From Candidatus Marinacidobacterales bacterium (lineage in GTDB: Bacteria > Acidobacteriota > Vicinamibacteria > Marinacidobacterales > DATDRI01), in assembly GCA_965219415.1 (NCBI GenBank), contig CBDCNP010000002.1, positions 2,240,001-2,304,000 of the forward strand: a DNA stretch of 64,000 nt. Direction: 5' to 3'. Numbering within the stretch: the first letter of the stretch is position 1; the number at the start of each line of letters is the position of its first letter. Below are positions 1 through 64,000 of the stretch, one piece after another. Made by a program: the position numbers and the translations under genes. A model generated the notes under the pieces. That model saw only the letters and a program-made list of their open reading frames with translations. It did no database searches and was not told the DNA's origin.

Positions 1-945
1 CCACCACCCCTGGTGCGACCGGTACCACTCTACCGTGGAGGCCAGCCCCTCGTCGAAGTCGACACTGGACCTAAAGCCCAGTCCGCGAAGCCGGGTCGTA
101 TCTAGGCTATAGCGACGGTCGTGCCCGGGCCGGTCGACCACCTGCTTTATCAGACTCTTGGGCTTTCCCACGAGTTCCAAGATTCGCTCGGTAAGCTCGA
201 GGTTGCTGAGCTCGGTGCCGCCCCCGATATTATAAGTCGTGCCGGGTTGCCCCTTCTCGATCACGAGATCCAGAGCACGGCAATGATCCTCCACGTGTAG
301 CCAGTCGCGAACCTGAAGCCCATCACCGTAGAGCGGCAGCGGCTCGCCCTCCATCGAGTTCGTGATGAACAACGGGATGACTTTCTCCGGATACTGGCGA
401 GGACCGTAGTTGTTCGACGCCCTAGTGACGATCACCGGCAGCCCGTATGTCGTGAAGTAGGAGTAGGCTAAGCGATCCGCTCCCGCCTTGCTCGCGGAAT
501 AAGGATTACGCGGAGCCAGCGGATCCTCCTCGCGGGCAGATCCAGAGCCTATACTCCCGTAGACCTCGTCGGTCGAAATCTGGACGAAAAGCTGCGACCT
601 GGACTCTAGGCGAACTGCTTCCAAAAGAACGAAAGTGCCATAGACATCCGTGAGAATGAACTGACCAGCATCGTGGATGGAGCGATCGACATGAGTCTCC
701 GCAGCAAAGTTAACGATGATGTCCGCCTCGGCAACCAGTGGCTCCACCGCCGAGCGATCGCATATGTCTCCCTTGACGAAACGGTAACCCGAATGCGCCT
801 CCAAACCTTCCAGGTTCGCCAGGTTCCCAGCGTAAGTAAGCTTATCAAGGTTTGTAACGCGCCAATCCGGATGGGCTCGGGTCAGAGAATGAATGAAGTT
901 ACTACCAATGAAGCCCGCGCCACCAGTCACGAGGATGTGGGTCAT
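1..945 (-). CDS. rfbB: dTDP-glucose 4,6-dehydratase (3' end outside window)
   Basis: ATG at 945 overlaps the rfbA stop (ATGA). My translation gives MTHILVTGGAGFIGSNF, STDEVYG, PYSASKA, NNYGP and DRPGHDRRY. It is missing from the ORF track because it runs off the window. Confidence 0.95.
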   Translation of the reverse strand, partial: MTHILVTGGAGFIGSNFIHSLTRAHPDWRVTNLDKLTYAGNLANLEGLEAHSGYRFVKGDICDRSAVEPLVAEADIIVNFAAETHVDRSIHDAGQFILTDVYGTFVLLEAVRLESRSQLFVQISTDEVYGSIGSGSAREEDPLAPRNPYSASKAGADRLAYSYFTTYGLPVIVTRASNNYGPRQYPEKVIPLFITNSMEGEPLPLYGDGLQVRDWLHVEDHCRALDLVIEKGQPGTTYNIGGGTELSNLELTERILELVGKPKSLIKQVVDRPGHDRRYSLDTTRLRGLGFRSSVDFDEGLASTVEWYRSHQGWW

Positions 946-2006
946 GTAACGTCGACCTGGCTACTGTCTCCCAACATGAAACGATGGGCCTTGGGTGTTG
1001 ACTGGGAGCGCTCGATGCGAACGCTGTAGCCCACCAGGCTGTCGACCATACGGCCGCCCAGCTCTAGGATGACACTGCCCGATAAGATAATGCTGTGCTC
1101 GACTTCACTCGCTCTAATGTGAACGTTGTTTTGTATCGAGGTAAAGGGACCGACGTAGGAGCGCTCGATTCGTGAGCCTGCTCCGATGATCGCTGGCCCG
1201 CGCACGACACTCCCGATGATCTCCGCGCCTGCGTCGATCACGACCTTGCCTTCGACACGCGACTCACTATCCACCCGACCGGCCACGCTTGGTTCCAGGC
1301 TATCTAGTACCAACCGATTCGCTTCCAAGATGTCATCGCGCTTGCCGGTGTCCTTCCACCAGCCGTCGACCACATGGGGGCTCACCTCATGGCCATGATC
1401 GATCAGGTACTGGATAGCATCGGTGATCTCCAGCTCGTTTCGAAGAGACGGGCTGATTGCGCGCGCCGCTTCGAAGATGGGAGCGCTGAACATGTACACA
1501 CCTACCAGGGCGAGATCGCTTCGGGGTTTTTGGGGTTTCTCCTGTAGGCGTGTTACTCGGCCATCTGTGAGCTCCGCGACTCCGAACTGCTCGGGATGCG
1601 GGACACGCGCCAACAAGATCTGAGCGGTTGGTCGTTTCTCGCGGAACTCTCCGACCAAGCTCTCGATACCATTCGCGAGAATATTGTCCCCCAGATACAT
1701 CACGAACGGATCCTTCGCCACAAACTCCTCCGCGGTCAGCACCGCGTGGGCGAGCCCTAGCGGAGCCTCCTGAGGAATAAGACCGATCTTCGCTCCCCAT
1801 CGCGACCCGTCGCCGACCGCCTCCTTAATTTCATTCGCCGTTTCTCCAACGATGATGCCGATGTCAGAGATCCCCGCGGCGCGGATAGCCTCGATGCCGT
1901 AAAAAAGGATGGGCTTGTTCGCCACCGGCATGAGCTGCTTGGCTCTAGTGTGGGTGAGCGGTCGGAGCCGGCTCCCGGTCCCGCCACTCAGGATAAGGCC
2001 CTTCAT
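942..2006 (-). CDS. rfbA: glucose-1-phosphate thymidylyltransferase, long form with C-terminal left-handed beta-helix
   Basis: GGTGSRLRPLT, KQLMPVANKP, GLAHAV, YLGDN and ELEITDAI motifs; 354 aa; adjacent to rfbB. Confidence 0.93.
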   Translation of the reverse strand: MKGLILSGGTGSRLRPLTHTRAKQLMPVANKPILFYGIEAIRAAGISDIGIIVGETANEIKEAVGDGSRWGAKIGLIPQEAPLGLAHAVLTAEEFVAKDPFVMYLGDNILANGIESLVGEFREKRPTAQILLARVPHPEQFGVAELTDGRVTRLQEKPQKPRSDLALVGVYMFSAPIFEAARAISPSLRNELEITDAIQYLIDHGHEVSPHVVDGWWKDTGKRDDILEANRLVLDSLEPSVAGRVDSESRVEGKVVIDAGAEIIGSVVRGPAIIGAGSRIERSYVGPFTSIQNNVHIRASEVEHSIILSGSVILELGGRMVDSLVGYSVRIERSQSTPKAHRFMLGDSSQVDVT

Positions 2007-4211
2007 CTATTGGATCCGCGATTGCCCGCCGAGTTGGGTGCCGAACGACCCGATGTTGGCCAGCGTGATGCCAACCCGGAAGAGATTCTCGTCCCGAACC
2101 GTACCGAAACGGTATCGGGCCCACTCCGCCATGAAGCCGCAACACTGAATGTTGTAGTCGACACTCGCCCGGACCAGGTTCAGCTCGGCCCGCTCGACGT
2201 CGTAGGCGGACTCGAAGCGCAATCGAACGGTGCGTGTCACGTTCAAACTGGTAACGCCGCGAAGGTTCCGGCGCTCTCGGCCGGAAGTAAGTTGTACGCT
2301 TTGGGCCAGCGAGCCGCTGACGTTGCCCCACCCACCACCGTAACTCCCGACCAAGCTCATCGAGCGCATCCTCTTGAAATTGACGTCATACTCGAAATTC
2401 CAGGAAGCGGCCAGTCGGCCGGTAGGACGGAAGCGTAGCTTCGAAGTAATCGGGGAATAGCTGCTGGGAACGCCGTCCTCGGTGAAAAAGGGCGTACTGA
2501 ATTGGCGATCGTAGAGGCTGGCATCGACCTGGAGAAAGTATCTCTGTGCAAGCGTCCAGGTGAGAAACTCGTAGGGAACTGCTTTGTTGCTCTTGCCAAT
2601 TTTGCGCTTGGCCAGAAATCGATTCACGAGAGAAAAGGAAAACTGGTTGGTACCCGGAACGTAGTCGTTGGAGTCGAACTTGGGGATGTCTCCGAAGTTG
2701 TCGACCAGCGAGCGATAGCTCCAAATGAGCTGCGGCTCGATAACGTGCTTGTACTTTTCCGCATATCCGTTCCCGGGGGTATTGAAAATGCGAGAAAAAG
2801 TCGGTCCCCTTACGTCGACACGAACCTCGCTGTAAGTTCGGTCCAAAGCATCTCCGGTCACTTCTCCAGCCGAGTTAGTTTGCTGCGAGTAGCGCGTGAA
2901 GCGCGTGATGAACGAGGTTCGCGCGGTCAGGAAAGGCCACACATTGAAAGGGTAGGAAATAGTTGGCAGGACGTCGTAGCGTTGATAATCAACCAGATCG
3001 TCTCGCACACTTCGGGAAAACGAAGAAGCGGAAGTGCTAAAACCGAACAAGATCGGTGTCGGGCCGATCTTCGTCTGCCTACCCTGGAAAGCGACGCGGG
3101 GAAGTATCTCCCGGAAACTAATTCTATCTGTGAAAGACGTCTCATTGCGATCGTAGAGGAAACGTAGGGTGTAAGCCGACCAGGATCGAGCCACGTTCAC
3201 GGTGGCTCGCTTCGAGCGGCGGGTCAAATCTTTATAGCTCTCCTGGAACGTTTGCTGGAAGGCGAAGGAGCTGAAGTAATCGACGCGCGCAATCGTCGAG
3301 AAGTCGCCCGGAAGCCGCTGGTTAACGTTCGCCCTGATCTGCCATTCCTTCTGTTCTAAAACCTTGTCGTCGATGTAGTAGGACTCGAAGCGACCCCGCG
3401 ACGCTCCAGAAAGCAGGTAGCGGTACTCGGTTCCTAGCCCCACCCCACTCTGGGAAAACCAATCGAAGTTGATGGTCGCATCGTGGGAGCGGCTGATGGC
3501 CCAGAAGAAACCCTGGCTGACCATGAACCCCTTGAAGCTAGAGTTTCCTATTTGGGGAAGCAGCAAGCCCGTCGATCGGTTTTTTTCATCGATCGGGTAG
3601 TACAGATACGGCAGATAGAAGACCGGCAACGACTTCACCTTAAGGAACGCGCCGTGGAGGGAAACATGGTGGTCGCGACGGATGATGGCCTTTCCCGAGG
3701 TGAATCGCCAGCGAGGCGTCGGCTGAGCGCAAGACGTGAACGCTCCTCGTTCCACGACGTAGATATCGTCCGACTTCTTCTCCACCACATCACCTTGGAA
3801 GTAAAGATCGTTGCCCGAGCTTCCGGAGGCGTTGTAGAACCTGCCCGTCCCGGTCTCGAGATCGACTTCCATCCGATCACCAACGATCTTTTGGTTGCCC
3901 TGCTGAAAGACGACGTTGCCTTCCGCGACGACTCGCATCTCCTCGTTCCAGAAATCGACTTTGTCTGCCGAGATGCGGATGTCCCCCGACACGATGTCCA
4001 CGTAGCCGGTCGCCTTGACATGCCCCTTCTCGATCTGTTCTTGCTCATCGGCGTTGAGAGTGACCGAGCCGGGCGGGAGAGGAGCCGGTGATTGGGCCTG
4101 TTGAGCCTGCTGGGATTGTCCTTTTTGCCGAGAAGAGTCGTCTTCTTGGCCGTTTTGCCCGCGGGCGACGGTCGCTGCGGTTAGAAGAAAGATAATTATC
4201 AGTCTCAACAT
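2007..4211 (-). CDS. lptD: LPS assembly outer-membrane protein LptD
   Basis: Signal peptide from ATG 4211 (MLRLIIIFLL), OstA-like N-terminal domain, FTSC-x4-PRW and RSTGLLLP motifs, beta-barrel-like C-terminus. Confidence 0.88.
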   Translation of the reverse strand: MLRLIIIFLLTAATVARGQNGQEDDSSRQKGQSQQAQQAQSPAPLPPGSVTLNADEQEQIEKGHVKATGYVDIVSGDIRISADKVDFWNEEMRVVAEGNVVFQQGNQKIVGDRMEVDLETGTGRFYNASGSSGNDLYFQGDVVEKKSDDIYVVERGAFTSCAQPTPRWRFTSGKAIIRRDHHVSLHGAFLKVKSLPVFYLPYLYYPIDEKNRSTGLLLPQIGNSSFKGFMVSQGFFWAISRSHDATINFDWFSQSGVGLGTEYRYLLSGASRGRFESYYIDDKVLEQKEWQIRANVNQRLPGDFSTIARVDYFSSFAFQQTFQESYKDLTRRSKRATVNVARSWSAYTLRFLYDRNETSFTDRISFREILPRVAFQGRQTKIGPTPILFGFSTSASSFSRSVRDDLVDYQRYDVLPTISYPFNVWPFLTARTSFITRFTRYSQQTNSAGEVTGDALDRTYSEVRVDVRGPTFSRIFNTPGNGYAEKYKHVIEPQLIWSYRSLVDNFGDIPKFDSNDYVPGTNQFSFSLVNRFLAKRKIGKSNKAVPYEFLTWTLAQRYFLQVDASLYDRQFSTPFFTEDGVPSSYSPITSKLRFRPTGRLAASWNFEYDVNFKRMRSMSLVGSYGGGWGNVSGSLAQSVQLTSGRERRNLRGVTSLNVTRTVRLRFESAYDVERAELNLVRASVDYNIQCCGFMAEWARYRFGTVRDENLFRVGITLANIGSFGTQLGGQSRIQ

Positions 4212-4386
4212 CGAGCGAGACCCGATCTCGACCCCCTTAGTCCTTTTGGACGAACGCATTATGCACCGTGGGCACACGTTTTTCCAAGCCCACTTTCCTT
4301 ATCATCCCGTAACTGGTTCCCTAGAGGGACTTACGCTCCTACTGGCGCTTTGCCTGCGGACAGGTCATGCTTACGGTCTTAGGCGA

Positions 4387-5823
4387 ATGACCGTCACGGC
4401 CGTGAAACCAGAGGTCTTGCTCGTATCGTGTTACGAGCTTGGCCACCAGCCCATGGGGCTTGCCAGCCCCATGGCGTTCCTTGCCCGAGCCGGGTTCCCG
4501 GTCACCGCGGTCGATGTCTCGGTCGACTCTTTGGAGAAGCACGCGGACCTCGTCCGTGGGGCCCGCCTTGTCGCCATCTCCGTTCCCATGCACACCGCCC
4601 TGCGTTTGGGCTCACGTGTCGCACGGCGAATCCGGGAATTGAATCCGAGCTGCCATCTTTGTTTTTACGGACTGTACGCAACCCTAAATCGTGGTTACCT
4701 CCTACAGAACGGCGCGGACTCGGTCTTGGGAGGAGAGTCGGAGCAGTCTTTGGTACGCCTCGCGGAAGGACTTGCCCAAGGCGGCGACACCCTCCCAACC
4801 GTCTCCGAGCCGGTGCTGGAGCGACTTCGGTTCCCGGTGCCACTACGTCGCGGCCTGCCGCCACTCGAGAAGTACGCCCACTTGGAACGCGATGGAAACC
4901 ACGGCCCGGTCGGCTATGTCGAAGCGAGTCGTGGATGCCTGCGCCACTGCTTGCATTGCCCGATCCCGCCGGTATACCAAGGTCGCTTCTTCGTAGTACC
5001 CCAGGACGTCGTGCTCGACGACATTCGCCAGCTCGTCGACTCGGGAGCCACCCACATCACATTTGGGGATCCCGATTTCTTGAACGGACCGGGGCATTCA
5101 CTGGCGGTGGCCCGTACGCTCCACCAGGAGTTTCCCGAGCTCACGTTCGACGTCACCGCGAAAGTGGAGCACATTCTGAAACACCGAGCCTTGTTACCGG
5201 AGCTCCGCCGCCAAGGCTGTATCTTCGTCGTGTCCGCCATCGAATCCCTCAGCGATCACGTTCTGAATCAGCTCGACAAAGGACACACGCGCCAAGACGC
5301 CATCGAAGCGGTGAGCGCTCTCCGACTCGCCGGAATCGCGCCACGCCCGACATGGGTCTCGTTCACACCCTGGACGACGCTTCGGGACTATCTCGACGTC
5401 CTCGAGTGGGTGGATGAGGAGGGGATTATCGGTCATGTCGACCCCGTACAATTCGCGGTCCGCCTGCTCGTTCCCCCCGGCTCCTTACTGCTAGAGAGGG
5501 CGGCGATTCAGCCCTTCTTGGAACCACTCGTGCCAGAGAGGTTCACTCATCCGTGGAAACACCCCGACCCGAGAATGGATCTCCTCCACGATCGCGTCAG
5601 CGAGCTCGTCGAGGCATCCGTTTCGAATGACGAGGATCCTTTTGAGACTTTTTCACGCATCCGCGAATTGGCTTGGTCCAAGCTCGAAACGGGAAAACCC
5701 CCGCCAGAGCGAAGAGGAAGGTCCGAGCGTGGAACGCACCCCCCTCGGCTCACCGAAGCGTGGTTCTGTTGATCAGAGCCCACCGAGGGCCAGTTCGGCC
5801 CGCTGGAGAATCCGGGCATTTGA
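4387..5823 (+). CDS. CUAEP/CCAEP-tail-type radical SAM protein, predicted selenoprotein (UGA at 5770-5772 read as Sec)
   Basis: N-terminal SCYELGHQP domain and CxxxCxxC motif (CLRHCLHC). Reading through TGA gives RLTEAWFC-U-SEPTEGQFGPLENPGI* with the next stop at 5821-5823. Confidence 0.88.
5783..5806 (+). promoter_or_regulatory. candidate bacterial SECIS hairpin
   Basis: CCG-A-GGGCC-[AGUUC]-GGCCC-GC-UGG. The apical loop starts 19 nt after the UGA and has GU at loop positions 2-3. Confidence 0.62.
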
Positions 5824-5872
5824 GGGCGAAACGCAGACCGCCTATGATGAAGCGGAATAGGGAGAGTATGAG

Positions 5873-6469
5873 ATGAGCGAAGAGATCAAGATCACCGCCG
5901 AGCCGAAGGATACAGAGACCTGCAGCTTCATCATCGATCGACCGGTCCATGAAGAAGGCTCCGCCTACTTTGACGATCCAGACCGGGCCAGTGGCTCTCC
6001 GTTACCTGAAAAACTCTTTGCCCTGGGTGGCGTCAAGACCGTTCTGGTGCAGGACAACAAAGTGACCATCACCGTGGGAGACACCGGCGCCGATTGGCTT
6101 CCGTTGGCCAAGCAAGTCGGTGCGACCATCCGCACCGTAATCGAATCGGGCGAGAAACCCATCTCCGCCTCCCTGCTCGACTCCATGCCTCCCTCCGAGC
6201 AGATCAAGAAGGTGATAGAAGAGCTCTTCATTCGGGAGATCAACCCCGCGATTGCCGCGCATGGCGGTTTCGTGGAGCTGCTAGATGTGAAGGGGAACGA
6301 AGTCTATCTCCGTCTTGGAGGTGGGTGCCAAGGTTGCGGGATGGCGGATGTTACCCTGAAACAGGGAATAGAAACCTCCATCCGCAAGGCGGTGCCCGAG
6401 ATCGGAGCCATCATGGACACGACCGACCACGCGGCGGGAAGAAACCCCTATTACGCGCCCTCCAAGTAG
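5873..6469 (+). CDS. nfuA: NfuA/NifU-type Fe-S cluster carrier with N-terminal scaffold domain
   Basis: INPAIAAHGGFVELLDV and GGGCQGC (CxxC) motifs, ending DHAAGRNPYY; GGAGAG ribosome-binding site upstream. Confidence 0.88.
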   Translation: MSEEIKITAEPKDTETCSFIIDRPVHEEGSAYFDDPDRASGSPLPEKLFALGGVKTVLVQDNKVTITVGDTGADWLPLAKQVGATIRTVIESGEKPISASLLDSMPPSEQIKKVIEELFIREINPAIAAHGGFVELLDVKGNEVYLRLGGGCQGCGMADVTLKQGIETSIRKAVPEIGAIMDTTDHAAGRNPYYAPSK

Positions 6470-6514
6470 GCAGGCGGCAAGAAAAGCCAGCCCGCGCTCA
6501 CGGCCCCACCTGGT

Positions 6515-6536
6515 AGTGTCCTAATTTTAGGACACT
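6515..6536. promoter_or_regulatory. 22-bp palindrome, putative operator
   Basis: AGTGTCCTAA-TT-TTAGGACACT: perfect 10-bp arms, intergenic, no U-tract. Confidence 0.6.
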
Positions 6537-6554
6537 CCCCCCCGCCTTCCCCTG

Positions 6555-6584
6555 TTGACTAGCCCCCAGGGTCAGTGTTATATG
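6555..6584 (+). promoter_or_regulatory. putative sigma70-type promoter
   Basis: TTGACT (6555-6560), 18-bp spacer ending TGn, TATATG (6579-6584). Confidence 0.4.
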
Positions 6585-6727
6585 TCCCTACCCAACCAAA
6601 AGTGGGCTGCAACCAAACCTTACAGCCTAAAACAGTAGCCTTTTTCGCGGCTTTTCTTGGCGTACGAGAGTACTGATGTGTGCTTAACCGCCACGTCGAG
6701 TTGACGGAGTCTACCTTGATGCAACAG

Positions 6728-7394
6728 ATGGGTGTTAAGGTCGTTTGGTTCTGCACGAGCTTGAGCAACCCCAACGAGACGAGCCTCTGCCAATCTCGAT
6801 GCCTTGAATTTCCTGCGCGCCCTCAAGGGGGAGCGCATCGAGGGGGAAGCAACGATCCCCATCGCCGGTCAAAATCGGCGTCTCAGCAATTCCAACCTGG
6901 ATGAAGCGATCGACTGGTTCGGAGAAATGGTCGCCGGCTATTTCCAGCGTCAGGGGATAGATTCGCCGTTTTACCTGGTTCCCATTCCGGACACCAACAC
7001 GACGTTGGAATCGACTACTGGCCCCTGGACGTCGGTGACAGCGATAGCTATTGCCTCCAAGTTCGAAGGTGATGTGGAAGCTCTAGACGTTCTTCGCTGG
7101 AAAAAGAATCTCTCCCACCTCAGTGCGGAGGCGCAGGACTCCACTCGGCTATACGAGAACCTAGCCCTGCTCGGAAAGAACAAATGGGACAAACCGGTAG
7201 TGCTGGTGGACTACCTGGCGGCTAACGCGGCGCGAGCCCAGGCCTGTGAGGCGTTCTTGAGAGAGAACGGCGCTCGCGTCCTTCTGTGTGTGTTTGCGGG
7301 AAGAATCGTCCCGCAGAAGCCCGAGAAGAACTTTGCGGTTTTCAAAGCCGAGGTCGCGGGAATCAACCCTGGTCCCCCTCGCTCGGCGGACTGA
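6728..7394 (+). pseudogene. phosphoribosyltransferase-fold (ComF-like) protein, probable frameshift near 6790
   Basis: MGVKVVWFCT (ATG 6728) continues in another frame as ANLDALNFLRALKGE. Contains LVPIP and LDVLRW; the PRPP loop is degenerate (VVLVDYLAANA). Confidence 0.55.
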
Positions 7395-8616
7395 TGACGA
7401 ATTCGAGGCAAGCGGCAGCCTCTCTGAGAGCGCTTTCGACGGCGGCGAGAGTTTCGGCGCGGGCAAATATGAAACCGAGATAACTGGAGCCTTCCGGGAG
7501 GGGCGCCAAGATCTTGCCGAGGTGTGAGGTGATCGTCACCTCTTGAACTCCGGAAACCGCCTCCGCCTCTCTCTCCCCCCGGACGCCTTTGAGAACGCCC
7601 GCCTGAGGAATCGGCATCATCATGACACCGGATGCAACGGACTCGCGGGTTAGTGTACTGACATCCATCCCCAATGCGTGCCGAAGAAGCAACTCCTCGA
7701 GCGAAAACCCCACACCGAACCTGAGCGACCGAGAACAAAGCCCCCCGATGGATCGCCCGGCGATCTCGATGACCCACACCCCCTCGGAGTTCAACCGAAG
7801 CTCGGCGTGGATGGGTCCCTCTCGAAGCCCTAGTGCCTCGGCCGCTTTTGCGGTGGTAGCCGCGATCGCAGATTGACGTCCCTCGGACAATCTGGACGGG
7901 GTCACGTAAATCGTTTCTTCGAAGAAAGGCCCCTCTAACGGATCGGGCTTGTCGAAGAGAGCGAGCACTTTGAGCTCTCCCCCAGTCATGACTCCCTCGA
8001 GGGCGACCTCGACACCCGATACGTAGTCTTCGACCAATATCTGGCGAGCCAACGGCCCGCCACGACGCACTAGATCGGGGTCGCGAAGAATCGCTTTTAA
8101 TCGTTCGAAAGCCGAAACGAATTCATGTTCGTCATTGGCGCGCATCACACCGCGGCTCGCCGCAAGGAAGACGGGTTTCAAAACACACGGGTATCCGACA
8201 CGGCTCGCTATGTCCTCTGTGTCATCGGCTACCGCAAAGAGCCGGTGGGCGGGAACGAGCACAGCTCCCGAGAGCATTTCTCTCATCACATGCTTCAAAC
8301 GGGTCGCGGTGGCGGCCTGGGGAGAATTGTGGGCGAGTCCGACCGCCTGCGAAATGGCAGCCGCTATGACTGCGGTGTCCTCGTCGACCGAGACCACCGC
8401 CTGGAAGGGGTAGTCTCGAGAGAAAGAAAGGGCTTTTTCCGCCGCCGAGTCCGGGTCCAGGAAATCGACGGTAAGTAGCGAGCCCGGCTCTCGGCCCTCC
8501 ATCGTGCTGGGTTGCTCGGAGACGACCACCACCTCCACACCGAGCCTCCCGGCCGCCGCCATGAAATCATGGGTACGGTAGGTATTGGTGGGCAACAAAA
8601 GGAGTACGCGAGGCAT
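7363..8616 (-). CDS. ATP-grasp domain protein (L-amino-acid-ligase-like)
   Basis: PCVLKP, ASRGV, LVEDYVSGVEVALE, HAELR and VIEIAGRSIGG motifs. Confidence 0.88.
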   Translation of the reverse strand: MPRVLLLLPTNTYRTHDFMAAAGRLGVEVVVVSEQPSTMEGREPGSLLTVDFLDPDSAAEKALSFSRDYPFQAVVSVDEDTAVIAAAISQAVGLAHNSPQAATATRLKHVMREMLSGAVLVPAHRLFAVADDTEDIASRVGYPCVLKPVFLAASRGVMRANDEHEFVSAFERLKAILRDPDLVRRGGPLARQILVEDYVSGVEVALEGVMTGGELKVLALFDKPDPLEGPFFEETIYVTPSRLSEGRQSAIAATTAKAAEALGLREGPIHAELRLNSEGVWVIEIAGRSIGGLCSRSLRFGVGFSLEELLLRHALGMDVSTLTRESVASGVMMMPIPQAGVLKGVRGEREAEAVSGVQEVTITSHLGKILAPLPEGSSYLGFIFARAETLAAVESALREAAACLEFVISPPSEGDQG

Positions 8617-8648
8617 AAAGCCGCATCACGGCAAGGGGGCTCGAGAAG

Positions 8649-9005
8649 CTATTTACGGTGAAAGTACGTGTCGGTGCCGTCGAGCCAATCGTGCCGAATG
8701 GGACTGAAGATGTCCACGTCCACCGTATCCTCGAGCGCCTCGGCGCGGTGCGGGACGTTGGGAGGAATGACCACGAACTCGCCGGGTCTTACCGTCACTT
8801 CCTCCTCTGCTTCACCGATCCAGAGACGGAGTGCTCCTTCCATGATGTAGGTGATCTGCTCCGCCTCGTGCGAGTGGGTCGGAACCACGGCGTCTTTCTT
8901 GAGCAGGACGCGAGCCATCATCTCGTTCTTGCCCATCACGATCTGACGACTAATGACCTCCGTCACCTTCTCGACGGGGACCCGATCCCAATTCAGCGGC
9001 TCCAC
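8649..9005 (-). CDS. cupin domain protein
   Basis: HSHEAEQ and PPNVPH metal-binding motifs; DIFSPIRHDW. Confidence 0.88.
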   Translation of the reverse strand: MEPLNWDRVPVEKVTEVISRQIVMGKNEMMARVLLKKDAVVPTHSHEAEQITYIMEGALRLWIGEAEEEVTVRPGEFVVIPPNVPHRAEALEDTVDVDIFSPIRHDWLDGTDTYFHRK

Positions 9006-9593
9006 TCATTCCCCCGTTTGTAAACGGATCGTCTTGATGACGACGGCCTCGACGGGAACGTCCTTATAGGGCCCCTTGCTCCCTGTTTTGACCGTTCTTA
9101 TCTTGTCCACCACGTCCATCCCCTCGGTGACTTCCCCGAAGACCGTATAGCCATAATCCCGTGCGCTCGGTCCTTTGTAGTTCAAGAAAGTATTGTCCTT
9201 GACGTTGATGAAAAACTGCGACGTCGCGCTATGGATTTCGTTGGTGCGCGCCATCACGATGGTGCCGCGGCGGTTCTTCAAGCCATTCCCGGCTTCGTTC
9301 TTGATTGGCTCACCAACAGGTTTCTTCTGCATGTCGGCGGTAAACCCGCCACCCTGAATCATGAAGTTCGGGATGACACGGTGAAAAATGGTGCCGTCGT
9401 AGAACCCATCGTTGACGTAGGCCAGGAAGTTCTCGACCGACACCGGCGCTTTGCTCGGATTGAGACGAACCGTGATGTCTCCCTGGGAGGTCTCAATGAC
9501 CACGATCGGATCATCGGCTCCCTCCACAATGGTTCCGGAAGCCAATACCAGTACTAAGCCAAGCGACCCGAGAAAAAACCGACCGACGCCCAT
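9006..9593 (-). CDS. ppiA: periplasmic cyclophilin-type peptidyl-prolyl isomerase
   Basis: Signal peptide; [23 protein letters not shown] and YTVFGEV motifs. Confidence 0.93.
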
Positions 9594-9660
9594 AAGCGCT
9601 TACCTCCTTTAGGGACGGGAAATCGCTGGTGTTACGCAGAACGAAGCCGAGTATGCCCGA

Positions 9661-10257
9661 TTACTCGACCGCTTGTCCAACCGGAGCACTGCCTCGGGCG
9701 AAGAGGCTCATTTGGACGGGCTGAGGAGCACCGTCGCGGAGTACTCCTTCGTGAACCAATAGCCAACGCTTGGCAGGCAGACCCCCTCCGTAGCCAGTGA
9801 GGGAGCCATCGGCGCCCACCACCCGATGGCAGGGTATGACCAAGGGAATCGGGTTAGCACCGTTGGCCGCCCCGACCGCACGGGAGGCAGCGGGGCTTCC
9901 CGCCAAGTGTGCGATCTCGGAGTAGGACGCAATCCGTCCAAACGGAATTCGAGCCACGCTAGACCAAACCACTTTCTGGAACGGGCTTCCGCGCAGGTCG
10001 AGGGGCAGATCGAAGACCCTCCGGTGGCCTTCGAAATACTGGTCCAGCTGTTGGACGACTTCCGCGTGAGCCGAGCCGCCCGGTAATGTCGATTGTAGTT
10101 GGGCCCCGGGGAAAACCCTCTGCATCCATCGGTCATACCGTCCTGGCCTCGAAGGCTCCTCTGGCAAAGCGATAGCCGCCAGACCAACGGAAGTGAATAC
10201 CAAGCGGAGAGTGCCCAACGGACTATCTAGCGTGGTTCGATAGATGGTCTCGCTCAT
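9661..10257 (-). CDS. ogt: methylated-DNA--protein-cysteine methyltransferase
   Basis: Likely start MSETIYRTT at 10257; RAVGAANGANP and IPCHRV active site. Confidence 0.92.
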   Translation of the reverse strand: MSETIYRTTLDSPLGTLRLVFTSVGLAAIALPEEPSRPGRYDRWMQRVFPGAQLQSTLPGGSAHAEVVQQLDQYFEGHRRVFDLPLDLRGSPFQKVVWSSVARIPFGRIASYSEIAHLAGSPAASRAVGAANGANPIPLVIPCHRVVGADGSLTGYGGGLPAKRWLLVHEGVLRDGAPQPVQMSLFARGSAPVGQAVE

Positions 10258-10316
10258 TACGGTAGGCCAGCCTCCTAATAGCACGGCGGCCCCTAAAGTC
10301 AAAGTGGGAATGTTGA

Positions 10317-10730
10317 CTAGTACTCGAGCGCCTTGAGCATCGCTTCCCACTCCGCCTCGAGCTCGAAGAAGCCCTTCCCGAAAGCGGAGCGGGCGGCCGC
10401 ATCGATGCCGACTTTCTCGGCGCGCTGAAAGAAGCGACGCACGCGCTGCATTCCCTGCCTCTCGAAGAGGTATTGGACGAAAGACCCGATCAATTGGAAC
10501 CGGATTCCATCCGTGGCACGCTTCCCGGCCTGCTGGAGATTGTTTCGCGCACCGGCGGCACGCTGATGGAGGGAAGCTAGTGACCGGCTGGAGGACCAGA
10601 CGAAGGTTGCGAGATCTCGGCGAAGCCAATCCATATTCACCGGGAAACCCTGGGGGCCGCCGAGAACCGGCCCCAACACTCCTATCGAGATGGAGCCGGC
10701 GCCTCCCACTTTGTCTTCTCCTTGATCCAT
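10317..10730 (-). CDS. hypothetical protein; C-terminus resembles the tail of peptidase MA-like proteins (possible fragment)
   Basis: GSFVQYLFERQG...FGKGFFELEAEW pattern; no HExxH motif; N-terminal part looks unrelated. Confidence 0.4.
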   Translation of the reverse strand: MDQGEDKVGGAGSISIGVLGPVLGGPQGFPVNMDWLRRDLATFVWSSSRSLASLHQRAAGARNNLQQAGKRATDGIRFQLIGSFVQYLFERQGMQRVRRFFQRAEKVGIDAAARSAFGKGFFELEAEWEAMLKALEY

Positions 10731-10977
10731 CAGGCAGATCCCTCCAGACCCAGACTTCGATTAATGCAATCCGCGTAGCAGAGCTAGCCGGGCACGCATG
10801 GCTGTAACCCGCACATTAGACAGTGGGCTTCCCCGGCTGGTGCTCGCCGCGTCTACGACGAGTGTAAAATTTTTGTCCCCCCTCGCTCGATCGGTGCAAA
10901 GAGGTGGACACTTGCCTCGAGTTGGCCCTGGGTGTGAACCTCTGGAACGTCGCCCGACGAAGCACTAGACTGACCTT

Positions 10978-11616
10978 GTGGAACCGATCCTTGCCATCCT
11001 CTTCGACTGGGACGGTACGTTGCTGGATTCTTTCGCGGCTGGTTTCCGCGCGTCGATGGCGGTTTTTCGTCATTTTGAAATACCCGTCGACCGAGAGCGA
11101 TTCCTAAACACCTACAGCCCGAATTGGTACGACTCCTATCGCCAATTGGGATTGCCAGAGGCCAGATGGAACGAGGCCGACCAGATTTGGCTCGACAACT
11201 ACGGCAGGGAACGGCCCAAGCTCTACCCTTTCGCCGAGCGAACGGTCGAGACGCTCGGCCGGAACGGCTATACGCTGGGAGTCGTGACGAGCGGAACCCG
11301 GGAGCGAGTCACTAAAGAGCTCGAGCGCCACGGTCTAGCGGAGAGCTTTTCCACGGTCGTTTGCTTCGAGGACACGCAACCAAAAAAGCCGGATCCCGAA
11401 CCACTCCGAGTGGCACTAGAGCAACTGAATCGCCGGCCAGAGGAGGCGGCCTACGTGGGGGACAGACCCGAGGACATCCTCATGGGCAAGAAAACGGGCT
11501 CCTATAGCATCGGCGTTGTAAGCCTGTTCGGCAATCGGCGAGTGCTCGAAGAAGCTTCTCCCGATCTCATTCTTCCAGATGCTGGACACCTCCCTAGCCG
11601 CTTCGGTCCAAGATGA
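10978..11616 (+). CDS. HAD-IA family hydrolase (phosphoglycolate phosphatase/PpaX-like)
   Basis: FDWDGTL, VVTS, KKPDPEP and YVGDRPED motifs. Confidence 0.9.
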   Translation: MEPILAILFDWDGTLLDSFAAGFRASMAVFRHFEIPVDRERFLNTYSPNWYDSYRQLGLPEARWNEADQIWLDNYGRERPKLYPFAERTVETLGRNGYTLGVVTSGTRERVTKELERHGLAESFSTVVCFEDTQPKKPDPEPLRVALEQLNRRPEEAAYVGDRPEDILMGKKTGSYSIGVVSLFGNRRVLEEASPDLILPDAGHLPSRFGPR

Positions 11617-12086
11617 TTAGGCGCGAGACACCGCGGTTCATAGCCGACGCCATGGTCGGAAAGCTGGCCCGGTGGCTGCGTGCGCTGGGCGCGGACGTTC
11701 TCTACGATTCCTCACTGGACGACCACCACCTCGTGGCCCTCGCCCGCCGTGAGGGACGGGTGTTGCTCACTCGCGACGTACCTCTGGCCTCGGCAACCAA
11801 CGGGCCGGAGCGGCTCCTCATCGAGAGCGGCGACTTCCGTGAACAGCTGGTACAAGTAGTCAAGGCTTATCGACTCGATCCGAGGCGCCGGCGATTCAGT
11901 CGTTGCATCGACTGCAACACTCCTCTGGAGCCGGCGCTCCGGGAGGAGGCACGGCATCGAGTTCCACCCTATGTTTTTTCCACGCAGGCCCGCTTCTTGA
12001 GATGCGAACGCTGCGGCAAGATTCTGTGGGAAGGCGCCCATCGCCAACATATGCGACAGGTGCTCGAAGGGCTGTTCGCGGAGTGA
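11613..12086 (+). CDS. Mut7-C RNase (PIN-like) domain protein
   Basis: DAMVGKLARWLR, LLTRD, SRCIDCN and CERCGKILWEGAH zinc ribbon. Confidence 0.9.
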   Translation: MIRRETPRFIADAMVGKLARWLRALGADVLYDSSLDDHHLVALARREGRVLLTRDVPLASATNGPERLLIESGDFREQLVQVVKAYRLDPRRRRFSRCIDCNTPLEPALREEARHRVPPYVFSTQARFLRCERCGKILWEGAHRQHMRQVLEGLFAE

Positions 12087-12095
12087 AAGGCTCTT

Positions 12096-13628
12096 TTACT
12101 GGAGCTCGTAGACTAGAACCCGAGCGGAATCCGCCGACTGAAACTCGGACGCAAACCGGAGACCGCTAGGGGCGAACTCCGGCGCCAGCAAGAACTGAAG
12201 CTCCGGTCTCGTTTCGGGAACATATCGATCGTCGATCACCAAGTGGGTCACAGATTCGCGTTTCCCGAAACGAAGCACCTCTTCCCAACTCCCAACCGGC
12301 GTCCGGATGTACTCCCCATCCGCGTAGAAGGCAACTTGCGGTTTTCGATCCATGATCCTTGGACGCGAACCCGCACGATCTCGAAGCCAAAGACCGGCCT
12401 CTCGATAACTCACGTTGGGATCCGATCTGTATAGCGGCCGCAACGTGAATGGGAGGAGGGTCATTATCGCTATGATGACTACCGACGCGCCGACCACACC
12501 CGGTCCCACGAACCAGAGCCGCTTCGAGAGCGCGGCTTGGACAAGCTCCACCCCGCGGCCGGCCAGAATCAACGCCACCGGAAGCAACGGGACGAAGAAC
12601 CGGGCATCGACATAGAAGAACAGGAGAATTGTGTAAGGCACCCACGAAAACAGGAGAAAGAACTCCTCCCATTTTCCCCCGAAACGAGTGAGCCCGAGCA
12701 CCACCAGGGCAATCATGACCGGGGGAAAGAGCTGGGGTAAGACGTACTTTTGAACCAGGTGCAGGTTCATTATCCACCGCTTGAGAAACACCAAGGGGTC
12801 CGCCAGCAGAGCCCCGGGCAGAGACGAAGGAGCTACCCCCTCATCCGCCGCTTCGACCCGATCGATGGCGCGAGTGAAATGAGTCTGACCGACCGCTTGA
12901 GAGATGAGTAGTGTGACCTTCGTCTTCCCCGTCAATCCCCCGACCTGCATGGCGTAGGGCAGGATGAACACTGCGACGCCGCCGAGGAAACAACCGATGT
13001 TCATAGCGGTAGTCGTTTTGCCCCCCGACTTAGTCCCCCAGACAACCGAACCGAGACAGACCACGACAAAGTAGGGCAAGTAGGTGATGATCTCCGGGCG
13101 GATTAGGTACCCCACGCCCAGCAAAGAGCCGGCGGTGAGAGACCAGAACCATTTCCTCCCCGTAAGGGCAAGCAGAGCCGCCAAAAAGAACAGGTTCAAC
13201 ACAAGGGTGAAGGTGGACGCCGTCAACACTTGCGTCGAGGCTTCGACCAAGGGCGGATAAAAGGCTGCCAATGAGACGGTGGCCAGTGCCACGGCGACAC
13301 CGTAGACACGCCAAGCCAGCAAGAAGAGTGGAAATATCAGCAACGAGCCCGTGACAACCGAGACGAGTCGCGCCGCGACCTCATAGTCGGCTACCACGTT
13401 CGATGTAATCCCGATGAGCGCCGGGTAAAGGGGCGGGAACATGGGGTTCGTCATCGAGCCCTCTTCCACCCATTCCCTCGCCATGTGAGCGTAGGCCACG
13501 CCGTCGGTCTCGATGCACTGCTGGTACGCCATGAGCCACACACGAAGCCCGATGGCAACAAGGAAGATCAGTACGAGAAGGCCCCAAGGATAGAAGGCGG
13601 GTGCGTGGTTCTGCGCTCTTTCGGTCAT
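12096..13628 (-). CDS. GT-C (PMT/ArnT-like) multi-pass membrane glycosyltransferase
   Basis: DGVAY, PPLYP and YLIRPE motifs, many transmembrane helices, soluble C-terminal domain. Confidence 0.75.
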   Translation of the reverse strand: MTERAQNHAPAFYPWGLLVLIFLVAIGLRVWLMAYQQCIETDGVAYAHMAREWVEEGSMTNPMFPPLYPALIGITSNVVADYEVAARLVSVVTGSLLIFPLFLLAWRVYGVAVALATVSLAAFYPPLVEASTQVLTASTFTLVLNLFFLAALLALTGRKWFWSLTAGSLLGVGYLIRPEIITYLPYFVVVCLGSVVWGTKSGGKTTTAMNIGCFLGGVAVFILPYAMQVGGLTGKTKVTLLISQAVGQTHFTRAIDRVEAADEGVAPSSLPGALLADPLVFLKRWIMNLHLVQKYVLPQLFPPVMIALVVLGLTRFGGKWEEFFLLFSWVPYTILLFFYVDARFFVPLLPVALILAGRGVELVQAALSKRLWFVGPGVVGASVVIIAIMTLLPFTLRPLYRSDPNVSYREAGLWLRDRAGSRPRIMDRKPQVAFYADGEYIRTPVGSWEEVLRFGKRESVTHLVIDDRYVPETRPELQFLLAPEFAPSGLRFASEFQSADSARVLVYELQ

Positions 13629-13827
13629 GGAGCGTAAACTAACGACCAGCGTCTCTTGTTAGCCATCGACGAAGTGTCGGCTCGGGTCCGGCGAGATCGG
13701 ATCGGCCCGCAGGATTCGCTCTCTAGAAACGATTCTCTTTTAGGGAGTTCTAAGGCAGCTTTAACGGCTCGCGATCCCGGATGTCAACCTCTCGAACATC
13801 CGCGAATCATCCGGTACACTGTTTAAT

Positions 13828-14675
13828 GTGAAAACGGAAATCGACCCGTGCCCCCTGTGCGGTGAGCGATCCTCGCGACGCTCGCTTCGCGTCGGGAAAC
13901 TCGACCTATCGAAATGTCCAAGCTGTCACACGATGCGACGGCTCCCTTGGATGAGCCCCGAAGACATCGAACGGTTTTACCGAAACGAGTACGGTCTGCG
14001 CTTTCTACCGCGAGCGGACGCGGCCCGACGAGCCATGCTTGGACGCCTACTGGCCGGCCTTGGCGGTCCCCGGGGACGGAGATTGCTCGACCTCGGCGCG
14101 GGCAGCGGGCTCTTCGTTCGCATGGCGCTGGATGGCGGGTGGCGGGCGGAGGGCACGGAGCTTTCGATCCAGAGCCGAGCATGGGCGAGAGAGCACCACG
14201 ATGTCACGCTGCGTGATCCCGTGTCTTCGTCTTCGGACGCTGCCAGCTATGACGTGGTGAGCATCATCAACGTCCTCGATCAGACCCCCGATCCACTTCT
14301 GCTCCTGCGTCAGGCCCGTAAGGCGCTTCGCCCCGACGGCCTCTTGCTGGTGCGAGTCCCCAATGGCTCGTTCCACCTTCGCTGGGCCCGCCTTGCCTCT
14401 GTCCCGGGCTCAGAGGGTTCGCCCGCCTCGGGGTCGTGCATTCGTATGTCTTTACTCCACGGAGTCTTCGAAGCGTACTCCGGGCGGAGGGCTACCGAGT
14501 CCTAGGCATGCGAAACTCGAGGCTTGCGGAGGGGCCGTCCCCAGGCGCGTCGCCTAGTCCTCTGCTTCCGCTCTTGCTCAAGGCGGCGGCCTGGTTCGCC
14601 CGAGGGCCGCTGCTCTGGGGCCCTTCTCTGGAGGTCTACGCGAGCTCCGGAGGACGCCACCTCGACGCAAGTTGA
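13828..14675 (+). pseudogene. class I SAM methyltransferase, frameshift near 14410
   Basis: CPLC...CPSC zinc ribbon, LLDLGAGSG and RVPN; continues as HSYVFTPRSL in another frame up to 14675. Confidence 0.75.
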
Positions 14676-14700
14676 TATCACAACCTCGAAGGTGTAGCCT
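14672..14700 (+). promoter_or_regulatory. sigma70-type promoter, copy 1
   Basis: TTGATA-N17-TAGCCT. Confidence 0.55.
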
Positions 14701-14749
14701 CGATGAAAAGCCAGGATTCATAACTCTCTGCTCGGATTGCGCGGAAAAA

Positions 14750-16695
14750 ATGACGAGAAAGCTTAGCCGTGACTTCGTCTGCCCTCAGTGTCACGGTGAA
14801 CTCAGACGATCGCGGGACCTTTTGCAATGCGGCAACTGCGACTCCGAGCACCCCTTCACGGAAAACATTCCCTGTTTCGCGATCGGCTCGAGCGCGTGGC
14901 AGCTCTCTTCCGACACGTCGCCCGAAGCCGTGTTGGCGCAAGCCAAAGAAAAAGGCTGGCGACAAAGTATTGCCGGGATGGGCAAGGATCGGGCCGAGTG
15001 GATAGCGGGCGACAATCGATCCACTTTGTCGGTTCTTTCATCTCCGAAGGGAAGAGTGCTCGACTGTGGGTGCGGTTGGGGGAGGCTTGACTTTTTGGCT
15101 CGTGGAGGAGTTCGATGAGGTACATGCCTTCGATTGCTCCTTGGATGGTCTTCAATTCATCCGGCTCCGGTCTGAGCAGGAGGGAATCTCCAACGTGAAG
15201 ACCGCCCAGGGCAATATCTTTTCGCTTCCCTACCCAAACGACTTCTTTGATGTGGTGGTTTTGAACGGCGTCCTGGAATGGGTGGGCACGTTCTCAGACG
15301 AACATCCTCCCGAGCAACTGCAAGAGACCGCGCTGAGAGAAATAGTGAGGGTTCTTCGACCACAGGGTACGCTTCTTCCTGGCTATCGAGAACCGATACG
15401 GGCTGCAATATTTCTTAGGGTACAAGGAAGAGCACACCGGGCTCCGATTCATTTCGCTATTGCCCCGGTGGCTCGCCAACGCCTACCACCGGATCCGACG
15501 GGGCAAGGACTTCCGGACTCTAACTCATTCCCGAGCCGCACTTGAAAGAATGTTGAGAAAGTGTGGCTTCGCGGAGATGACATGGCTGTTTGTACATCCC
15601 AGCTACCGGCGCACCCGTCTCGCCGCGACGCTAAATAGTCCGAGTGGATTGAAATTCTTGATCGGCCATTTCTTATTCGAAGAACCGCTTCTTCGAAGAT
15701 GGGTACCACGGTTTCTGATGGACGGCCTCCTTAAACTGGAAACGGTTCTCAAGTTGAGTGTCTTCTTCTCCCCGTCCTGGACCGTCTTCGCGTGTCCGAC
15801 TTCCCCATTGCGACTCGCTTTGCGGACTGGGAACGATCTCATTGAGCTCAACACCCCGGCGACCGATTTAGCGGTGGTTATAAATGAACGGAGAGCCAAC
15901 TTTTTTTCCGTCGAAGGGACGGGTGATCGCCTAACCGGGAAATACTCGCTCCCCGTCACGAGGAGCGCATCGCAGAAAACGCAAATCTCCTTCGCGTTCT
16001 GGGAGACGATCACCGAGCAACGGCCGAAGCTCAAAGAAAACTTCCCTCAGGCGTCGCTCTGGAAGGGGCGGCGGGGCTATTTCGATCACACCGTCGCCGC
16101 TACCGGCTCGGCGCTGAAACTGGACGATCCGGAACAGTTGAAGTGTTTCCACGCCCTCGCTCTCGAGTTGAGCCGCCTGTCCGTTCCTCAGCCGAGGGTC
16201 GAGGCCTTCTTCGCCGACTTCGACATACGAAACGCCTTGATGGAAAGAGCTGACGAGTTGGGCTTTGATCGGGCATTCCGGGAATCCCTGGACCGGCCGC
16301 AATTCATTCACGGGGACCTGAACGCCGGCAACATTCTCATATCTCTGAGCGGTTCCTTGCATGCGACGCTGATCGATCTAGAACATGCCAAGATTGGACC
16401 AGCGATCTTGAATTGGTACGACTTCCTCCTACGCAATTTTGTTATTGCCGGAGACAGGATTCCCTTGAGCTCGCAGACCGTAATCGATCGGTTCCGGAGG
16501 CTCCCAGGGATCTCAGAAAGCCAACCTCTCTTGAGCCACCTGACCGCGCAGTTCCTGAACGAATGTGAGGTTCCTATCGATCGGCACCACCAGTACGTCA
16601 CTCTGTACATGCACTACCTCTGCCAGGACCCGGTCGTCGACGATCCGGACAAGGCTCTCGAAGCCTTATCGGAGATGGAATTCTCCTTACAATAA
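14750..16695 (+). pseudogene. Trm112-like ribbon + SAM methyltransferase + APH/kinase-like fusion, frameshifts near 15080 and 15374
   Basis: CPQC..CGNC; VLDCGCGWGG; NGVLEW; LFLAIENRYG (reconstructed across the shift); HGDLNAGNI and LIDLE kinase motifs. Confidence 0.75.
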
Positions 16696-16702
16696 GAATC
16701 AA

Positions 16703-17911
16703 ATGAAGTCGACGATGAACGTGCTGATGGTCGCCGACGTCTCTCCGCTCCAACCGTCGGGCGGCTCGGCCCGCGTTGTGAAAGAGCAGACGTTAGGATT
16801 GTCTGCTCGGGGTCATTCTGTGACAGTACTCTGCCGACATCCAAGCGGTGAGCTCCCTCGTGGCAACTCCTTGAACGGGTCTTCCATCCTTCACTATCCG
16901 GTCAGTCGAACGGGCCCGCTGGCTTATGCCTCGAGCTCCATTCTCGGGGCGAGAGCGACCCTTCGGGAAAATCTCCTAGGCCGAGAATGGGACGTTGCCG
17001 TCTTTCACCAACCCTTCTCGGCTTGCGGCGTCGAACCGGTACTACCTTCGAGCCTCCCCCGTCTTTACTGCTTCCATTCTCCGGCCGGGGCTGAGTACCG
17101 GTTGAGGGCGGCGAATCCGAAAAATGGAAGAGCCTCGCTCGGGACAGGCGTGATCGCCGCCGCCCTTCGACGGCTGGAACGCCGTGCGCTCACGAGAAGC
17201 GATCGCATCGTCGTTCTCAGCGACTTCTCTCGGCGGCTCTTGCGTGAAACCCATCCGACAGTCACCGTTCCCGTGGTAGCCATCCCCGGCGGTGTCGATC
17301 TCCGCCATTTTTGTCCGCCTCACAATCGTATGGCACTGAGGGAAAAACTCGATCTTCCGACGAGCTCATTCCTGCTCCTGACCGTCCGCGATCTGGAGCA
17401 ACGGATGGGGATCGACACCCTGCTCCACGCCCTCACCCGACTCCCAGAAAATCGGCCGTTTTTTTGTCTCGTCGGTGGGACCGGTCCTCTCCGCGGATTC
17501 TTGGAAGAGTCGTCTAGGCGCCTGGGGCTGGAAGACCGCGTGCGCTTCCTGGGCTACGTTCCGGAGGACGAGCTCCCTCTCTACTATCAAGTGGCGGATG
17601 TATTCGTACTTCCCACCCGCTCCCACGAAGGCTTCGGTTTGGTTTCCGTCAAGGCGCTGGCAAGCGGCACGCCCGTTGTAGGCACACCGGCGGGAGCCAC
17701 GCCAGAAATCCTCGCCCCGCTGGATACTCGCCTGGTCGCATCGTCTTGCGAAGCGTCATCGCTAGCGTCCACGCTGGAAGCGGCCTTCCCGCTTGTCACC
17801 GACGAAGACTTCCGGCGGCGCTGTCGGACCTATGCGGAGACCCGTTATTCGTGGGAGCACCACTTGGAGACACTGGAAAAAGAGCTCTGGGCCGCACGAG
17901 AAAAAAACTAA
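16703..17911 (+). CDS. GT4 glycosyltransferase
   Basis: GGSARVV, GGVD and EGFGLVSVKALASG (second Glu of EX7E replaced by K). Confidence 0.85.
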   Translation: MKSTMNVLMVADVSPLQPSGGSARVVKEQTLGLSARGHSVTVLCRHPSGELPRGNSLNGSSILHYPVSRTGPLAYASSSILGARATLRENLLGREWDVAVFHQPFSACGVEPVLPSSLPRLYCFHSPAGAEYRLRAANPKNGRASLGTGVIAAALRRLERRALTRSDRIVVLSDFSRRLLRETHPTVTVPVVAIPGGVDLRHFCPPHNRMALREKLDLPTSSFLLLTVRDLEQRMGIDTLLHALTRLPENRPFFCLVGGTGPLRGFLEESSRRLGLEDRVRFLGYVPEDELPLYYQVADVFVLPTRSHEGFGLVSVKALASGTPVVGTPAGATPEILAPLDTRLVASSCEASSLASTLEAAFPLVTDEDFRRRCRTYAETRYSWEHHLETLEKELWAAREKN

Positions 17912-17932
17912 ACCCCCGCATCGTAGACCAGT

Positions 17933-17961
17933 TTGACGCCCCGAGTCGGAGGGTGTAGCCT
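17933..17961 (+). promoter_or_regulatory. sigma70-type promoter, copy 2
   Basis: TTGACG-N17-TAGCCT. Confidence 0.55.
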
Positions 17962-18055
17962 CGAACGGAAAGCCCTCAAAGACATTTTCGGAGCAATCAT
18001 CCGCCGTTTCCCGACGGAAAACGGGAGAGGCGCATGGGTCTGTCCTGATGAGAAC

Positions 18056-19302
18056 ATGACGCTCCTACATTTGATTACGCGCCTGAGTCTAGGCGGTTCG
18101 GCCCGCAACACCATCGATTCCGCAGCGGCAGCGGTGCGCGCCGGATATGACACGATTCTGGCTACCGGTCCCAGCGGCAACGAAGTGGACATTTCCCATT
18201 TGGCCGATGAGATGGGATGTCGTCTCCACGTCATCGATTCGCTCCGGCGCGAGATCTCGCCGAGGCGCGATCTTCGAGCGCTCCTGGAGACCTTCCGCCT
18301 GATTCGAACGACAAACGTTGCGATCGTCCACACCCACACCTCCAAGGCGGGCTTCATCGGACGTCTAGCCGCGCGGCTGGCAGGCGTCCCGGTCATCATC
18401 CACACACCGCACGGACACATCTTCTACGGCTACTACGGCCGCGCGCGGACAGCGTTCTTCTCGCCCTCGAACGATGGGTCGCGAAGTTCTCCGATCGCCT
18501 CGTCACGCTCACCGAGCAAGGCGTCCACGAACATCTCGCTCGAGGTATTGGGAGAAGAGAACAGTACCGAGCGATCCCCAGTGGAGTCGACACCGAGGCG
18601 ATACGAAGACGGGCACCCGATCGCGACACCGCTCGAGAGCGACTCGGGTGCCTGCCCGAAGAACGAGTCGTCGTCGGTGTGGGACGCCTCGTGCCGATCA
18701 AAGGTTTCGACACCGCGGTTCGGGCGCTGCCTGGGCTGCTTGCGGGGATTCCAGACGCCCGCCTGGTGCTGGTGGGCAACGGCCCCGAGCGCGCTCGTCT
18801 CGAAGACCTTGCCGTTGCGCTCCGCGTTCGTCAACGGCTCACGATTACCGGAGCCGTCGACGACGTCCCTGGCTTCTTGGCGGCGGCGGACATTCTGGGC
18901 GCACCCTCGCGAAATGAAGGAATGGGACGGGTGCTGGTCGAAGCCATGGCCCTCGGCGTACCGGTGGTCGCCGCCAACGTCGGTGGTGTGTCCAGTGTGA
19001 TCCAGCCCGGGATCTCGGGAAGCCTGGTGTCGCCCAACGACCACGCCGCACTGGCGAGCGCGATGATCCTGTTGCTGAAAGATCGATCCCGACTCGAGGC
19101 ATATCGCGGAGCGGGTCTCGACCGGGCCGAGGAATTCTCCCTAGCGGTAATGGAGCGAGAGCTTCTCGCACTCTATCGGCAAGTCATTTTGGAAAAGGGC
19201 TTGTCCCTCGAAACCAATGCCGATGCTCCATCACCAGTTTTGGCGACCGACCGCTGGAGAACGACCGAGCACTCCGCCTGCTCGTCACCCGATGACCGGT
19301 AA
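18056..19302 (+). pseudogene. GT4 glycosyltransferase, frameshift near 18460
   Basis: HTHTSKAG and HTPHGH in one frame; GRLVPIKG and EGMGRVLVEAM in the next. Confidence 0.82.
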
Positions 19303-20889
19303 ACCACCCCGGGTCATAAGCAACGTCCTTTGGAACTGGACCAACTATGGTCTGCAGATCCCGATCGCTTTCTACATCACCCCTCTCCTGATCGCGCGGC
19401 TCGGCGATACGTCCTACGGTCTTTGGATTCTGCTGAGCTCGATCCTCGGCTACTACGGACCCTTGAACTTCGGGATCGACTCCGCACTCGTTCACTACAT
19501 CGCGAAGTATCTTGCGGAAGGGAAACGTGGAGAGATCCGGGAAGGTCATTCGCACTAGCCAGATCGTATTCGCAGTCATCGCTGCCAGTGTCCTGCTGCT
19601 GGGCATTGGTTTCGGCGTCGCCTTCGCATACTCCGATCTCGTCTTCCGGCACGTCTTCAATTTGCCTGAGGAGCTCCGCCGGCCGTTCGCCTTCATCCTT
19701 GTAATTCTGAGCGTCGGAGGCAGCGGCCACCTTCGTCTCTCGTGTCTTCGTGAGCATCCTACGAGCGAAAGAACGGTACGACCTTCTGAACGGCATCCAG
19801 ATCACATTGTTGATCGGAAGAACGTTGGCCATCGTCTTCTTGATGGGCGATTCGCTCGTCGCACTAGGAACGATCTTTGCCCTGTCCGCTGTCATCACCG
19901 GCATCGCCGCGTGGCTAACGGTTCGAAGCGTTTCTCCCGCCGGGATCGAGGATTCCGCCTCCGGATTTGATCCCAACACGTTTCGTACCATAAGAAAGTT
20001 CGGCCTCTACTCTTTCCTCAACTCTCTTGCCGATCAGTTTCGCTTCTACACCGACTCCTTGGTGATCGGGCAGTTCATGAAAGTTCAATTCATCACCTAC
20101 TACAACTTGGCCGCGATCTTCGTAACTTACTTCCGCCATTTTATCGGTCACGCCGCGTCCCCGTTCTTTCCAGTCTTTAGTCGGTATCACGGCACCGGCG
20201 ATACGCAGGCACTGCGACGCACGTTCTTGCGCGCCTCGAAGACCTTGTCCTTTCTGGCCGTCCTGGCGGCCGGAAATCTCATGGGAAGCGCCTATCCGTT
20301 TCTAAAGCTCTGGGTGGGTCAGATTCTGGCCCCGGAGCATGTTCTCTTGGGCTATCAGGTACTGTTGGTGTTGCTACTGCCTTTCACCGTTGAGTTAACG
20401 CAGTCCATCGCGGTTAATCTGATTTACGGAATGGGACAGCACCACCGTCTGACCACCCTGAACGGCCTGGAAGGTCTGGAAGGTCTGGCAAACTTGATCT
20501 TGAGCATCGTTCTCGTGCAGCGTTTCGGACTGGTCGGGGTCGCTCTGGGAACCGGAATTCCTCTGGTCGTCACTCAGATGGGATTCGTCTCCCGCATCGT
20601 GTGTCGTCTGATCGGGCTCGACGTGCTGCGCTACATCTTGCGGTCCATTGTGATCCCGGTGCTGGGCGGACTGGCCTTGGGAGTGGCGCAAATCGTGGTC
20701 TATCGTTCGACCGGCGCCGAGACCTACTGGCTGCTAGGGACGGTCGCCGTTTCGACGTCCCTAGCGTCCCTAGCCTTCGCGATACCCATGCTCTTCCTCT
20801 ATTTCTCGAGGGATGAGCGACAGAATGCTCCTAGAAATGTGGGACTCGTGGAGAGGACCGCACCGTCGGTGACGCTCGTTTCGGGCTAG
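19292..20889 (+). pseudogene. wzx: Wzx-type polysaccharide flippase, frameshifts near 19540 and 19716
   Basis: NVLWNW, TPLLIARLG...YGLW and FGLVGVALGT; three hydrophobic ORF pieces in series. Confidence 0.8.
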
Positions 20890-23561
20890 TGCTTCCAGGA
20901 GGTCCCCAGGGTGATGTCTACCTTGAGGGGTACCGACAACTGGTAGCAGCCCTCCATCACTTGGCGCACGAGCGCGGAGATGTCTTCCGCCTCTTTTTCC
21001 GGGACCTCGAGAACCAGCTCGTCGTGTACCTGTAGCAACAGGCGGCTCTCGACACCTTTGTGTTGCAGGGCATGCCATAACTCGATCATCGCCTTCTTAA
21101 TGAGATCCGCTGCGGTGCCTTGAATGGGAGCATTGACCGCGACCCGTTTAGCCGCCTCGCGAGTAGCTCGATTTCGACTCCCAATCTCAGGGATGTAGCG
21201 GTGGCGTCCGAAGATAGTCTTCACTTTTCCGGTCAGCTGCGCATCGCGAATGATCTTGTCCAGAAGCTCCCTCACTCTTGGGTAGCGGTCGAAATAGTTA
21301 TCGATGAAAGTCTGCGCATCTCGGGTCGGAACGCCGAACTCTTTACCGAGGGTGAACGCAGTCTTGCCATAGATGATGCTGAAGTTGATAATTTTCGCTC
21401 GTCGCCGCTGCTCGTGCTCGGAAAGCTCGGAGTCTTCTCCAAACACTTGAAGTGCCGTGCGGGCATGAATGTCTTCCTCCTTCTGGAAGGCCTCGATCAA
21501 ATTCGGGTCGCCACTCATGTGTGCGAGAACACGAAGCTCGATCTGCGAGTAATCGGCAGAGAGGAGGAGCCAACCTGGCTCCGCCACGAACGCAGTACGG
21601 ATTCGACGCCCCAGCTCAGTCCGTATGGGTATGTTTTGAAGATTCGGCTCCGAGCTGGACAGTCGGCCGGTCGCGGCAACCGTTTGGTTGAACGAGGTGT
21701 GGATGCGTCCGGTCTCTGGTTCGACGAGGACCGGTAGCGCATCCACGTAGGTCCCCTTTAACTTGGACAGGCTTCGGTACTCGAGAATTTTACGCGGGAG
21801 CTCGAAGTGCTCGGCCAGCTCCTCGAGAACTTCCATCCTGGTGGAGGCTGACCGTTGCTTTTGCGTCTTGCGAAAGGAAGGGAGGTTCATCTTCTCGAAG
21901 AGAATCTCCCCCAGCTGTTTCGGAGAATTGATGTTGAACTCGACCCCGGCGAGCTTGTAGATCTCCGCGGTGAGCCCGGCAAGCTCGATTCCGATCTCTT
22001 CAGACATGGCATCGAGTGCGTCCACATCGAGACGGATCCCAGTCCGATCCATATTCGCCAGGACTTCGATGAGTGGGATCTCGAGGTCGTTGTACACGGT
22101 TCCCAGTCCTTCTTCTTCGATCCGAGGCTCCAGTCGTTCCTTTAGACGCAGGACGGTCTCCGCCCGTTCCGCACTTCGCCTCATTTCGCCTTCCGCGGGT
22201 TCGGCTCCGACGCTGGCCATACCGGGTAGCACGCCTTGTTCGGCGCCGGTATCTTCCGATTCGGCGAGCGGTCGCTGGAGGATCTCGACGGCTAGGGTTT
22301 CCAACTGATGATTTCGTTTGCTGGGATTCAAGACGTATGAAGCGACCATCGAATCGAAGCCGATGCCGTTGAGGGTCACTCCCTTTCTCCCCAGCCAAAC
22401 GTTCGCGGACTTCAAGTCGTGTCCCACCTTGAGGACTCCGGGATCCGACAGGATCGGTCCGATCTCGCTCAGAAGAGAGGACTCCGTGAATTTGCTTTGT
22501 CCACCGCCCACCGCAATGAAAAAAGCCTCGCCCGGCTCGACCGCCAGACCAAGCCCGACCAGGCGATCTTCCGCGTCACCGTCTCCGGTCGCGAGCGAAA
22601 GAGCCAGACACCTTAGCTTTTTCGCCGATTCCAAGAGCCGTTTGAGCTCGGTGGGAGTTGCGATCGGAAGGTACGAACCGGAGGGTGCCGATGCGGTCTC
22701 CGGAAGATATGCATTCAGGAGCGACGTAAAACCGAGCCTTTCGAAGAGCTCGAAGGCTGCTTTGCGATCCGCACCGCGGTACCGAAGCTCCTCGGGCTTC
22801 ACTTCCAAAGTGACGTTAGTGTCCAACTCCACGAGCTTTTTGGAGAGGCGGGCCTGCTCTCGGTGCTCGAGCAACGCCTCCCGTCGCCTCTTGTTGGAGA
22901 TCCTCTCGGCATTCTCTACCGAGCCTTCCAACGAGCCCCATTCCTTGATCAAAGAAACCGCACCCTTCATTCCGATGCCCGGGACCCCTGGCACGTTGTC
23001 GACGCTATCACCCACCAGTCCGAGGACGTCAGTTACCTTCTCCGGCGGCACGCCGAATTTCTCTACCACCCCGGCCGGATCGTAACGATCCTCTTTGCCG
23101 GGATTAATCACGGTGATTCGGTCGGAGACCAATTGCAAGAAATCTTTGTCCGAGGAAACGATAAACACTTCGAACCCCTCGGACTCGGCTCGGGTGGCGA
23201 GGGTGCCGATAACATCGTCGGCTTCTACATCTCGGACCTCCAGTATCGGAAGACCCAACACTTCGCACACTTCCCTGGTCAACGGCTTTTGCACCGCCAG
23301 GTCGTCAGGCGTGGGCGGCCGATTCGCCTTGTATTGCGGGTAGAGTCGATGTCGGAAGTTGGTGCCTCCGGCATCGAAGACCACCGCGACGTGCGCTGGA
23401 GACTCCTCCGCCAGGATCTTTCGCAAAACGGTGGCGAAACCATAGGCGGCGTTAGTTGGAATTCCCTCACGGTTGGTAAGCCGAGGGATCGCGAAGAACG
23501 ACCGGTAGACCAGCGAGTTGCCGTCGACCAGCAGAATCTTGGGTTTGCTGCCTTCGTTCAT
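20886..23561 (-). CDS. polA: DNA polymerase I
   Basis: 5'-3' exonuclease LVDGNS and EADD motifs; TGRLSS, ADYSQIELR, AKIINF and QVHDEL; 891 aa, intact. Confidence 0.98.
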   Translation of the reverse strand: MNEGSKPKILLVDGNSLVYRSFFAIPRLTNREGIPTNAAYGFATVLRKILAEESPAHVAVVFDAGGTNFRHRLYPQYKANRPPTPDDLAVQKPLTREVCEVLGLPILEVRDVEADDVIGTLATRAESEGFEVFIVSSDKDFLQLVSDRITVINPGKEDRYDPAGVVEKFGVPPEKVTDVLGLVGDSVDNVPGVPGIGMKGAVSLIKEWGSLEGSVENAERISNKRRREALLEHREQARLSKKLVELDTNVTLEVKPEELRYRGADRKAAFELFERLGFTSLLNAYLPETASAPSGSYLPIATPTELKRLLESAKKLRCLALSLATGDGDAEDRLVGLGLAVEPGEAFFIAVGGGQSKFTESSLLSEIGPILSDPGVLKVGHDLKSANVWLGRKGVTLNGIGFDSMVASYVLNPSKRNHQLETLAVEILQRPLAESEDTGAEQGVLPGMASVGAEPAEGEMRRSAERAETVLRLKERLEPRIEEEGLGTVYNDLEIPLIEVLANMDRTGIRLDVDALDAMSEEIGIELAGLTAEIYKLAGVEFNINSPKQLGEILFEKMNLPSFRKTQKQRSASTRMEVLEELAEHFELPRKILEYRSLSKLKGTYVDALPVLVEPETGRIHTSFNQTVAATGRLSSSEPNLQNIPIRTELGRRIRTAFVAEPGWLLLSADYSQIELRVLAHMSGDPNLIEAFQKEEDIHARTALQVFGEDSELSEHEQRRRAKIINFSIIYGKTAFTLGKEFGVPTRDAQTFIDNYFDRYPRVRELLDKIIRDAQLTGKVKTIFGRHRYIPEIGSRNRATREAAKRVAVNAPIQGTAADLIKKAMIELWHALQHKGVESRLLLQVHDELVLEVPEKEAEDISALVRQVMEGCYQLSVPLKVDITLGTSWKH

Positions 23562-23630
23562 CGCGGGCGGCCATTGTATGGGTTATTCTCTTCGCATGGA
23601 AGGCGCCTTCAAGATAAAATTGGCGATCAA

Positions 23631-24344
23631 ATGCGAACCCCCTCCGCCGCCGTGCTTGTCGCGGCGACGCTGCTGATGAGCCTTTCGACCGGTTGCTCCA
23701 AATTCGAATACGAAGAGGAAGTCGACCTGAAAATCGACGGCTCCGGTGAGTTCTACATCCACGCTACCCAGGCTCTCTTCACGTCTCTGCACGGCGTGAA
23801 CAGGGCGGACTCCGACACCGCCTTTCTCGAGGAGCTGCGCGCGTTCTATGATTCCCCGGCATTCGAAGTGGTCTCCGTGAAGCGTTCCAGACGCGACGCA
23901 CGCACGTTTTTCCACGTCCGAGGTCGGTTCGTAGACCTAGGGAGGCTATCGGAGCAAGCGGGCCTCGCCGTTCGCGGCTTGAGCGTCGGGCGCGGCGAAG
24001 AGCTGACCCTAGAAGCCCACGTCGAAGGGAAGGACTTCGCGGGACTCCCGGACGACGCGCTGGTGGCCTTCCGCTTTCATTTTCCGGGCCCGGTGCGGTA
24101 TCACAATTCGACGATGGGCCTCGAGCGTGGCAATATCGTTCGATGGGAAGCTTCTGTCTCCGAGCTGCGGCGCGGAGCGCCCCTCCGCCTCGAGGCTCGT
24201 TTCGACCGGCGGACGGTCTTCTCCATGACGCTCGTTCTGCTGGGTACCGCTGCGGCTTCGGTGATACTCGTGATTTCGGCGGCGCTCTTTTTTTTGGCTC
24301 GACTGGGCCGTCGGCAATTGGCCGAACAAGTGAGAGCCCAATAA
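23631..24344 (+). CDS. hypothetical lipoprotein with C-terminal transmembrane helix
   Basis: ATG at 23631, lipobox-like LSTGC, C-terminal hydrophobic helix. Confidence 0.7.
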   Translation: MRTPSAAVLVAATLLMSLSTGCSKFEYEEEVDLKIDGSGEFYIHATQALFTSLHGVNRADSDTAFLEELRAFYDSPAFEVVSVKRSRRDARTFFHVRGRFVDLGRLSEQAGLAVRGLSVGRGEELTLEAHVEGKDFAGLPDDALVAFRFHFPGPVRYHNSTMGLERGNIVRWEASVSELRRGAPLRLEARFDRRTVFSMTLVLLGTAAASVILVISAALFFLARLGRRQLAEQVRAQ

Positions 24345-24361
24345 AGCCAGGCAAAAAACCC

Positions 24362-25555
24362 GTGAGTCAAATACCAACCGACCAGATCCAAACCATGCTC
24401 TCAGAACGTCAGCTCGACGGCTGGCTACTTTACGATTTCCATGGGCAGAACCCCATCTCGAAGAGAGTTGCTCGCTTCCCCGAGGATCGATTCGCAACCA
24501 GACGTTGGTTCTACTTCGTTCCTGCGAAAGGCGAGCCGGTTGGCATCGTTCATGCCATCGAGAGACACCACTTGGACCATTTACCCGGTCGGAAGCTGGT
24601 CTACGCCGGTTGGCGAGAAATGAGAAAGCGTTTGTCGGAGGCGACGGCCGGCGCCACTCGCATCGCGATGGAGTACTCACCAGAATGCAACATTCCCTAC
24701 GTCTCACGCATCGACGCGGGGACGCTGGAGCTTCTCAAGGGTCTGGGCAAGGACATCGAGAGCTCCGCCGACCTGGTGTCGGTCTTCGAGTCTCGCTTCA
24801 CCCCCGCTCAGGTCGAGCTCCATCGCGAAGCGGCGCGAACCACGACCGAGGCCAAGGATCGCGCCTTCGCCGAGATCAAACAGCGCATCCTCGCCGGTGA
24901 AAAGGCGAGCGAGTACCAAACTCAACAGTTCATTCTCGAGCAGTTTGCGGCACACGGTCTCGTCACTTCCTCGCCGCCTATCGTGGCGGTCGACGAGCAC
25001 GCCGGCGACCCGCACTATGCCCCCAACCCGTCCTCCGATCGGGAGATCGGACTGGCAAGCTTCGTGCTCATCGACCTCTGGGCCAAGCTGGATCAACCGG
25101 ACGGGATCTATGCCGACTTTACTTGGGTCGGCTACGTCGGGCCCACCGTGCCGGCGCGGATCCAGGAGGTTTGGGAGGTGGTGGCGGGTGCCCGCGACGC
25201 GGCCATCGACTTCGTCATCGGCAACGTGCAGCGGAACGAGACCTTCCGCGGATACCAAGTCGATGATGTGGCGCGGAACTTCATCAACGAACGCGGCTAC
25301 GGCGAGTACTTCTTCCATCGCACCGGTCACAACATAGGGCTGGAGGTCCACGGGAATGGGGCCCATATGGACAACTTCGAGACCCGTGACGAACGTGAAG
25401 TGCTCCCGTTCACCGCCTTTTCGATCGAGCCCGGAGTCTACCTCGACGACTTCGGTATCCGCAGCGAGATCAACATGCTCCTCACCGAGGGCAAGGCGGA
25501 GGTCACCGGTGAGCCCATCCAGCGCGAGGTGCTTTGTCTGATCGAGGACGAGTAG
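24362..25555 (+). CDS. M24 family Xaa-Pro aminopeptidase
   Basis: GTG at 24362; GDPHY, IDLW, HRTGH, IEPGVY and GIRSE motifs. Confidence 0.9.
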   Translation: MSQIPTDQIQTMLSERQLDGWLLYDFHGQNPISKRVARFPEDRFATRRWFYFVPAKGEPVGIVHAIERHHLDHLPGRKLVYAGWREMRKRLSEATAGATRIAMEYSPECNIPYVSRIDAGTLELLKGLGKDIESSADLVSVFESRFTPAQVELHREAARTTTEAKDRAFAEIKQRILAGEKASEYQTQQFILEQFAAHGLVTSSPPIVAVDEHAGDPHYAPNPSSDREIGLASFVLIDLWAKLDQPDGIYADFTWVGYVGPTVPARIQEVWEVVAGARDAAIDFVIGNVQRNETFRGYQVDDVARNFINERGYGEYFFHRTGHNIGLEVHGNGAHMDNFETRDEREVLPFTAFSIEPGVYLDDFGIRSEINMLLTEGKAEVTGEPIQREVLCLIEDE

Positions 25556-26584
25556 CGAACCGCGTCTCGGTCGTCATCCCCGTTCTGAACGCCGCGCGGA
25601 CTCTCCCGCTCCTCTTCGACGCTCTAGATCAACTCGCACCCGCCCCACTCGAGATCTTCCTCGTCGACAACGGCTCCACCGACGACGGCCCGACCCTCAT
25701 GCGCTCCTTTGCCGAGCGAACCGAGCGCACCGTGAAGATCCTGGAGGAATCAAAGAAAAGCGCCGCGGCGGCCCGCAACACAGGGATTCGCGCCGCGAAC
25801 GGAGAGCTCGTTGCCTTTACCGATTCGGACTGCAGTCCCGATCCGACGTGGCTTACGAACTTGGCGTCGTCGTTCGACGATCCTGACGTCGGAGCGGTCG
25901 CCGGGCGAGTCGTAGGTGCTCAGGAAACGACGTTGCTCGAGCTCTTCGGCTCTTTGTTCACACTGAGACTCCCCACCGAACCCTCCCGACACCGAGAATG
26001 GACGCCGCGCTCGGGGGGATTCCCGACCGCTAATTTCTCGGTGCGGCGCGCGCTCGCCAATGAGCTCGGTGGTTTCGATGAAAACGTGGTCATCTATGGT
26101 GAAGACTACGATTTCTGTGCGCGGATCTATGACCTCGGGGCCAGTATCGCCTACCGACCGGAAGCGCTGGTCGCCCACCATCATCGAGCGAACCTCGGTG
26201 GAATGACGAAGCAGGCTTTCGGTTTCGGGCGAGGGCACGCCTACCTCTTTCGACGCCACGGATCGGGCCTTTGGATCGATCTCCCAGGCCGCGGGCTCAG
26301 CTGGTGGAGGTCCCCGGTACGCGCGTGGTTGGATTTCGCCGCCGCCGACAAAAAACTCTTGGCCATCTTGATCGCGGCGGTCGTTTACGCACCGCTATGG
26401 GTGCTTCTTCCGGTTTACGCTTCCTACCTGAGCATCTCCACCCACCGCCGGGCTCGCGAAGCCGAAGGAGCCACCCCCATCTGAAAGTCCTGCCCAACTG
26501 GCTGGCTTGCTGGTGGTCAAATCCGCCGCCGTGACCTCGGGACGCTGGTGGGGCTCCGTGGTGTACCGAACGCCTTGCTTGTAG
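25534..26584 (+). pseudogene. GT2 glycosyltransferase; start uncertain, C-terminal frameshift near 26480
   Basis: VSVVIP, DNGSTD, AARN, FTDSD and GEDYD; reading continues (KVLPQLAGLLVVK...) in another frame. Confidence 0.75.
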
Positions 26585-26785
26585 CCATCGGCTAATCCCC
26601 ATCCAAGCAAGGGCATGCCGCTTGCATAGAAGCCCCCATCGGGGTGTTTTTTCCCACGTATCAACAGTTAGAGGTGTGGATTTTTGGCACCACCGAGGGG
26701 AATGCCCCCAAAGGCAAGTTGACAAGGATCCGAGGTACCCGTATGGACCGAGGTATCTCAGGCTAACAATCAGATTACAAAAGGG

Positions 26786-28121
26786 ATGTCAGTTAGAAAA
26801 CTGGCCGTTTTCGCCAGTTTGAGTGACGACACGCTGCTGGAGCTCCAGCCTCTGGTGTCCGAGCTCGGATTGACGACGGTCTTTGCGACCAAATCAGGAA
26901 GAGGCTTTGCGTCTCGTGGACACAGACGATCCGGGGCTCCTGGTAGCAGAAGCCGGCAGGAGCGATGTCGACGTGCCCAGGCTTTGCGCCCGCCTGAGAA
27001 CGGAATCGCCCAACCCGAATATTCCGATCATCCTCATCGGCGCCGCAGGAGGCGGTCGGGAAACTCGGCTGGCCGCTTTGCGAGCAGGAGCCGACGAGTT
27101 CTTTGCTAAACCTCTGGATCTAGAAGATGCGAAACTGCGCCTCGGTGCTTTAATGAGACGAGCACGGCTGCAAGCAACCGGGAACGGCATCGAGGCGGCG
27201 ACCGCCGTTACGACCTCACCCGTTGCGGCCCAGGACCCTCGTAAGCTGTACAAGGATGTGCAGGTTTTGGTGACCGGCGCGCTCGAGCAAGTCAAGAGAG
27301 AGCAACCCATCGCCCTAGACAAGCTCAAGGAGAAGGCCGCGCCCCTCGCCAAGTCCGTTGAGAGCTCCGAGCACATGGTTTCTCTGGCTCTCGGTGAACG
27401 CGAAGCAACGGATCTAGCTACGCATCATGTGAACGTGGCCATCTTGGGGCTTTCGATTGCACGGGAGCTCCGGCTGCCGGAAAGGGAGCTCGAAACGGTC
27501 GCTCTTCTCGGCTTGGTACACGACTTGGGGATGGTGAAGGTCCCCGAGTCCATCCGCTACGCACCCCGGCGACTGACCAGTGAGGAGCTCCGCATCGTCG
27601 CCGAGCATCCAGGTCTCACTCACCAGCTGTTGAAGGGCGCCGGCCCGGAGTATCACGAGCTCGCCGAGATCGCCCACCACGAGCACGAACGTGAGCACGG
27701 ACAGGGGTACCCCCCCGGGGGCTCAAGGGAGAGCAGATTCACAAGCTGGCGAACATTATCGGCGTCGCCGACGTATATGAGGCCTGTACTCATTCCCGCA
27801 CCTACCGCAAGACTTTCATTCCCTACGAGGCCCTGCAGGAAGCTCATCGAAATGCGGGGCAACCAGTTCCATCCTCGTTACATCAAAGCACTCATGAACG
27901 CCCTGACCGTCTACCCCGTTGGCAGTTACGTGCAGCTGAACATCGGCGAGATCGGTCGTGTGCAATCAACTAATCGCAAGAATTTGATGCGACCAATGGT
28001 GGGGCTCATTTGGAATGACCGGGGGCAACGATTCGCATCGGCCAAGATTGTCGACTTGTCGGAGAGTACGTTTCTTTTCGTTAGCAAGCCGCTCTACGAA
28101 GAGCAACTACCCCAGTCGTAA
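26786..28121 (+). pseudogene. receiver-like + HD-GYP domain protein, frameshifts near 26890, 27720 and 27840
   Basis: AGADEFFAKP, LVHDLG and HHEHEREHGQGYP; the out-of-frame segment reads IIGVADVYEACTHSRTYRK. Confidence 0.82.
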
Positions 28122-28147
28122 TGGTTGCTAGAGGACGCGAGAAGGCA

Positions 28148-29135
28148 ATGCCGCTTTCGAGGGGAATGTTCATCCTCTTGTTGGTAGTTGGCCAGATTTG
28201 TGTTCCGCAGTTCGCTCTCGCTTCTCAGCAGGAAGACAACCAGGCGTTCACCACCACTCGGGGCTTCGCCGAGTATCGGATCGGACCCGGCGATGAGCTT
28301 CGGATCCGTATCTGGACCGGCATCGATGCCAAAGAGTACGAAGTCTTCGTCCAGGCAGACGGAAACATCTTCCTCCCTTTTCTGGGACCTGGCTAGCCTC
28401 AAGGCGGGAAATAAGAGTGCACTGGAGCTTCGCGACGAGATCGTCGGACGATTGCGGGAGTCGTACCGGGACCCGGCAGCGGAGGTCAGGGTCACGAAAC
28501 GCGTAGCTAGGCTGGTTAGCGTAATGGGAGAAATCCGTAACATGAACAGGGCGGAGACCGGACCCGGCCGCTACGCACTGCCGGGTCGGATTCGGCTGGT
28601 GGAGTTCGTCACTCAGCACGGTGGCTTCATCGAAGAAGCGGATTTCAATCACACCCGCCTCGTGCGCAAAGGGGAAACCTTCATCTACAACCTGTCGAAA
28701 GCAATCTTCGAGAACGACGGCTCTCAAAATCCTATCCTGGACTCGGGCGATCTCGTTTACATCCCTTCCCTCGACGTCAACAGTCGCAAGATCCTCATCT
28801 TCGAGGAAGTGGGCAATCCGGGACTCCTGCAGGTGAGCGAAGATCTTCCCATTGCAGAGGCCATAGCCCGCATGGGAGGCATGACCAGGAGCGCACACCA
28901 GAGTGCGGTATCGGTGGTGCGTGGTGGTTTGGAAGAACCGACGGTCATGGTCTCCAACTGGGAAGAAATGAAGAAAGGTGATCTCTCACAGAATTTCACC
29001 GTCCAGAACGGAGACCTGATCTTCGTGGGACGCCGAAAACTGGCGACGTTCACGGACATCATGCAGGCCTTCGCGCTGCCCTTGTCCGCCATCTACACGA
29101 CCATCTTGATCAGCAATGCTTCGGGCTCCAACTAA
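28148..29135 (+). pseudogene. wza: Wza-like polysaccharide export protein with SLBB domains, frameshift near 28390
   Basis: YRIGPGDEL...DGNIFLPFLG followed by SLBB repeats (VSVMGE, GDLVYIP, GDLIFV). Confidence 0.82.
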
Positions 29136-29150
29136 CTCTAGTAGAAAGCA

Positions 29151-29430
29151 ATGACCCAATGCGCTTCGATCCATAGCCGATGTTTTCGTCGGTAAGCTGG
29201 ACATGGACACATTGGTTCAAACCCCCGGGTTGGAGAATCTATCCTTCATCACCAGTGGTGCGTTGCCCCCCAACCCTGCAGAGCTTCTTGGATCGTCTCC
29301 AATGCGCACATTCATCGATGAGGTCTCGCAAGAGTTCGATGTCGTGATCTTCGATAGCCCGCCCGCGCTTCCAGTCACCGACGCGGCCATCTTAGCCTCC
29401 CAAGTGGACGGCGTGGTTTTGATCTACCAA
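29151..29430 (+). pseudogene. wzc: remnant of Wzc/CpsD tyrosine autokinase
   Basis: SGALPPNPAELL and VVIFDSPPALPVTDA (Walker B region); Walker A and the N-terminal domain are absent. Confidence 0.8.
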
Positions 29431-30192
29431 ATGGTGTCTGCCCCGTTCGAGGGCGGAATCGGCGAGCCGAACACTTTCGGCGGCTACCTCGTCTTCATGC
29501 TGGCTCTGGCATCCGGTTTCTATTTGATGGCCACTTCCCTTCGCGAACGCGCCTTGTGGATCGGCATGGGACTGCTCATGATCCTTCCATTGCTCTATAC
29601 GCTCTCGAGAAGCTCTTGGCTGGAGGCGGGCGCGATGGTGCTGACCTTACTCTGGCTGTCTCCCAAGAAGGGCCAGTTGCTGGCGGCCGCGGCGATAGCA
29701 TTAGCGCTGTCTCCGGTGGTCCTACCCCACCAGGTCGTCGAACGAATGGCGTATACTCTCGAGCAACCACCGGCGCCAGGGCAGATTAGGGTTGGAAAGG
29801 CACGGCTCGACACCTCGCTGTCGGCGAGGATACGAAGTTGGCAGTACGGGCTCGAGGGCTGGGCGGCGCGTCCCCTGACAGGGTACGGCGTGGCCAGCTA
29901 CGGGTTCATGGATGCGCAATACGTGCGAACCCTCGTGGAGACTGGTCTCTTCGGCCTAGCGGCGTTCGGCTGGCTGATGATCAATATCTTCCCTATGGCA
30001 CGCCTGCGACTGCACGAAGCCCAGGATCGGTTCGCCGTCGCCCTCAGCCTTGGATACCTCGCTGGGTTCGTCGCTCTGCTCGTTCACGGAATCGGCGCCA
30101 ACACCTTTATCATCGTTCGCATCATGGAACCGTTCTGGCTGGTCACCGCTTTGGTGGTGGCGTTGCCAGAGACCGAGCCGGTCGGTGACTGA
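29431..30192 (+). pseudogene. C-terminal part of an O-antigen ligase/Wzy-family protein, fused in frame to the wzc remnant
   Basis: EPNTFGGY, TLSRSSW, PLTGYG, ETGLFGL and LLVHG motifs. Confidence 0.78.
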
Positions 30193-31183
30193 ATCGGACC
30201 CCCCATTCGTCTCGGTGCTGATCAGCACCAAGGACCGCCGCGACCTCTTGCGACAGGCCCTGGAGTCGCTCCGGCAGCTCGATTATCCGCGAGACAAAAT
30301 GGAGCTCGTCGTGGTTGAGGAAACGAGTCAACCCGAAGACCCAGGAGTCGATCGGTATGTGGTCCTTCCCAGAGAGGACCGGGGCTTCGCTTGGAGCCGC
30401 AACGCCGCACTGCGAGCCGCCTCTCATCCCTTGGTGGCGTTCACCGACGACGATTGCATCGTGGACCGTCAGTGGCTCCGTGAGTTGGCGGCACCCTTCG
30501 AAGACCCAGAGATCGGAGCGGTGGCAGGTGCCGTCTTAGCGCAACCTTTTGGGCTCCTCGGGAAAACGGAGATTGTTCTGGGATTTCCTGGCGGCGGCCT
30601 TCGCCGGATCGCGTGCGCCCAGGAACAGATCCGACCGGTGCGTGGCCTATCCACCGTGAACGCCGCCGCACGCCGCGAAATCCTCCAGACCTTAGGGGGG
30701 TTTTCCGAGGCGACGGGGATCTACGGTGGCGAGGATTCCGATCTCTTCGGTCGATTGACGGAGCGCCATCGCGCCGTCTTCAACCCGCGAGCATTGGTTC
30801 ACCATAAGGCCCGTGATTCGGTTGGGGGTATCGCACGCTGGCTCTACCGTCGCGGCATCTCGGCGATCGCCCTCGTTCGTCTGTCTCGCACCCATCGGTT
30901 TCGCTCTGTTCTTGGCGAGCTCCGGAGCTCCGTTTTTCTACGTCTGGGATTCGTGACCGCCTTGCTCTACATCCTCGGTGCGCCGATGCCAGCGTCTCTC
31001 TTCGTCCTTGCCGTCGTCTACTACGCGCTCATGATCGTTCGCTACCGATTCGCTTGGCGACCCATGGGATTGCCCGTTCTTCTTCTTACTCCGCTGTCCA
31101 AGGTGTTAATGGATGCTGCTTTCGACATCGGCCGTCTAAAGGGATTGCTGCTCTGGATCAGCGGGAGTTTTCAAAACCCATGA
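30185..31183 (+). CDS. GT2 glycosyltransferase
   Basis: VSVLIST, WSRN, FTDDDC and GGEDSD motifs. Confidence 0.85.
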   Translation: MTESDPPFVSVLISTKDRRDLLRQALESLRQLDYPRDKMELVVVEETSQPEDPGVDRYVVLPREDRGFAWSRNAALRAASHPLVAFTDDDCIVDRQWLRELAAPFEDPEIGAVAGAVLAQPFGLLGKTEIVLGFPGGGLRRIACAQEQIRPVRGLSTVNAAARREILQTLGGFSEATGIYGGEDSDLFGRLTERHRAVFNPRALVHHKARDSVGGIARWLYRRGISAIALVRLSRTHRFRSVLGELRSSVFLRLGFVTALLYILGAPMPASLFVLAVVYYALMIVRYRFAWRPMGLPVLLLTPLSKVLMDAAFDIGRLKGLLLWISGSFQNP

Positions 31184-32304
31184 CGAAACCGCGAGTCCTG
31201 CTCGCCGAAAACGCCGGGAGCTTCGTGGGCGGTGGACAGGTCAGCTTTCTGAACCTGGTGGCACGCATGGATCGTTCCCGCTTCGAGCCCTACGTGGTTT
31301 GCCCGGAAGAAGGAGATTTTCTCGAGGAGGCCTTAGAGCGGGGAATCCCGGCACTGATTCGCCGAATGCCGTCCTTGCGCGGTCTAGGCGCTCTTCGCCT
31401 GCCATCGGCACTCCGGCCGTGGCTCACGCTTATCAAGAAATTCCGGATCGATCTGCTTCACGCCAACGGGACGCGCGCCATGATCTATGCCGGCCTCGCC
31501 GGTCGGCTGACCTCGATACCCGTGGTCTGGCATGTCCGGGTACTGGCATCGGATGGCCCCCTGGATAAGTTTCTAGCCAGTCTCTCGACTAAGGTATTGG
31601 TAAACTCGCGAGCCGCGGCCGGACGATTCGAGTTCTTGGGCGGCTCCCGGGGACCCACCGTCGTCCCCAATGGAGTCGACGTGGCACAGTTCGAGCAGGC
31701 GTCACCGGATCCCGAACTCCGCAAGAAGTGGGGTTTGGATGCGAAGTTCGTTCTGCTGGTGCTGTCCCAACTGATCCCGTCGAAGCGGCAAGAGCTGGCG
31801 ATCGAAGCGCTCGCATCGCTGCGCCGCCGGGGGATGAAGGCCAGTTTGATACTGGTCGGAGATGAAGTGCTCGCTTCGCGAGGAGAGCGGGCTCGTCTGG
31901 AAGGCGTGGCGAGACGCTTAGGCGTCACCAACGACTGCGTCTTCGCCGGTTTTCGCCGTGATGTTCCCGAGCTCCTCAAGCAGGCCGATCTCCTGATTCA
32001 CCCTGGCCGAGAGGAATCGTTCGGACGAGCTCTCATCGAGGCGATGGCCTCCGGTCTGCCGGTCATCGCTGCTGGCGGCGGTGGTGTTGAAGAAGTGATC
32101 GAGGACGGCGTCACCGGCGTTATCGTCCGCTCTGCGTCTCCGGAGGTCTGGGTGGAGGCGATCGAGAAACTTCATCGAGACCCGTCGCTCCGACGGAAAA
32201 TGGGGGCGGCAGGACGCCGACGGGTGGTGAAACACTTCACCATCGAATCGCACGTGGCCGGCGTCGAGCAAATTTACGAGGAGGTTCTATCTTCATCCCG
32301 ATGA
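31180..32304 (+). CDS. GT4 glycosyltransferase
   Basis: GGGQ, PNGVD and ESFGRALIEAMASG motifs. Confidence 0.9.
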   Translation: MTKPRVLLAENAGSFVGGGQVSFLNLVARMDRSRFEPYVVCPEEGDFLEEALERGIPALIRRMPSLRGLGALRLPSALRPWLTLIKKFRIDLLHANGTRAMIYAGLAGRLTSIPVVWHVRVLASDGPLDKFLASLSTKVLVNSRAAAGRFEFLGGSRGPTVVPNGVDVAQFEQASPDPELRKKWGLDAKFVLLVLSQLIPSKRQELAIEALASLRRRGMKASLILVGDEVLASRGERARLEGVARRLGVTNDCVFAGFRRDVPELLKQADLLIHPGREESFGRALIEAMASGLPVIAAGGGGVEEVIEDGVTGVIVRSASPEVWVEAIEKLHRDPSLRRKMGAAGRRRVVKHFTIESHVAGVEQIYEEVLSSSR

Positions 32305-33403
32305 GGATCGGCGTGGACGTACGGGAATTGCAGCAGGGGATCCAAGACCGGGATCGGTCGCGTGGTCGAGGCATTCATCACCGAGACGCCGAAAATCGAT
32401 CCCCAGGCCAGGCTCTTCCTGTACGCGGACAAGACGACACGTCCCGATCTTCAAGGAGACAGAGTCGAGGTTCGCACACTCGGCCAGCCGGCGCCCCTTT
32501 GGTTCGATCAAGTAGCCCTTCCGATGGCGCTCACGAAGGATCGAGTGGACGTTTTCTTCTCGCCCTATTACAAGGCCCCCGTCGCCGCACCATGCCCTTC
32601 GGTGGTCACCATCCATGACATACTTTTTTTGAAATTCAGCGGCCAACGCATCAAGAACACTCTCTTCAAACCCTGGGCTAAGTTCATCGCCTCCCGCGTC
32701 GCCCGAATCCTCACCGACTCCGATTACTCACGCCGCGACCTCGAGAAGACTCTCGGGTTTGATTCTGCCGACATCGAGGTCATCCCGCTCGGAGTCTCAC
32801 CGAGCTTCTCTCCGTCCGCCCGGGCCGGTAGCGAAACACTCGCCGAGACTCTCGGTTTCTCCAAAAACTACATCCTTTCCATCACGAACTTTCTGGCTCA
32901 CAAGAACAACGAATGCCTGGTACGTGCCTTCGCCGAACTGGCTCCTCAGGAGCCGGACCTGACCTTGGTGCTAGCCGGGCGTGCGGCGGCTCCCACGGGA
33001 CACCTGACGGCTCTCGTGGAACGACTCGGGCTCGGGGGCCGCGTCTCGATGCCCGGGGCGATCGCCGACGAGGATCTTCCGGCGCTTTACGCGGGGGCCC
33101 GTGTCTTTGCGTTTCCCTCTCTGTAACGAGGGCTTTGGGCTCCCCATCCTCGAAGCCTTCGCCAGTGGAGTCCCGGTGGCCTGTTCTTCGGCCACATCGC
33201 TCCCGGAAGTCGCTTCGGAGGCCGCGTTGCTGCTGGAACCGAAAGATCCCTCGGCTTGGACTGAGGGGCTGAGGCGACTGCAGACCGACGAGCCGTTGCG
33301 AGAGCAGCTCATCGACGCCGGCCTGGCGCGAGCCCGCCAGTTCCCGTGGCGCAATTCGGTGGCGCGCATCCTTTCCGTCCTGGAAAAGGCGAGCGAGAAG
33401 TGA
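32301..33403 (+). pseudogene. GT4 (mannosyltransferase-like), frameshifts near 32340 and 33122
   Basis: MRIGVDVR, VTIHD and HKN; FPSL and EGFGLPILEA are split over different frames. Confidence 0.82.
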
Positions 33404-33580
33404 CGGCCTTTCTATTGGCGATGACCGTCGCCGCGACGCCGAGCTACGCGGACGGAATCTCTCTGCGGACGGCGTTCCACGTACACACGACGTTCAGCGA
33501 CGGCTCCCACAGTCTAGAAGAGCTCGCATCGCGGGCCAGCCAAGAAGGCATCGATGTCATCATCCTATTCGATCACTTAC
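33400..33580 (+). pseudogene. N-terminal remnant of a PHP-domain protein
   Basis: HVHTTFSDG...IILFDH, after which similarity ends abruptly. Confidence 0.7.
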
Positions 33581-33584
33581 GGAA

Positions 33585-33760
33585 ACATCCTTGCTCGTGC
33601 TACTCGCTCTCGGCTTATCTGCCACGCTGACCCCGGTGGCGGCTTGGCTGGCGCGCCGGGTTGGTGCCATTGACGCTCCCGGCGGGAGAAAGGTTCACGA
33701 ACGGCCCACTCCTTTGTTCGGAGGCGCGGCGATTTACGTCGCGTTTATCGTTGCCGTAGT
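33585..33760 (+). pseudogene. N-terminal remnant of a WecA/MraY-family initiating transferase
   Basis: LTP...GAIDAPGGRKVHERPTPLFGGAAIY motif. Confidence 0.8.
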
Positions 33761-34362
33761 AAGCCTTCACGTACTCTCATGATGGTGATCAAGATCATGT
33801 CGAAGATCGGAACCGCCATGATCAGCACCGGCACGATCATGTCCTTGGGACTGCCTTCGGCCCAGTCGCCCATCACCGCTAGCGACGCGAGCGTGAAGCC
33901 GAGGAAAGTGGATCCGGAGTCGCCCAGGAAGATCTCCCCACCAGTGTCGCGCCGGTGGGGTTTGTAGTTGTAAGGGAGAAACCCCGCCGCGGCTCCCATA
34001 AGGGAAAAGGAGAGTAACGCTAACCCTGCCTGGTCGGTGGCTACCGCGTAGGCTCCGAGGAAGAACGCATTGATGATCGCCGAGCCTGCGGCTAGGCCGT
34101 CCAAGCCGTCTAGGAAATTGAAGGCGTTGGTGATTCCGACCACCCAAAGAAACGTGAGGAACCATTCGCCGGCGACTCCCCACCCTGTCGGCGGGAGGAA
34201 TGTAAGCACGACGCCGGAGCGAATCAGAGTAATGACCGCGGCGGTTTGAAAGAGGAGCCGCACTGTTGCGGGGACGCCTCTAGTATCCTCCAGGATGCCA
34301 ATCGCGAAAATGAGGCTGGCGGCGAGAACCACACCCCAAAGCTTCGGCGTGAGTCCGGAGCT
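33761..34362 (-). pseudogene. inverted central segment of the same WecA/MraY-family gene
   Basis: GILED, NAFNFLDGLDGLA, IFLGDSGS and VPIFD on the minus strand. Confidence 0.85.
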
Positions 34363-35208
34363 CAGCAACTGGAGTCGTGGGGGTACGAGGTCGCATCTGC
34401 CTCGAACGGCCGCGAGGCCATTGAAGTAGCCCGGCAAGAGGCGCCGGACCTTATCCTGATGGACGTGAACATGGAAGAGATGAACGGCCTCGAGGCCTGC
34501 GAGTATCTCAAAGGTGACTTCTCGACTTCGTTTATCCCTGTCATCATGCTAACCAGTCAAGACCAAGTCAACGACAAGATCACCGGCCTCGGAAAAGGGG
34601 CGGACGACTACGTTATCAAGACGGTCGACCCCCCTCGAACTGAAGGCTCGCATCGAGATGGTCATTCGCCGCACCCAAGAGCAATCGAACGCCAACCCGC
34701 TCACCAAGCTACCCGGAAATGTGGTGATCGAACGAATGGTTCAACAGAAGCTCGCGTCCGGCAAGGAATTCTCAGTGTGCTATTGCGACTTGGATAATTT
34801 CAAGGCGTACAACGACAAGTACGGTTACGAGGCTGGCGACCGAGTCATCGGTCATACCGCTGCACTGTTGGTGAAATCAGTACGAGAAAAAGGTAACCCC
34901 GATGACTTCGTGGGGCATATCGGTGGAGACGATTTCGTGGCGGTGACGGATCCCGCTCACGAGGACGCCGTCTGCAGCACGATGATCCAGAGCTTCGACC
35001 AGTCGATCGCCGACTTCTACGATGAAGAAGACAAGATTCGAAAATGCATCCAGGTGGAAAACCGTTCCGGCACCATGGAGCGATTCCCCATCATGAGCAT
35101 CACCGTCGCGGTGGTGAACAACGTCACCGAGCGTGCGAGGAGCTCGCACGAGATCGCGGAACGAGCGGCTGAGCTCAAGAAGTATCTCAAGCGTTTCCAG
35201 GGCAGCAA
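34363..35208 (+). pseudogene. response regulator-GGDEF diguanylate cyclase, 5'-truncated, frameshift near 34632
   Basis: PDLILMD, GADDY, NPLTKLPGN, DLDNFKAYND and GHIGGDDF; no start codon. Confidence 0.82.
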
Positions 35209-35654
35209 GCGGGACCCGTCTCGAGGTGTTAGAGGGCGCGGTGGACTTTGGTTCTTCCGATAGTAACATCTCGGTAGGCGGCAACTTCGGTTCGCTCGTC
35301 AAGGATGCCGGCAACGCGCCGGCCTCCCCGCACGCGCTTCCGATGGCCCCTTCCCAGTTGTTCACTCCGGCGGAGCGTGAGGTACTCGACGGCGACATCG
35401 CCAGCTATCGTTTCAGCTGGTCCGCAGTCTCCGGCGCCGAGCGCTACCATCTGGAGATCTCTTCGGATGCCGAGTTCAAGCAACTCATGGACGAGACCTG
35501 GGTCAGCGGAACCGATGCCGAGCTCATGAGCCTGAGCATCGATTCGCTCGAGCCTGGTACTTACTTCTGGCGGGTGGCCTCCATCGATGGCGATGGCTAC
35601 GAGAGTGCCTGGTCAAACGATCGGTACTTCGTCTACTCCTTGAAGGTCCAGTAG
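35209..35654 (+). pseudogene. C-terminal remnant of a FecR-like/fibronectin type III protein
   Basis: TRLEVLEGAV, FSWSAVSGAERYHLEIS and GTYFWRVASID; no start codon. Confidence 0.6.
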
Positions 35655-35674
35655 AAGACTCCTTCGTTCACTCC

Positions 35675-35714
35675 AAAGACCCTCACCTCACCCGAGGTGA
35701 GGGTCTTTCTTTTT
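35675..35714 (+). terminator. intrinsic terminator between convergent genes
   Basis: AAAGACCCTCACCTC-ACCC-GAGGTGAGGGTCTTT, a 15-bp perfect stem, followed by CTTTTT. Confidence 0.85.
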
Positions 35715-35717
35715 GTG

Positions 35718-36644
35718 TTACATGCGCGGGGCGTAATACCCAATACGGCTCCGAACCACGGTATCTTTCCGAGTGCATCGAATCTGAAGACGTCTCCAGG
35801 CGCCATCGGTCTTAGAATTCGTGGATATGTAGCCGATGTTGTATTGGCTCTTGAGCTCGGTGGCAATGCGCTCATAGACTCCCGATAAATCTTTGATTTC
35901 TGTCGGTGCAAACGGGGAACCGCCGGTCTCGCCCGATAACTTCTCGAGCTCGTACTTGGCATCGGAATACTTCTGCTTCTTGAGGTCGTCCTTACTGCCG
36001 CGAAGTGAGATGGTGTAAATGAGAACGTCCGTCTTTCTCGCCAACTGGCGGACGTCCTCGAAGGTCACCAACGACCGCGTGTCGTTTCCATCCGACAAGA
36101 CCACGATGGCCTGTCGTTCGTCGCCCTGCCGACGACGGGACAAGCTGCGGAGCGCGATGTACAAAGCCTCATAGAGTGATGTCGCTCCTTCCGCTCTCGT
36201 CGCCCGGATAGCAACCTCGACCTTCTCGAAATCGGTAGTGAATTCGGCGAGAGTCAGAACACGACTATTGAACTCGATGACCTTGACCTGGTCACGCTCT
36301 TTTAGAGAACGTGCGAAACGCACCGCGGCTTCCTGAGCCATCTCCATCCTTCGCCCCATGCTAGCCGAAGTATCCAGGAGAATAACCATGCGCAGCGGTA
36401 GGTCTTCCTTGGAAAACACTCTGATCTGCTGCGCCACGCCGTCCTCATAAATCGCGAAGTTCTCTTGCCCGAGATCCGTTACCAACCGTTGTTTGTTGTC
36501 GAAAACAGTCACCGAGAGGCTGACCATCTCGACGCTCACCCGAAACTGAGCCGATGGCTTCGTTTCCTGGGCCATTGTTCGTGAGACGACGGAGACGAAC
36601 GCCACAACGAGACAGAACAGAAGAATTCGCAGGACTATTTTCAT
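35718..36644 (-). CDS. VWA domain protein (acidobacterial type)
   Basis: Signal peptide; DTSASM MIDAS motif; TSLYEA, LSDGND, ETGG, QYNIGY and GYYAP. Confidence 0.88.
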   Translation of the reverse strand: MKIVLRILLFCLVVAFVSVVSRTMAQETKPSAQFRVSVEMVSLSVTVFDNKQRLVTDLGQENFAIYEDGVAQQIRVFSKEDLPLRMVILLDTSASMGRRMEMAQEAAVRFARSLKERDQVKVIEFNSRVLTLAEFTTDFEKVEVAIRATRAEGATSLYEALYIALRSLSRRRQGDERQAIVVLSDGNDTRSLVTFEDVRQLARKTDVLIYTISLRGSKDDLKKQKYSDAKYELEKLSGETGGSPFAPTEIKDLSGVYERIATELKSQYNIGYISTNSKTDGAWRRLQIRCTRKDTVVRSRIGYYAPRM

Positions 36645-37837
36645 GGGATGCCCACCAGCAACTCTTCTGCCTCCATGATTTCGGCTTCTGCCGCCTTCGT
36701 CTTCTTGTCACCTGCTCCTAGCTCACTGGCGGTCCGCAACCAACCCTTGCCTCGCTGGAGCGCCGCCATCAATTCCGAACGCTCCTCGTCTCCCAGTCCT
36801 CTCCGATTGGCCAGGGCCACCGCCTTGACCCAACGAGCTTCGGCGGTTGCCGCCATGACAGGTAACTCTGCGTCGGTCGGATTCAAGCGTGACCAGAAGG
36901 AAACGACGCGAGCACTATCCTTCAATGCTAACGACCCCGGCTGAGCGGACAAACCCCGCGCTAGTTTCAAACCGTTGTCGGCACTTTGCTGCTCCGAAAA
37001 GACATCCATAACCGGAAGTAACACGGACAACACGAAAGCTATCCCTTTCTCGGACCACCCGCGCTCGAATGCGGCGCGCGCCTCTTCCGGCGATGGCTGC
37101 GAAATACCGACGCGAAGCTCGCCGTGAGCCAAGTGAGTGTATGCGGCCCGGCGCGACTGAAGGGGTGCTCCCTTGGCGACTCCCCACACCCCGACGCGAA
37201 GCTGACCATCCACAATGGCCACATCACCGATGAAGACGGTGTCGCCGGGAGAGAACGAGCGTGGTTCGGTTTGATTCGAGTAAACCATTTGGACTTCTTT
37301 TTTTTCCATGTCCACAACGGCTTCGCTGACTCCCTGAATCTCCCTCTCCCTCCCGAGGGCCCGAACGACTCGGTCCTGCATGAGGGGAACTCGCGGAGCC
37401 GCAAATCGGGCTAGCAGCATGAACTGTAATGCCTCGTCCAGAAGCCTCTCTCTGCTTTCATGGAATAGGAGCCTCTCCTCCGCAATCTCCAACAGAGCGC
37501 CGGAACGAATGGGCATCTCTTCTCCTGCCCGGAGGGTCCGACGATTGACCTGACTGCCGTTCGTGCTTCCCAGGTCCTCGACCACGATCCCCTCGGCGGT
37601 TCTTCGTATCTCCAAATGGCGACGTGACACCAAGGGGTGCGTCAGAACGATCTGAGAATCCCCCAAACGTCCGATGCGCACGACGTCGGCGGTAAGAGGA
37701 TGGAGCCTCAACATCCGGAGCTCCCAGATGTAACCCCAAGGTTTCTCTTGTTGCAGGGGGGCGGCGACCGACGACGATGAGGACGCCACGAAACTCAGGA
37801 GGAGAATCGTCAGCAATATCGATCGCTCGGTGCGCAT
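36641..37837 (-). CDS. FHA domain protein with N-terminal signal peptide
   Basis: IGR, VSRRH and DLGSTNG motifs following a hydrophobic leader. Confidence 0.8.
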   Translation of the reverse strand: MRTERSILLTILLLSFVASSSSSVAAPLQQEKPWGYIWELRMLRLHPLTADVVRIGRLGDSQIVLTHPLVSRRHLEIRRTAEGIVVEDLGSTNGSQVNRRTLRAGEEMPIRSGALLEIAEERLLFHESRERLLDEALQFMLLARFAAPRVPLMQDRVVRALGREREIQGVSEAVVDMEKKEVQMVYSNQTEPRSFSPGDTVFIGDVAIVDGQLRVGVWGVAKGAPLQSRRAAYTHLAHGELRVGISQPSPEEARAAFERGWSEKGIAFVLSVLLPVMDVFSEQQSADNGLKLARGLSAQPGSLALKDSARVVSFWSRLNPTDAELPVMAATAEARWVKAVALANRRGLGDEERSELMAALQRGKGWLRTASELGAGDKKTKAAEAEIMEAEELLVGIP

Positions 37838-37848
37838 GGTGGTCAAGA

Positions 37849-38757
37849 TTAGGGCCGCAACCCCTCACTCGTCAAACTTATCCAACCCTTGTCAACGAGA
37901 AACTCCTTGGCAACGTCGGAAGCCCGCCGTCGATCGATGTCGACGGCCCGGTTCATGGATCGCATCGCGGTTTCGTCGATCGCTCCCCCCAACATTTGGA
38001 TCACTTCTCCAAAGGCGGGATGGGCTTCCGCCGTATCCGGCCGGTACACCGGAGCAGCGTAATAGGGTGGAAAGAAACGTTGATCATCTTCCAACACGGT
38101 GAGACCGAATCTTTCGATGAGACCGTCGGTAGAGTTTCCGGCAATGAGGTCCACCTTCTCCTCGACCAACGCTTGGTAAATGAGACCGAGCTCCATGCCG
38201 CGGGGAGGTGTGGCGAAGTCGAGCCCGTAGGCCTTGGTGAATCCCGGATAGCCGTCCTGGCGCTCCAAGAATTCGTGCCCGAAGCCGGTTCGAATGGTCT
38301 CGACGTGATCAACCAGATCGGAGATACGGCTTAGCCCAAGCGTCTCGGCGAGCTCGGACCGCATCGCCATCGCGTACGTATTGTTGAATCCCAAAGGCGG
38401 ACCCCAAGCGAGTCGGTATCGGTCCGAATACTCCGCCTGGACTTTCCGATAGACCTCCTCGGGATCGTGCAGGACCGGTTCTTTCAAGATAGCGGTGAGA
38501 GCGGTTCCGGTGTACTCGATGTAGACATCCATTTGTCCCGACTCGACCGCGGAGTGACAGATGAACGAGCCGCCTAGGTTGAGTCTTCGATCGACGGAGA
38601 GGCCTCGTTCCTCGAGAAGCAGTGCCACGATCTCGCCGAGAATGACCTGCTCGCTGAAATTCTTCGAACCGACGACGATGGCCGATCGCTCGCACGCAAC
38701 GCCTGTAACCCATGTAACGAGCAGCAACAACGCGGAGGCGGCCCCCGACGCTCTCAT
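37849..38757 (-). CDS. osmoprotectant (glycine betaine/choline) ABC substrate-binding lipoprotein
   Basis: GSKNFSEQ, EYTGT, GFNNTY and FFPPY motifs. Confidence 0.92.
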   Translation of the reverse strand: MRASGAASALLLLVTWVTGVACERSAIVVGSKNFSEQVILGEIVALLLEERGLSVDRRLNLGGSFICHSAVESGQMDVYIEYTGTALTAILKEPVLHDPEEVYRKVQAEYSDRYRLAWGPPLGFNNTYAMAMRSELAETLGLSRISDLVDHVETIRTGFGHEFLERQDGYPGFTKAYGLDFATPPRGMELGLIYQALVEEKVDLIAGNSTDGLIERFGLTVLEDDQRFFPPYYAAPVYRPDTAEAHPAFGEVIQMLGGAIDETAMRSMNRAVDIDRRRASDVAKEFLVDKGWISLTSEGLRP

Positions 38758-39389
38758 CGGCTTCTCACCATGACTCTCTCCAGCCATCCGAGCAACCCAT
38801 CCGCAATGATTGCGAGCAGGGCGGCCGGGATGGCGCCGGCCAGGATGAGCCGATTGTCCACCGTCGAAAGGCCCCGGAAGATGAAATCCCCGAGCCCGCC
38901 GGCACCGATCGCCGCCGCGATCGTAGCCAGGCCGACCGAGACCACGGTGGCGATGCGCACGCCCGCCAAGATCGTGGGCAAAGCCAAAGGGATCTCCACG
39001 ATGCGCAGCCTCTGCCAATCGGTCATGCCCATTCCTCGGCCCGCCTCGACAACGGCCGGATCGACGGAAAGAATGCCGGTGTAGGTATTGCGAAGGATAG
39101 GGAGCAACGCATAGAGCACGAGGGCGACGATGGCGGTCCGCGCACCGATCCCACCCAAGAGAGGGATGGGAATGAGGAATCCGAAGAGTGCAAGGCTCGG
39201 AACCGTCTGCATGACGCTGGCAAACCCAATGACCGGTCGGGCAAGGCGAGGCCTGCGCGTCAGCAACAATCCGAGCGGAACGCCCACCGCAACCGCCAGC
39301 CCCGTTGCCACCAGCACGAGAAAGATGTGCTGTGCGGTCATGGTTGCCAGTTCGCTGCGTCGTTCGACGAGAAAGCTCAAGAAATCCAT
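38754..39389 (-). CDS. osmoprotectant ABC permease
   Basis: QTVPSLAL, EAGRGMGM and IGAGGLG motifs. Confidence 0.93.
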   Translation of the reverse strand: MDFLSFLVERRSELATMTAQHIFLVLVATGLAVAVGVPLGLLLTRRPRLARPVIGFASVMQTVPSLALFGFLIPIPLLGGIGARTAIVALVLYALLPILRNTYTGILSVDPAVVEAGRGMGMTDWQRLRIVEIPLALPTILAGVRIATVVSVGLATIAAAIGAGGLGDFIFRGLSTVDNRLILAGAIPAALLAIIADGLLGWLERVMVRSR

Positions 39390-39391
39390 GG

Positions 39392-40120
39392 CTATTGAAG
39401 GAGCTCCCGTACGAACTCGTCGGCAGGCTGCTCGACGATTTCCTCAGGAGGACCGATCTGTTTGATCTGCCCCTGGTCCATCACCGCGATGCGATCCGCG
39501 AGCCGCAGCGCCTCTTGCACGTCGTGAGTGACGAATACGACCGTTTTGCCCAGCCGCTCTTCCAGCTCCCGGAACTCCCCCTGGAGTCTCCTACGGGTAA
39601 TCGGATCCAACGCTCCAAAGGGCTCGTCCATCAGGAGAAGCGGGGGATCGACAGCAAGAGCCCTTGCCACCCCCACCCTCTGCCTTTGCCCACCCGACAG
39701 TTGTGAGGGCCGCTTCGAGGAAAACTCGTCAGGCTCCAATCCCACCAGCTTCAAGAGCTCATGCGCACGCGCACGGCGCTTGTCCGGTTCCCAACCCTCG
39801 AGCCTCGGAACCAGAGCGACGTTCTCTTCGACATTCAGGTGGGGAAGAAGCCCGACTTCCTGAATCACGTACCCCGCGCGGCGACGCAGTTGGATGCGAT
39901 CCCAGTCCGCGGTTTCCCTTCCGCGAACCATCACCTGCCCCTCATCCGGGTCAATCAAGCGGTTTATCATCCTGAGGCACGTCGTCTTCCCCGAGCCGCT
40001 CGACCCCAACAACACCAGCGTCTCTCCCGGTTCGACGCGAAATGAGACGCTCGAAAGAGCCTGCTGACCGGGGGTGAAAGATTTCGAGACCGAAAGAAAC
40101 TCTACCGCCGCCTCCGTCAA
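39392..40120 (-). CDS. osmoprotectant ABC ATP-binding protein
   Basis: GSSGSGKT, LSGGQRQR and DEPFGALD; TTG start overlaps the upstream stop. Confidence 0.92.
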   Translation of the reverse strand: MTEAAVEFLSVSKSFTPGQQALSSVSFRVEPGETLVLLGSSGSGKTTCLRMINRLIDPDEGQVMVRGRETADWDRIQLRRRAGYVIQEVGLLPHLNVEENVALVPRLEGWEPDKRRARAHELLKLVGLEPDEFSSKRPSQLSGGQRQRVGVARALAVDPPLLLMDEPFGALDPITRRRLQGEFRELEERLGKTVVFVTHDVQEALRLADRIAVMDQGQIKQIGPPEEIVEQPADEFVRELLQ

Positions 40121-40962
40121 TTCGCGGCCTCGGACTTTCCTGCCCTCACCGCGCCCGACAGGCTTGACAACCCATAAAGCGTTGCCGCCAAGAGAACGAT
40201 CAGTGGACCCGTGGGCGCATCGACTCCCCAGGCATTCGAAAGCCAGAAAGATAAGAACAGCCCCGCCGTGGTGCACAACCCGCTCACAAGGACCGCAAGG
40301 ACCATCATCTTCTTCAGATCCACGGACCATTGCTGCGCGATAGCCGCCGGCAGACTGAGCAACGCGATCACCAGGATGACGCCAACCACCCGTATCAAGC
40401 TAACGACCGTCAGAGCGATCAACGCCATGAGAGTCAAGAAAAGACCCTCTACCGGCTCTCCGACCACTTGTGCGAACTCCTCGTCGAACGCAATCGCTCG
40501 AAGTCGGTCGAACAACAGCGCCACCGCCAGAAGAATCACCACATCCACGCCCGCGATCAGATAAAGATACTCTTTCGAGACGAGGACGAGACTGCCAAAT
40601 AAGTAGCTCGTTAAGTCCGGAGCATAGCCCGGCGTCATCGCAATGAAGACCATGCCCAGAGCCATCCCCACCGCCCAGACCATGGCAATGAGGGTGTCCA
40701 ACCCGGAACCGAGCCTTCGATAGGCAAACCCAACACCGAGGCCGGACAGCAACCCGAAACCGAGCGCGCCCATCATGGGATTGAATCCGAAGAAATATCC
40801 CAATCCCACGCCCCCGAAGGCGGCATGCGACAGGCCTCCCGAGATGGACACCATCCTTCTCACCATCACGTAAGTACCGATGATTCCGCCGGCGACGCTG
40901 GCTAGGAGTCCGGCCGCAAGCGCCCGCTGAAAGAAGGGGAAATCGAGGGCGTCCCACATCAT
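40117..40962 (-). CDS. znuB: Zn/Mn ABC permease
   Basis: LSHAAFGG, YLFGS and FDEEFA motifs. Confidence 0.88.
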   Translation of the reverse strand: MMWDALDFPFFQRALAAGLLASVAGGIIGTYVMVRRMVSISGGLSHAAFGGVGLGYFFGFNPMMGALGFGLLSGLGVGFAYRRLGSGLDTLIAMVWAVGMALGMVFIAMTPGYAPDLTSYLFGSLVLVSKEYLYLIAGVDVVILLAVALLFDRLRAIAFDEEFAQVVGEPVEGLFLTLMALIALTVVSLIRVVGVILVIALLSLPAAIAQQWSVDLKKMMVLAVLVSGLCTTAGLFLSFWLSNAWGVDAPTGPLIVLLAATLYGLSSLSGAVRAGKSEAAN

Positions 40963-41729
40963 TCTTGATGGTCGTCGAAAACACGGTGGGCGTGCCCATG
41001 CGCCACGAGATCCACCGGACAGCCATAGGCCGCTTCGAACATCTCTTGGGTGATTTCTTTCGAATGATGATAGTAGAGGCGACGGTTCAAACAAGCCACC
41101 GTCTTGACGTAGCGGGAGATGACGCCGACGTCGTGGGAGACGAGGACGAGGGTGACCTCCTGCGCCAGATCCTTCAAGAGCTCGAAGACACTGACACCCA
41201 CCCGAGTATCGAGGCTTGCCGTTGGCTCGTCTAGCAAGAGCAAGAGAGGCTCTACCGCGAGGGCTCGAGCGATCATCACTCGCTGAAGTTCCCCACCGGA
41301 CAACCTTCCGATTTGCCGCCCCGCTTGGTCGGCCATTTCGACTTTGTCGAGAGAGCTCAGGGCAACGTCTCGGTCTCGTTGGCTCGGTTGGCGAAAGAGC
41401 CGGCGCGAACCGATCCGCCCCATGAGAACCACATCAAGAACGTTCACCGGGAAGCCGGCATCGAACCGGGTGTACTGAGGCACGTAGCCGAGTCGCCCGC
41501 GCGCCCTCGCTGGAGACTCTCCGAGGACGCGCACCGACCCGCGATCCGGCGAAAGGAGACGCAAGATCACGCGAAGCAACGTGGTCTTGCCGCTGCCATT
41601 GGGACCAATGAGACCTAGATAGTCTCCTTCGTCCAACCTGAGGTTGACGGCCTCTAAGACCGGTCTCCCCTTGAACGAGAGCCAAACATCTTTGATTTCG
41701 ACGATCGGTTCTTTTATTGCGTCAGGCAT
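40959..41729 (-). CDS. znuC: Zn/Mn ABC ATP-binding protein
   Basis: GPNGSGKT, LSGGELQR and VSHD; His-rich tail. Confidence 0.88.
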   Translation of the reverse strand: MPDAIKEPIVEIKDVWLSFKGRPVLEAVNLRLDEGDYLGLIGPNGSGKTTLLRVILRLLSPDRGSVRVLGESPARARGRLGYVPQYTRFDAGFPVNVLDVVLMGRIGSRRLFRQPSQRDRDVALSSLDKVEMADQAGRQIGRLSGGELQRVMIARALAVEPLLLLLDEPTASLDTRVGVSVFELLKDLAQEVTLVLVSHDVGVISRYVKTVACLNRRLYYHHSKEITQEMFEAAYGCPVDLVAHGHAHRVFDDHQE

Positions 41730-41733
41730 TGTT

Positions 41734-42564
41734 TCAAGGTCTCAGGGCTTTCTCGAAGGCCATCGCAACGCGCCTCATGTTGTCCAGCCAGTCGCGCGCC
41801 AGGGGGTCGACCGTCTCGACACGCGCCCCTACTTCTTGCGCCACGACACGAGCGCTTTCCTTGGAGAATTGTGGTTGCACGAATATGACACTCGCCTTTT
41901 CCCGCTTCGCTTCCTCTATGTACGCGGCGAGCGCACCGGAGCCGGGCTTCTTTCCGCCTTCCTCCAAGCTCACCTGCTGGAGCCCGTACTCCCGTGTAAG
42001 GCGTCCCCAAGCGGCGTGGAACACGAAGACCTTTCGTCCCGAGTAGGGCTCCAACCGGGTGCGTATCTCGGAATCGAGCTCATCGATCTCGGACAGAAAA
42101 TCAGCCAGGTTTTCCTCCATCATTTCCCGAGCTGCCGGCAGAACCTCCCCGAGAGCGACCGCAATGCGTGCTGCTTCGGATCGCACGAGCTGGGGCGACA
42201 GCCAGACGTGGGGGTCGTAATCATCCGTCGCTGCACCATGAACGATCTCGAGGTTCGGGGTCTCGGAAAGGAGTTTGTCCACCCATGCAGCCTCGAACGC
42301 GAAATGCGGATGCCCCACTGCAACGTAGAGCCTTGCCCGCGCGAGTCGGGTCAGCTCGTCGATGCCTGGTTCGTAGGTAGATGGATTGGCTCCCGGAGGG
42401 ATCATAACCGCAATCGTGACTCGATCCCCGGCGATCTTCTCGACGAAGTAGGCCTGCGGTACTACCGATACCGCGACTGCCGGGAGATCCAGAGCTTCTG
42501 TTTCTCCCCGACACCCCGCAATCGCTACCAGGGCGAATAGCAGTCCCAATCGAACCAGGGTCAT
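41734..42564 (-). CDS. znuA: Zn/Mn ABC substrate-binding lipoprotein
   Basis: Lipobox IAGC; DPHVWLSP and FHAAWG motifs. Confidence 0.85.
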   Translation of the reverse strand: MTLVRLGLLFALVAIAGCRGETEALDLPAVAVSVVPQAYFVEKIAGDRVTIAVMIPPGANPSTYEPGIDELTRLARARLYVAVGHPHFAFEAAWVDKLLSETPNLEIVHGAATDDYDPHVWLSPQLVRSEAARIAVALGEVLPAAREMMEENLADFLSEIDELDSEIRTRLEPYSGRKVFVFHAAWGRLTREYGLQQVSLEEGGKKPGSGALAAYIEEAKREKASVIFVQPQFSKESARVVAQEVGARVETVDPLARDWLDNMRRVAMAFEKALRP

Positions 42565-42621
42565 GAGCCACTCTATCGAGGCGTCGAGCAGAAGGTCAAG
42601 CCGACGGGTTACAATCACATC

Positions 42622-44481
42622 ATGAAAACGGTTCCGCTTCCGGCGATTCTGCCTACCCCGAAACAGATTCGACCGCTGAAGGGAACATTTCCATTGAGCA
42701 ATGGACTGCCCATTGTGCTCGCCCCCCGCTCTTCCGATTCCGACTTCCGGGCCGCCCGAGCGCTCCAGAATCTGGCGCGCCAAGAAGCTGGCGTGACCCT
42801 ACCGATCGAGACCCACAGCCGCATGAAGGATCTGGGGCCGCGGATCGAGCTACGACGTCGGGGGGCACGGGGACAATCTTACCGGCTGGAAGTGCGAACC
42901 AAGCTCATCGAGGTCATGGCGGAAGGTCCCGCCGCGCTTCGCTATGCCGTCGAGACGCTGGGACAGCTCATCGAATCCCGAGGGCACATACCGGCCTGTC
43001 GAGTACAGGACGAGCCAGACCTCGCGCTCCGTGGCATCATGATCGATATCTCGCGCGGCAAGGTGCCGACCTTAGAGACCTTGCGGGACCTCGTCGACGT
43101 GTGTACCCGCCTCAAGCTCAACACCCTGATGCTCTACACCGAGCATACGTTTCGCTTCCGCCGTCACCCCGAGATCGGGCGCGATGCCTCACCGCTCGAC
43201 GCCGCCACCATCCGTGAGCTGGACGCTTACGCAGCCGAGAACCACGTGGAGCTCATACCGACGCTTCAGTCTCTCGGCCATATGCATCACATCTTGAGTA
43301 TCCCTCGCTACCGAGGCTTGGCGGAGTCCGATCGTCTTTGGTCTCTGTCACCCAACCAACCCGGCACGTACGAGCTGCTACGCGATCTGTACGCCGAGTA
43401 CCTGCCCAATTTTCGCTCCCGTCTCTTCAACGCCAATTGCGACGAGCCGGTCGATCTCGCCGACAACAAGTCCTACTGCGAGCATGTCGAGCGGGTGCGG
43501 GAGTTGGCCCTTTTGCAAGGAAAGCGAACCATGATTTGGGGCGACGTCCTGCAGAAGCACCCTAAGAGTATCGGCCAACTCGATCGCGACATGGTGTTGC
43601 TCGACTGGTGGTACGAAGCCAAACACGACTTCGATCGCGTTCGTACTTTCTCCGAGCACGGTGTCGACTTCCTGGTGTGCCCAGGAACTTCGAGCTGGAA
43701 CACCCTCTTCCCGAGATTGGCCAACAGCATCGCCAATATCTCTGGCTACGCCGCCGCCGGGAAGCGACACGGAGCCTGGGGACTCATCAACACCGACTGG
43801 GGCGATGGAGGACACTACAACCTCTTGGGGAACTCCTGGTTCGGATTTGCATGGGGAGCCCAGCAGGCGTGGTCAGGCGACGCGGCCAAGGGCGACTTCG
43901 ATCGCGCCTTCTCTCGCGTTCTCTTCGGGGATCGAAGCGGGAAGATCGCGCGCGCCTACCGAACGCTCGGCGCGCTCCACGGAACGGGATTCACCGTCTT
44001 CAACGCTTCGCCCATTCAATCGCTCTACTTCGATGACTTGGGACCAGCGAAGTTCACCGCCCAGGCGAAGGCACCAGCACTAGAAAAGACCGAGGCTAGC
44101 CTGAACAAGGTGCGGGGCTCCATCGAAGAGCTCGAGCGAACGTTCGTTCGCGAGAAATCGACTCACCAGGAGCTCCTTTTGGCAGCCGACGCGTCTCTGC
44201 TGGCGGTGCGAAAAGGGCTCGCCGGTCTGGAGTATCTCTCCTGGCGCCGGCAACCTTCTTCCCGGCGCGCCGGCGAGCGTCGGAAGCTTTCGCGGCGGCT
44301 CGCCCTCCTCGCCTCACAACAGGCCGAGCTTGGGAAGACGCTCTGGCAACTGTGGCGGGGAAGGAATCACCCCTCCAACTTCGAGATCACCAAGAAGAAG
44401 CTAGATACCTCGATTCGAAGTTTGCGCCGCGCAGCGCGCGAGCTCGAACAGAATCGCCCGCGAGGTCCAGGGCCGCGCTGA
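42622..44481 (+). CDS. GH20 beta-N-acetylhexosaminidase-like protein
   Basis: RGIMIDISR, QSLGH, NCDEP catalytic DE pair and TDWGDGGH. Confidence 0.85.
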   Translation: MKTVPLPAILPTPKQIRPLKGTFPLSNGLPIVLAPRSSDSDFRAARALQNLARQEAGVTLPIETHSRMKDLGPRIELRRRGARGQSYRLEVRTKLIEVMAEGPAALRYAVETLGQLIESRGHIPACRVQDEPDLALRGIMIDISRGKVPTLETLRDLVDVCTRLKLNTLMLYTEHTFRFRRHPEIGRDASPLDAATIRELDAYAAENHVELIPTLQSLGHMHHILSIPRYRGLAESDRLWSLSPNQPGTYELLRDLYAEYLPNFRSRLFNANCDEPVDLADNKSYCEHVERVRELALLQGKRTMIWGDVLQKHPKSIGQLDRDMVLLDWWYEAKHDFDRVRTFSEHGVDFLVCPGTSSWNTLFPRLANSIANISGYAAAGKRHGAWGLINTDWGDGGHYNLLGNSWFGFAWGAQQAWSGDAAKGDFDRAFSRVLFGDRSGKIARAYRTLGALHGTGFTVFNASPIQSLYFDDLGPAKFTAQAKAPALEKTEASLNKVRGSIEELERTFVREKSTHQELLLAADASLLAVRKGLAGLEYLSWRRQPSSRRAGERRKLSRRLALLASQQAELGKTLWQLWRGRNHPSNFEITKKKLDTSIRSLRRAARELEQNRPRGPGPR

Positions 44482-44607
44482 TTTTCCCGCCACTAATCCT
44501 TGGTGGATCCGCTGGTCCCCGGACGGTAAGCACCTCGCGTTCGCGAGCACCAAAGGCTCGCTAGGTCTCTGGGTCCTTGGAAACTATCGACTGCCCTGAT
44601 CCCAGGT

Positions 44608-45240
44608 CTAATCCAGCAGCACTGCCATCGCCCAGTCCAAATCCAGTGGCTCCCCATCCCAAGCGGGAAGACTTGTCCTGGAATCGATTTCCAGCCCTTC
44701 TTCGCGGTTGCGCCGCATGAGGCCGGCAACGGGCTCGCGTTCTAGTTGGGGTGGGCCTCCGGGATCTCTCTTCCATCCGGCCGATAGAAGACTGGTTCCT
44801 TATTGGGTGGAAATTCCACACGAAACCCGCCCTCATGGACGGCTCGATGATGATAACGACATACGAGTAGAAGGTTGGTGAGCTTGGTCTCCCCTCCGTT
44901 GGCCCAGTGTTCTATGTGGTGTGCATCGCAGTACTTGAGTCCACAGCCTGGGAAGCGGCAAATACGGTCTCGATGGGCAAGCGCTCGGCGGATGGCAGGG
45001 AGAACCGTGCGGGTTTTGCGGCCGACATCTAATACAGAACCATCCTCTGCATGGGTCACGACGACCTTGCTGGCATCGCAAGCGATTCGCCGAGACGTTT
45101 CCGCGGGAACGTCTTTGGGTACTTCGGTAACAGATTCCAGGGCTCGGAGCACGGCGGCCCCCAACCTCGGGCGTGAGCCAGCCCCGGATGACGAGCATCC
45201 CATCCTCGTCGGTGTAGGTCTGTAGGTATCGTCTTTGACG
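44608..45240 (-). pseudogene. DUF222-HNH endonuclease relic
   Basis: DEDGMLVIRG, RRIACDA, RDRICRFPGC, HHIEHWANGGET and CRYHH; out-of-frame tail WDGEPLDLDWA; 5' part missing. Confidence 0.8.
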
Positions 45241-45273
45241 CTGCGCGATCTTGTCAAGTAAAACTTTGTTTTT

Positions 45274-47142
45274 TTAGAAAGTATTGTCTTTGGAGCGCGG
45301 TTCTTCCTCTACCTTCTCTTCGGGCTCCTCTTCTTGCTCTGATTCCTTCGTTTCCTCTGCGACCGGGGCCTCCGACTCCTTCGGTTCCAACGGCGGCTCG
45401 GGCTCAGGCTTCTCGTAGTCCGAGGTATCGATGTCAGCGGCCCGGAGTTCCGGTTCGTCAGACTCCAATGCCGGCGCGGGCTCAGGCTTCTCGTAGTCTG
45501 AGGTTTCGATGTCAGCGGCCCGGAGTTCCGGTTCGTCAGACTCCAATGCCGGCGCGGGCTCAGACTTCTCGTAGTCTGAGGTTTCGATGTCGGTGGGTCG
45601 GAGCTCTGGCTCAGCGTCTTCTTGTGGCGCTGGCTGCGGCTCGGGCGTCGGCGCTTCCTCGGCTACCGGCTCCTCGTCGAGTGCCAAGGTTTCATCCGGG
45701 GACGTCGCTTTTTGGGGCGCACCGTCCTCCGTCAACGAGTCCAAAGCAGCAGCCGTGACCTCGGCCACCTCGGCGGCGGGTGTTTCCTCGGCCTGGACTG
45801 GGGCCTGGGCCTCCTCCGCACCCTCCGCTTGCTTCTCACGGACCTCGGGGCGTTGGTAGGGTTTGCGCTCGCGTGACTCGCGAGCTCGATCTCTCCAACC
45901 GCGACCGCGATCGCGAGGGCGATCGGGTCGCCGCTCAGGCCTCGGCTCCGGTGCGGGCGGCCGCTGTCCACGAGCCGAGCTTCGGAACGCAAGGTCATAG
46001 GCTGGCAGAAGCTTCTCCCATCCGAAATTTTCTTTGATGTAACGCTGTCCTTGGCGGCCCAATCCCTTAGCCAGGTTCTTGTCCTCGAACAACATCTCTA
46101 GGATCCCTTCAAACTCCTCGTAGTTCCGATAGTAGAGACCGGCGTTCGCTTTTCGGCAATGATCGACGAGAACCCTCGAGCCCCCATGAGCGACAACCGG
46201 GACTCCCACCGAGAAGGCTTCTAGAGCCACGATGGAAAGACTCTCGAGGCGGGATGGGATCATCACAGCCGTGGCACTGGCCATCGCGGCTAGTTTCTCG
46301 TCCTCTTGAAGAAACCCGAGGTAGCGAATGTCCCGAGAATTCGGGATCGACATATTCTTCTTGCCCATCAAAACGAGCTGCAGGTTGCCGATGTCGGGGT
46401 GTTCCTCTCTAAATGTCTTGAAGTACTTGATGAGCTCGCCACACCCTTTCCCTTCGTCGATTCTTCCCGCATAGAGGAGGAATCGGTTAGACACGCGTTG
46501 CTTTCTTTTGAACGTTTCGGTATCGGGCGTATCCAAAAGATCCATCCCCATGCCGATGGTCTCCCGCATCTTGCGATGAACGTCGAACCGTTCGAGCACG
46601 AAGAGCTCCTCGGCCTCGGTGTTGAAGATGAAGGAGTTCGCGCTCTCGAAGACCTCCTTGTAAATCCCGAGCTTGATGGGAGGCTCGTCGTGCGCCGTCG
46701 GCACCAGGACGCTCTTCTCGGGTGCTACCTGGATCCCGTGGTAAGTCGGGTAATAGAGATACGTAAAAAAGACGAGAAGGTCGTACTTCTTGTGCTCATT
46801 CTTCAGGTATTCGATGAGCTTCGGCGCGACCGGGCCCTGCATCTCGAGCCATTTGAGCTCGTCTTCGCGGGTATGTTCGTTCGCGTAGATCCAATCCGAA
46901 TACTTGTTGAACTCCTCGAGGTTACGCTCCTGTTCGACCGGGAACCGAAACACCTTGACTCCGCGTAGCTTTTCTTCGCTCTCCGGATACTCGTTCTTCC
47001 ATGTGACGTAGTCCCGAGTGGTGGTGGTCAGGACATCGATCTGGTGGCGGCGAGCCTGCCTTTCGGCGATTTGACGCGCCAGGGTCTCCGCTCCGCCCGG
47101 GATCTCCCGTCCGTAGCGCTGAATAACAAAGGCGAGCCTCAT
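45274..47142 (-). CDS. GT4 glycosyltransferase with a long low-complexity C-terminal tail
   Basis: QRYG..GGAE, VPTAHDE, GRIDEGKG and ESLSIVALEA; about 230 aa Arg-rich then Glu/Pro-rich tail. Confidence 0.88.
   Translation of the reverse strand: MRLAFVIQRYGREIPGGAETLARQIAERQARRHQIDVLTTTTRDYVTWKNEYPESEEKLRGVKVFRFPVEQERNLEEFNKYSDWIYANEHTREDELKWLEMQGPVAPKLIEYLKNEHKKYDLLVFFTYLYYPTYHGIQVAPEKSVLVPTAHDEPPIKLGIYKEVFESANSFIFNTEAEELFVLERFDVHRKMRETIGMGMDLLDTPDTETFKRKQRVSNRFLLYAGRIDEGKGCGELIKYFKTFREEHPDIGNLQLVLMGKKNMSIPNSRDIRYLGFLQEDEKLAAMASATAVMIPSRLESLSIVALEAFSVGVPVVAHGGSRVLVDHCRKANAGLYYRNYEEFEGILEMLFEDKNLAKGLGRQGQRYIKENFGWEKLLPAYDLAFRSSARGQRPPAPEPRPERRPDRPRDRGRGWRDRARESRERKPYQRPEVREKQAEGAEEAQAPVQAEETPAAEVAEVTAAALDSLTEDGAPQKATSPDETLALDEEPVAEEAPTPEPQPAPQEDAEPELRPTDIETSDYEKSEPAPALESDEPELRAADIETSDYEKPEPAPALESDEPELRAADIDTSDYEKPEPEPPLEPKESEAPVAEETKESEQEEEPEEKVEEEPRSKDNTF
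45401..45612 (-). repeat. 78-bp (26-aa) coding tandem repeat, about 2.7 copies
   Basis: Units start at 45401, 45479 and 45557; peptide EPELRAADIETSDYEKPEPAPALESD. Confidence 0.9.
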
Positions 47143-48224
47143 TGGGACACCTCCTGGATGTGACTGAATTGCCTAATGTAATTGATGAGCTCGGCCTCTA
47201 CTTGTTGGGGACGAAACCGCTCAAGACGTTGCCGTTGACCAGCTAACACGCTGTCTCGCAAGCTTTCATCGGTTGCTAGTAAATGGCCCATCTCGGCCAA
47301 CTCTTCGTACTTCTTTTGGCTAAACTGCACTCCTGATTCTCCTAACGTATCGGGTACCGCGCCGGCCTGATAGGCCATGACCGGTACCTCGAGTAACATC
47401 GATTCCACCAGCGGCACCGCAAACCCCTCGTGCTCGCTCATGCTTACAAAGACGTCTGCCATTCGATAACAGGCGAGCAAATCCTCCCAGGCGAGATGTC
47501 CGGTAAAGGTGAACTCGCTGGGCATCAGGCCCCAATAGTGAGCGAGCTCCTGTACCGACTGCTGGTAGCGTGCCATGCGACCGGCACGTCCGACTACAAT
47601 AAAACGAAAATCCTCCGATATGTACTTCTTGTAGAAAAACGCCATCCTCACTAGATCTTCGAAGCGTTTGTTGGGAAAGATGCGGCCAACGAAGAGAAAA
47701 TTCACCCGACGCCTGCTGAACATCTCCTCCAAGACCGAATTTGGCTCGGTTTGGTAGCGCTCGAAATCGAGCAAAATAGGCAGCACGCCGGTTCGCTCGA
47801 AACCTATCTCTTCGAGCTCCTCCCGGTTGTATTCCGAATCCCCGAGCGCGAGGTCGGTGACATCGGCGAGGGAACGAAGCTCCTCTCTCCCTTTTACGGC
47901 AATGCGCACCAGCTCGTGGTCGAGGCCGAGGAAGTAAGAAGCGGGCGTGATGTTGTGGTAGATGATCACTTTTTTCCCGGGGAAGTCCCGAAGCGCATCG
48001 GTAAGCGGAGACGGTAGCGCAAAGTGAAGGATGGCCACGTCGTCCGGCTCCGCCGATGGCCGATCCACAAATGGTAGGAACTCACCCCGCACTTCATCGT
48101 CCACTTCGAGCGCATACAGATCAGATGAAAAACCGGCTCCACGAAGCGCAGTGCGGATCCGTAGCGCCTCGTCACCGATGGCATCACCGAAGTGACCTCG
48201 CGGAAGCCACTGATCGACACGCAT
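47139..48224 (-). CDS. GT4 glycosyltransferase
   Basis: GDAIG, YHNITP, GRIFPNK and SEHEGFAVPLVE motifs. Confidence 0.9.
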   Translation of the reverse strand: MRVDQWLPRGHFGDAIGDEALRIRTALRGAGFSSDLYALEVDDEVRGEFLPFVDRPSAEPDDVAILHFALPSPLTDALRDFPGKKVIIYHNITPASYFLGLDHELVRIAVKGREELRSLADVTDLALGDSEYNREELEEIGFERTGVLPILLDFERYQTEPNSVLEEMFSRRRVNFLFVGRIFPNKRFEDLVRMAFFYKKYISEDFRFIVVGRAGRMARYQQSVQELAHYWGLMPSEFTFTGHLAWEDLLACYRMADVFVSMSEHEGFAVPLVESMLLEVPVMAYQAGAVPDTLGESGVQFSQKKYEELAEMGHLLATDESLRDSVLAGQRQRLERFRPQQVEAELINYIRQFSHIQEVSQ

Positions 48225-48225
48225 C

Positions 48226-49302
48226 TCAGGCCTCGACTCCATGGGATACTTGCTCGACGAAGCCGACCAGCAATCCTTCCTCGTCTCGAGCGTCCAAAGC
48301 CTCGATCACACCATCCTGGCTATCGACGACGCGCTGGCGCAAGTCGTCATCGTGAACGAGTTGATGGGCCATCTCGGCGATCTCTTCAAAGCGTTTATCC
48401 CGGATCAAAACCCCCGCCCCGTCCATCGTGTCCGGCACCGCTCCGGCGTCGAAGGCCATCACCGGGATGCCGAACCGAAACGCTTCTAATAGAGGAGCGC
48501 AAAAACCCTCGTGCTCGCTAAGGCTCAGAAAAATGTCGGCCACTTGGTAGTAGGCAGCAAGGTCGTTGGTATCGACGTGCCCGGTAAACACAACGTCTTC
48601 GAGCTCGAGTTGGTCCACCAGCCGCGAGAGAGCATCGAAGTAGCGTTCGAAGCCCCGATATTCGCCCACCAGGAGTAGGCGACTTCTGGGTTCCACGAAC
48701 TTCTGGTAGAAGTAGAAGACCTTGATGAGATCCTCGAACTTCTTGTTCGGTATCACCCGCCCTACGAAAAGGAAGTTGATCTTGTCATCGTCGAACATCC
48801 CGCGAACCACCGGACTGGGCGGGATGGCGAGCTGCGCTGGGTCCAACATGAGCGGGAGCACCCCGGTGGGATGAAAACCTATCGCATCGAGCTCCTGCCG
48901 GTTGAACTCCGAGACTCCGAGCGCCAGCTCGGTGCGTTCGGTAAACGCCGCCAGCTCGCGCCGGCCCTGGTAACACAAGCGGGCCAGCTTGGGCTGATAG
49001 GGGGCGAACCATCGTGCCGGTGTAATGTTGTGGTAGATGAGCATGATGCGGTCCGGTAGTTGATGCACGAAGGCAGACACCCCGGCACCAATCGAAAAAT
49101 GCAGAATGAGAACGTTGTCCGGGCTCGAGATCCGTTGGTAGTCCCAAAGCGGATGGCCCTTGTTCTTCATCGCCGAGTGTACCGACTCCGCGAAAATCTC
49201 CGATTCGTAACCACAGCTACGCAAGAGGTCTTGGATTCGAAGCGCCTCATTGCTGATGGCATCTCCGTAACTCAACGAAGCGACCATCTGGTGTACTTGC
49301 AT
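48226..49302 (-). CDS. GT4 glycosyltransferase
   Basis: YGDAIS, YHNITP and SEHEGFCAPLLE motifs. Confidence 0.9.
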   Translation of the reverse strand: MQVHQMVASLSYGDAISNEALRIQDLLRSCGYESEIFAESVHSAMKNKGHPLWDYQRISSPDNVLILHFSIGAGVSAFVHQLPDRIMLIYHNITPARWFAPYQPKLARLCYQGRRELAAFTERTELALGVSEFNRQELDAIGFHPTGVLPLMLDPAQLAIPPSPVVRGMFDDDKINFLFVGRVIPNKKFEDLIKVFYFYQKFVEPRSRLLLVGEYRGFERYFDALSRLVDQLELEDVVFTGHVDTNDLAAYYQVADIFLSLSEHEGFCAPLLEAFRFGIPVMAFDAGAVPDTMDGAGVLIRDKRFEEIAEMAHQLVHDDDLRQRVVDSQDGVIEALDARDEEGLLVGFVEQVSHGVEA

Positions 49303-49310
49303 CGTCTCGA

Positions 49311-50378
49311 TTAACCTCGGAGCGTCTGCTCCACGTAGCCCACCAAGAGCTCCTCGTCGTTGCGAGCCGCGACACCACCCAGGACCTCATGCTGTCGATC
49401 GACAACCCGAGCCCGGAGCTTCTCGTCGTGAACCAGCAGGTGGGCCATCTCGGCAATCTCCTCGAACCGCTTTTCTTGGATCAAAACTCCCGCGCCTCCG
49501 AGCGTCTCAGCCACCGCCCCGGCATCGAAGGCCATCACCGGGAGATCGAACTGAAACGCCTCCAACAAGGGAGCACAGAATCCTTCGTGCTCGCTCATGC
49601 TGAGGAAAACGTCGGCCACACCGTAGTAAGCGATGAGATCATCGGTGTCCACATGTCCGGTGAACAAGACGTCTTCTAGCAGCAGATCATCCACCAAACG
49701 AACGAGTGAGTCGAAATAGCGCTCGAACCCGTGGGACTCCCCCACCAGGAGTAGACGGCTATCCGGGTCGATGTACTTCTGATAGATGGAGAAAACCTTG
49801 ATCACGTCCTCGATGCGCTTATTCGGCAGCGTCCGCCCGACGAAAAGGAAATTCGTCTTGTCGTCGTCGAACATCTCGAGGACGACCGGATTCGGCGGCC
49901 CTTCCAATTGGTGACGATCGAGCATCAGAGGTAGCACCCCGGTGGGGTCAAATCCCATCGACTCGAGCTCGGAGCGGTTGAACTCAGAATCACCGACCGC
50001 CAATCGAATCCGCTTGTTGAAAGCGGCGAGCTCGCGACGGCCATGATGGCAAAGTCCCACGAGATGCGGATGGAACTCGGTGAACCAACTCGCCGGCGTA
50101 ATGTTGTGGTAGATCAACATGAGCGGATCGGGAAGGTGATACGCGTACGTCGAGACCCCCGCACCGATCGAGAAGTGAAGAATGAGGACGTTCTCCGGGC
50201 TCGAGATCTCTCGGTAGTCCCAGAGCTTATGAGCCAATCCCGACATTTCGGGGTGGACCGCCTCCGCGAAGATCTCCGAATCATAGCCGCGGCCCCGCAA
50301 TATGGATTGGATGCGCAGCGCCTCGTTCCCGATGGCGTCGCCATAGCTCAATGCCGACAGCATTTGATGAACCTTCAT
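49311..50378 (-). CDS. GT4 glycosyltransferase (close paralog of the downstream gene)
   Basis: MKVHQ, YGDAIG, YHNITP and SEHEGFCAPLLE motifs. Confidence 0.9.
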   Translation of the reverse strand: MKVHQMLSALSYGDAIGNEALRIQSILRGRGYDSEIFAEAVHPEMSGLAHKLWDYREISSPENVLILHFSIGAGVSTYAYHLPDPLMLIYHNITPASWFTEFHPHLVGLCHHGRRELAAFNKRIRLAVGDSEFNRSELESMGFDPTGVLPLMLDRHQLEGPPNPVVLEMFDDDKTNFLFVGRTLPNKRIEDVIKVFSIYQKYIDPDSRLLLVGESHGFERYFDSLVRLVDDLLLEDVLFTGHVDTDDLIAYYGVADVFLSMSEHEGFCAPLLEAFQFDLPVMAFDAGAVAETLGGAGVLIQEKRFEEIAEMAHLLVHDEKLRARVVDRQHEVLGGVAARNDEELLVGYVEQTLRG

Positions 50379-51586
50379 TTGCGATCTTCTTCGAGAAGCA
50401 TGCCGAGAAGCCGGTTGTATTTGCCTTCGATGACTTCCCACCGGTAGTGGTCATGAAAAAAACGCTGGCCGTTCGCACCCAGCCCTTGGCGAAGGTCACC
50501 CTCTTCCTCTAGCAACGCGACCGCCTCTCGGAACTCGTAGTAGCTGGTGTAATAGAGCCCGGCGTTCGACCGCCGGCACTGTCCTCGGAGAACATCGCAG
50601 AGCCCGTTCGCCAAGACCGGCTTCGCCTGTGACCAAGCCTCGAGTGTCACCATCGAGAGGCTTTCGAGCTCCGAGGGCATGATGAGAAACTCGGCCCCCG
50701 CCAGGGCCGACCACTTTTCATCCTCGGGAAGAAACCCGGCATAGTAGATATCCGGGTGCTCGAGTATCTCCATCGTCTTGCCGCCCACCAGAACCAACTT
50801 GAGCGAGGAGCCGGACTCCTCCTTGTACCGACGAAAGTAGTGGAAGAGCTGGCGGCATCCCTTGTTCTGATCGACCCGGCCGATGAATATGGCGTAGCGA
50901 TCACTCATGTTGTGGCGACTCCGAAACAGATCCGCCGTGGGTCGGTTCGGAACTTCCGATCCCACTCCTACCACATCGCCCTTCAGGTCACGACTCTCCG
51001 CCGTCGACCAGATCATTTCCCGCTCCTCGACGGAGTTGAACACGATGGCTCGGGGGCGATGAAAGAACGGCTTGAATATCTTGAGATTGACCACATCGTC
51101 CTTCTCCGCCGTGGGTACGAGAAGGGAACGATCTCCGAGAGCAGCCACGCCATGGTAGCTGTGGTAGTAGCGATAGCTGAAGAAGATGAAGTAGTCGTAC
51201 TCATCGCGATTCTTGCGCAGAAAGCGTAGCAACTTTGGAGAAAAGGGCCCCTGTTCTTCGAGCCACTGCAGCTCGTCCTTCTCACGATGCGGGGACCGGA
51301 AGATCTTTTGCGAGATGCGACCGAAGCGGTCGGTGTCTCGAGGCCGCTTCACCTTGAAGCGCCGCACCGGCACGCCGTTGACGATAGAAAGATCGTCCGG
51401 GAGCTCATTGCGCCAGGTGATGTAGTCTTTGGCGCACGACGTGATCACCTCGACGCGGTGGTGTTTGGCAAGATGCTCCGCCACCAACCGACAATGGTAC
51501 TCCGCGCCGCCGTTGACCTCCTCGCCGTAGCGCTGCACTACCAAGGCTAGGCGGAGCGAAGGCAAGGCGCTCGCAAAGCTAGTCAC
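50375..51586 (-). CDS. GT4 glycosyltransferase
   Basis: QRYGEEVNGGAE, VPTAE, GRVDQNKG and ESLSMVTLEA; start approximate. Confidence 0.88.
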   Translation of the reverse strand: MTSFASALPSLRLALVVQRYGEEVNGGAEYHCRLVAEHLAKHHRVEVITSCAKDYITWRNELPDDLSIVNGVPVRRFKVKRPRDTDRFGRISQKIFRSPHREKDELQWLEEQGPFSPKLLRFLRKNRDEYDYFIFFSYRYYHSYHGVAALGDRSLLVPTAEKDDVVNLKIFKPFFHRPRAIVFNSVEEREMIWSTAESRDLKGDVVGVGSEVPNRPTADLFRSRHNMSDRYAIFIGRVDQNKGCRQLFHYFRRYKEESGSSLKLVLVGGKTMEILEHPDIYYAGFLPEDEKWSALAGAEFLIMPSELESLSMVTLEAWSQAKPVLANGLCDVLRGQCRRSNAGLYYTSYYEFREAVALLEEEGDLRQGLGANGQRFFHDHYRWEVIEGKYNRLLGMLLEEDRK

Positions 51587-52232
51587 CGCTGGGTTTGCGC
51601 TCCGACGAAGTGGAACGCTTCTCGCCGTTTTCGCCCTTGCCCCCACGCCTTCGCCGCCAAGGCCTTCGTCCGCCACGCGAACGACGCCGAGAAGCATCTT
51701 GGCTATTCTCGTCCTTGGACGCCGTCAAGTCCTCGAGGACCTTCTCGCGACGGCCCTGGAACTCGACCTTGGCTCCGGTCGCCCGATTGCGCGCCTTGAG
51801 GTTGGTGAGCTCCAAGTTCATCTTCGTTAGCTCCGCGGCCATGCTGTGAAGCAGCTGAACGTAGTACCGGTTGAGATCGGCCTGCCGCGAGAGCGCGCTG
51901 ATGATGGGATTGGGGTTGAAAAACAATTTAAGGAGCGGGTTCAAGACGCTCCGTGCCATCCGGATCAGTCGTCCAGAGATTCCGCGCGACGACTGGTAGA
52001 TCGTCTCCGGGCCGAAGGTGTAGTTCCATTGCTCGTCGCGAGCACGGAAAGCGGCCACGAAATCGCTGTTGAACTGACTGGCGTCGAGGACGGAGTCGAG
52101 CTTCATCTCCGCGATCTCACGAACCTCGTCCTCGGTATAGAGACCCTTTCGTTTTTCTTCGATTCGGGAGCGGATGGTGGCCATGACGGCCTCGACATCG
52201 ATATCGCCACCCTTAATGCTGAAGGTAGACAT
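51579..52232 (-). CDS. hypothetical protein, coiled-coil with Arg/Gly-rich tail
   Basis: GGAGGA ribosome-binding site before ATG 52232; IDVEAVMATIRSRI, KLFFNPNP and RRRSRGGRRPWRRRRGG. Confidence 0.78.
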   Translation of the reverse strand: MSTFSIKGGDIDVEAVMATIRSRIEEKRKGLYTEDEVREIAEMKLDSVLDASQFNSDFVAAFRARDEQWNYTFGPETIYQSSRGISGRLIRMARSVLNPLLKLFFNPNPIISALSRQADLNRYYVQLLHSMAAELTKMNLELTNLKARNRATGAKVEFQGRREKVLEDLTASKDENSQDASRRRSRGGRRPWRRRRGGKGENGEKRSTSSERKPSGD

Positions 52233-52310
52233 ATTCCTCCTTGGCGAACCCAAGCGTATAGATCGATCGCTCGGTTGTTGTGGTTCTGGCTAGCCAGTTA
52301 GGAGGGAGTC

Positions 52311-53213
52311 TTAGCCTGGTTCTCCGAAGTGATAAATGATGGCGATGACAGCGACAGTCCAAAGGCCTACCGCCGCGAGAAGCGGTCGATCGTTGATTAG
52401 CACGAGCGAAGGGTTTCCACCTTCATCCCGCTGGTGGACTAAGTACAGGTATCGAAAAATCCCGTACAAGACGAATGGCAAAGTCCAAACCAAGCGGTCC
52501 GTGCCGAACTTGAAAACCGTTTCTGGCGACTGGGTGTATAGGGCATAGGACAACAAAGTCGAAGCGGTCACCACGGCGATCATCTGGTCCAAAAGAGAAA
52601 GGCTATACTCCCCCAGGATCCTCCTGTGCCCGGCCGCCCCATCTGCCAGCAACAAAAGCTCATGACGACGCTTGGTTAGGGCTAAGAACAGCGCGAGCAA
52701 CATAGTACAAACGAGTAGCCAATTACTGAAGGCGACGCCGATCGCCACCGCGCCGGCGATCGCCCTCAAGACAAATCCAAAAGAAAGTGTGAGAACGTCC
52801 AGAATGACCACGTTCTTCAAGAACAACGTGTAGCAAACCATCAGCGCGAAATAACTGAAAGCGGTCACCCCGAAGGAGGCTTCGAGTGCGAAACTCCCCG
52901 CCAGTCCCCCCACTACCAATATCGCGGCCGCACCTTGCGCCAGCCCCGGCGACAGTCGTCCGGAGGCGAGAGGTCGCTGGCGTTTGACCGGATGGAGCCG
53001 ATCTTGTTCGAGATCGACCAGGTCGTTGATCAGGTAAACGGCGCCGGAAAGTACACAAAACAGCAGAAACGCTTCGAGTGCCGCAACGAGCGACGGCACA
53101 TGAAACAGCTGGCGAGCGAAGATCAGAGCCGCCAATACGACTAGATTCTTCGACCACTGATGAGGACGAAGTGCTAGGAGAAGATAGTAAAGCTCGGGGC
53201 CATGGGATGCCAA
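52311..53213 (-). CDS. decaprenyl-phosphate phosphoribosyltransferase-like (UbiA family)
   Basis: RPHQWSKN, YLINDLVD...DRLHPVKRQRPLASG, KRRHE and YGIFRY motifs. Confidence 0.88.
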   Translation of the reverse strand: MASHGPELYYLLLALRPHQWSKNLVVLAALIFARQLFHVPSLVAALEAFLLFCVLSGAVYLINDLVDLEQDRLHPVKRQRPLASGRLSPGLAQGAAAILVVGGLAGSFALEASFGVTAFSYFALMVCYTLFLKNVVILDVLTLSFGFVLRAIAGAVAIGVAFSNWLLVCTMLLALFLALTKRRHELLLLADGAAGHRRILGEYSLSLLDQMIAVVTASTLLSYALYTQSPETVFKFGTDRLVWTLPFVLYGIFRYLYLVHQRDEGGNPSLVLINDRPLLAAVGLWTVAVIAIIYHFGEPG

Positions 53214-53296
53214 AGCACCTTCCGGCTTTCCCTCGGTTATCGGCTGCTCTTCGGGAATCTTCGTTGGCTTCTGGATATTTCGGTAAGCTTGCTCGC

Positions 53297-53632
53297 TCAG
53301 AAACTCTGGACGGCCTTCTCCTCATCGTCGTAGGTCTCGAAGACAGTCAGCAATTTCGTAATGGAGAGAAGGTCCTGGATGCGCTTCGTCAAGTGCAGGA
53401 GCTTCAGCTTCCCGTTCTTGCGGCTCGCCGTCGTGTAGCAGCGCACGATCTCACCGAGACCCGCACTGTCCACATAGGGCACATCGGCAAGATTGAGCAC
53501 GATCTTGGACTTCCCGCCCTCGACCAGGCTATTGATCTTCTCGCGCAGTAGCTCGTCACCCTCTCCGATGAGCATTTTGCCCTTCAGGTCCAGGACGGTG
53601 ACTTCGCCAACGGTTCTTTCCTCAATCTTCAT
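53297..53632 (-). CDS. STAS domain anti-sigma-factor antagonist
   Basis: VPYVDSAGLG motif; 111 aa. Confidence 0.92.
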   Translation of the reverse strand: MKIEERTVGEVTVLDLKGKMLIGEGDELLREKINSLVEGGKSKIVLNLADVPYVDSAGLGEIVRCYTTASRKNGKLKLLHLTKRIQDLLSITKLLTVFETYDDEEKAVQSF

Positions 53633-53753
53633 GATAAGAACTCGCCTCTTGCCAATGGGTCCGAGAGAAACTTCGGCCGTAAAAGCCTGTAAGTGTTATC
53701 ACGAAAGGCGAAGTAGTGTCAAGCATACGGCACTATGTTAGACTCGCCCACCG

Positions 53754-54746
53754 ATGGAATACCCCTTTGTCGACCGGCTCCGGGAGCGCGCCCGGGCCTC
53801 TCGAAAGCGGATCGCCTTCCCCGAGGCGACCGAGCCCCGGACCCTCAAGGCCGCTCGCACGATGGAGGACGAAGCCGTCGTCTGGCCGGTCCTGGTCGGC
53901 GACCCCGACAAGGTCAGCCGCGCCGCGGATCAGGCCGGTATCTCACTCAAGGGAATAGAGATTCGCTCCCCCATCGAAGAGGGTGATCTCGAGGTTTTCG
54001 CCGAGCGCTACCACCAAAAGTCCCGCCACAAAGGCATTTCCGAAGACGAGGCGCGCCAAGTCGTGGCCGACCCGATGTACTTCGCGGCCTGCATGGTCCA
54101 GTCGGACGATGCCGCAGGCTACGTCGCCGGCGCCCACCACACCACCGCGGAGACCGTGCGCCCCGCCATCCGGGTTCTCGGAACGCAGTCGGGCGTCAAG
54201 TGGGTCTCGAGCTTCTTCCTCATGGTGCTTCCGGCCGGCAAAGGAGAATATATCTTCGCCGACTGCGGTGTGATTCCCGATCCCGATACCAACCAGCTCG
54301 TCGAAATCGCCCAGCTGGCGGCGGCTAACTCCCGGCTCTTCTTGGAGGCCGAGCCGCTGGTGGCGCTCCTTTCGTTCTCGACGAAGGGCAGCGCCCGTCA
54401 TCCCATGCTCACCAAGATCACCGAGGCCGCCGAGACACTTCGAGAGAGGTCTCCAAGGTTGGCGAGTGATGGAGAGCTTCAGGGGGATGCGGCCCTGGTC
54501 GCCGAGGTTGCGGCGAGCAAGGCCCCGGGCAGTCGTGTAGCCGGGAAGGCTAATACCCTCGTATTTCCAGATCTCAACTCAGGGAATATCGCCTACAAGC
54601 TGGTAGAACGACTAGCCGATGCGCTCGCGCTGGGCCCCATTTTGCAGGGCCTGGCCAAACCGGCCAACGACCTCTCCCGAGGTTGCAGCGTCGAGGACAT
54701 CGTAAACGTGGCGGCCATCACTTCGATACAGGCCGATCGAAGGTAG
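53754..54746 (+). CDS. pta: phosphate acetyltransferase
   Basis: [28 protein letters not shown] and DLSRG motifs. Confidence 0.95.
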
Positions 54747-54759
54747 GGCCAGGCTTTTG

Positions 54760-54960
54760 CTAGTCGCCGTGCTCGCGGCGCATCTTCTTCCTCTGCCGCT
54801 TTCGCGCCAGCGCTTGCTTCGCGCGACGCTTATCGCCTGGCTTCAGATAAAAGGAGTGTCTCTTGATCTCCTTGATGATGTCTTCCTGTTGAACTCTTCT
54901 CTTGAACCGGCGCAGAGCACTTTCTATCGACTCATTCTCTTGAATTCTGACTTCGGCCAC
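54760..54960 (-). CDS. rpsU: 30S ribosomal protein S21
   Basis: ESIESALRRFKR and FYLKP; 66 aa, basic. Confidence 0.96.
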   Translation of the reverse strand: MAEVRIQENESIESALRRFKRRVQQEDIIKEIKRHSFYLKPGDKRRAKQALARKRQRKKMRREHGD

Positions 54961-55011
54961 GCATAAACACCCCCCTTACATTCAATTTTGGACCCTTCGG
55001 CCGAATTATCC

Positions 55012-55041
55012 ATCATAAAGGCGGGGGGCTATGGTTGTCAA
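55012..55041 (-). promoter_or_regulatory. rpsU promoter
   Basis: TTGACA-N18-TATGAT on the minus strand. Confidence 0.6.
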
Positions 55042-55099
55042 GTCCTTATTTATAAGTAAATTGCGGGCGTTGAGGGCTTCTCACCCCTACTTGTATCTC

Positions 55100-55129
55100 T
55101 TGACACTCCGACAACCAGCGTGGGATAAT
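55100..55129 (+). promoter_or_regulatory. purD promoter
   Basis: TTGACA-N18-GATAAT with an extended TGn. Confidence 0.6.
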
Positions 55130-55175
55130 CGGCCCTCAGAATGGGGCCTAACTCTCTCAAAAAGAAGGTCTTGAA

Positions 55176-56483
55176 GTGAGAGTTCTCGTCGTCGGCGGAG
55201 GCGGCCGAGAGCACGCCCTCGTCTGGAAGCTCAAACAGAGCCCCCTCCTGACCGAGATCTACTGCGCGCCCGGAAATCCCGGAATCGCGGCCCTGGCCGA
55301 CTGCGTGGACATCGATCCCTCAGACATCGTCGAGCTCGCTGATTTCGCCGAGAAACTTTCCATCGGTTTGACCATCGTCGGTCCCGAGCTACCGCTCATG
55401 CTGGGCCTCGCCGACGAGTTCGAAAAACGAGGGCTACCCGTCTTCGGTCCCAGCCGCCTCGCCGCGGAGCTCGAGGGAAGCAAGGCGTTCGCCAAAGAGT
55501 TTATGGCGAAGCACGGCATTCCCACCGCGAAGTTCAAGGTCGTGAACGACGCCGACGAAGCCAAGTCTGTCATCAAAAAGGGCGAGATCGGCCTACCTCT
55601 CGTCATCAAGGCCGACGGGCTCGCCGGCGGCAAAGGCGTTGCGATCGTCGCCACCAAGAAGGAAGCCCTCTCGGAAGCGGACCGCTTGCTCACCGACAAG
55701 GCTCTTGGAACCGCAGGGAGCAAGGTCGTCCTCGAGGAATGTCTCGAAGGAGAAGAGGTCTCCTTCTTCGTCTTGTCAGACGGAGCCAAAGTCTTTCCGT
55801 TCGTCGCCGCCCAGGATCAAAAAAGAGCACTCGATAACGACGAGGGACCCAACACCGGGGGCATGGGCTGCGTCTGTCCGGCCACCATACTGAGAGCCGA
55901 AACCCTCAAGCGCATCATGCAAGAAATTGTGCTGCCTACGATCTCGAAGATGGCCGCCGACGGCCGGCGTTATCAGGGCGTTCTCTACTGCGGCTTGATG
56001 GTCACGAAAGACGGTCCGAAGGTCTTGGAGTACAACGTTCGTTTCGGAGATCCCGAGACCCAAGCCGTGCTCCCACGATACACCGAAGACCTGCTTCCTT
56101 TATTAAAGGAGGTGGCGGACGGGAAGCTGGGCCAGCATAAGCCGGAGTGGAGTCGCGACCCCGCCATCACCGTCATTCTTGCCTCCGGTGGCTACCCCGG
56201 AAGCTACGAGACCGGGAAGAAGATCGAGGGTGTGGATCCCGCCAAGGGGGTCGAGATCGACGAGGGCGTCCACGTCTTCCACGCCGGTACCAAGAAGGAT
56301 GGGGACGCTTTGGTAACCGGGGGCGGCCGAGTACTCGCGGTCACCGGCGTCGGTCAGAATCTCAAGGCCGCCATCGAGCGGACCTACAAGGCGGTCGACG
56401 GCATCAAGTTCGAAGGGATGCACTATCGAAAAGACATCGGCCAAAAAGCCTTGGCGCGCATGTCCGGCGAGGGGACGTCGTGA
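55176..56483 (+). CDS. purD: phosphoribosylamine--glycine ligase
   Basis: [21 protein letters not shown] and RFGDPE motifs. Confidence 0.97.
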
Positions 56484-56983
56484 GCAAGCCTCTCGTCGGC
56501 ATCCTCATGGGAAGCGCCTCCGACGCCGAGGTCATGACCCAGGGAGCGGAAGTTCTTCGCGAGCTCGGCGTCCCCTACGAGATCGGAATTTACTCCGCGC
56601 ATCGGACTCCTGATCGCGTGGAGAAGTTCGCGTCACAGGCCGAAGAGCGCGGCATCCGCGTACTCATCGCCGGCGCCGGAGCCGCCGCTCACTTGGCTGG
56701 CGCCGTTGCCGCACGCACACATCTACCAGTCATTGGCGTGCCCCTCGCGGGGACTGCACTCTCTGGAATGGATGCCTTGTTGGCCACCGTCCAAATGCCC
56801 GCCGGCTTCCCCGTCGCCACCGTGGCGATCGGCAAGGCGGGAGCGATCAACGCCGCGTTACTCGCGGCACAGGTTCTGGCCCTCCAGGATCCCGATCTCC
56901 GCAAGCGCCTCGCCGAGTACCGCGAGCGCAAAGCGGCCGCAGCCGTCAAGGCCTCAGAAGAACTCTCCCAAAAAAACCAGTGA
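56480..56983 (+). CDS. purE: N5-carboxyaminoimidazole ribonucleotide mutase
   Basis: MGSASD, SAHRTP, AGAAAHL and QMPAG; GTG start overlaps the purD stop. Confidence 0.96.
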
Positions 56984-58807
56984 CCTGGTCGAGGGCGGTG
57001 GCTCTTTCTTGCGCCGCGGCGTTCTTCTCGACCTGTAGCAAGACCCCCGACGACAGCTATGAGGCCGGCGTTCCGTGGGAGCTCGCCGAGCACCGTGCCC
57101 AAACAATTTCCAATCTACGGTACGAAACCTCCCTCAACATTCCCGACGCGGCGGGTGAATCGATTCGAGGCAGCGAGAAGGTAACCTTCCACCTCAGCGA
57201 GGCGGATAGTCCGGTCGTTTTCGATTTCGCGCAGCCCGAAGAGAACGTTATCTCGGTTTTGGTTAACGGCCGTGCCGCCGACCACGAGGTGGCCAGTGAG
57301 CACTTGGTGATTCCCGCCGAGTCTTTTCACGCCGGCGAGAATGTGGTGGATATCGATTTCATCGCCGGCGACGGCTCCCTCAATCGCAACAACGACTTTC
57401 TCTACACACTCTTCGTACCCGACCGAGCACGGGTCGCGTTTCCCGTTTTCGATCAACCGAATCCAAAGGGTCGCCTCAAACTGAGCCTAGAAATTCCTTC
57501 TTCCTGGCGGGCGGTCTCGAACGGGAAACTCGAAAACCACGAAGTCGCCGGGGACCGAGCCGTCTTCCAGTTCGCCGAGACGAAGCCCATCAGCACATAC
57601 ATTTTCTCCTTCGTGGCGGGCCGTTTCGAGATGGAGACGGCGGAGCGAAACGGGCGGCAGATGCACATGTTCCACCGCGAGACCGATCGCGAGAAACTAG
57701 AACGGAACCGGGACGTTATCTTCGATCTCCACGCCGGCGCCCTGGAGTGGCTCGAGGATTACACGGGGATCTCGTACCCCTTCGAGAAATTCGATTTCGC
57801 CCTCATCCCTTCTTTTCAGTACGGAGGGATGGAGCATCCCGGAGCCATCAACTATCGCGCCGATGGTCTCCTTCTGGACGAGTCGGCCACCCAGAATGAG
57901 CTCTTAGGACGAGCCGGCGTCATCGCCCACGAGACGGCACACATGTGGTTCGGGAACCTCGTCACTATGGAATGGTTCAACGACGTCTGGATGAAAGAGG
58001 TCTTCTCGAACTTCATGGCTGCCAAGATCGTCAATCCCTCGTTTCCGGAGGTTGACCACGAGCTCCGCTTCCTGCTCACCCATTACCCCGGCGCCTACGG
58101 CGTCGACCGCACGGACGGAGCCAACGCCATTCGTCAAGAGCTCGAAAACCTCAGCCAGGCGGGCTCGGTGTATGGCGCCATCATCTATCAGAAGGCGCCG
58201 GTGGTGATGAAGCACCTCGAGCTTTTGCTTGGCGATGAGCGGTTCCGCGAAGGGGTACGGGAGTACCTGGATCGCCACCGATTCGCTAACGCCACGTGGC
58301 CCGACCTCATCCAAATCCTCGACGGAAAAAGCGAAGAGGATCTCGATGCCTGGAGCGAAGTCTGGGTCGAGGAGCCACGCCGGCCGACCATCACTACTGA
58401 TCTCGACAGCGAAGGCGGCGCGCTTCCAATTTGCACTCCCTTCTCTCTCCGCGGATCCAAAGATACGGAACCCATTCTTCGAGGGTTTGAAAGAGACCGA
58501 GAACCGCGAGCATGAGCCCTGGGTGTTGGACGCGGTCCGGTTCCTAAATCATCCCCTCCGCGCCGAGCAGGCCGAGCACTACATTCGCCCGAGCCTCGAT
58601 CTCCTCGAGGAGATCCAGCGCACCGGCGACATCTTCTTTCCCAAGGGATGGCTCGACGCGACCCTAGGAGGTCATAGCTCTCCCCGCGCCGCCGCCATCG
58701 TTCGCGACTTCCTAGACCAAAAGGCTGACCTACCGCCAAGGCTACGGCAGAAACTGCTTCAGTCGGCAGACCCCTTGTTTAGAGCCGCGAGCTTGGCAAA
58801 GCCCTAG
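56980..58807 (+). pseudogene. M1 family aminopeptidase with an internal deletion and frameshift near 58420
   Basis: GGMEH and HETAH-x18-E motifs; the C-terminal piece (REHEPWV, TGDIFFP) follows in another frame. Confidence 0.82.
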
Positions 58808-58812
58808 CTCCT

Positions 58813-58890
58813 CCGCAGCCTGTGAGCTACAACCGCAGCTCATGGCCCCACAGCCGCAACTCATGAGATAAAACCGCAATCTGTGAGCCG
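58813..58890. repeat. four degenerate 20-21 bp tandem repeats
   Basis: CCGCA(G/A) at 58813, 58833, 58854 and 58874, each followed by TGTGAG, CATGGC or CATGAG. Confidence 0.6.
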
Positions 58891-58916
58891 CCGGGCTTCG
58901 GGAGATGTATTGATAC

Positions 58917-59345
58917 TTAGGGGAAAACAGTGTACCCAACCTTTCTGAAGTCGTCGTCAAAAGTAAAGGCCTCCCCGATCTGAAATCGGTCCATCGTTGC
59001 GAAGGATGTGCAGTCGGTGAAGGACAACAGCTGGTCGTCGTACTTCTTGAAAAGCTTCCAAGCGGCCTCGCGCGTCGCGTCGTCGATACTAACTAGCTTG
59101 ACCAGCCCGCTTCTCCTCAGGATGTCTCCCACTTTCACGGCCTGAGCGTGTCCCGCCCATCTCCGGAGCGCGGTGAGCGTCTCACCGAAGACGTCACTCG
59201 TAGTGAGCATCATCTTCCTGCCAGCTTGGAGTTTCTCCATGGCTTCGACCGCCGGTTCATGCCAGTCATCATCCCTCATGAAAATACCCACAAGAGCACT
59301 TGTATCGATGAGCACCCAGCGTCCGCTCTGTCGAGGACTCTTCAT
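58917..59345 (-). CDS. PIN domain (VapC-like) toxin
   Basis: LIDTSA, ETLT, SFTDCTSF and TFDDDF motifs. Confidence 0.9.
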   Translation of the reverse strand: MKSPRQSGRWVLIDTSALVGIFMRDDDWHEPAVEAMEKLQAGRKMMLTTSDVFGETLTALRRWAGHAQAVKVGDILRRSGLVKLVSIDDATREAAWKLFKKYDDQLLSFTDCTSFATMDRFQIGEAFTFDDDFRKVGYTVFP

Positions 59346-59354
59346 GTTACGCAA

Positions 59355-59711
59355 TCAGTTTCGATCGTAAACGACGTCATCTTCCGATTGCCCGGGTTTA
59401 CGACGGCTGCGGGCGATGGAACCGATGTTCTTCACGAGCGGATCCGATTTCCACGCGGCCTCGATCGACTTCGCATCCACCACTTCGAAATACCATTCCC
59501 GACCTCGCTTCACACTGTCGACCGTGGTTCCCCGTTCACGAAGCTCGTTGATAATGCGAAACGCGGTAGCCGGGGAAACCCCGAGGGCCCGCGCGAGAGT
59601 CTTCGTCGTATGGCGTGCACTCGTCAGGTGAATATAGGCGTGTTCCAAAACCGCTGAGTTATTGTCCCTATCTCCTTGCGTCCCTCTCGAAGCCTTCTTT
59701 GTTGCAACCAT
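59355..59711 (-). CDS. HTH protein, putative antitoxin
   Basis: LARALGVSPATAFRIINELRERG HTH; C-terminal DDVVY tail; directly upstream of the PIN gene. Confidence 0.7.
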   Translation of the reverse strand: MVATKKASRGTQGDRDNNSAVLEHAYIHLTSARHTTKTLARALGVSPATAFRIINELRERGTTVDSVKRGREWYFEVVDAKSIEAAWKSDPLVKNIGSIARSRRKPGQSEDDVVYDRN

Positions 59712-59748
59712 GATAATGATATTATTATGACGACAATGTTATTGTCAA
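59712..59748 (-). promoter_or_regulatory. toxin-antitoxin promoter with overlapping inverted repeats
   Basis: TTGACA-N18-TAATAT-N7-ATG; inverted repeats GACAAT-GTT-ATTGTC and ATAATGAT/ATTATTAT. Confidence 0.65.
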
Positions 59749-59772
59749 GGAGATACTGACAGAGAACGGCGA

Positions 59773-60351
59773 TCACGCTCGTTCCGGCGCTTCCAGCGCT
59801 CGGCGGAGCCAGATCTTCGCCACTCTCCAATCCCGCTTGACGGTCGAAGGAGAAAGCCCGAGGACTTCAGCCGTTTCTTCGGTATCCAACCCACCGAAGT
59901 ATCTAAGCTCGACGATACGACACTGCCGGGGATCGATCTTCTCTAGCTCCGTGAGGGCTTCGTGAAGGGCAAGCACGTCAAGATCGTCTGCGTGGGTCGG
60001 CGTTCTTGCTTCATCGAACGTGATCCGGGTGACGCTGCCACCCCGTTTGGTCGCGCTGCGCTTCCGTGCATGCTCGACCAGAACGCGTCGCATCAGTTGT
60101 GCTGCGACCGCGAAGAAATGCGCCCGGTTCTGCCAGTGAACTTGGCGCGTGCCGAAAAGACGGAGGAAAGCCTCGTGGGTAAGGGCGGTGGGCTGGAGAG
60201 AATGTCTCGCTCTCTCGCCGCGAAGCTGATAGCGAGCCAGGCGACGAAGCTCGGAATAAACGACGGGAATCAGCTCGTCGAGCGCCTCGTCGTCGCCTTT
60301 CTTCCAAGCCACGAGTAGGCCAGTGATATCGGGTCGTTCCGGAGTGCTCAT
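59773..60351 (-). CDS. ECF sigma factor (TIGR02999-like, kinase-associated)
   Basis: LQPTALTHEAFLRL, RAHFFAVAA, VELRYFGG and TVKRDW motifs. Confidence 0.9.
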   Translation of the reverse strand: MSTPERPDITGLLVAWKKGDDEALDELIPVVYSELRRLARYQLRGERARHSLQPTALTHEAFLRLFGTRQVHWQNRAHFFAVAAQLMRRVLVEHARKRSATKRGGSVTRITFDEARTPTHADDLDVLALHEALTELEKIDPRQCRIVELRYFGGLDTEETAEVLGLSPSTVKRDWRVAKIWLRRALEAPERA

Positions 60352-60405
60352 AGGCTCGCGTGGAACACGTTCGAGCGCGAAAGACTACGTATGTTTCTAC
60401 CATAT

Positions 60406-63079
60406 CTAATCGGTGGGTACGAGCCGCTCCAGCTCCTGAAACCAATTGAGGACCACGACAACTTCCGTCGACGCCGATTCCTCCTCGCCCTGAACCATCA
60501 AGAAGCGTTTGCCATCGGGTGAGATGTCGTAACTCCTAAACGTTCTGTCGCCTACCTCGAACCGTCCGTCGAAAAGCTTCGACGGCCTTCCCGGACTGAA
60601 CTCGGTTCTCGCTTCGACGGGCATCGACACCATGCCGCCGCCGGGGAAGGCGCGATAGAAGATCTCCTTGCCGTCCGGACCCCAAACCGGATGGTTACCC
60701 CCGTCGGTAGAGATGAGCCATCTCCCTCCGGGACCCGGGTAGGCGCGGACATAGACTTCCGGCCGCCCCGATTCATCCGAGACGTACGCCACCCAGCGAC
60801 CGTCGGGTGAAATGCTGGCGCCCAGCTCATTAAAAGGAGTCGCGAGAAGCGGCCCGGATGTGCCGTCACCTTCCATCGGAAGCGTCCACAGGTCGAATCC
60901 TGCCGCATTGCTCTCCTTGGCGAAGGCAAAGGCCCGTCCGTCGGGCGACCAAGACAATGGCCAGTGATTCTCGTTTCCTTCGGTGAGACGTTCGGTGGGG
61001 CCGCTGCCGTCGGCAGGCTTCCAATACAGGTTGTTCTTCCCGTCCCGGTCCGACAGGAAGACGACTCGGCGTCCATCCGGACTCCAGAAGCCGCCCCGGT
61101 CGTGGCTCTCCGACAGAGTTAGCCGAGTCAGCGTGCCGCGAGCGATGTCGTAGACCCAGACATCGGTGTTTCCCTCGCTCACGATCGACACCGCAATCCG
61201 CCTTCCGTCTGGAGAGATCTGCGGAGCGTCGTATGCGTTCCGAACGTCGGTGATTTCTTGTGCCTTCCCAGAGCGATCCACCCACACCAGGGTCTTCTCT
61301 TCGTCCGCGCCTCCGGGGACAAAAACGAGTGTTCCATTGTTGGCGACTTCGAACTTCTGGACCGCGCCTCCGACTCCTTCCAGAACGGGAACTTCGAGGC
61401 CGGTGACCTCGAGATCGCCGAGGTCGAAGGGCACGGCGCGAAGCGTCCCCGCCTGGCCGAAGACCAAATGACCAGATGAAGCATAGCGCGCCCACGATGC
61501 GTTCTGCACGAGATCCCGATGCTCGCCCGACTTTAGGGAGACCACACCGATCGTCGCGTCTTTGGAATCGACACTGCGGCGACCTGCGGTGGAGACGAGT
61601 AAGCCCTTTCCACGGGGAAGTACTTCAAGAGGCCAGTGGCCTTTGCCTTCTTCGGGCTTGGTAACGATTACTTGTGAGCCGCCGGCTGCCGAGACGGACC
61701 GCATGCCCGGATCCGCTACGAGCGAGCGGAAATAGATCTGGTCGTCGGGTCCCCACCTGCCTTCACTCACGTCGGCGGCATCACAGAGACTCATGGGCGT
61801 GCCTCCCGTCACCTCCACCTTCTTGAGCTTGTTCTCGGCAAAGAAACCCACCCACCGTCCATCGGGCGAGAAAAATGGATTGGTCGCGCCGTCCGTGCCG
61901 TCCAACGCTTTCGCGTCGAGTTGATCCATCGGGGCGTACGTACAACCTTCCGTTGGCGGGATAAGCCAACTTGCTGCCGTCGGGCGAGACCGCGAGGTTG
62001 CCTTGGAGCGGCGGCGTCGACAAACGTAGCTTCGTGACCGGTCCCGGTGCAGGGGCGTCCGTCGCGTTCCATGTCCAAATTCCGACCGCCGTGGCTAGGA
62101 GGGCGAAGAATCCCACCGCGAGCCAAGGCGCTATTCTCGACAACGCCGAAGGCGCAGGCGCGATAACGACATCTTCCAACGACTCCTCGGGTTCGTTGAG
62201 AGTCTCTTCGATCTGAAACCGCACATCCCACACGTCGCGATATCGTCGGTGTGGGTCTTTGCTGAGGCAGCGCTTCAAAAGCCGCCGAACACTAGCGGGC
62301 GTCGACTCGGGCAACCAATCCCAATCGGGATCCTGCTTGAGGATGGCGGCAAGCGCATCGGAGAGAGTCTCTCCATCGAAGGTCGGGCGACCGGTCAGCG
62401 TCTCGTAGAGACAGCAACCGAATGCCCAGATGTCGGTCCGCTTGTCGACGGTCTTGCCACGGGCTTGTTCCGGGCTCATGTACCCCGCGGTACCGAGGAG
62501 CATTCCGCTTTCCGTGGCCGCCCGGGTAATGGTCGGCGACTCGGAAAGATCGCCCGACACCGGTCCCGAACCAGACCTTTTTGCCAATCCGAAATCGAGC
62601 ACCTTGACCTTCTCATCAGGCGTGAGCTTGATGTTGGCCGGTTTCAAATCCCGGTGGACGACTCCTTTTTCATGCGCGGCCTCGAGAGCTTCCGCGATCT
62701 GCAGGAAGATGGGTAGTGCCTCTTCGAGGGGGAGGCCTGGCCGCTGCCCGACTCCATGGACGGGGCCACTCATCTTGATCCGGTCCCGGAGGGTATCCCC
62801 TTGAACGAGCTCCATCACCAGGAAGCGCGTGTCGCCACTCACCTCGAGGCCGTGGAGAGTCGCGATGTTGGGATGATTCAGGGAGGCGAGAAGGCGGGCC
62901 TCCCGCTCGAAACGCGCCAGAAACTCCTCGCTGTCGGCCAGCGCGCTCGCCAGGACTTTGATCGCTACCTCCCGGCCGAGCGTGGTATCACGGGCCCGAT
63001 ACACCTCACCCATGCCCCCCTTGCCGAGAAGCGACAAGACCTCGTATCCACCTAAAGTGTCGCCAACCGTTACGGGCAT
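60406..63079 (-). pseudogene. Ser/Thr protein kinase with PD40/TolB-like propeller, frameshift near 61930
   Basis: GKGGMG, VAIK, HRDLKPAN, DFG and SPE motifs; transmembrane helix; repeated SPDG; ends VVLNWFQEL. Confidence 0.88.
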
Positions 63080-63150
63080 GAGCCTACCCTCCTTAATCCC
63101 CACATCTAGATAGGCGCAGGAAATGGCGTCCGGGGGTCAGGGAAATCGGG

Positions 63151-64000
63151 TCAATTGGTGGGTACTAGCCGTTTCAGCTCCTCGAACCAATTCGTAACGA
63201 CGATGATTTCCGAAGCCACGTGTTGCTCCCCGGCCTCGATCATCAAGAAACGCTGCCCATCGGGAGTGACATCGTAATCGCGAACCGCCACGTTACCACG
63301 GTCGAAACGGTCCTCGAACAAGACCTTGGGCGTGCCGGGTTCGAATTCGGGTGTCAGTTCGATACCGACCACCATCATCTTGCCATCGTATGACCGATAG
63401 AACATCTCCTTACCATGAGGATTCCATGCGGGCTCGCCCCCGCCAGCGGTCGAGATCTGGTGACGGGGCCCCGGTCCAGGGTAGGGGCGTACATACACCT
63501 CACGGCGCCCGGACTCGTTGGACGTGTAGGCGATCCATCGGCCGTCCGGGGAGAACTCCGCACCTTGTTCAGCAAAGGGTGTCGCGAGAACCAGTGCGCC
63601 CTCGATCAACGTCCGATATTCGCCCGTCACGAGCGAGAACGCTTGGATCGACGACCGCGCGATGTCATCCCAACCCGAGGGGCCGGGGACTGCGAGGAGA
63701 AGTGTCTCTCGGTCTGGAAGCATCTGGAGGGGGTGATGCTGCGTACTCTCTTCAGGTTCCGTCACAATCTGCGGTGTACCCCCTACTGCGGCAATCCACG
63801 TAACTCCTGGACCGGCGGCGCGGGAACGAAAGTAAATGCGGTCATCGGGCCCCCAGGTCGCCCCGCGCAAGTCCGGGGCGTCACACAGAGTTACCGGCGA
63901 CCCACCGGCGACCGACACCTTCTTGAGCTTGTCGTCCGCGCTAACGAACCCGACCCACTCGCCGTCTGGGAAAAAAATGGCCACCGGTAGCCACCCTCAG
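63151..64000 (-). pseudogene. C-terminal PD40 region of a second kinase-propeller paralog, with an in-frame deletion near 63595; 5' end outside window
   Basis: Colinear with the downstream paralog, but jumps from TLIEGA to LVLATPF, skipping roughly 200 aa. Confidence 0.75.

Follow-up and report, generated by a model that had tools for sequence, protein, structure and literature searches.

The locus studied here raises the question of whether the in-frame TGA at 5770-5772 ends a radical SAM gene or encodes selenocysteine (Sec) within a longer enzyme, and what such an enzyme might do. Positions refer to the window, that is the whole 64,000-nt stretch of DNA that was analysed. The first-pass annotation had argued that the open reading frame continues beyond an apparent stop, and direct reading of the plus strand confirmed this. 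Between 4387 and 5823 the frame runs ...PRLTEAWFC-UGA-SEPTEGQFGPLENPGI-stop, where W-F-C ends at TGT 5767-5769, the TGA follows directly, the residues after it occupy 5773-5820 and a second TGA lies at 5821-5823. ATG 4387-4389 is probably the start codon; in L047, the closest relative, the frame is not open ahead of the corresponding start, and the ORF measures 464 aa to the TGA. The features considered below are:

4387..5823, + strand: predicted radical SAM selenoprotein CDS of the CUAEP/CCAEP-tail type, 478 aa with Sec462, final stop TGA 5821-5823
4417..4761, + strand: predicted N-terminal B12-binding-like (Rossmann) domain, residues 11-125 (Pfam PF02310, 32.6 bits)
4921..5352, + strand: radical SAM core, residues 179-322 (Pfam PF04055, 49.8 bits)
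4936-4959, + strand: CxxxCxxC motif C184/C188/C191, invariant in 80/80 sequences
5767..5772, + strand: vicinal Cys461 (TGT) and predicted Sec462 (TGA 5770-5772), with C or U at both positions in 80/80 sequences
5773..5820, + strand: read-through tail SEPTEGQFGPLENPGI, 16 residues past Sec, kept in Sec forms and Cys forms
5785..5803, + strand: SECIS-type hairpin, family 7-pair register 5785-5791/5797-5803, loop AGUUC 5792-5796
5873..6469, + strand: gene for an Nfu-like Fe-S carrier (Nfu_N and NifU domains), 49 nt past the true stop
7363..8616, - strand: convergent ATP-grasp gene of the L-amino-acid-ligase type (Pfam ATPgrasp_N, ATP-grasp_4 and LAL_C2)

Standard gene calling truncates the protein, as had been proposed. 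The public call (P0012) is a 503-aa product that starts at an upstream ATG at 4261 and ends ...WFC at the UGA; a second public call (P0109) likewise ends at WFC, and the Thermomicrobium CDS in the PLSDB gene table also terminates there. If the UGA encodes Sec, translation runs on for 17 residues past the point where the callers end it, and for the source genome this would mean an annotation correction from the 503-aa call to 478 residues with Sec462 and a conserved 16-residue tail. A sequencing error does not explain the TGA, since it is kept in contig X7, a strain variant from a run of another study, which has 11 differences over 4300-6073, none of them listed at 5770-5803.

With the UGA read through, the protein matched NF040546, the NCBIfam equivalog "CUAEP/CCAEP-tail radical SAM (seleno)protein", at 663.6 bits (curated cut-off 500 bits). 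Positions 1-467 of the 468 in the profile aligned to residues 10-471, across the UGA and 9 residues beyond it, and a six-frame search of the genome gave 657.1 bits. In all likelihood the gene encodes a true selenoprotein of that catalogued family. The first-pass annotation had called it a hidden selenoprotein, which is true with respect to the gene callers but not to the family databases, where a curated equivalog already names the selenoprotein tail; the family is already named and catalogued, and the source gene adds another member. Its description as functionally uncharacterised stands. A literature search on CUAEP and CCAEP returned one relevant work, a preprint that mentions the NF040546 family (Haft, bioRxiv 10.1101/2022.07.06.499078), and no characterisation of CUAEP/CCAEP-tail proteins was found in the literature searched. 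[quoted passage not shown] A second radical SAM gene of the source genome, at contig 3:3451282, proved to be a generic B12-type enzyme (best model HpnJ, 155 bits, under its cut-off) and is unrelated.

The family is large. One scan of species genomes confirmed 548 relatives and 8000 protein clusters scored E <= 1e-20, with members in Acidobacteriota, Methylomirabilota, Nitrospirota, Planctomycetota, Gemmatimonadota and other groups. Among the carriers are environmentally important Nitrospira, Methylomirabilota, Acidobacteriota and Planctomycetota, and one is in culture: Thermomicrobium roseum DSM 5159 encodes a Sec form on its megaplasmid (TRD_RS12835).

Homologues were expected to carry Cys or Sec opposite the UGA, and they do. 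Among 41 related genomes, exactly one in-frame TGA was present in 22/22 full-length orthologues, and all 20 of the relatives' loci that were fetched read PRLTE.WFC-TGA-[AS]EP. Across 79 loci from many phyla the codon at the Sec position was TGA in 48, TGC in 24 and TGT in 7 (an 80th locus, cut by its contig end, was left out of this count). The tail [ASV]EP(T)..Q is kept in TGA and Cys-codon loci alike, with T after [ASV]EP in 76/79 and Q at +7 in 78/79, and in the Cys-form genes the same tail is ordinary coding sequence. On the tree, at least eight changes between Sec and Cys are needed. The tail of the source protein had also been described as a distinct CUSEP variant, which we do not uphold: it is a one-residue change, found in three of the 20 relatives' loci, all of the source genus, and in one Rokubacteria locus elsewhere. 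In the wider set the residues after Sec or Cys are AEP in 75/79 loci, SEP in 3/79 and VEP in 1/79. Other cysteines are less constant, C15 and C278 being conserved in 75/80 sequences each, C89 in 72/80 and C92 in 64/80; an auxiliary Fe-S cluster on C15, C278, C461 and U462 was considered and is unsupported, given that C15 and C278 each reach only 75/80.

The hairpin GGGCC-AGUUC-GGCCC, with its GU-containing loop 19 nt past the UGA, has the sequence and spacing claimed for it. Its core is five G-C pairs (GGGCC 5787-5791 with GGCCC 5797-5801), flanked by an A5786/G5802 mismatch and a G5785-C5803 pair; it begins 13 nt after the UGA, and 19 nt separate the UGA from the loop, whose first base is the 20th past it. 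Judged on its own sequence, the hairpin does not exceed chance expectation. The 70-nt single-sequence fold had z = -0.76, with 46/200 shuffles at least as stable, and an Rfam search of 5700-5900 at E <= 10 returned four chance-level matches and no SECIS family. Since the single-sequence fold is not significant, the case for a SECIS element rests on comparison. A hairpin in the same register was found in 20/20 relatives' loci, where 91.7% of cells were paired as against 81.1 +/- 1.8 in shuffles (0/500 reached 91.7%); changes on both sides were seen in four of the seven pairs, and registers slid along the sequence paired at 59.4% or less. The loop is AGUUN in 42/48 TGA loci.

The hairpin also follows the TGA. 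Mean dG over 27 nt was -12.0 kcal/mol in the 48 TGA loci versus -3.6 in the 31 Cys-codon loci, and with a cut of -6.5 kcal/mol, set after the data had been seen, the hairpin was present in 49/49 TGA genes versus 5/31 Cys genes. The Mann-Whitney p of 3e-13 for dG in TGA versus Cys loci overstates this association, because relatives are not independent. Four independent Sec/Cys contrasts are well supported, and the hairpin changes the same way in three to four of them and the opposite way in none; a sign test on the four gave p 0.125-0.5, a consistent direction with n too small for significance. Part of the conservation reflects protein constraint, since the hairpin lies inside coding sequence. 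Conserved register, covariation and association with the TGA nevertheless make the hairpin more than chance, and the SECIS behaviour originally suggested for it is supported by covariation and tracking of the TGA, where the single-sequence fold and Rfam gave no support.

The machinery for Sec is in place, as had been anticipated. Profile searches of the genome found selA (569.7 bits), selB (375.8), selD (328.3) and tRNA-Sec (69.7 bits; ARAGORN anticodon tca), all above their cut-offs; the selD of the source genome itself has one in-frame TGA. Homologues, hairpin and machinery together thus support the central claim, that the UGA encodes Sec in a vicinal Cys-Sec pair, and we conclude from these comparisons that the apparent TGA stop almost certainly encodes selenocysteine. 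Were the TGA a real stop, the enzyme would end at Cys461 and the hairpin would act as a signal in the transcript or in translation that has nothing to do with Sec. The three public calls that end at WFC and the unexceptional single-sequence fold are what this reading has in its favour; we consider it very improbable, because at least 10 codons past the TGA are in frame and conserved in 48/48 TGA loci and match the tails of the 31 Cys forms, the alignment to the curated NF040546 profile spans the site, hairpin and TGA go together, a full set of Sec machinery is present, and a terminator-like site is absent between the radical SAM gene and nfu (a promoter and terminator scan of 4100-8800 was uninformative). 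The TGA could also be a nonsense mutation in a decaying gene, since a single base separates TGC or TGT from TGA and Cys forms exist. However, the TGA is fixed in 22/22 orthologues from two families of the order and recurs in 48/79 loci across phyla, which effectively refutes this reading; the matching hairpin, moreover, always accompanies the TGA, and elsewhere the gene is undamaged and strongly conserved.

For the preferred reading, Sec at position 462, we envisage that SelB-GTP-Sec-tRNA(Sec) binds the hairpin on the translating ribosome, so that UGA 5770-5772 would be decoded as Sec. The product would begin with a B12-binding-like Rossmann domain, continue with a radical SAM barrel whose [4Fe-4S] site is C184xxxC188xxC191, and close with a C-terminal domain and the tail. 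One RNA library yielded a contig of 219 nt that covers 5746-5964, which is weak evidence since DNA can occur in such libraries. Two RNA libraries (X19 and X20) covered 7/30 and 5/30 bins, where DNA carry-over is possible, and the bins without coverage carry no weight.

The genes around the radical SAM gene point to a partner. An ATP-grasp orthologue was present in 23 of 41 related genomes, exactly those with the radical SAM gene, and in each of the 23 it is convergent and within about 1.6 kb; this count takes in the source genome and the unpublished G007, and is 22/40 without G007. By family, the other genomes with the orthologue were 5/7 in f1, 17/17 in f2 and 0/16 in f3. Clustering extends across phyla, with an ATP-grasp gene at most 6 kb away in 38/79 loci and four further such loci masked by an antisense ORF. 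A recurrent neighbour of about 456 aa with no Pfam domain (cluster c7, with further members in L059, L067, L081 and L103) was discarded, because its coordinates in L049, L050, L053 and L076 show a spurious ORF lying antisense to the ATP-grasp gene. Of 20 genomes in which adjacency was not seen, 14 hold an ATP-grasp orthologue at 49-63% identity; on the Thermomicrobium megaplasmid, the one replicon of that organism searched, none was found. The best solved relative of the ATP-grasp protein is the L-amino acid ligase BL00235 (3vot, 116.6 bits), which makes Met-Gly and Met-Met according to Table 2 of PMC6920838.

Directly downstream of the radical SAM gene, an Nfu-like gene occurs at this locus and in 21/79 of those fetched, and a DUF169 gene occupies the position in 21 others. 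The radical SAM gene, the ATP-grasp ligase and a small helper, which is Nfu at this locus and DUF169 in others, are strongly supported as a conserved module. Taken jointly, decoding of Sec462, a hairpin of SECIS form, the Sec machinery, a 478-aa enzyme and the module with ligase and helper very probably describe this locus correctly. Further neighbours include enzymes of free amino acids, namely a PLP decarboxylase in five Planctomycetota loci and a PLP aminotransferase in Thermomicrobium, and transporters of the MFS type, Atg22-like in eight loci and an MFS transporter in Thermomicrobium. The 12 ORFs scanned between 1 and 13628 included no ars genes, and arsM, arsQ/MFS, arsR and ArsN were absent both from these ORFs and from the recurrent neighbour clusters of 80 loci.

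What the enzyme does must be approached through its relatives. The next-best model after NF040546 is the ArsL family (NF040542) at 301.5 bits, which does not reach the cut-off of 450, and the third family scores 45 bits. A plasmid-encoded Bacillus cereus protein with an RCCLKC tail shares 37% identity with it (409 residues, E 2e-91); homology between the two stops at residue 401, and in place of the RCCLKC (CCxxC) motif the source protein has the tail WFCUSEPT.... The literature on ArsL, an enzyme of arsinothricin biosynthesis, describes formation of C-As bonds, production of the ACP radical and binding of As(III) by the C-terminal Cys motif. Loci of the RCCLKC type also have an ATP-grasp gene annotated within 5 kb in 4/5 inspected, and two of these genes, when scanned, had the same ATPgrasp_N/ATP-grasp_4/LAL_C2 make-up. 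With only 22-28% identity to the source ligase, however, the ligases of the ArsL clusters are analogues rather than orthologues, and a literature search on arsinothricin and ATP-grasp enzymes found one paper, which does not link the two.

On the analogy with ArsL, and from indirect evidence, we tentatively propose a related chemistry that makes an unusual amino acid. The enzyme would cleave SAM to a 3-amino-3-carboxypropyl radical, as ArsL does. The vicinal Cys-Sec pair of the tail would hold a soft atom or small substrate for the radical to be joined to, much as the RCCLKC cysteines at the C-terminus of ArsL hold As(III). The product would be an amino acid of the 2-amino-4-X-butanoate type, which the ATP-grasp ligase would link to a second one; in certain lineages its fate may instead lie with PLP enzymes and MFS-type transporters whose genes are close by. 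Sec would serve as a more reactive stand-in for Cys rather than as a sign of selenium metabolism. It is possible, if doubtful, that the radical SAM enzyme and ligase form a widespread ArsL-like pathway, spanning at least six phyla, in which the tail pair, Cys-Sec or Cys-Cys, holds the acceptor and the new amino acid is made into a dipeptide or, in some Planctomycetota, decarboxylated instead; X would then not be arsenite-specific, nor would it depend on selenium. Against the ArsL-like proposal, an identity of 55-60% across phyla fits a housekeeping role better than an antibiotic one.

A different use of the tail is also conceivable, with the Cys-Sec pair as a selenenylsulfide arm active in redox reactions, in parallel with the C-terminal pairs of thioredoxin reductase and MerA, or as a hydrogen-atom donor; the enzyme would then act on an organic substrate by ordinary 5'-deoxyadenosyl radical chemistry. 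Exchange of Sec and Cys at a single position, as seen here, is typical of redox-active sites, and only two tail ligands are invariant; the neighbourhood lacks a metal or metalloid gene, and the protein has the fold of class-B-like radical SAM enzymes (AprD4, OxsB and TsrM among them), which for the most part make 5'-dA radicals. Against this, the nearest family by far is ArsL, with its non-canonical cleavage of SAM and substrate-binding Cys tail, and no thioredoxin-like partner is conserved nearby, so that we regard the redox arm as uncertain, on the unlikely side. It is only a slim chance that radical SAM enzyme and ligase mature a RiPP, or that the ligase modifies the enzyme's own tail. Radical SAM and ATP-grasp pairs do occur in RiPP clusters and the tail past Sec is conserved, but the ligase has the L-amino-acid-ligase make-up (LAL_C2, with BL00235 and BacD the nearest solved) rather than that of the graspetide type, no conserved small ORF was seen among the ORFs of at least 90 aa covered, and NCBIfam RiPP models score far under ArsL. 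Synthesis of a selenium-containing small molecule, in which the radical SAM enzyme would form a C-Se bond with selenium from selenophosphate, is suggested by four Blastocatellia loci (including one Cys form) in which selD adjoins the ATP-grasp/radical SAM/Nfu operon. These four are a single syntenic lineage, however, and selD lies about 1.6 Mb away in the source genome. We reject this idea as highly unlikely because selD exceeds its cut-off in only 7/31 Cys-form genomes; of those without selD, one is labelled a complete chromosome and others may be incomplete.

Should the ArsL-like proposal prove true, the family would be a second and far more widespread case of non-canonical radical SAM carbon-heteroatom bond formation. 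[quoted passage not shown] With a cultured carrier and a constant pairing with an amino-acid ligase, that question is testable.

Compared with known systems, the source protein shares with NF040546 the domain order, CxxxCxxC, the ...PRLTE.WFC-[U/C]-.EPT tail and the alternation of Sec and Cys, and differs in having Ser for Ala after Sec (C-U-S-E-P versus C-[U/C]-A-E-P). Its hairpin resembles bacterial SECIS elements, of which that of E. coli fdhF is an example, in being a stem-loop just 3' of the UGA within the CDS, with G and U in a loop 19 nt downstream; unlike known bacterial SECIS elements, it has a short stem (5-7 pairs) and matches no Rfam model. In a Foldseek search the predicted structure resembled AprD4 (6fd2), OxsB (5ul2-4), TsrM (6wte) and MgmA (9ccb), with TM-scores (query) of 0.54-0.66 and E from 1e-13 to 1e-15. 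These enzymes have a similar overall fold at 14-20% identity, and none has a Cys-Sec tail; a search of solved structures by sequence returned MgmA as best (36.8 bits) and no ArsL structure. The tail ...PRLTEAWF-C461-U462-SEPT..., modelled with a pLDDT of 38-68, is probably flexible.

Flexible C-termini with adjacent Cys-Sec or Cys-Cys residues are known elsewhere, with Gly-Cys-Sec-Gly in thioredoxin reductase and Cys-Cys in MerA. The preprint cited above adds a CU motif in HgcA and SAO proteins and a terminal Cys-Cys in HgcB (10.1101/2022.07.06.499078). In thioredoxin reductase, MerA and HgcB the pair lies near the flexible C-terminus and acts as redox arm or soft-metal holder; the folds are unrelated to that of the source enzyme, so that this is a resemblance only. 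ArsL is the closer comparison. Neither the source locus nor the NF040546 neighbours include arsM, arsR, an aquaporin gene or ArsN, and the family is not confined to arsenic islands. A point in common is the presence of LAL-type ATP-grasp and MFS genes, which lie in 4/5 inspected loci of the RCCLKC-tail family. ArsL and the source protein also share a B12-binding-like and radical SAM architecture, with 37% identity over the catalytic part, and both carry a cysteine-rich motif at the extreme C-terminus: in ArsL a CCxxC that uses three ligands, and in the source protein, on a tail about 60 residues longer, a vicinal C-U/C pair, with only two invariant ligands across NF040546.

Rereading the sequence bore out, exact in every detail, the observation of the first-pass annotation that the radical SAM ORF reaches WFC-TGA and is followed by an open frame. 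By direct reading, the ORF up to the first TGA ends ...P-R-L-T-E-A-W-F-C, and the frame past it encodes S-E-P-T-E-G-Q-F-G-P-L-E-N-P-G-I before a second TGA. The hairpin GGGCC-AGUUC-GGCCC that had been described there is also present, its loop starting 19 nt past the UGA. The relevant features are:

1-945, minus strand, running off the window: dTDP-glucose 4,6-dehydratase, upstream envelope gene
942-2006, minus strand: long-form glucose-1-phosphate thymidylyltransferase, upstream envelope gene
2007-4277, minus strand: LptD-like protein, divergent from the radical SAM gene
ATG 4387 to second TGA 5821-5823, plus strand: radical SAM ORF, first TGA 5770-5772 (read directly)
Residues 11-125 of its product, plus strand: B12-binding-type domain (Pfam)
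Residues 179-322, plus strand: radical SAM domain (Pfam)
Residues 184-191, plus strand: cluster motif C184xxxC188xxC191 (sequence)
5787-5801, plus strand: hairpin, starting fifteen bases after the first TGA
5873-6469, plus strand: Nfu-like gene (Nfu_N and NifU; Pfam), 49 bases past the true stop
6804-7394, plus strand: 196-aa ORF between nfu and the ATP-grasp gene
7363-8616, minus strand, convergent: ligase with ATPgrasp_N, ATP-grasp_4 and LAL_C2 (Pfam)
Contig 3 of the same genome, 3889655-3890587: selD (locus L011) with an in-frame TGA, ...VTCAG-UGA-ASKLSP...

Against NCBIfam NF040546 ("CUAEP/CCAEP-tail radical SAM (seleno)protein", an equivalog model with a cut-off of 500 bits), the read-through protein reaches 663.6 bits in an alignment that crosses the UGA and continues nine residues beyond. 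The Sec-tail reading is correct yet not new, as both the family and its Sec tail are already curated; the Haft preprint (bioRxiv 10.1101/2022.07.06.499078) counts the NF040546 family among the few CU-motif proteins, and a literature search found no characterisation of the family. As anticipated, standard gene calling truncates the protein: the public call (P0012, 503 aa) runs from ATG 4261 to ...WFC. A Rokubacteria protein named "CUAEP/CCAEP-tail" by NCBI is truncated at the same point, and a Cys-form protein continues through CCAEPTRDQF.... We prefer ATG 4387 over 4261 as the start because the NF040546 profile begins at residue 10 counted from 4387, because in the closest relative the frame is not open any farther 5' (it spans 464 aa up to the TGA), and because a start at 4261 would overlap that of the divergent LptD-like gene. 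The two loci closest to this gene share 88% and 85% identity with it.

To place the TGA in its family, we compared relatives at two depths. Within the order, 22 of 41 genomes have full-length matches over the cut-off, each with exactly one TGA inside, and all 20 fetched loci read PRLTE[AP/N]WFC-TGA-[AS]EP.... A wider scan, with each species represented by one genome, confirmed 548 relatives; the top 80 span Acidobacteriota, Methylomirabilota/Rokubacteria, Nitrospirota, Planctomycetota, Gemmatimonadota, Ignavibacteriales and others. The site is covered in 79 of these 80 loci (the remaining one ends at a contig edge), with TGA in 48, TGC in 24 and TGT in 7, so that homologues carry Cys or Sec opposite the UGA with a kept EPT tail, as had been predicted. 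Both forms share T at +4 (76/79) and Q at +7 (78/79); the E at +2 and the P at +3 never vary, but the search pattern demanded both. Since the Cys forms translate the tail as ordinary coding sequence, it is a genuine protein segment. A tree of the 80 proteins, with the tail left out, requires at least eight Sec/Cys changes. The TGA at 5770-5772 is not a sequencing error; a 2130-nt contig from another study's run (X7) covers 4300-6073 with 11 differences, none of them listed at 5770-5803.

Taken alone, the fold of the window's hairpin is unremarkable (z = -0.76; 46 of 200 shuffles as good), and no SECIS model in Rfam matched it. In an alignment of 20 relatives (19 distinct), a 7-pair helix is 91.7% paired, compared with 81.1 +/- 1.8 in shuffles, none of 500 reaching the observed value, and registers shifted by 1-3 columns pair at most 59.4%. 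Double-sided changes occur at four of the seven pairs (G-C to A-U, to U-A and to C-G), and in one compensating pair the 5'-arm change is non-synonymous (Gly to Asp) and its 3'-arm counterpart synonymous (GGC to GGU). Across the wider set, the mean folding energy of the 27-nt segment is -12.0 kcal/mol for the 48 TGA loci versus -3.6 for the 31 Cys-codon loci, and a hairpin is found in 49/49 TGA genes versus 5/31 Cys genes at a cut of -6.5 kcal/mol that was picked after the data were seen; the relatives behind these hairpin-versus-codon statistics are non-independent. Four well-supported independent Sec/Cys contrasts, too few for a sign test, include three to four in the same direction and none in the opposite one. 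The loop is AGUUN in 42 of the 48 TGA loci.

The genome (8.05 Mb in 3 contigs; completeness 96% and contamination 8% as given by the tool) encodes selA (569.7 bits), selB (375.8 bits), selD (328.3 bits, itself containing an in-frame TGA) and a tRNA-Sec (69.7 bits; anticodon tca by ARAGORN), so the search for the Sec machinery that had been proposed found all of it. Because of its in-frame TGA, SelD is itself probably a selenoprotein here. Two stem-loops follow the selD UGA, the second being CCCAG-GUU-CUGGG with its loop about 36 nt downstream; this GUU loop is consistent with the SECIS reading, and not decisive. With a conserved TGA, a TGA-linked hairpin and the full Sec machinery, the earlier reading of the UGA as a Sec codon was right, and there is strong support from sequence comparison for a predicted SelB-dependent decoding at 5770-5772 directed by the hairpin at 5785-5803.

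AGGGAGAG precedes the Nfu-like gene, and a terminator scan found no terminator-like site between the radical SAM gene and nfu. A 219-nt metatranscriptome contig (X20, 5746-5964) runs from before the UGA into nfu, a hint of co-transcription that stays weak because such libraries can contain DNA. Beyond nfu, a perfect 20-base palindrome, GTGTCCTAATTTTAGGACAC, lies at 6516-6535, 47 nt past the stop, and opens a stretch that seems to contain more A+T than the DNA around it. A role as terminator or operator is conceivable for the palindrome; a simple terminator scan did not flag it. The 196-aa ORF appears to have been inserted into the module in a lineage-specific manner. Neither Pfam nor NCBIfam matches it, and its nearest ESM Atlas cluster (score 0.95) is named 'hypothetical protein', with a phosphoribosyltransferase family on 13% of members. 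A counterpart exists in the same-genus locus L048 (237 aa) and none in L047, where the ligase comes straight after nfu. The dehydratase, thymidylyltransferase and LptD-like genes, ordinary envelope genes, are syntenic in both loci.

Among solved structures, the ligase matches best to BL00235, an L-amino acid ligase (3vot, 116.6 bits), and to BacD; the products of BL00235 include Met-Gly and Met-Met, according to Table 2 of PMC6920838. A ligase orthologue (57-91% identity) occurs in 23 of 41 related genomes, the window's own included, and these are exactly the radical SAM carriers (22/40 excluding the unpublished G007, where the radical SAM gene is split across two contigs). By family, the other genomes carry both genes in 5/7 (f1), 17/17 (f2) and 0/16 (f3), and in 23/23 the ligase is convergent, on the same contig and within ~1.6 kb. 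Across phyla, ORF clustering places a ligase within 6 kb in 38/79 loci, often co-directional, in orders such as radical SAM > DUF169 > ligase (Nitrospira) and ligase > radical SAM > Nfu (Blastocatellia). A recurrent "unknown" ORF was the antisense strand of the ligase in 4/4 loci checked. In the high-G+C loci L049, L050, L053 and L076 an antisense frame gives the longest ORF across the ATP-grasp gene, as is probably also the case in L059, L067, L081 and L103; a naive ORF list therefore conceals the ligase. Some of these high-G+C loci have an in-frame stop in the ligase sense frame of the assembly. Among 20 genomes where adjacency was not seen, 14 have a ligase orthologue (49-63% identity), and none was found in five Planctomycetota and one Pyrinomonadaceae; the query had no match in G072, G073, G074, G076 or the further Planctomycetota genome G078, and G075 matched. 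A DAP-decarboxylase-like PLP enzyme is present in three of the five Planctomycetota genomes where no ligase was found, as well as in two other loci of that phylum. This variant module lies downstream of the radical SAM gene (L071, L078, L105, L111, L120) and comprises the PLP enzyme (5/5), DUF169 (4/5, usually ahead of it), a 155-aa protein of no family (2 loci) and then a 295-aa FGE-sulfatase-domain protein (4/5). Directly after the radical SAM gene, Nfu is found in 21/79 fetched loci (and the window) and DUF169 in 21/79; 8 Blastocatellia-type loci continue with an Atg22-like MFS transporter. A Sec form also occurs in a cultured organism, Thermomicrobium roseum DSM 5159, on megaplasmid NC_011961.1 (TRD_RS12835, L127; 51.6% identity, tail WFC-UGA-AEPLEDPSGPV...); it has a PLP aminotransferase of class I/II on one side and an MFS transporter on the other. 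Overall, gene neighbourhoods strongly support a predicted functional link between the radical SAM enzyme and an L-amino-acid-ligase-type enzyme.

An AlphaFold2 model from a 20-sequence alignment (mean pLDDT 82.9, pTM 0.84; last ~40 residues of low confidence) has TsrM, AprD4, OxsB, MgmA and MiaB as Foldseek neighbours, and a sequence search of solved structures gave no closer relative. There is strong support for a radical SAM enzyme that has a single canonical cluster site and whose conserved C-terminal tail carries an invariant vicinal Cys-Sec/Cys pair. The next-best NCBIfam model is the arsinothricin enzyme ArsL (NF040542, 301.5 bits, below its 450 cut-off; the third model scores 45 bits). 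According to two preprints (bioRxiv 10.1101/2024.02.01.577332, 10.64898/2026.04.29.721666), ArsL generates an ACP radical by cleaving SAM and makes a C-As bond, and its C-terminal cysteines bind As(III), their removal stopping product and not SAM cleavage. By analogy, a 3-amino-3-carboxypropyl radical might be transferred onto something held by the tail, yielding an amino acid; this would then be processed by the ligase or, in some lineages, by a PLP decarboxylase or aminotransferase. We put this forward tentatively, at well short of even confidence. The main rival, possible if doubtful, has the enzyme doing ordinary 5'-deoxyadenosyl chemistry and using its Cys-Sec pair either as a redox arm or to donate hydrogen.

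A selenium-metabolite role for the module is suggested by selD beside the operon in four Blastocatellia loci (L054, L055, L056, L077), but it is unlikely, as selD is over the cut-off in only 7 of 31 Cys-form genomes. Because most Cys-form genomes are without selD, the adjacency is probably synteny of one lineage. In these loci selD is divergent from an ATP-grasp > radical SAM > Nfu operon, and the selD-adjacent radical SAM gene of L056 has Cys rather than Sec. What is added here is a test of the hairpin-TGA association, the exact ligase co-occurrence, the independence from selD, a parallel ligase in ArsL-type clusters and a cultured Sec-form carrier usable for experiments.

The comparison with ArsL extends to gene neighbourhoods. 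Over 409 residues, an RCCLKC-tail protein encoded on a Bacillus cereus plasmid shares 37% identity with the window's protein (E 2e-91), the homology stopping at residue 401 of the latter; RCCLKC closes the Bacillus protein, whereas ours has ~60 residues more and then C-U. An ATP-grasp gene lies within 5 kb in four of five inspected RCCLKC-type plasmid loci; the four, all in arsenic islands, are B. cereus pAH820_272 (L128), Alicyclobacillus pAACI01 (L129), Priestia (L130) and Pantoea pSUH1_C (L132). In L129 and L132 it is followed in line by an MFS transporter and ArsM; the canonical Pseudomonas arsQ-arsL-arsM locus is without an ATP-grasp gene. The three Bacillales records (L128, L129, L130) have a carboxymuconolactone-decarboxylase-family gene immediately ahead of the ATP-grasp gene. 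The two ligases scanned (L128, L129) have the same Pfam L-amino-acid-ligase make-up as the window's, and the three compared are 22-28% identical to it. Both sister families thus show this kind of radical SAM enzyme paired with an amino-acid ligase, through analogues rather than orthologues. A literature search found no paper tying arsinothricin clusters to ATP-grasp ligases; because ATP-grasp genes accompany ArsL-type genes in arsenic islands, these loci suggest that some arsinothricin-type clusters make a peptide-linked product.

Follow-up and report, generated by a model that had tools for sequence, protein, structure and literature searches.

A Cys-Sec-tailed radical SAM selenoprotein and an L-amino-acid-ligase-type ATP-grasp enzyme as a conserved two-gene unit

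Results

The window, a stretch of 64,000 nucleotides from a Candidatus Marinacidobacterales bacterium, carries a radical SAM gene on the forward strand (4387..5823), followed 49 bp later on the same strand by a gene for an Nfu-type Fe-S cluster carrier (5873..6469), with which it is probably co-transcribed. Converging on these from the reverse strand are the gene for a 417-residue ATP-grasp enzyme (7363..8616) and, 32 bp upstream of it and co-directional, the gene for a 118-residue Cupin_2 protein (8649..9005; Pfam Cupin_2, 55.7 bits). An insertion of 883 bp (6470..7352) separates the ATP-grasp gene from nfu, so that the two do not abut directly. The preliminary description of this locus had given the 49-bp spacing, the convergent arrangement and the intactness of the four genes correctly, as each of the four gives a full-length family match. 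It had also described nearby accessory genes as decayed, and none was seen: RmlA, LptD, PPIase, Ogt, HAD and Mut7-C all gave ordinary family matches.

When the radical SAM reading frame is translated with table 11 from position 4387, it stops at the TGA at 5770-5772. Readthrough of this codon yields ...EAWFC-U-SEPTEGQFGPLENPGI, followed by a second TGA at 5821-5823, and gives a protein of 478 residues including selenocysteine (Sec). This protein is a full-length member of NF040546 (663.6 bits against a cut-off of 500), a named family of radical SAM (seleno)proteins with CUAEP or CCAEP tails that the one relevant paper found terms uncharacterized. It consists of an N-terminal B12-binding-like domain, a CX3CX2C core (C184, C188, C191) and a C-terminal WFC-U-SEP tail; the window protein and a close relative have Ser rather than Ala after Sec (CUSEP). 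Pfam detects both Radical_SAM and B12-binding domains, the latter just above threshold (32.6 bits, cut-off 32.1). Cys278 is also nearly invariant.

The in-frame TGA very probably encodes selenocysteine, residue 462, as judged from the tail, which remains conserved in the family alignment downstream of the TGA, from a covarying hairpin, and from the tRNA-Sec, SelB and SelD found in the genome of the window. The codon at this position was TGA in 114 of 141 family sequences, TGC in 18 and TGT in 5, and the motif was not found in the remaining 4; the window protein thus shares the Sec form with most of the sequences examined. A SECIS-like hairpin (5785..5803, forward strand) begins 15 nt downstream of the U of the UGA, forms 6 of 7 pairs in the window and has the loop AGUUC. 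Across 113 TGA-form sequences, 83.7% of the cells were paired compared to 67.7% in shuffles, and the covariation score of 0.516 (0.238 in shuffles) was attained by none of 500 shuffles, while slid registers of the hairpin gave pairing of 57% at most. Of the 112 TGA forms, 106 had at least 5 of 6 pairs, compared with only 3 of the 23 Cys forms. The earlier reading of a Sec tail is therefore well supported.

The relation to ArsL that had been proposed for this protein is real. The ArsL model NF040542 matched residues 10-405 with 301.6 bits (E 1e-89), which is below its cut-off of 450 but makes it by far the runner-up to NF040546, with every other radical SAM model at 45 bits or less; by sequence comparison, ArsL is the closest characterized relative. 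ArsL forms the C-As bond in arsinothricin biosynthesis and does not use the 5'-deoxyadenosyl (5'-dA) radical; the substrate atom is bound by its C-terminal Cys motif, without which SAM is still cleaved but no product is formed. The statements of the preliminary description on the Cys tail of ArsL agree with the ArsL papers. In both proteins the CX3CX2C core is canonical, and after it comes a short C-terminal tail in which soft-ligand residues stand next to each other. However, the tail in the window, C-U-S-E-P, combines a single Cys with a Sec, whereas that of ArsL is R-C-C-L-K-C, with three Cys. The window locus also differs from that of ArsL in having no arsM or arsQ context, and its conserved partner, an ATP-grasp ligase, is not mentioned in the ArsL literature searched. 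The metalloid setting suggested earlier for the Cys-Sec tail found no backing in the gene neighborhoods: no ArsM, arsenic transporter or resistance gene, nor any other metalloid gene, occurred among the conserved neighbors of the radical SAM loci.

The AlphaFold model of the radical SAM protein had a mean pLDDT of 93.1, and its nearest solved folds were those of AprD4, TsrM, OxsB, MgmA and MiaB, with AprD4 (6fd2) as the top match (E 1.2e-16, TM 0.66). The predicted fold thus resembles AprD4, TsrM, OxsB and MgmA, and Pfam assigns a B12-binding domain, but sequence identity to these four enzymes is only 13-20% and none of them carries a Cys-Sec tail.

The ATP-grasp protein contains the Pfam domains ATPgrasp_N, ATP-grasp_4 and LAL_C2. 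Its best solved relative over the full length is the L-amino acid ligase BL00235 (3vot; E 1.3e-32), followed by BacD, a member of this ligase class that acts on a non-proteinogenic amino acid. The invariant residues are present in the alignment of its subfamily, and the three-domain architecture is identical to that of the L-amino acid ligases BL00235, BacD and DdaF. Unlike BacD and DdaF themselves, the window ligase falls far under the respective equivalog cut-offs (60.1 against 850 for BacD, 56.6 against 840 for DdaF). When compared with the L-amino acid ligases, its subfamily is set apart by the coupling to a radical SAM selenoprotein.

To describe this coupling, gene neighborhoods were compared at 60 radical SAM loci of the window's phylum and at 80 loci from more than 10 phyla. 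An ATP-grasp orthologue lay within the fetched flanks at 37 of the 60 phylum loci, mostly directly downstream of the radical SAM gene, co-directional with it and 6-205 bp away, and at 36 of the 80 multi-phylum loci. All three pairings, radical SAM with ligase, radical SAM with Nfu and Nfu with ligase, were found adjacent in different lineages. Linkage on the chromosome is not needed for the two enzymes to occur together: in 15 of 15 genomes from other phyla without a ligase at the radical SAM locus (7 kb on each side), a high-scoring ligase orthologue was present elsewhere in the genome.

The same association was seen at the level of whole genomes. Comparison by hand of the radical SAM and ligase genome lists for 401 genomes of the phylum placed both genes in 68, the radical SAM gene alone in 3, the ligase alone in 13 and neither in 317, counts that overstate the statistical weight because related genomes are not independent. 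In the window's own class, 29 genomes carried both genes, 10 carried neither and none was discordant, and in a second phylum the identical 3 of 181 genomes carried the radical SAM gene and the ligase. The pair is thus present in approximately 17% of the phylum, and the 71 genomes with a radical SAM match had one copy each. Among the 13 ligase-only genomes, 6 were at least 97% complete, while a single near-complete genome had the radical SAM gene alone. One ligase-only genome, G024, is unpublished. The link between the two enzymes claimed in the preliminary description is therefore backed by co-occurrence across unrelated genomes. A functional coupling of the two enzymes is highly likely, and their pairing appears to be unreported in the literature searched.

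NfuA and Nfu proteins donate Fe-S clusters to radical SAM enzymes, lipoyl synthase among them, and the protein encoded 49 bp downstream of the radical SAM gene resembles this system in its NifU C-terminal CXXC domain (77.2 bits; motif GGCQGCG). It differs in having an N-terminal domain of the Nfu_N type (46.8 bits), in being the product of the only NifU-domain gene of the genome and in not being required wherever the pair occurs. The name NfuA given to it earlier had to be dropped, since the match to TIGR03341 reached 85.7 bits against a cut-off of 269 with the C-terminal domain alone, and the N-terminal domain is not A-type. An Nfu homologue adjoins the radical SAM gene at 14 of the 60 phylum loci and at 31 of the 80 multi-phylum loci; among the recurring neighbors at the 80 loci, 20 full-length and 9 short Nfu genes were counted. 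Many genomes that hold both enzymes lack NifU, and where the radical SAM gene is missing or lies at another site, Nfu still adjoins the ATP-grasp gene. Nfu is a frequent but dispensable neighbor of the enzyme pair and not the dedicated or obligatory partner that had been supposed; given that no other NifU-domain gene exists in the genome, that many genomes with the pair lack Nfu and that it often stays with the ligase, its adjacency may reflect inherited synteny instead of a dedicated role.

The cupin and the inserted open reading frame are bystanders to the conserved module. Cupin homologues were found by tblastn near the radical SAM gene at none of the 60 phylum loci and at 1 of the 80 multi-phylum loci, the sole case being an 87%-identical relative (L102), and a phmmer search of the radical SAM loci added nothing real. 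Retained at 1 of 140 loci, the cupin is a lineage-only neighbor and was rejected as the pathway member it had been taken for. In the same relative, the flanks of the insertion site are 38 bp apart and the insertion is absent; it is lineage-specific, and its sequence is unique in the genome. The intact orphan open reading frame in the insertion (6804-7394, forward strand, 196 residues) had no Pfam or NCBIfam match, gave only a weak phosphoribosyltransferase-like lead in the ESM Atlas and was found at 0 of the 140 other radical SAM loci.

Other neighbors also recur. At the 80 multi-phylum loci these include the Fe-S and iron-related YggX (12), CDGSH (8), A-type carrier (6) and DUF169 (13) genes, which fits a radical SAM enzyme that is oxygen-exposed or consumes its cluster. 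Peptide and amino-acid transporters stand beside the pair in some lineages (POT at 12 of 60 loci, ATG22-like MFS at 6 of 80), and these are limited to related lineages.

Discussion

At the core of this locus stand two genes that form a conserved unit, one for an NF040546 Cys-Sec-tailed radical SAM selenoprotein and one for an L-amino-acid-ligase-type ATP-grasp enzyme. The best explanation of the data as a whole, to which we assign a probability of about 0.55, is that this unit combines an ArsL-like reaction at the Cys-Sec arm with an L-amino-acid-ligase step. Both enzymes would act in one small-molecule pathway, in which the ligase, by way of an acyl-phosphate intermediate, would couple an amino acid to an amine or to another amino acid. 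The radical SAM enzyme would use its [4Fe-4S] cluster and SAM in the manner of ArsL. The substrate atom, which may be the sulfur or selenium of a thiol or selenol, or a metalloid, would be held by the flexible Cys-Sec arm at the C terminus, with Cys278 possibly taking part. Cleavage of SAM of the ArsL (ACP) type is a tentative part of this proposal, somewhat short of even odds: it is suggested by homology, and it must be set against a score under the ArsL cut-off, the lack of the three-Cys RCCLKC tail and the lack of arsenic genes among the conserved neighbors. Arsenic itself is an improbable substrate.

The preliminary description had envisaged a pathway of all four genes in which a metalloid such as As(III) is bound on the Cys-Sec tail, converted to an arsinothricin-like amino acid and ligated into a small peptide or cofactor. 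The homology to ArsL and the role of its tail, the presence of BacD in the ligase class and the strong co-occurrence of the two enzymes all speak for such a scheme. We nevertheless regard it as unlikely, given the near absence of the cupin from other loci and of arsenic genes from the neighborhoods, a tail with two soft ligands where ArsL has three, and a distribution (a single copy in about a sixth of the phylum) that resembles physiology more than an antibiotic cluster. The excess of ligase-only over radical SAM-only genomes also weighs against it. The ligase-only genomes imply that the ligase is independent of the radical SAM product, and the order of radical SAM enzyme first and ligase second is a poor fit to 6 near-complete genomes of the one kind and 1 of the other. 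Because the ligase alone is commoner than the radical SAM gene alone, an order in which the radical SAM enzyme acts on the product or the ordinary substrate of the ligase is somewhat more likely than the reverse.

This asymmetry can be carried further, to a pathway in which the ligase first makes a dipeptide-like compound and the radical SAM enzyme tailors it by means of a canonical 5'-deoxyadenosyl radical; a C-S or C-Se bond could be formed, for instance, or the compound could undergo rearrangement or, as in AprD4, dehydration. The Cys-Sec pair would then serve as a redox or resolving arm, as the C-terminal Cys-Sec of thioredoxin reductase does. The nearest solved folds, which are canonical radical SAM enzymes of the B12-domain type with AprD4 foremost, and the POT and ATG22-like transporters near the pair are consistent with this proposal. 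By sequence, however, ArsL is by far the nearest family; it dispenses with the 5'-dA radical, and the transporters are restricted to related lineages, so that we consider the proposal a minority possibility, with about one chance in four. It is far less probable that the enzymes share no pathway and are joined merely by inherited gene order around a housekeeping nfu or by shared regulation. That the Nfu gene is the only one of its kind in the genome, that Nfu and ligase remain a convergent pair in the absence of the radical SAM gene and that the ligase in the window, being on the opposite strand, cannot share a transcript with the radical SAM gene all speak for that view. Yet the two enzymes co-occur when their genes are megabases apart and in lineages without any NifU gene, and their distributions match exactly in the second phylum.

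In summary, the pairing of the Cys-Sec-tailed radical SAM selenoprotein with the L-amino-acid-ligase-type enzyme across many phyla points to an undescribed two-enzyme pathway, which can now be tested.

Results

By its match to family models, the protein encoded by the radical SAM gene (4387 onward, forward strand) is a full-length member of NF040546, the 'CUAEP/CCAEP-tail radical SAM (seleno)protein' family: it scored 663.6 bits against a cut-off of 500 (E 1.4e-199) over model positions 1-467 of 468, and a search of the genome with the same model returned the gene at 657.1 bits. The second-best model by far was that of the C-As bond-forming enzyme ArsL (NF040542; E 1e-89), and all the remaining radical SAM models gave 45 bits or less. 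The window protein differs from ArsL in that its score of 301.6 bits lies under the ArsL cut-off of 450, and in that the three-cysteine, arsenite-binding tail motif of ArsL, RCCLKC, is absent; the window tail, C-U-S-E-P, offers two soft ligands, whereas that of ArsL offers three. The tail, WFC-U-SEP in full, conforms to the pattern W[FY]C[U/C]xEP, which was present in 137 of the 141 family sequences examined (140 fetched loci and the window). Pfam recognised a Radical_SAM core (49.8 bits) and a B12-binding-like N-terminal domain, and C184, C188, and C191 of the CX3CX2C motif were invariant in three alignments (A1, A4, and A5).

An AlphaFold model built from a 56-row alignment had a mean pLDDT of 93.1, with values of 63-88 over the final 30 residues. 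The closest solved folds to this model were AprD4 (E 1.2e-16, TM 0.66), TsrM, OxsB, MgmA, and MiaB, with 13-20% identity, and on the predicted structure the nearest solved folds are those of the B12-domain class. Co-complex prediction, without controls, for the radical SAM protein (residues 1-461 from alignment A4) and the ATP-grasp protein (alignment A3) returned no verdict (score 0.00) and weighs neither for nor against binding.

When translation table 11 is used, the radical SAM frame ends at TGA 5770-5772. Read-through of this codon gives WFC-U-SEPTEGQFGPLENPGI followed by a second TGA at 5821-5823, and the peptide beyond the first TGA is conserved in 13 aligned family members as EPW[Y/F]C-U-AEPT..Q. 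At this position the 141 sequences carry TGA in 114 cases, TGC in 18, and TGT in 5, while the motif is missing in 4. A hairpin lies 3' of the TGA, with alignment columns 16-22 paired with columns 28-34 (window 5785-5803). In 113 distinct TGA-form sequences, 83.7% of the cells were paired compared with 67.7% after shuffling, double-sided changes were found in 182 cells compared with 84 in the shuffles, and the covariation score of 0.516 (0.238 in the shuffles) was reached by none of 500 shuffles. Sliding the register of the hairpin gave pairing of 57% or less. At least five of the six core pairs were formed in 106 of 112 TGA forms, compared with 3 of 23 Cys forms. Because the hairpin is tied to the TGA forms and is scarce in the Cys forms, it behaves as a SECIS element would, and not as the product of coding constraint. 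The single-sequence RNA fold after the TGA was no better than that of shuffles (z -0.69), so it is the comparison across sequences that makes the hairpin convincing. The source genome also encodes a tRNA-Sec with the anticodon TCA, SelB (375.8 bits), and SelD (328.3 bits). Tail conservation, codon counts, the hairpin, and the Sec machinery thus agree in indicating that TGA 5770-5772 is read as selenocysteine. The SelD match itself (G000:C3:3889655-3890587 of the source genome, outside the window) contains one in-frame TGA; in this organism SelD, too, probably contains selenocysteine.

The ATP-grasp gene (7363-8616, reverse strand) encodes a protein with the Pfam architecture ATPgrasp_N, ATP-grasp_4, and LAL_C2 (113.2, 55.0, and 40.2 bits). 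Its top solved relative was the L-amino acid ligase BL00235 (3vot_A, E 1.3e-32, residues 21-400), followed by BacD, and its scores fell far under the BacD and DdaF equivalog cut-offs. Architecture and homology to solved ligases place the protein in the L-amino acid ligase class. A 52-row alignment contained 40 invariant positions, including Lys108, Lys147, Glu272, Arg274, and Arg288-x-Ile-Gly-Gly-x-Cys294; these fit an active enzyme, in which the roles of individual residues would be putative. In the ESM Atlas, the ligase matched only unnamed clusters of identical architecture.

A search of longer proteins for ligase fusions returned 12 proteins, five of which contained both ATP-grasp and Radical_SAM Pfam domains. 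In these five public protein calls (P0006, P0007, P0008, P0010, and P0011) and in P0002, the C-terminus of the radical SAM protein or of the ligase is replaced by an out-of-frame translation; in one example, the tail DNA in another frame reads '...VLLRGAH...'. The five were rejected as true fusions and treated as frameshift-type chimeras with the Cys-Sec tail out of frame, reflecting only the adjacency of the two genes. Such chimeric gene calls could mislead domain-architecture surveys of the NF040546 family. P0002, a single sequence, joins the ligase to a sulfite-reductase-like protein.

The distribution of the two enzymes was examined in 401 genomes of the phylum, where the NF040546 model matched 71, of which 68 were above the cut-off. 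Sixty phylum loci, with approximately 8 kb on each side, were fetched and searched with eleven window proteins, leaving out 10 matches that were partial or on very short contigs. A full-length ATP-grasp orthologue (39-56% identity) was found in 37 of the 60, usually directly downstream of the radical SAM gene on the same strand and 6-205 bp away, and an Nfu orthologue in 14. The cupin, the orphan ORF, PPIase, Ogt, LptD, RmlA, HAD, and Mut7-C each had no match in these loci. When one-genome-per-species contigs were scanned with the family alignment, 589 stretches matched and 588 encoded a relative. According to their record titles, the best 80 of the 588 came from Acidobacteriota, Methylomirabilota/Rokubacteria, Nitrospirota, Planctomycetota, Gemmatimonadota, Chloroflexota, Poribacteria, Myxococcota, Tectomicrobia, Dormibacterota, Nitrospinota, SAR324, and others; 36 of these 80 loci had an ATP-grasp orthologue and 31 had Nfu. 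The full 7 kb on both sides was available for 32 of the best 80, and by table count the ligase was nearby in 16 of the 32.

With a threshold of E 1e-40 or better, a ligase orthologue was present in 81 of the 401 phylum genomes. Comparison of the lists by hand gave 68 genomes with both genes, 3 with the radical SAM gene only, 13 with the ligase only, and 317 with neither; within the window's own class the agreement was exact (29 with both, 10 with neither). Both genes were kept even where megabases separate them (as in genomes G055, G082, G279, and G367). Among the full-flank loci of other phyla, 16 had no ligase nearby; all of these but L131, which has Nfu only, were examined, and in 15 of 15 genomes a high-scoring ligase was encoded elsewhere: 12 were full-length single matches (535-615 bits), 1 was partial, and 2 were split into pieces. 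The split ligases (G404:C1:1088221-1089451 and G415:C28:40738-41963) were each matched in two or three segments that overlap or are shifted, and internal stops occur in some segments; these ligase genes may be frameshifts or pseudogenes, and the radical SAM gene in these genomes looks intact. Sampling of a second phylum, centred on one of the 15 genomes with unlinked ligases, covered 181 genomes; 3 of these had the radical SAM gene, and the ligase was present in exactly those three. These counts come from incomplete samples of related, non-independent genomes, and include one unpublished ligase-only genome (G024). The preliminary description had placed the two families in one pathway, a proposal that their absence from one another's genomes would have spoken against; they were found together across phyla, and this co-occurrence in unrelated genomes indicates that the families are coupled.

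The three genomes with the radical SAM gene only were G034 (100% complete), G331 (93%), and G265 (71%, a partial match), and 6 of the 13 ligase-only genomes were at least 97% complete (G024, G039, G081, G286, G357, and G389). No radical SAM gene was found nearby in seven fetched ligase-only loci. As the ligase-only profile is the commoner one, the ligase can persist without the radical SAM gene more readily than the reverse, and this asymmetry in the profiles counts mildly against the radical SAM product being the only substrate of the ligase. Loci L182-L184 (from G286, G357, and G389) and G024 represent one family of the phylum with a convergent Nfu-ligase pair, in which the ligase is 55-58% identical to that of the window. 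No NF040546 gene was detected in these four genomes at E 1e-60 or better, and they can serve as natural 'ligase-only' controls.

The ORF listing and family scans gave the surroundings of the two genes. Upstream of the radical SAM gene are an RmlA-type nucleotidyltransferase gene (942-2006) and LptD (2007-4277), both on the reverse strand. The Nfu-type gene (5873-6469, forward strand) begins 49 bp past the radical SAM end at 5823, the distance given in the preliminary description. Beyond the ATP-grasp gene are a Cupin_2 gene (8649-9005), a cyclophilin-type PPIase gene (9006-9593), and Ogt (9661-10629, as listed), all on the reverse strand. A scan of 4100-9700 gave no operon-relevant promoter or terminator signal above chance level. 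The window is collinear with the 87%-identical relative locus L102 across 1-6469 and 7353-10427 (approximately 86-87% identity), and compared with L102 it has a unique 883-bp insertion at 6470-7352, between the nfu and ligase genes. An intact orphan ORF of 196 aa in the insertion (6804-7394, forward strand) shares the last 32 bp of its 3' end with the end of the ATP-grasp gene. This ORF had no Pfam or NCBIfam match, and in the ESM Atlas it gave a weak phosphoribosyltransferase-like lead (score 0.95, with Pribosyltran on 13% of cluster members). The insertion showed no recognisable terminal repeats of the kind found in mobile elements. The claim that neighbouring genes are decayed was unsupported.

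The cupin had been proposed as a further member of the pathway. By tblastn, it was found in none of the 60 phylum loci and in 1 of the best 80 of the 588 cross-phylum loci, and that one was L102; phmmer likewise returned only L102, plus one chance-level match at E 0.0057. Among the loci searched, the cupin is thus kept only in this close relative, and it does not belong to the module. In the window, the cupin gene immediately follows that of the PPIase on the same strand, with the ligase gene starting 32 bp further downstream, and it could be co-transcribed in this lineage. The co-directional arrangement of PPIase, cupin, and ATP-grasp (7363-9593, reverse strand), separated by 0 bp and 32 bp, suggests a lineage-specific operon in which the ligase would share a promoter with a periplasmic-type cyclophilin.

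The Nfu-type protein has an Nfu_N domain (PF08712) at its N-terminus and a NifU C-terminal domain. Its matches to the NfuA models covered the C-terminal domain only (TIGR03341, 85.7 bits, cut-off 269.35; NF008392, 68.4 bits, cut-off 268), and the earlier label of NfuA was a mislabel, since these scores are far below the cut-offs and the N-terminus is Nfu_N rather than A-type (IscA-like). The gene is the sole NifU-domain gene of the 8-Mb source genome. NifU domains occur in 278 of the 401 phylum genomes; within the window's class, many of the genomes that encode both enzymes lack them. When the radical SAM gene is not linked to the ligase gene, Nfu tends to adjoin the ligase (by coordinates, in G082, G130, G069, G164, G021, and G002); this placement was seen in 3 of 5 loci from other phyla with unlinked genes and in 6 of 7 ligase-only loci. 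Each of the three pairwise adjacencies is thus found, in different lineages, and together they fit an ancestral three-gene cluster, in which Nfu would be helpful and not essential.

Recurrent neighbours were collected by de novo clustering, with Pfam run on 34 cluster representatives and singletons left out. Among the best 80 of the 588 loci, these were DUF169 (13), YggX, an Fe(II) trafficking protein (12), a CDGSH Fe-S protein (8), and an A-type carrier, a formyltransferase, and an ATG22-like MFS transporter (6 each); among the 60 phylum loci, they were YggX (24) and a POT peptide transporter (12). Judged from these families, the shared theme is Fe-S and iron support. YggX lies directly beyond the ATP-grasp gene in its 24 phylum loci (within L055-L101; for example, L097:2175-2504) and immediately 5' of the radical SAM gene in its 12 loci from other phyla (for example, L180:6666-6983); none was found in the window's own genome. 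In Nitrospirota and some Planctomycetota, DUF169 (COG2043) lies between the radical SAM and ATP-grasp genes, in the position that Nfu takes in other lineages (L114, L117, L123, L124, L125, L175, and others; for example, L124:8480-9217), and it is a candidate for an alternative accessory protein of this module. No ArsM, Acr3, or ArsB was present among the 34 representatives, and the family scans gave no arsM or arsenic resistance operon family among the window's neighbours. The only arsenic-related match, seen in 4 loci, was a small thioredoxin-fold ORF of the ArsC family.

Discussion

The radical SAM selenoprotein and the L-amino-acid-ligase-type enzyme are strongly supported as a coupled pair by comparative genomics. 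The preliminary description was largely right in what it observed, and the functional link that it drew between these two enzymes is likewise strongly supported. Its emphasis on metalloid chemistry was unsupported.

According to preprints of 2024 and 2026, ArsL has a canonical motif and yet cleaves SAM to methylthioadenosine and a 3-amino-3-carboxypropyl (ACP) species. Its C-terminal Cys motif is described there as binding As(III), as required for the product, and as dispensable for SAM cleavage, and the bound nucleophile may attack an Fe-ACP organometallic species. If NF040546 keeps this logic, the Cys-Sec arm would offer a soft atom to a cluster-bound ACP group, the nearly invariant Cys278 might contribute to its presentation, and the ligase would supply or consume an amino-acid partner. 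With two soft ligands, no arsenic genes nearby, and a broad single-copy distribution, a thiol-bearing substrate that undergoes sulfur or selenium chemistry is at least as likely as arsenic chemistry. An alternative is that the enzyme carries out canonical 5'-deoxyadenosyl tailoring of the ligase product, with the Cys-Sec arm acting as a redox arm. In the ArsL paper, ArsL and TsrM are the only two canonical radical SAM enzymes named as departing from 5'-deoxyadenosyl chemistry. The ArsL-like reading, to which we give a tentative probability of about one in four, is that of a pathway in more than 10 phyla in which an ArsL-type selenoenzyme would place the ACP group of SAM on sulfur, selenium, or a metalloid held by the Cys-Sec arm, with a dedicated L-amino acid ligase supplying or consuming the partner. 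Such a pathway would yield a new dipeptide metabolite, an ACP-derived thio-, seleno-, or metalloid-ether, which would serve cell physiology (for example, the homeostasis of thiols or metals in connection with Fe-S metabolism) and would not be an antibiotic.

A preprint on selenoprotein families calls NF040546 'uncharacterized' and counts it as one of the rare proteins that contain a Cys-Sec dipeptide. The family already has its name in NCBIfam, and the missing function is in print. The coupling to an ATP-grasp ligase appears to be new, as no report of it was found in open-access papers and bioRxiv.

The NF040546 selenoproteins form a large family to which no function has been assigned, with at least 588 relatives in one-genome-per-species contigs and a presence in approximately 17% of the sampled phylum genomes. 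If it shares the ACP chemistry of ArsL, then this chemistry would be far commoner than is presently thought. The obligate-looking ligase partner provides a concrete two-gene or three-gene construct for expression, and together with the ligase-only genomes and the Cys-form enzymes as natural controls, it could make this orphan family tractable.
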